This document shows, one piece after another, positions 1 to 906 of a stretch of DNA of 906 nt. Source of the stretch: Escherichia coli (lineage in GTDB: Bacteria > Pseudomonadota > Gammaproteobacteria > Enterobacterales > Enterobacteriaceae); assembly GCF_003334385.1 (NCBI RefSeq), contig NZ_QOWN01000142.1. One strand, given 5' to 3'. The position numbers were made by a program, and so were the translations under genes. The first letter of the stretch is position 1. Every line of letters starts with the position of its first letter. The notes under the pieces are model-generated. The model ran no database searches. It saw only the letters and a list, made by a program, of their open reading frames with translations, and was not told the DNA's origin.

Positions 1-906
1 AATCCGGTCATAGTCCATTGCCTGTGTCAGCATGGAGGCATACAGGGGGACTTCTGCACGATAAGCATTTTCACTGCGCAGATACCAGCTCTCATCACTG
101 TCCCGGTTGAGGGAGTAGTTAAAGGCACCGGCCTGCAGCTTATTCCCCTGGATAAAGGCCCCTTCCTCCGTGGTGGCACCGTTAATGGCTTCCACCACCT
201 GAATACCCTTACCGCTGGTCGCCAGCCCCGACGCACTGTTGCCGGCGTTCACCAGGTTCAGGATGGTTTTTCCGGTTGCCCTGCCACCGTCAATGACCAG
301 TCTGTCAGCATTGTTCTGTGCCATATCCGGGCGTACACGCAGGCTGATGGTGCCATTCTGCCCGTTCAGGTTTTTCACTTTCAGGGTTGCCGGTACGAAC
401 TTCCCTGTGCGGGTGGAGGTGAAATGAATCTGTCCGGCATGGCTGAGGTCATCCACCACCGACTGCACCGTGGCGTTATCGGGAATATTCCAGGTGGCAC
501 CAGAGGCGAGAGTGACATTCGTGGGGTCAATGGCACCGTTCAGCACAGTGCTGCCGGTCAGCTTCAGGGCTGTACCGCGCTGAGCAATGACATCCGTGGT
601 GACGGTACTGTCGTTCAGCGTCAGCGTGCCTTCATTCAGGTTGACGGCTTTCTGGGTGAGTGTGGTGTTGCTGACAGTGAGTGTGCCACTTCCTGATTTT
701 TCCACGCTGCCGTTACCGGTGAGAGAGCCTCCCTGCAGGAGTGCATCGCCTTCACGGATGGTCAGGGTATCGTTGTTCACCGTCTTCCCGGAAAGGGTAA
801 GTATGGCGCCGTTATTCAGCGTGGTGGTGCCCGCCAGTGTGCCGCCCCTGGCGGTGAACAGTCCGCCATTTACCGTGGTATCCGTGGCCGTATCACCGGC
901 GTTCAG
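1..906 (-). CDS. flu: Antigen 43 (Ag43) family self-associating autotransporter adhesin, internal fragment partial at both ends (5' end of gene beyond position 906, 3' end beyond position 1); covers C-terminal passenger beta-helix, autochaperone-like region and start of translocator domain
   Basis: Seen in sequence: the minus-strand frame with codons 906..904, 903..901 ... 3..1 has no stop codon across all 302 codons. Its translation is LNAGDTATDTTVNGGLFTARGGTLAGTTTLNNGAILTLSGKTVNNDTLTIREGDALLQGGSLTGNGSVEKSGSGTLTVSNTTLTQKAVNLNEGTLTLNDSTVTTDVIAQRGTALKLTGSTVLNGAIDPTNVTLASGATWNIPDNATVQSVVDDLSHAGQIHFTSTRTGKFVPATLKVKNLNGQNGTISLRVRPDMAQNNADRLVIDGGRATGKTILNLVNAGNSASGLATSGKGIQVVEAINGATTEEGAFIQGNKLQAGAFNYSLNRDSDESWYLRSENAYRAEVPLYASMLTQAMDYDRI. 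Composition is Thr/Gly/Leu/Asn/Ser-rich with no Cys, and short T-L-T / L-N-x-G beta-strand and turn motifs recur, as in AIDA-I-type beta-helical passengers. Established knowledge (recalled, no search run): this stretch, notably ...HFTSTRTGKFVPATLKVKNLNGQNGTISLRVRPDMAQNNADRLVIDGG... and ...NYSLNRDSDESWYLRSENAYRAEVPLYASMLTQAMDYDRI, matches my recollection of E. coli Ag43. No in-window start or stop, so both ends are truncated by the window. Confidence 0.88.
   Translation of the reverse strand, partial: MNAGDTATDTTVNGGLFTARGGTLAGTTTLNNGAILTLSGKTVNNDTLTIREGDALLQGGSLTGNGSVEKSGSGTLTVSNTTLTQKAVNLNEGTLTLNDSTVTTDVIAQRGTALKLTGSTVLNGAIDPTNVTLASGATWNIPDNATVQSVVDDLSHAGQIHFTSTRTGKFVPATLKVKNLNGQNGTISLRVRPDMAQNNADRLVIDGGRATGKTILNLVNAGNSASGLATSGKGIQVVEAINGATTEEGAFIQGNKLQAGAFNYSLNRDSDESWYLRSENAYRAEVPLYASMLTQAMDYDRI

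Follow-up and report, generated by a model that had tools for sequence, protein, structure and literature searches.

A 906-bp stretch of Escherichia coli DNA as an internal piece of agn43 (flu), encoding the end of the Ag43 passenger and its autochaperone

The locus raises the question of which protein is encoded by a stretch of E. coli DNA that is open from end to end on its minus strand, and of which part of that protein the stretch represents. A preliminary description had placed the window, that is, the whole 906-bp stretch that was analyzed, wholly within a minus-strand gene of the Ag43 type. The placement holds: the minus strand has 302 stop-free codons, their product shares 300 of 302 amino acids with K-12 flu, and RefSeq annotates agn43 at the matching places. 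The window is almost certainly an internal piece of agn43 (flu) that encodes residues 425-726 of the 1039-residue Ag43 pre-protein. Ag43 is a self-associating autotransporter of the type Va secretion pathway, and the gene segment is already known and well characterized. The near-identity to characterized Ag43 proteins agrees with the earlier view that this is a known system with nothing new in it.

The minus-strand frame and the gene to which it belongs

Six-frame translation of the window gave 302 residues with zero stops in minus-strand frame 0; the remaining five frames contain 1, 6, 18, 17 and 18 stops. At the base composition of the window (57.6% G+C) a run of 302 codons without a stop has a probability of about 1.9e-5, and a full-length open frame in any of the six frames appeared in 4 of 20,000 mononucleotide shuffles. 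The G+C content at codon positions 1, 2 and 3 (56%, 49% and 68%) follows the usual coding pattern. The supplied ORF track had missed the frame for want of its ends, as was supposed from the beginning, the ORF list omitting those that run off the ends; an ORF track limited to a window is systematically blind to genes that span the whole of it.

The identity of the gene is supported by protein and DNA comparisons. BLASTP aligned the translation without gaps to residues 425-726 of the K-12 MG1655 flu product (b2000), with 300 of 302 residues identical, where an alignment to roughly residues 400-730 of Ag43 had been expected. The K-12 flu DNA is identical to the window at 899 of 906 positions, and the 7 differences comprise 5 synonymous changes plus I676V and K680R, which are conservative changes with respect to K-12 Ag43. 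The agn43 CDS of E. coli 118UI (3120 nt) is closer, with 905 of 906 nucleotides identical and a protein 100% identical across the window; the match sets in 1272 nt (424 codons) downstream of the start of that CDS, and the reading frames are in register. The C-terminal end of the Ag43a alpha domain in the PDB (4KH3_A, residues 377-503) is identical to the window product at 127 of 127 residues. Among the NCBIfam families the best match is auto_Ag43 (NF033177), whose profile positions 504-635 of 948 align with window aa 170-302. With 315.6 bits the 302-aa fragment stays under the cut-off of 1200 bits for a whole-protein equivalog, because only 302 of about 948 profile positions are covered; the full-length 118UI allele reaches 1797.5 bits and K-12 flu 1874.9.

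A different autotransporter of the AIDA-I type (AIDA-I itself, TibA, or the SF-II Ag43/Cah of EHEC) in place of a K-12-type Ag43 would show the same architecture of beta-helix, autochaperone and barrel, and the window does give a weak match to the NCBIfam AIDA-I family, while SF-II and Cah genes align to its 3′ part. However, the AIDA-I match amounts to 52.2 bits against the 315.6 of Ag43, the full window is 99% identical to K-12 flu whereas the SF-II/Cah alignments are limited to the 3′ part at 77-84%, and TibA (4Q1Q) aligns with the N-terminal repeats of the full-length protein and with nothing in the window. The candidate is refuted by the identity values to K-12 flu on one side and to SF-II/Cah on the other, and its probability is negligible. 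The window is accordingly read as part of a K-12-type agn43 gene, an identification against which no result speaks.

A gene on the plus strand, overlapping agn43, was likewise considered, since plus frame 0 is interrupted by just one stop over its 302 codons and the ORF list includes plus-strand ORFs of 90 aa (ATG, 424-696) and 62 aa. The near-openness of plus frame 0 follows from codon usage, because the sense codons that read as antisense stops are almost absent from the agn43 segment (TTA, CTA and TCA number 0, 0 and 1). Moreover, the differences between alleles alter more residues in the plus than in the minus frame (38 versus 20 in EcPF5, 20 versus 7 in 10034292-3), neither strand of the window holds a promoter-like site, and RefSeq annotates only agn43 beneath the matches. 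The plus-strand ORFs were rejected as codon-usage shadows of agn43, the allelic changes being mostly silent in the minus frame, and an overlapping gene there has hardly any likelihood. What is encoded is the minus-strand agn43 segment.

Other scans of the window gave little. A search of both strands against Rfam at E up to 1 returned nothing beyond a chance match to a eukaryotic snoRNA (18.6 bits versus a gathering threshold of 35, E 0.56). Terminator-like sites are absent from both strands. No tandem repeats were found in the window, and the search for direct and inverted repeats yielded a single weak 25-nt pair plus an imperfect palindrome, so that the rungs of the beta-helix have no repeats in the DNA to correspond to them.

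Domains encoded in the window and their proposed working

In Pfam terms, the full-length 118UI allele has an ESPR signal peptide at residues 6-49, AIDA repeats up to residue 457, AC_1 at 573-690 and the barrel at 764-1015. The features that fall in the window are collected in Table 1; the window includes neither the barrel nor the signal peptide, nor the stem that mediates self-association and defines the class, nor the phase-variation switch.

Table 1. Features of the 906-bp window (a slash marks the cleavage point)
Feature	Position	Strand	Basis
agn43/flu CDS, internal fragment, codons 425-726 of 1039	1..906	-	Start and stop codons both outside the window
alpha43 passenger beta-helix, last 127 residues (Ag43 425-551)	526..906	-	4KH3_A identity; weak AIDA repeat
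alpha43/beta43 processing site, D/PTNVT, window aa 127/128-132 (Ag43 551-556)	511..528	-	Motif in the translation and literature
First 21 residues of beta43 (Ag43 552-572), from processing site to autochaperone	463..525	-	Cleavage motif and AC_1 boundary; same as K-12
Type-1 autochaperone (AC1), window aa 149-266 (Ag43 573-690)	109..462	-	Pfam AC_1 PF18883
Junction towards the beta-barrel translocator, residues 691-726	1..108	-	auto_Ag43 alignment; barrel past position 1

The preliminary description had recognized Ag43 passenger and autochaperone sequence in the product, and both parts were recovered, the former by the 4KH3 match over 127 aa and the latter by AC_1, which aligned over the entire model (1-114 of 114) with E 3.7e-19. 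Of the profile searches that it had suggested, Pertactin (PF03212) matched window aa 157-277 with E 4.5e-12, overlapping AC_1, and the AIDA-type repeat appeared as a weak Pfam match at window aa 2-33. The beta-barrel domain PF03797 gave no match in the window, because in the full-length 118UI allele the barrel does not start until residue 764. The autochaperone assignment extends to structures: residues 461-565 of the autochaperone-containing 7KOH align with window aa 175-280 (E 3.9e-35), 7KO9 also matches, and the IcsA autochaperone 3ML3 gives a weaker match (E 3e-4). The window thus carries a feature of type Va autotransporters, a beta-helical passenger that ends C-terminally in a type-1 autochaperone. 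Two further features of this class, a 12-stranded beta-barrel translocator at the C-terminus and an ESPR signal peptide at the N-terminus, are encoded outside the 906 bp and are present in the full-length 118UI allele.

To judge from the subdomain lengths given in PMC10058404, the passenger segment of the window probably corresponds to BL1, the ‘bottom of the L’ subdomain of subfamily SF-I. At the opposite end of the window, the junction stretch may act as a linker spanning the pore, as the general architecture of autotransporters suggests.

The putative scissile bond D551/P552 belongs to the motif D/PTNVT, which was read from the translation and on which the preliminary description was silent; the bond is encoded at plus-strand positions 523-528, and the crystallized 4KH3 chain stops exactly at the Asp of the motif. 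In Ag43a, whose numbering is offset by +1 (D552/P553), N-terminal sequencing of beta43 gave PTNVT and the mutation D552A blocks cleavage (bioRxiv 10.1101/2025.04.08.647479). The AC domain is composed of three beta-helix rungs with a hairpin cap, nucleates the folding of the passenger from C- to N-terminus and remains with beta43 once cleavage has occurred (bioRxiv 10.1101/2025.04.08.647479; PMC8993888). In the window, D/PTNVT lies 21 residues upstream of Pfam AC_1 and therefore the autochaperone would stay with beta43. PMC10058404 places the passenger cleavage between AC1 and the translocator, in disagreement with the N-terminal sequencing at D/PTNVT (bioRxiv 10.1101/2025.04.08.647479).

The literature on proteins 99-100% identical to the window product suggests the following working for the encoded parts. 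In the course of export the C-terminal barrel, encoded beyond the window, would insert into the outer membrane. The autochaperone would come out first and nucleate the stacking of the beta-helix rungs in the C-to-N direction. The L-shaped helix of alpha43 would have the BL segment as its base. The protein would then cut itself at D551/P552, alpha43 being held non-covalently by beta43 on the cell surface. Finally, the N-terminal stem, outside the window, would engage in a head-to-tail ‘Velcro handshake’ with the Ag43 of a neighbouring cell, giving rise to clumping and biofilm.

Phase variation of Ag43 sets Dam methylation against OxyR binding at GATC sites upstream of agn43, whose regulatory region contains three GATC sites overlapping the OxyR site. 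This region is separated from the window by about 1.3 kb or more, and no GATC occurs in the 906 bp. The gene is presumably intact beyond the window, expressed and phase-variable.

Distribution, surroundings and alleles

With the reverse complement of the window as query, matches were found in 4,089 of 5,426 complete E. coli genomes, the matches listed being annotated as ‘agn43: autotransporter adhesin Ag43’ or ‘Ag43/Cah family autotransporter adhesin’. In 2,389 genomes (44%) the best match covers the full window at 94.4-99.9% identity, and at least 25 complete genomes reach 905/906. The other matching genomes align by the 3′ part only, at about 77-78% over query positions 535-906 and about 82-84% over 663-906 and 676-906, and are annotated Ag43/Cah. 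These two groups of matches are the published SF-I/SF-II split (PMC10058404). In the complete genomes 7,125 matching places are chromosomal and 3 are on plasmids, with a median of 2 and up to 7 places per genome, which bears out the earlier statement that several alleles may coexist in a genome.

The gene had also been said to reside on prophage-like or island DNA. This is the case in K-12, where agn43 lies within the cryptic prophage CP4-44, and similar island neighbours are found in 118UI and EcPF5, both with a GTPase-family gene upstream of agn43 and a large hypothetical gene downstream. The order in 118UI is YfjI-family gene, GTPase-family gene, agn43 and a 2.5-kb hypothetical gene, followed by IrmA-family, DUF905, DUF932 and antirestriction genes. 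The layout of this 12906-nt neighbourhood runs parallel to that of K-12 CP4-44, although the cargo differs. No match was found among 50,697 phage genomes in a distant blastn mode that reaches down to roughly 65-70% identity; therefore ‘prophage-like’ has to be understood as cryptic elements or islands, not known phages. In the plasmid collection the full-length matches occur in megabase-sized records, most of 1.0-4.9 Mb, which are probably chromosomes or large assemblies filed as plasmids. In plasmid records of ordinary size (13-354 kb) all the Ag43/Cah alleles are divergent ones; a Salmonella and a Klebsiella record are among them. The window is a marker of accessory DNA, on islands or in cryptic prophages.

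None of the 5,426 complete E. coli genomes contains the exact 906-bp sequence, the best match being 905/906. The window differs from its 25 best matches by one base, the C at plus-strand position 361; this is the third position of codon 606 (GGG versus GGA), and the change is synonymous. The window's variant of codon 606 is shared by 98 other E. coli records, in agn43 alleles that are more divergent; some of these alleles are a second copy beside a near-identical one in the same genome. In strain 2014C-4135 the codon-606 variant is missing from one agn43 copy and present in the second. This pattern hints at an exchange between paralogous agn43 copies. That the present allele was shaped by gene conversion between agn43 paralogues, or is joined to an undescribed combination of SL stem and class, is unlikely.

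Comparison of six alleles (118UI, K-12, EcPF5, ES2, AZ153 and 10034292-3) gave 84 variable sites, of which 53, 19 and 12 fall at positions 3, 1 and 2, respectively, of the minus-frame codons. The spread of the allele differences is mosaic, in keeping with published recombination and domain shuffling in agn43. ES2 has a longer agn43 allele, with an annotated CDS of 3447 nt (NZ_CM184352.1 3683391-3686837) where K-12, 118UI and EcPF5 have 3120 nt, and its additional part falls outside the stretch that was retrieved. As to where along the gene segment single alleles depart, 22 of the 39 differences of ES2 lie within the first 151 nt, and 10034292-3 has none in the last 302 nt.

The same data bear on whether the window comes from an agn43 copy that is decayed, truncated or chimeric, a pseudogene. 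The gene is located in decaying cryptic-prophage or island DNA that is rich in pseudogenes and IS elements, some of the up to 7 matching places per genome are partial, and both ends of the gene lie beyond the window. Yet the window holds 302 consecutive intact codons, its protein is 100% identical to that of the full-length, intact 118UI allele, the sole nucleotide difference from that allele is synonymous, and the minus frame is open across the stretch in all six alleles compared, five of them besides 118UI. A pseudogene is consequently quite improbable, and the window is taken as part of a presumably intact agn43.

Subfamily assignment and comparison with known autotransporters

Ag43 is among the best-studied surface proteins of E. 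coli, with crystal structures, a self-association mechanism, a mapped processing site and a genome-wide classification. In that classification the SF-I module is EJ1-BL1-AC1E, found in classes C1 and C3, and the SF-II module is EJ2-BL2-AC1 (PMC10058404). On sequence grounds the window is assigned to subfamily SF-I as its BL1-AC1(E) module, being identical or nearly so to the C1 (K-12) and C3 (CFT073 Ag43a) references across BL and AC. Taking into account that: (i) BL1-AC1(E) is common to C1 and C3; (ii) the two classes are separated by the subtype of the SL stem (SL1a versus SL2b), and (iii) the stem lies past position 906, the class is not assignable from the window alone. The window can be annotated with confidence as agn43 (SF-I, BL1-AC1 module).

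Among the known systems, K-12 Ag43 (flu/agn43, b2000; C1, SF-I) has the same D/PTNVT motif and the same AC1 domain as the window product. Ag43a of uropathogenic E. coli CFT073 (4KH3; C3, SF-I) is 100% identical over the 127 alpha-domain residues that overlap, and its match to the full-length 118UI allele extends over residues 52-551 (E 1e-271); however, 4KH3 stops at the cleavage site and is without a counterpart to the autochaperone part of the window. The SF-II Ag43/Cah alleles (EDL933, UTI89; 7KOH, 7KO9) share the overall architecture and a homologous autochaperone region, but their DNA aligns with no more than the 3′ 25-41% of the window, at 77-84% identity, and the BL part is unaligned. 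AIDA-I, in which the passenger is processed autocatalytically (bioRxiv 10.1101/2025.04.08.647479), and IcsA likewise combine a beta-helical passenger with a type-1 autochaperone domain, although their similarity in sequence is only distant and they are other proteins with other functions.

Follow-up and report, generated by a model that had tools for sequence, protein, structure and literature searches.

Ag43 is among the best-studied autotransporters, and its processing site, its autochaperone (AC) domain and its linker have already been dealt with in the literature. The long form, known as Flu or Agn43 in K-12 and as Ag43a in UPEC CFT073, comprises 1039-1040 aa in the arrangement EJ1-BL1-AC1 (SF-I). 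For Ag43a, Edman sequencing gave P-T-N-V-T as the N-terminus of beta43, and exchange of the Asp at the processing site for Ala abolished both cleavage and heat release; moreover, the purified, urea-solubilised protein splits itself into two fragments when refolded in detergent, and both fragments co-purify once cleaved (preprint, bioRxiv 10.1101/2025.04.08.647479). For K-12, residues 552-1039 are given as the "naturally cleaved C-terminal fragment" Ag43-beta in a further publication (PMC11341756), and a construct of Ag43b (55-553) was designed from its empirically determined cleavage site (Vo et al., PMC8993888). It has also been described that cleavage of Ag43 comes after folding and needs no other protein, and that alpha43 stays bound non-covalently and is freed at 60°C. 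The AC domain surfaces first and is required for the folding of the beta-helix, and the barrel loops L4 and L5 make the AC domain fold faster. The site, the dependence on Asp, self-cleavage in vitro and non-covalent retention have been shown in these published experiments, and the Asp-Pro bond is a known and well-documented alpha43/beta43 processing site.

Several other proteins resemble this system to a different extent. The short Ag43/Cah proteins (948-949 aa; Cah of EHEC EDL933, Ag43 of UTI89; 7KOH, 7KO9; SF-II) belong to the same family; their processing sites are stated as unknown (Vo et al., PMC8993888). Like Ag43, AIDA-I is composed of a beta-helix, an AC/junction region, a linker and a barrel, is processed autocatalytically and keeps its passenger non-covalently. 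The SPATE-type proteins (EspP, Hbp, Pet) share with Ag43 the type Va organisation, the beta-helical passenger, the AC domain and autocatalytic release. SPATEs, however, are cut inside the barrel pore within the linker, whereas Ag43 is cut extracellularly, upstream of the AC domain. Consequently, the AC domain of a SPATE leaves with the passenger, whereas that of Ag43 remains with the barrel. Autocatalytic, folding-dependent cleavage of an Asp-Pro bond is also known from FrpC of Neisseria meningitidis, a type I secreted RTX protein, and from the GDPH sites of mucins. These are unrelated proteins with unrelated folds; what FrpC has in common with Ag43 is confined to the chemistry at the scissile bond. 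FrpC in addition requires calcium and can form Asp-Lys cross-links; nothing alike is known for Ag43.

The window analysed here is a stretch of 906 nt from Escherichia coli, whose minus strand is a single open frame of 302 codons without a stop. At the nucleotide level it is 99.9% identical to the annotated agn43 gene of many E. coli chromosomes. By megablast the window was matched in 4,089 of 5,426 complete E. coli genomes, and full-length matches of at least 96.6% identity were present in about 2,390 genomes, where the gene is always annotated as agn43 or autotransporter adhesin Ag43 (PGAP names the full gene agn43). The closest genome matches are one base off; in strain 118UI this is a synonymous change (GGA -> GGG) at nt 361 in Gly codon 182. 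The translation can be placed on the 1039-aa proteins of strain 118UI (WP_000820391.1; autotransporter adhesin Ag43 according to PGAP) and of K-12 MG1655 (Flu, b2000) without a gap. It is identical to the former (302/302 aa, 100%) and differs from the latter in two residues (300/302 aa; V676I and R680K), both at least 125 residues away from the Asp-Pro site. The initial annotation had estimated that the window covers about residues 425-726 of the 1039-aa protein, and on both proteins this is exactly the interval found. The NCBIfam model NF033177 (auto_Ag43) scored 315.6 bits with the translation (E 7.7e-94); its curated cutoff of 1200 bits applies to the full length and is out of reach because the window is a fragment of 302 aa only.

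Eight open reading frames of 30-90 aa in other frames or on the opposite strand were dismissed as shadows of the agn43 frame. A scan of the window against Rfam gave no match, and no compositional break was found within it. Apart from one trivial 25-nt repeat in two copies and a short palindrome the window contains no repeats.

From these comparisons we are nearly certain that the window is residues 425-726 of Ag43 and contains the last rungs of alpha43, the self-cleaving Asp551-Pro552 bond, the AC part of beta43 and the start of the linker. It derives from the same gene as the long Ag43 proteins, with the same D|PTNVT site, AC domain and linker, and no functional difference between them was apparent. 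The features are collected in Table 1.

Table 1. Features assigned in the 906-nt window
Feature	Position (nt)	Strand	Evidence
Stretch from within agn43 (flu), codons 425-726 of Ag43 (autotransporter adhesin of 1039 aa)	1..906	-	Open frame, nt and aa identity
Beta-helix rungs at the C-terminal end of the alpha43 passenger, residues 425-551 (bottom of the L)	526..906	-	4KH3 identity, weak AIDA match, AF2 strands
Motif around the site, L-N-G-A-I-D-P-T-N-V-T-L-A-S-G-A-T-W-N	487..543	-	Homolog alignments
Scissile Asp551-Pro552 bond, alpha43/beta43 autoprocessing site	523..528	-	Unique DP and published processing data
N-terminal extracellular part of beta43: further beta-helix rungs and autochaperone (AC) domain	73..522	-	Pfam, AF2, AC-region matches
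Beta-hairpin capping the AC domain: strands at aa 262-268 and aa 274-282, with D-S-D-E-S as turn	61..123	-	AF2/DSSP, conservation
Alpha-helical linker through the barrel pore, first 18 residues (709-726)	1..54	-	AF2 model, published helix start

The initial annotation had singled out the sequence AIDPTNV as holding the only Asp-Pro dipeptide of the translation and as a candidate for the alpha43/beta43 processing site. The Asp codon (GAC, nt 526-528) and the Pro codon (CCC, nt 523-525) lie on the minus strand where it had put them. One Asp-Pro in the window compares with 0.28 expected from the content of Asp and Pro, and it is likewise the sole one in full-length K-12 Flu and in Ag43 of 118UI, where it occupies residues 551/552. 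This agrees with the position that had been given for K-12 processing, and the bond there is indeed an Asp-Pro. In the preprint on Ag43a the bond is numbered D552/P553 (bioRxiv 10.1101/2025.04.08.647479). A 1040-aa allele likewise has its only Asp-Pro at 552/553, and the Ag43a numbering is therefore one ahead of that of the 1039-aa form of the window.

The crystallised alpha43 construct of Ag43a (PDB 4KH3) stops at ...LNGAID, and its residues 377-503 are 100% identical to window aa 1-127 (127/127). Alignment to K-12 Ag43 and the published beta43 N-terminus agree on a beta43 subunit starting with PTNVT, so AID-PTNVT stands in this allele at the position homologous to the characterised cut. The assignment as processing site is borne out by the N-terminal sequencing of beta43, the Asp-to-Ala mutant and the cleavage of the refolded protein. 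The identity to Ag43a is established for aa 1-127 and for the sequenced P-T-N-V-T that follows, and judging from this similarity the allele in the window should behave like Ag43a and K-12 Ag43. A chance dipeptide unrelated to processing was also considered; it was rejected, as the 1039 residues hold no second Asp-Pro and the position matches both the beta43 N-terminus and the end of crystallised alpha43.

The Asp-Pro dipeptide is not confined to Ag43. A phmmer search against 1.84 billion cluster representatives returned 952 relatives at E <=0.001, of which the best 150 were examined. Among these, 124 stretches cover the site and 74 have an Asp-Pro exactly aligned to that of the window. The consensus around it reads L-x-L-x-N-G-A-x-L-T-G-x-I-D-P-x-D-V-x-I-D-x-x-S-x-W-N, with I or V preceding the Asp. 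Restricting the same 150 to distant homologs (<60% identity, >=200 aligned residues) left 90 sequences, 56 of which keep the dipeptide; at 30-55% identity the retention is 56-62%. In these 90 homologs 183 Asp-Pro dipeptides were counted against 127 expected from composition, and hence the whole excess corresponds to the 56 at this site. In a separate MAFFT alignment 22 of 39 rows carry the dipeptide. It is kept, for example, in plasmid-encoded homologs, as NGAIDPTDV in Enterobacter asburiae and as TGSIDPTDV in Pantoea ananatis, and a Burkholderia homolog has VDPS at the site; homologs of Yersinia ruckeri, Caballeronia and Agrobacterium pusense are without it. Eight representatives bearing the dipeptide were scanned against NCBIfam; none reached the cutoff of a named family, and all are autotransporters of a generic Ag43/AIDA-like kind.

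We considered two alternatives why this motif is kept in distant autotransporters. First, the Asp-Pro of Ag43 could be one case of a self-cleavage motif that is widespread in a large proteobacterial subfamily of AIDA/Ag43-like proteins, lies about 20 residues upstream of AC-1 and has so far gone undescribed. We put this forward tentatively, as a reading that falls somewhat short of being probable. Second, the IDP-x-D motif could be kept mainly for structure, as a turn of the beta-helix ahead of the AC domain, with self-cleavage special to the long Ag43 alleles. In conservation the columns of the Asp and the Pro take ranks 72 and 98 of 302, a moderate level far below that of the glycines of the AC core, Y264, W274 and L276, so that the fold does not depend on the motif. 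This lower conservation compared with the AC core, together with the lack of the dipeptide in 38% of the distant homologs, in AIDA-I and in short Ag43/Cah, favours a mainly structural role. On the other hand, a labile dipeptide is the majority state at this exact position over 30-55% identity, and the site accounts for the entire excess of Asp-Pro in the homologs. A mainly structural role has a serious chance of being correct, without being the probable answer. It does not contradict self-cleavage at the Asp-Pro bond as the explanation for the window itself.

In the literature covered, conservation of the motif was described neither for Asp-Pro bonds in connection with autotransporters, where FrpC alone came up, nor in the definition of the AC domain or in two reviews, and it may still have been published elsewhere.

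For Ag43 itself, folding and cleavage probably proceed as follows. After Sec export and insertion of the barrel, the AC domain would reach the surface first, fold against the barrel loops L4/L5 and serve as the template on which the passenger beta-helix stacks up from C to N. After the helix has folded, the bond between Asp551 and Pro552 would break without an external protease. Alpha43 (53-551) would then remain stacked non-covalently on beta43 (552-1039) and detach only on mild heating. The linker helix threads the 12-stranded barrel. By analogy to other Asp-Pro self-processors such as FrpC, the side-chain carboxylate of the Asp may attack its own peptide carbonyl to form a cyclic anhydride, with the proline as leaving group. 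The retention of alpha43 would be explained by the continuity of the modelled beta-helix across the cut, since the last rungs of alpha43 would stack on the first rungs of beta43.

A separate outer-membrane or periplasmic protease such as OmpT, cutting at or near the bond, is a very improbable source of the two subunits. Many autotransporters are released by other proteases, and Ag43 is indeed cut by OmpT within the AC domain if its folding is delayed. The OmpT product, however, is a different fragment of about 66 kDa, and the normal alpha and beta products remain in an ompT deletion strain. Furthermore, urea-solubilised Ag43 refolded in detergent in the absence of other proteins still gives a beta43 starting with PTNVT. 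That the break at the Asp-Pro bond is a preparation artefact, with the subunits arising in sample handling and not on the cell, can practically be dismissed: Asp-Pro bonds are indeed chemically labile to heat and acid, but intact cells release alpha43 at 60°C and the cut therefore pre-exists, on the same gels unfolded protein is uncleaved and refolded protein cleaved, and the fragments co-purify after refolding.

We searched the translation for domains and modelled its structure. Pfam AC_1 (PF18883) matches window aa 149-266 (nt 109-462, E 3.7e-19) and Pfam Pertactin (PF03212) matches aa 157-277 (nt 76-438, E 4.5e-12), in agreement with the pertactin/autochaperone-like segment initially placed at about nt 97-522. 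There is also a weak match to the Pfam AIDA repeat at aa 2-33, and the AC region has sequence matches to 7KO9, 7KOH and IcsA 3ML3. Along full-length K-12 Flu, the Pfam matches are the ESPR (PF13018, residues 6-49), AIDA repeats (98-457), AC_1 (573-690) and the beta-domain of autotransporters (PF03797, 766-1015). Of the two domains by which the junction had been expected to be delimited, PF03212 is thus in the window and PF03797 is present only beyond residue 726. PF03797 starts 40 residues past the window's end, and the autochaperone-to-translocator junction claimed for this interval lies only partly inside it: the end of the AC domain, the hairpin cap and the first 18 residues of the linker are contained, the barrel is not.

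An AlphaFold2 model of residues 425-1039 was calculated from an alignment of 40 sequences of diverse homologs (mean pLDDT 90.4, pTM 0.81). It consists of short beta-helix strands from window aa 6 to about aa 259, unbroken across the cut at aa 127/128; the scissile D127 closes a two-residue strand (126-127) and P128 starts the turn toward the strand 130-133. The beta-helix is followed by a hairpin with the strands FNYSLNR and WYLRSENAY and by an alpha-helix at aa 285-305 (residues 709-729), which is entered at nt 54 and exits the window. The first strand of the barrel is predicted from aa 319 (residue 743), past the end of the window at residue 726. This succession is what had been looked for in a structure prediction, a beta-helix that ends and a linker helix that begins within the fragment. 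The start of the helix agrees with that of about residue 710 in a published construct based on secondary structure (PMC5802855).

The sequence ESWYLRS is indeed found at nt 73-93 with D-S-D ahead of it (nt 94-102), and it had been suggested that the motif DSDESWYLRS precedes the linker. In the model the helix begins seven residues later, so the order holds, and the motif (nt 73-102) can be placed more exactly: it supplies the turn and the second strand in the AC domain's hairpin cap and is not itself part of the linker. Among the 90 distant homologs taken from the best 150 of 952, the hairpin does not vary at Y264, W274 and L276, and its L266 is conserved to 99%. Against the PDB, Foldseek matched the model to autotransporter barrels, namely EspP (3SLJ), the best structural match of the modelled barrel, and 4MEE, the transport unit of AIDA-I (TM-score 0.83 on target). 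It also returned 7KOH and 7KO9, which are structures of the Ag43 passenger and AC domain.

The protein has the organisation of a type Va autotransporter. A beta-helical passenger followed by an AC-1 domain is found in the window, as indicated by the AC_1 match and the hairpin-capped beta-helix of the model. The helical linker and the C-terminal barrel are found in the full-length protein, with the window holding only the start of the helix (aa 285-302). The N-terminal Sec signal peptide of the ESPR type is present in full-length K-12 Flu and is located outside the window, as is the self-association stem (SL subdomain, residues ~53-300).

The comparison with AIDA-I shows that architecture and outcome are common to both proteins and that the site is not. 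AIDA-I (1287-aa allele of plasmid pGD17-2, L007 994-4854) is 29% identical across the window, and its transport unit 4MEE is matched by the modelled barrel fold of Ag43. It has no Asp-Pro at the Ag43 site, where the aligned residues are ...INGSVNNNGS... Its junction K-E-S/A-G-N-T-L, which we take to be the Ser846/Ala847 processing site, aligns about 45 residues downstream of the Ag43 cut (window aa ~172-174, nt ~385-393) and directly precedes the first strand of the AC core. Ag43 is cut not at this position but at aa 127/128. By its title, the 2009 work of Charbonneau et al. attributes the autoprocessing of AIDA-I to acidic residues of the junction region. As to the Asp-Pro self-processors outside the autotransporters, no Pfam or NCBIfam match of the window or of full-length Flu pointed to homology with the FrpC module.

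The short Ag43/Cah proteins share with the window the AC core, the hairpin (DSDE-D/S-WYLRSEN), the linker and the barrel. At the DNA level their similarity to the window does not begin until about aa 179. According to the protein alignment they are without about 91 residues, among them the final rungs of the passenger and the Asp-Pro motif. No Asp-Pro was found anywhere in the two short proteins inspected (L004 1465-4308 and L005 1337-4183), and these proteins must therefore be cut elsewhere or by another mechanism.

Ag43 proteins of K-12 and 118UI, compared over their whole length, share 58-66% identity over about residues 100-300, the self-association stem, and 96-100% from about residue 350 to the C-terminus. 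The agn43 alleles are thus mosaic, in line with published work in which SL subdomains are shuffled while the EJ-BL-AC modules that they join are conserved.

Copies of agn43 were found at a median of 2 places per genome and at up to 7. In the flanks of the six loci inspected (L001-L006) a GTPase-family gene is consistently located upstream of agn43, and the genes after it comprise yeeR/yeeS/yeeT, antirestriction, DUF932 and IrmA-family genes and the cbtA/cbeA toxin-antitoxin genes. The latter set is typical of CP4-44-like islands and, together with the copy number, is consistent with an island-borne multicopy spread. One of these loci, from E. coli IAL7255 (L006 1843-3591), carries a truncated agn43 pseudogene. 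A copy with a translation 100% identical to that of the window was also found in PLSDB on the "plasmid" NZ_CP134663.1; with 4,902,913 bp this entry is probably a mislabelled chromosome.

For Ag43 the window confirms the annotation, and the practical yield consists of exact boundaries: the cleavage site at nt 523-528, the AC domain at nt 109-462, the hairpin cap at nt 61-123 and the helix from nt 54. The one point found that goes beyond the literature covered, and the only lead worth pursuing, is the family-wide conservation of the Asp-Pro. If it does mark a self-cleavage motif, the majority of these unnamed proteins (600-2800 aa) would, like Ag43, be divided into a passenger held non-covalently and an anchor of AC domain plus barrel, and the motif-free lineages, short Ag43/Cah and AIDA-I, would have lost the motif or substituted another site. 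Should the homologs also cleave themselves, the motif would offer a simple way to predict from sequence which AIDA/Ag43-like adhesins are two-chain complexes at the surface. Such a prediction would be relevant to the engineering of surface display and to vaccine antigens released by mild heating.

Follow-up and report, generated by a model that had tools for sequence, protein, structure and literature searches.

Gene and domain layout of the window

The window, the whole 906-nt stretch that was analysed, can be assigned on sequence identity and modular architecture to agn43 (flu), the gene of the Ag43/Cah self-associating autotransporter. Frame 1 of the minus strand is open over all of positions 1..906, and the best database match to the full 906 nt (99.9%) is annotated agn43 in strain 118UI, where the gene lies at 2729-5848 of locus L001 and the window aligns at 4001-4906; the same annotation is found on matching sequence in thousands of genomes. 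A Pfam scan of the window returned AC_1 (E=3.7e-19), Pertactin (E=4.5e-12) and a weak match to AIDA (PF16168, residues 2-33, E=0.0012). AIDA is present in every complete-length homologue among the 120 listed, and ESPR, AIDA, AC_1 and Autotransporter domains are listed for the full-length homologues and their encoding contigs; the signal peptide and the beta-barrel translocator of agn43 fall outside the window. Plus-strand open reading frames of at most 90 aa were dismissed, being nested in the well-supported minus-strand gene. Self-association and cell aggregation have been published for Ag43a and K-12 Ag43 (PMC6668479, PMC8993888).

1..906, minus strand: internal part of agn43, codons 425-726 of the 1039-aa precursor (translation and database match)
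526..906, minus strand: last 127 residues of the alpha-domain (Ag43 residues 425-551), most of the BL1 beta-helix (4KH3 identity and lag-19 autocorrelation)
523..528, minus strand: codons D551-P552, presumed alpha43/beta43 processing site (end of the 4KH3 construct and established cleavage position)
109..462, minus strand: autochaperone domain (Pfam AC_1/Pertactin-like), window-protein residues 149-266 (Pfam scan)

Interval 526-906 encodes window-protein residues 1-127, that is Ag43 residues 425-551, and its protein is 100% identical to residues 377-503 of 4KH3 (127 aa, E=6e-66), the Ag43a crystal construct, whose C-terminal 127 residues, ending ...NGAID, it matches. Position 526 is the last base of the Asp551 codon, and D551|P552, from the established Ag43 literature, is presumably the alpha43/beta43 cleavage position. 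The Ag43 crystal constructs were designed on an empirically determined alpha/beta processing site (PMC8993888). BL1 is the 'bottom of the L' subdomain of the Ag43 alpha-domain, and the C-terminal arm of the passenger is a seven-rung three-stranded beta-helix (both PMC6668479, PMC8993888). Given the identity to 4KH3 and this published description of the fold, the interval would comprise the last seven rungs of the right-handed beta-helix; the earlier note, made from the sequence alone, was right to read a beta-helix here, a point already established. The window likewise falls, on its sequence, within the BL1 type (classes C1 and C3), in which BL is about 143 aa, more than 95% similar within the type and less than 30% similar to BL2 (PMC6668479, PMC8993888). 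The putative rung boundaries below were placed by manual stacking at a period of 19/20, in agreement with the autocorrelation, and not taken from crystal coordinates.

850..906, minus strand: putative rung 1, window-protein residues 1-19, LNAGDTATDTTVNGGLFTA
793..849, minus strand: putative rung 2, window-protein residues 20-38, RGGTLAGTTTLNNGAILTL
733..792, minus strand: putative rung 3, window-protein residues 39-58, SGKTVNNDTLTIREGDALLQ
673..732, minus strand: putative rung 4, window-protein residues 59-78, GGSLTGNGSVEKSGSGTLTV
616..672, minus strand: putative rung 5, window-protein residues 79-97, SNTTLTQKAVNLNEGTLTL
559..615, minus strand: putative rung 6, window-protein residues 98-116, NDSTVTTDVIAQRGTALKL
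502..558, minus strand: putative rung 7, window-protein residues 117-135, TGSTVLNGAIDPTNVTLAS, spanning the alpha/beta processing site

Periodicity of the protein and of its DNA

The BLOSUM62 autocorrelation of residues 1-127 has its maximum at lag 19 (z=5.1), a value reached by none of 1000 shuffles, with a harmonic at lag 38 (z=3.0); the same analysis gave no periodic signal for residues 128-302 of the window protein. Seven peptide motifs had been listed as recurring at roughly 19-20 residues. All seven were found, starting at window-protein residues 23, 36, 47, 75, 94, 114 and 130, with successive spacings of 13, 11, 28, 19, 20 and 16 residues, so the 19-residue period stands but the listed motifs are not uniformly 19-20 residues apart; by manual stacking, five of them share one rung position and TLAGTTTL and TLTIREG lie at others.

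At the DNA level, identity at a lag of 57 nt is 0.395, and codon-order shuffles give 0.299 (z=3.6, family-wise P=0.005); the check for periodicity beyond chance is thus positive at 19 aa and, against this one null model, at 57 nt. Shuffling synonymous codons with the protein held fixed gives 0.390, which indicates that the 57-nt signal wholly mirrors the amino-acid repeat: the periodicity claimed for the DNA exceeds codon-order shuffles but vanishes against protein-preserving ones, and in the synonymous-shuffle test the rungs are not more alike at synonymous sites than the protein imposes.

The heptamer CGTTCAG, which had been cited as an example of such repetition, occurs exactly at positions 363, 537, 612 and 900, and on the minus strand each copy reads as the in-frame codons CTG-AAC (Leu-Asn), confirming the positions and frame given for them.

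363..369, plus strand: CGTTCAG copy, Leu180-Asn181, in the autochaperone domain and not at a passenger rung position
537..543, plus strand: CGTTCAG copy, Leu122-Asn123, middle of rung 7
612..618, plus strand: CGTTCAG copy, Leu97-Asn98, rung 5/6 boundary
900..906, plus strand: CGTTCAG copy, Leu1-Asn2, boundary before rung 1, overlapping the 12-nt repeat at 894-905

In the manual stacking, the copies at 900-906 and 612-618 are the only two that occupy about the same rung position. Dinucleotide shuffles give 0.16 expected copies of CGTTCAG; 14% of the codon shuffles and 52% of the synonymous ones contain some 7-mer in at least four copies, and under such codon-aware shuffles the fourfold 7-mer is unremarkable. 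Exact direct repeats do not exceed 9 nt inside the interval or 10 nt across the window, lengths that codon shuffles equal; in the L001 and L002 passengers they extend to 11-14 nt, and the whole passenger holds 42-49 repeated 9-mers versus about 22 expected. Tandem Repeats Finder returned no tandem repeats in the window (0 rows, minimum score 30), and a generic repeat finder returned only imperfect families of 10-25 nt without a consistent 57-nt spacing. With a lag-57 identity of only 0.395, the window does not have the character of a tandem-repeat (slipped-strand) gene. Efficient RecA-mediated exchange in E. coli is generally cited as needing roughly 23-27 bp of identity, and the rung repeats, which reach at most 10 nt within the window and 12-14 nt within the passenger, are too short to suit RecA-dependent homologous recombination, for which about 25 bp or more would be required.

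Length and mosaicism among alleles

Carriers were defined as the 2,400 complete genomes with interval 526-906, each at at least 90% nucleotide identity. At least 80% of the interval is covered in 2,390 of them (99.6%), all 59 of the full-coverage rows that were sampled along the ranking measure exactly 381 nt, and eight aligned BL1 alleles have no gaps in gene nt 1150-2178. Sliding-window identity between K-12 and Ag43a switches at gene nt about 880-940, and the short alleles regain high identity at gene nt about 2050 (window about 130); both of these class-level mosaic switch points fall outside the interval. Inside it, 71 of 136 informative-site pairs fail the four-gamete test (PHI-like permutation P=0.01), a pattern pointing to recombination between aligned alleles with length unchanged. 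A 32-nt divergent patch in allele L022 has no donor in other rungs or alleles, the best matches (26-27/46 nt) being at chance level, and inter-rung conversion was rejected as its source since only such matches occur elsewhere.

The common length difference, 1039 versus 948/949 aa, maps to the interval and just downstream of it and corresponds to seven versus four rungs (PMC8993888). Long and short (BL2) forms share only 35-55% nucleotide identity across interval 526-906, and the origin of this difference is consequently untraceable.

Given that repeats are present in both protein and DNA, that a length difference equal to three rungs maps to the interval and its downstream flank, and that the rare deletions described below join repeat-equivalent positions, it is possible that the imperfect rung repeats drive intragenic homologous recombination and that unequal exchange of rungs is a main cause of agn43 mosaicism and length variation. 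However, this is very unlikely for the following reasons: the exact repeats fall well below the length for RecA-mediated exchange given above, similarity between rungs does not go beyond the level imposed by the protein, the class switch points lie at aligned positions with length unchanged, BL1 is of full length in nearly all carrier genomes, and the L022 patch has no donor in any other rung. Unequal rung exchange as the source of mosaicism is therefore largely contradicted. The recombination role proposed in the earlier note is, overall, partly supported: rung repeats as the cause of allelic mosaicism are not supported, given the outlying switch points, the length-neutral exchange and repeats of 9-10 nt; for length variation, the long/short difference does map here and rare deletions exist, but the interval is near-constant in BL1 carriers; and the allele alignment gave near-invariant length and class breakpoints outside the interval, together with exchange between aligned alleles inside it.

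Rare deletion alleles and their junctions

At 11 resolved in-frame deletion junctions the microhomology measures 2, 1, 0, 2, 6, 6, 0, 9, 12, 9 and 11 nt; the junction of P0061 (L011), for which the closest reference compared has 806 mismatches, was left out of the statistics. Six of the 11 have at least 6 nt, against a null mean of 0.85 nt and a null P(>=6 nt) of 0.0068 (binomial P=4e-11), and the junctions are thus enriched for short exact repeats, as in a microhomology-mediated deletion hotspot. Four of the six (9-12 nt) lie in rung-motif codons, and the far ends of the two 6-nt ones lie beyond the rungs. A link between the rare in-frame deletion alleles and short rung-motif repeats is supported by these junction sequences. 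Of 23 deletion variants, 12 have the length at which, among lengths within +/-9 residues, the local similarity of the two joined contexts is greatest, about 1.2 being expected by chance. Two of the junction repeats have a copy inside the interval.

861..871, minus strand: direct repeat AAATGGCGG(AC), third copy (gene nt 1308-1318), with codons for x-Asn-Gly-Gly
894..905, minus strand: 12-nt direct repeat TGAACGCCGGTG, right copy, with codons for (L/V)-Asn-Ala-Gly; junction of an in-frame deletion allele that lacks 128 aa, overlapping the CGTTCAG copy at 900-906

The other two copies of AAATGGCGG are at gene nt 1032 and 1146, upstream of the window. Each of the three possible pairs of copies is joined in a natural deletion allele (deletions of 38, 54 and 92 aa), with junctions in L015, L024 and L025 of 9, 9 and 11 nt microhomology; strain MEI003, a complete genome, carries the 54-aa deletion allele as an intact CDS of 985 aa. 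The left copy of TGAACGCCGGTG lies at gene nt 890-901 in MB50-type (L022-like) alleles. Compared with the L022 parent, L016/L017 have 4 mismatches overall, with 12 nt of exact microhomology and 21/26 identity around it, and strain LR-48, likewise a complete genome, has the exact junction of this 128-aa deletion. Of the 5,426 complete genomes searched, one has the 54-aa junction, six have the 114-nt junction, one has the 384-nt junction and none has the 276-nt junction. In both records inspected (of six genomes) the 114-nt junction sits in decayed agn43 pseudogenes. For the 384-nt junction only the single 100% match was counted; about 3,000 undeleted genomes also matched, at 90-93%, owing to the imperfect resemblance of the left site to the right one.

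Many of the deletion alleles were seen only once, in short-read or metagenome assemblies, most being cluster singletons on single Logan or ENA assembly contigs, and four, from SRA runs SRR3545447, SRR10513686, SRR8790945 and SRR22190667, match K-12 with 0-1 nt mismatch everywhere but at the deletion, which raises the possibility that they are artefacts of assembly collapse or sequencing error, or laboratory constructs, and uninformative on natural mechanisms. This scenario is highly improbable, given that the 54-aa and 128-aa alleles are intact CDSs in the complete genomes of MEI003 and LR-48, that the 128-aa allele occurs on 7 contigs, that identical junctions occur on differing sequence backgrounds, and that every deletion is in frame and in a normal genomic context; moreover, repeats of 0-12 nt would be too short to collapse a k-mer assembly.

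Microhomology cannot explain the five of 11 junctions with only 0-2 nt. For three of these (deletions of 52, 54 and 78 aa), the observed length is among the top three of 19 when lengths are ranked by local similarity of the joined contexts, so selection for foldable products may shape the alleles that are observed; the 78-aa deletion of P0041 is exactly four rungs by manual stacking, and the deletions of 30, 52 and 54 aa fall in a sub-rung register. Taken to its limit, such selection would account for the repeat register entirely, with endpoints falling at random and only in-frame, foldable beta-helix genes being kept. This is rather doubtful: the 6-12 nt of exact identity at six of the 11 junctions is not needed for selection at the protein level, every pairing of one 9-nt repeat has been used, and the 6-nt junctions of L012 and L013 join rung to non-rung sequence with loss of the autochaperone and are for that reason unlikely to have been selected for folding.

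Proposed explanation and its significance

The observations are very probably best explained jointly by rung repeats that are passive, by occasional microhomology deletion between them and by common variation that arises from aligned exchange. Each rung would re-use the strand/turn motifs x-N-G-G, T-L-T and L-N-x-G every 19-20 residues, and short DNA strings would recur because the rung-motif residues use a limited codon set; the DNA periodicity would thus be a passive by-product of the protein repeat and would not point to recent duplication or to conversion among rungs. Occasionally, as the junction sequences suggest, the repeats may act as microhomology for RecA-independent deletion, by replication slippage or illegitimate recombination, the products being rare in-frame alleles that lack 38-128 residues. 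Class mosaicism would reflect homologous exchange of aligned cassettes, the stem (SL) versus the elbow-bottom-autochaperone block (EJ-BL-AC), between alleles or paralogues, with switch points outside the interval, and ordinary inter-allelic recombination would also occur inside the interval without change of length. The seven-versus-four-rung difference between BL1 and BL2 would be old.

Beyond this joint explanation, it may tentatively be suggested, with doubt prevailing, that the rung-motif codons (for example the three copies of AAATGGCGG and the two of TGAACGCCGGTG) are a small set of fixed microhomology hotspots at which in-frame deletions of rungs, whole or partial, recur independently across allele backgrounds, feeding selectable short-arm adhesins. 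If so, hotspot deletions would at low frequency generate adhesins whose elbow or bottom arm is shortened, these would be open to selection for altered aggregation, and length variation would be built into the beta-helix repeat, separately from phase variation. Ag43 phase variation is known to work through Dam/OxyR at the promoter, not through repeats.

Ag43 is a major aggregation and biofilm adhesin of E. coli, and the tightness of clumping differs among allele classes. Subdomain shuffling and rung counts are, like the fold and the 19-residue periodicity, already published, and the periodicity finding itself adds nothing new; the junction evidence is the sole increment, and a small one, namely that a few rare natural alleles appear to have lost rungs between 9-12-nt repeats encoding rung motifs. 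The terms 'recombination', 'deletion' and 'mosaic' are absent from the Ag43 diversity literature as far as it was text-searched. Should the deletions recur and yield functional products, adhesin length would also vary by this minor additional route; the same evidence cautions against crediting agn43 mosaicism to rung repeats.

Comparison with known systems

Ag43a of uropathogenic CFT073 (4KH3, class C3) and K-12 Ag43/Flu (class C1) both carry BL1, like the window, and nt 1273-1653 of the K-12 flu gene are identical in DNA to interval 526-906. Both proteins are L-shaped three-stranded beta-helices with a seven-rung C-terminal arm (PMC8993888), as in the window, and there is no difference of substance from either. 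Cah and the Ag43 of EDL933 and UTI89 (7KOH; classes C2 and C4; BL2) share the family, the architecture and the genomic neighbours, and from gene nt about 2050 on, the translocator of Cah-type alleles shows over 90% identity. In contrast, their nucleotide identity across interval 526-906 is 35-55%, their BL2 has four rungs versus seven, with a published BL length of 90 aa versus 143 aa in BL1, and their alpha-domain is 69 aa shorter (PMC8993888).

The imperfect repeats of AIDA-I and TibA (PF16168) have the 19-residue rung period in common with Ag43, but the BL rungs of Ag43 are more degenerate than its stem rungs, and only the first rungs of the window reach the AIDA model. Unlike surface-protein genes with variable repeat number, agn43 is not a contingency locus; it has no tandem DNA repeats, and its events are very rare in populations. 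Its likeness to RecA-independent microhomology deletion systems is in the in-frame deletions bounded by direct repeats of 6-12 nt.

Results

Rung periodicity of the encoded protein

All 906 nt of the window translate as a single open reading frame on the minus strand, and comparison with 5,426 complete E. coli genomes places the window within annotated agn43 genes, with a top match of 99.9%; strain 118UI carries a gene of 3,120 nt, of which the window covers codons 425-726. The encoded protein comprises two relevant features:

Window 526-906, minus strand: coding stretch matching PDB 4KH3 (window-protein residues 1-127)
Window-protein residues 149-266, minus strand, downstream of the interval: autochaperone domain AC_1 (E=3.7e-19)

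The first is 100% identical to residues 377-503 of 4KH3, the Ag43a alpha-domain, and the match runs to where the crystallised construct stops (...NGAID). Given that this end is encoded at window 526, the lower edge of the interval 526-906 coincides with the alpha/beta processing site, which we take from the Ag43 literature to lie between D551 and P552. The identity to 4KH3 shows that the earlier note was right to read a beta-helix here, a fold that is already known. The seven peptide motifs it named are all present, and the rung periodicity it saw in the protein is borne out by BLOSUM62 autocorrelation: over residues 1-127 the top lag is 19 (z=5.1, reached by 0 of 1000 shuffles), with a harmonic at lag 38, and the same analysis of residues 128-302 gave no periodic signal. 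Further peaks over residues 1-127, at lags 7, 26, 45 and 52, suggest a repeat shorter than a rung, with one strand motif used again on more than one face. Because of this sub-rung repeat the gaps between the motifs are uneven (13, 11, 28, 19, 20 and 16 residues) rather than the 19-20 residues supposed; five of the seven share one position when the sequence is stacked manually in seven rows of 19-20 residues.

Periodicity and repeats in the DNA

Periodicity is also seen in the DNA. At a lag of 57 nt the identity reaches 0.395, whereas codon-order shuffles yield 0.299 (P=0.005); shuffling synonymous codons with the protein kept, however, gives 0.390, and the DNA periodicity is thus imposed entirely by the protein; at synonymous sites the rungs are no more alike than the protein demands. 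The heptamer CGTTCAG, offered as the example, does occur four times, at the positions the earlier note gave, each copy encoding Leu-Asn in frame, with a naive dinucleotide expectation of 0.16. Codon shuffling produces some 7-mer with at least four copies in 14% of cases, synonymous shuffling in 52%, and the example is statistically weak after allowing for codon usage and its post-hoc choice. No tandem repeats were found in the window, and the maximum length of an exact direct repeat, 9 nt within the interval and 10 nt across the window, matches the mean of the shuffles in both cases. The 10-nt repeat, CCGGCGTTCA (plus strand), lies at window 242-251 and 896-905, encoding V/L-N-A-G in the autochaperone domain and in rung 1; this pair is used by none of the deletion alleles examined.

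Allele mosaicism

Alignment of six alleles places the length difference between 1039-aa and 948/949-aa proteins inside the window, at Ag43a residues ~470-595. By sliding-window nucleotide identity, K-12 flu and the Ag43a type share 60-66% identity over gene nt ~200-880; at gene nt ~880-940, which is the SL/EJ boundary and lies upstream of the window, this switches to 93-100%. The short alleles are 35-55% identical over the interval and regain at least 92% identity at gene nt ~2050 (window ~130). These two switches place the interval centrally within an exchanged EJ-BL-AC cassette, away from its edges. The downstream edge of this cassette lies at window ~100-150 (gene nt ~2040-2060), where the autochaperone domain ends and the short (Cah-type) alleles rise from ~70% to 92-100% identity.

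Among alleles with the seven-rung BL1 subdomain, 71 of 136 informative-site pairs inside the interval fail the four-gamete test (PHI-like permutation P=0.01), and one allele, L019, changes partner near gene nt 1401-1404. The MB50 allele (L022) carries a dense 32-nt divergent patch at gene nt 1319-1350 (window 829-860), turning LFTARGGTLAG into QLTAHGGILEG, in a BL1 otherwise 95-98% identical; none of the rungs and alleles compared offered a donor for it. BL1 alleles therefore recombine inside the interval by ordinary exchange between aligned alleles, with length conserved. The rung repeats had been put forward as a plausible cause of allelic mosaicism, a link that these data do not support: the repeats are too short, the rungs show no additional likeness in their DNA, and the breakpoints are aligned and length-preserving.

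Length constancy and deletion alleles

The interval is carried by 2,400 genomes, in 2,390 of which at least 80% of it is covered at one place; the 59 full-coverage matches drawn from along the ranking, at 93-100% identity, all measure exactly 381 nt, and eight BL1 alleles show zero gaps across gene nt 1150-2178. A link between rung repeats and length variation, as the earlier note proposed, is supported only for a few rare in-frame deletion alleles with junctions on 9-12-nt rung-motif repeats.

Ninety complete-looking Ag43 cluster representatives were screened against their nearest reference for single in-frame indels of at least 4 aa, which were found in 31; eight deletions begin inside the interval and others end inside it or at its edge. 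At the protein level, local likeness of the joined contexts peaks at the observed length in 12 of 23 deletion variants, compared with lengths within ±9 residues (~1.2 by chance), and one K-12-identical variant loses exactly four rungs (78 aa) by manual stacking. Junctions were mapped on the DNA of 12 variants and resolved in 11, with exact microhomologies of 2, 1, 0, 2, 6, 6, 0, 9, 12, 9 and 11 nt. In-frame deletions placed at random in this gene by simulation average 0.85 nt, with P(≥6 nt)=0.0068, and the six junctions of 11 with at least 6 nt have a binomial P of 4e-11. Given that the other five are nearly without microhomology, selection for products that can still fold, or simple chance, may also play a part.

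The 9-mer AAATGGCGG (x-Asn-Gly-Gly) has three copies, at gene nt 1032, 1146 and 1308 (the last of them window 863-871), and every pairwise deletion between them is known as a natural allele, of 38, 54 or 92 aa. A 128-aa deletion allele is flanked by the 12-nt TGAACGCCGGTG, whose right copy (window 894-905) overlaps the CGTTCAG at 900-906; it differs from its MB50-type parent at four positions and shares the divergent patch. Identical junctions occur on differing backgrounds (P0043 and P0066, 128 aa; P0039 and P0045, 54 aa), the alleles differing immediately on either side, which suggests that deletion has recurred at these repeats or that the junctions later spread by recombination.

Deletion alleles with repeat-bounded junctions are rare in populations: among the 5,426 genomes the exact 54-, 38-, 92- and 128-aa junctions occur 1, 6, 0 and 1 times. 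The 54-aa allele of strain MEI003 is an intact 985-aa CDS, the 38-aa junction lies inside decayed pseudogenes in both records inspected, and many other deletion alleles are singletons from short-read assemblies.

Several variants were noted individually. Four different in-frame flu deletions (L007, L008, L013 and L014; 78, 52, 198 and 204 aa), in genes that have 0-1 nt mismatch to K-12 outside the deletion and a normal chromosomal context, come from SRA runs SRR3545447, SRR10513686, SRR8790945 and SRR22190667, respectively, and may have arisen by laboratory evolution, by strain engineering or spontaneously. In strain UTME-8 an isolated 113-nt agn43 fragment (L018 3001-3113), 100% identical to window 785-897, adjoins decayed pseudogenes of type II secretion; it has no surrounding agn43 gene and is apparently what a large deletion in the island left behind. 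The 978-aa Cah proteins P0099 and P0100 carry a 29-aa tandem duplication, HLGHDNNGGIARGATPESSGSYGFVRLEG, at residues ~662-719 between autochaperone and barrel; this length variant has nothing to do with the rungs of the passenger.

Discussion

From their junction sequences, the rare deletion alleles fit microhomology-mediated, probably RecA-independent deletion, in which the 9-12-nt rung-motif repeats would serve as the microhomology for in-frame loss. The common seven-versus-four-rung polymorphism in this region is too diverged for a mechanism to be assigned.

The words 'recombination', 'deletion' and 'mosaic' are absent from both of the Ag43 diversity papers searched. The passenger is divided into SL (stem), EJ (elbow) and BL (bottom) subdomains, and classes C1-C4 arise from SL1/SL2 shuffled against EJ1-BL1 and EJ2-BL2 blocks (Ageorges et al. 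2019, PMC6668479), BL1 being 143 aa and BL2 90 aa (2023 genome-wide study, PMC10058404). Crystal structures of the C-terminal helix show seven rungs in Ag43a against four in the UTI89 and EDL933 proteins, which are 69 aa shorter (Vo et al. 2022, PMC8993888). Given these structures and class studies, the fold, its periodicity, the difference in rung number and the mosaicism were all already known.

Follow-up and report, generated by a model that had tools for sequence, protein, structure and literature searches.

A 906-base window from Escherichia coli is a conserved internal piece of the antigen 43 gene agn43 (flu), whose closest relatives vary in passenger class, intactness and genomic context

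The window, by which we mean the whole 906-nucleotide stretch of DNA analysed here at its full length, is an ordinary internal piece of agn43 (flu), the gene for a self-sticking surface protein of E. coli. Minus-strand frame 1 is the only stop-free frame and runs for 302 codons across all 906 bases; the remaining five frames contain 1–18 stops each. Alignment with flu of K-12 (b2000, 3120 nt) is gapless, with 899 of 906 positions identical and a nucleotide offset of 1272, and it sets the register of the window as codons 425–726 of a 1039-codon gene. A megablast search of 5,426 complete E. coli genomes returned window-type sequence from 4,089 of them, at 7,128 places, the best match to annotated agn43, at 905/906, recurring in many of these genomes; the 30 records listed are all annotated either as ‘autotransporter adhesin Ag43’ or as ‘Ag43/Cah family autotransporter adhesin’. 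An earlier reading made from the sequence only had assigned the window to the Ag43 gene on the minus strand, in agreement with the genome matches, the K-12 alignment and the literature. It had also placed the gene start past position 906 and the gene end past position 1, with about 420 and 310 codons missing. The alignment to K-12 flu/agn43 bears out both directions and gives the missing lengths as 424 codons (1272 nt) on the 5′ side and, on the 3′ side, 942 nt made up of 313 codons and the stop. Bases 905–906, to which that reading was attached, carry no special feature; it concerned what the window edges cut off.

On the opposite strand, plus-strand frame 1 (antisense, window 1–906) contains just one stop in 302 codons. 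This near-open frame probably arises as a by-product of the repetitive, G+C-rich sequence that codes for the beta-helix.

Gene identity, frame, domains and missing lengths are direct observations, and the window divides into the following features:

1–906, minus strand: internal fragment of agn43 (flu), codons 425–726 of 1039, open at both ends (reading frame, K-12 and agn43 alignments, NF033177 at 315.6 bits)
526–906, minus strand: C-terminal 127 residues (425–551) of the alpha43 passenger, beta-helix, bottom of the L (match to 4KH3; Pfam AIDA repeat tail)
523–528, minus strand: Asp551-Pro552 codons, GAC CCC (residues 545–558 are VLNGAIDPTNVTLA; the 4KH3 construct ends at 551)
109–462, minus strand: type 1 autochaperone domain AC1, residues 573–690 (Pfam PF18883 AC_1)
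361, minus strand: the one position at which the window departs from the commonest allele, with C on the plus strand, which makes codon 606 GGG for GGA, a synonymous change (sequence comparison)
1–108, minus strand: post-AC1 segment leading into the translocator, residues 691–726 (NF033177 alignment)

The first 127 residues encoded by the window align to residues 377–503, the last ones, of the solved Ag43a passenger 4KH3 (E 6e-66), with the Pfam AIDA repeat tail at residues 2–33 of the window protein. Window residues 127–128 are an Asp-Pro pair within AIDPTN, at the residues expected for Ag43 processing. This Asp551/Pro552 pair we take to be the alpha43/beta43 processing site published by Henderson and Owen (1999), and cleavage here is putative. 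Further downstream, PF18883 AC_1 is complete (model positions 1–114 of 114; residues 149–266, E 3.7e-19), and PF03212 Pertactin (residues 157–277, E 4.5e-12) overlaps it; the order from passenger to translocator is as in Ag43, with the entire AC1 domain inside the window. Against the NCBIfam antigen 43 equivalog profile NF033177 (auto_Ag43) the 302-residue fragment scores 315.6 bits, the whole-protein cut-off of 1200 being out of reach for a fragment, and full-length relatives identical in the window score 1797–1902 bits. The fragment alignment extends to its last residue, 302, at profile position 635 of 948, and in the full-length relatives the alignment runs on to position 948. The window thus covers the end of the passenger, the Asp551/Pro552 site, AC1 and the first residues beyond AC1, and the C-terminal translocator, a 12-stranded beta-barrel in Ag43, lies past position 1. 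An Rfam scan of the window gave no match.

A recent review places the cleavage of the passenger after AC1, ahead of the translocator (PMC10058404). The Pfam coordinates instead put the classical Asp551/Pro552 site 21 residues upstream of AC1 (window 109–528). The conflict is one within the literature and does not concern the sequence itself.

Comparison with known systems places the window firmly among Ag43 genes. K-12 flu (CP4-44; Ag43 class C1) encodes 300 of the 302 residues identically and has the same AC1 domain and Asp551/Pro552 site; it differs by seven nucleotides and two amino acids (I676 for V and K680 for R). The agn43 genes of Y5, B7A, MLI106K4, EH53 and 118UI (WP_000820497.1, WP_000820391.1 and others) are closer still, matching at 905/906 nucleotides and encoding an identical window protein, with A where the gene strand of the window has G in codon 606. 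These genes differ from one another in their N-terminal passengers, in three regulatory types and in their island contexts. For Ag43a of the uropathogenic strain CFT073 (class C3) the last 127 passenger residues align with the start of the window protein, but the 4KH3 structure stops at residue 551 and is without AC1 and the rest of the window; CFT073 Ag43a shares the EJ1-BL1 module type (PMC6668479). The self-associating autotransporters Cah, AIDA-I and TibA have the same architecture and an AC1/Pertactin-type domain. However, Cah reaches 77–84% DNA identity over just 25–41% of the window, and AIDA-I scores 52 bits on NF033177 versus 316 for Ag43.

Searches of complete E. coli genomes, of plasmid, phage and viral-contig collections, and of species-representative genomes and metagenome contigs did not yield the exact 906 bases, and the best complete-genome match (905/906) carries the other base at position 361. 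An exact 61-mer over that base occurs in 198 complete-genome records. A central 40-mer over it occurs in 28 metagenome contigs, each with 3–50 other differences from the window, and in none of the viral contigs or species-representative genomes. Elsewhere, C at 361 is found only in alleles with at least three further differences from the window; it is a minor polymorphism, which in the window sits within an otherwise major allele. Both variants of position 361 occur in strain 2014C-4135, in separate agn43 copies, and gene conversion between paralogues is one way in which the C could have arisen. Since the exact window was found nowhere, what we say of the flanks of its own copy, including its switch, intactness and location, is inferred from relatives. 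Nine loci matching at 905/906 (L001–L003 and L035–L040) were read for this purpose.

The sequence-only reading had held that intactness cannot be read from the window, and the near-identical loci justify this caution, since they comprise an intact majority and one frameshifted gene. Of the nine, eight encode full-length proteins of 1039–1041 residues. The ninth, L003 (O145:H28 RM12761; 7729–10849), matches the window equally well at 905/906 but is annotated as frameshifted, the frameshift lying near the 3′ end and giving a stop at codon 1027. Two metagenome alleles are also truncated (L015, 424 residues; L021, 954 residues), and disrupted genes amount to 3 of the 27 with a called stop. These cases lend some weight to the idea that the window's copy is a pseudogene, broken beyond the window edges by a frameshift, a premature stop or an inserted IS element. 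Nevertheless, the window is open over all 302 codons, its sole change from the common allele is synonymous, its nearest relatives are mostly full length, and errors in metagenome assembly may account for the truncated L015 and L021. We consider a disrupted gene unlikely, and an intact copy the better reading.

The N-terminal passenger shows how much can vary behind one window sequence. Residues 53–424 of the nine loci fall into two groups that are only 73–75% identical to each other, and at least four distinct N-terminal passenger alleles occur among them. K-12 and the solved passenger 7KO9 are the nearest to one group, and CFT073 Ag43b/Ag43a (7KOB/4KH3) to the second. The alleles of 118UI and Y5 are 100% identical over nucleotides ~1200–2160 and 66–69% identical over nucleotides 241–960. 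Window-identical relatives carry either SL1-like or SL2-like N-termini. This fits the published picture in which SL subdomains are shuffled onto two EJ-BL-AC modules, shuffling onto EJ1-BL1-AC1 giving rise to classes C1 and C3 (PMC6668479, PMC10058404). By its 99% identity to K-12 and its strong match to the C-terminus of 4KH3 the window belongs to the subfamily I module (EJ1-BL1-AC1E), and its sequence does not separate class C1 from class C3. The view that the window gives no basis for judging the N-terminal domain was well founded, as the two groups share it at 905/906. The same shuffling, seen in these loci and in the literature, could be taken to mean that the window lies in a chimeric or distinct autotransporter that shares just the conserved module and has another N-terminal passenger. 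This we regard as very improbable: the N-termini linked to the window sequence are of the Ag43 type in 9/9 loci, their best solved relatives are the Ag43 passengers 7KO9 or 7KOB/4KH3, and whole relatives clear the NF033177 cut-off (1797–1902 against 1200 bits). An Ag43 passenger, of one class or the other, is what we expect upstream.

Whether the copy sits in a prophage, an island or a plasmid had likewise been called unreadable from the window, and the 905/906-type loci do occupy at least three island contexts. All nine are chromosomal, with a yeeP-type GTPase gene upstream in 9/9. A yeeR-like gene lies downstream in 8/9, followed by IrmA, DUF905, DUF932, antirestriction and JAB genes; in L001–L003, where the fetched flank is long enough, cbeA and cbtA come after the JAB gene. 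In L036 an IS66 element stands in place of the downstream neighbour. The K-12 module is annotated as the cryptic prophage CP4-44, with both the yeeP-type upstream and the yeeR-side downstream neighbours present; the full downstream series of such a module is yeeR, yeeS, yeeT, cbeA and cbtA. In 118UI the module is in an island adjoining the kps capsule genes, and in Y5 it adjoins a type I restriction system. Integrase genes lie 10–13 kb downstream in Y5, and no tRNA genes were found within 20 kb on either side of the 118UI and Y5 islands. That a plasmid or an active phage carries the window's copy is scarcely credible: 7,125 of the 7,128 complete-genome places are chromosomal and three are on plasmids, distant Ag43/Cah homologues (77–84% over part of the window) do occur on true plasmids, but plasmid-collection matches at ≥97% are all in chromosome-sized records of 1–4.9 Mb, 50,697 phage records gave no match and the variant 40-mer is absent from viral contigs.

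The PLSDB records matching at ≥97% (NZ_CP134663.1, NZ_CP141089.1, CP061244.1 and CP061233.1) are 1.0–4.9 Mb long and predicted to be non-mobilizable. Most likely these are chromosomes, whole or in fragments, that were deposited as plasmids.

Published work describes how OxyR binds unmethylated GATC sites upstream of agn43 and represses the gene, how Dam methylation of these sites blocks OxyR and permits transcription, and how the state is contested anew at three GATCs with each replication (PMC3764049, PMC13337833). The sequence-only reading had put this GATC cluster upstream of the start codon and outside the window, and the relatives agree with the literature on this point. The 906 bases contain no GATC, and all nine loci at 905/906 have three GATCs, spaced 19–20 and 13 nt, at 190–254 nt upstream of the ATG. 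In window terms this is 1.46–1.53 kb past position 906, so the 1.5 kb extension suggested for finding the switch is marginal in reach, at least 1.6 kb being needed. Relative to the ATG the sites occur in three regulatory types: −222/−203/−190 (the K-12 type), −228/−209/−196 and −253/−234/−221. Upstream DNA is available for 32 Ag43 loci; three GATCs are present in 29 of them and two in the other 3. By its relatives, the window's copy likely has a three-GATC switch.

The two-GATC loci are the metagenome loci L018, L027 and L007. The third switch site of L018 (minus strand, ~241 nt before the ATG) reads GATT, and the second site of L027 (~233 nt before the ATG) reads AATC. Either natural variation that alters switching or faulty assembly could account for them.

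Alignment of the three regulatory types shows which leader elements are kept: the AATAGAATAAAACGATC box, the further GATCs, a 12-bp hairpin with its T-run, and the ribosome-binding site. Between these elements much of the leader has diverged. A putative promoter, TTGTCC-17-TAGAAT, abuts the first GATC. The hairpin has a 12-bp stem, followed by TTTTTT, and lies 38–65 nt before the ATG, ahead of the ribosome-binding site; it scores as an intrinsic terminator. As Wallecha (2014) is cited in PMC5389530, the leader terminator constitutes a second level of control. Rfam family RF00124 (IS102/IsrC) covers the agn43 leader in K-12, 118UI and Y5, scoring 74 bits for the −253 type versus 250 for the other types.

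In the −253 type, about 130 nt between the kept elements are mostly unalignable (L001 7429–7734, L002 7429–7734, L004 9240–9545). RF00124, which the K-12 annotation lists as the small RNA IsrC, corresponds to the 5′ leader of agn43, beginning at the GATC box and ending at the terminator hairpin (L001 7499–7704; L004 9316–9519).

The scarcity of GATC extends well beyond the window. Shuffling of synonymous codons predicts 3.3 GATCs in the window, and 1.3% of shuffles reach the observed zero. In 26 distinct full-length agn43 alleles there are 0–1 GATCs per 3.1-kb gene versus 8–10 expected, and no shuffle was as low as the observed count (lowest 1–4 overall, and 2–3 for the five alleles with one GATC). 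GATC is the second most depleted of the 256 tetramers. In K-12 no further GATC follows the third switch site for 3,370 bp, until just beyond the stop codon (L004 9350–12720), and the switch GATCs are almost the sole Dam sites over more than 3 kb. We rejected the notion that the depletion is specific to agn43: yeeP, cbeA, cbtA and the DUF932, antirestriction, JAB and DUF5983 genes of the module are GATC-free too, and the yeeR-like gene has 17–19 GATCs. The simplest reading is a module-wide avoidance of GATC, from restriction avoidance or foreign origin, a background that makes the three conserved switch sites conspicuous. If the absence were instead adaptive, leaving the switch GATCs as the sole targets of Dam, SeqA and MutH for more than 3 kb, it would make the heritable ON and OFF states more stable. 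We find this doubtful, with scarcity as a by-product of restriction avoidance or foreign origin being the alternative; a role in isolating the switch is no more than possible. A limited literature search found no report of a GATC-free agn43, which is not proof of novelty.

In the restriction system adjoining the Y5 module (L034 14442–17221), hsdM and hsdS have no GATC versus 9.0 and 3.1 expected; hsdR has 8.

Collectively, the results suggest the following picture, which we hold with high confidence as a whole: the window is the middle third of agn43, probably in a CP4-44-like chromosomal module, with the switch upstream. The gene encodes antigen 43, a self-associating type Va autotransporter adhesin, and the window is part of its conserved subfamily-I EJ1-BL1-AC1 module, encoding the passenger tail, the Asp551/Pro552 site, the autochaperone that aids folding of the passenger, and the segment that leads into the outer-membrane barrel. 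Past position 906 would lie the extended signal peptide and the N-terminal passenger responsible for self-recognition, with the gene start, as ATGAAACGACATCTGAA, expected 1272 nt out. If the copy resembles its nearest relatives, the promoter and three GATCs would be found 190–254 nt upstream of the ATG, where Dam methylation (ON) would compete with the repressor OxyR (OFF), and a leader with a terminator hairpin, expected as GCCGGTATCCAC...GTGGRTACCGGC plus a T-run, would follow downstream of the GATC switch. The barrel and the stop codon would lie within the 942 nt past position 1. The most likely setting is a chromosomal CP4-44-like module with the yeeP GTPase gene, agn43 and a yeeR-like gene, and then the cbeA/cbtA toxin-antitoxin pair.

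The identity of agn43 and its Dam/OxyR biology are textbook knowledge, and 906 bases that cut such a gene mid-way are of small weight on their own. Relatives that share the window vary in class, intactness and context, and the caution of the earlier reading was justified in this respect. The window sequence is no reliable guide to the self-recognition class, which is set by the N-terminal SL subdomain, or to intactness or island; calling any of these takes at least 1.6 kb past position 906 and about 1 kb past position 1. The window itself is the conserved, recombining core of agn43.
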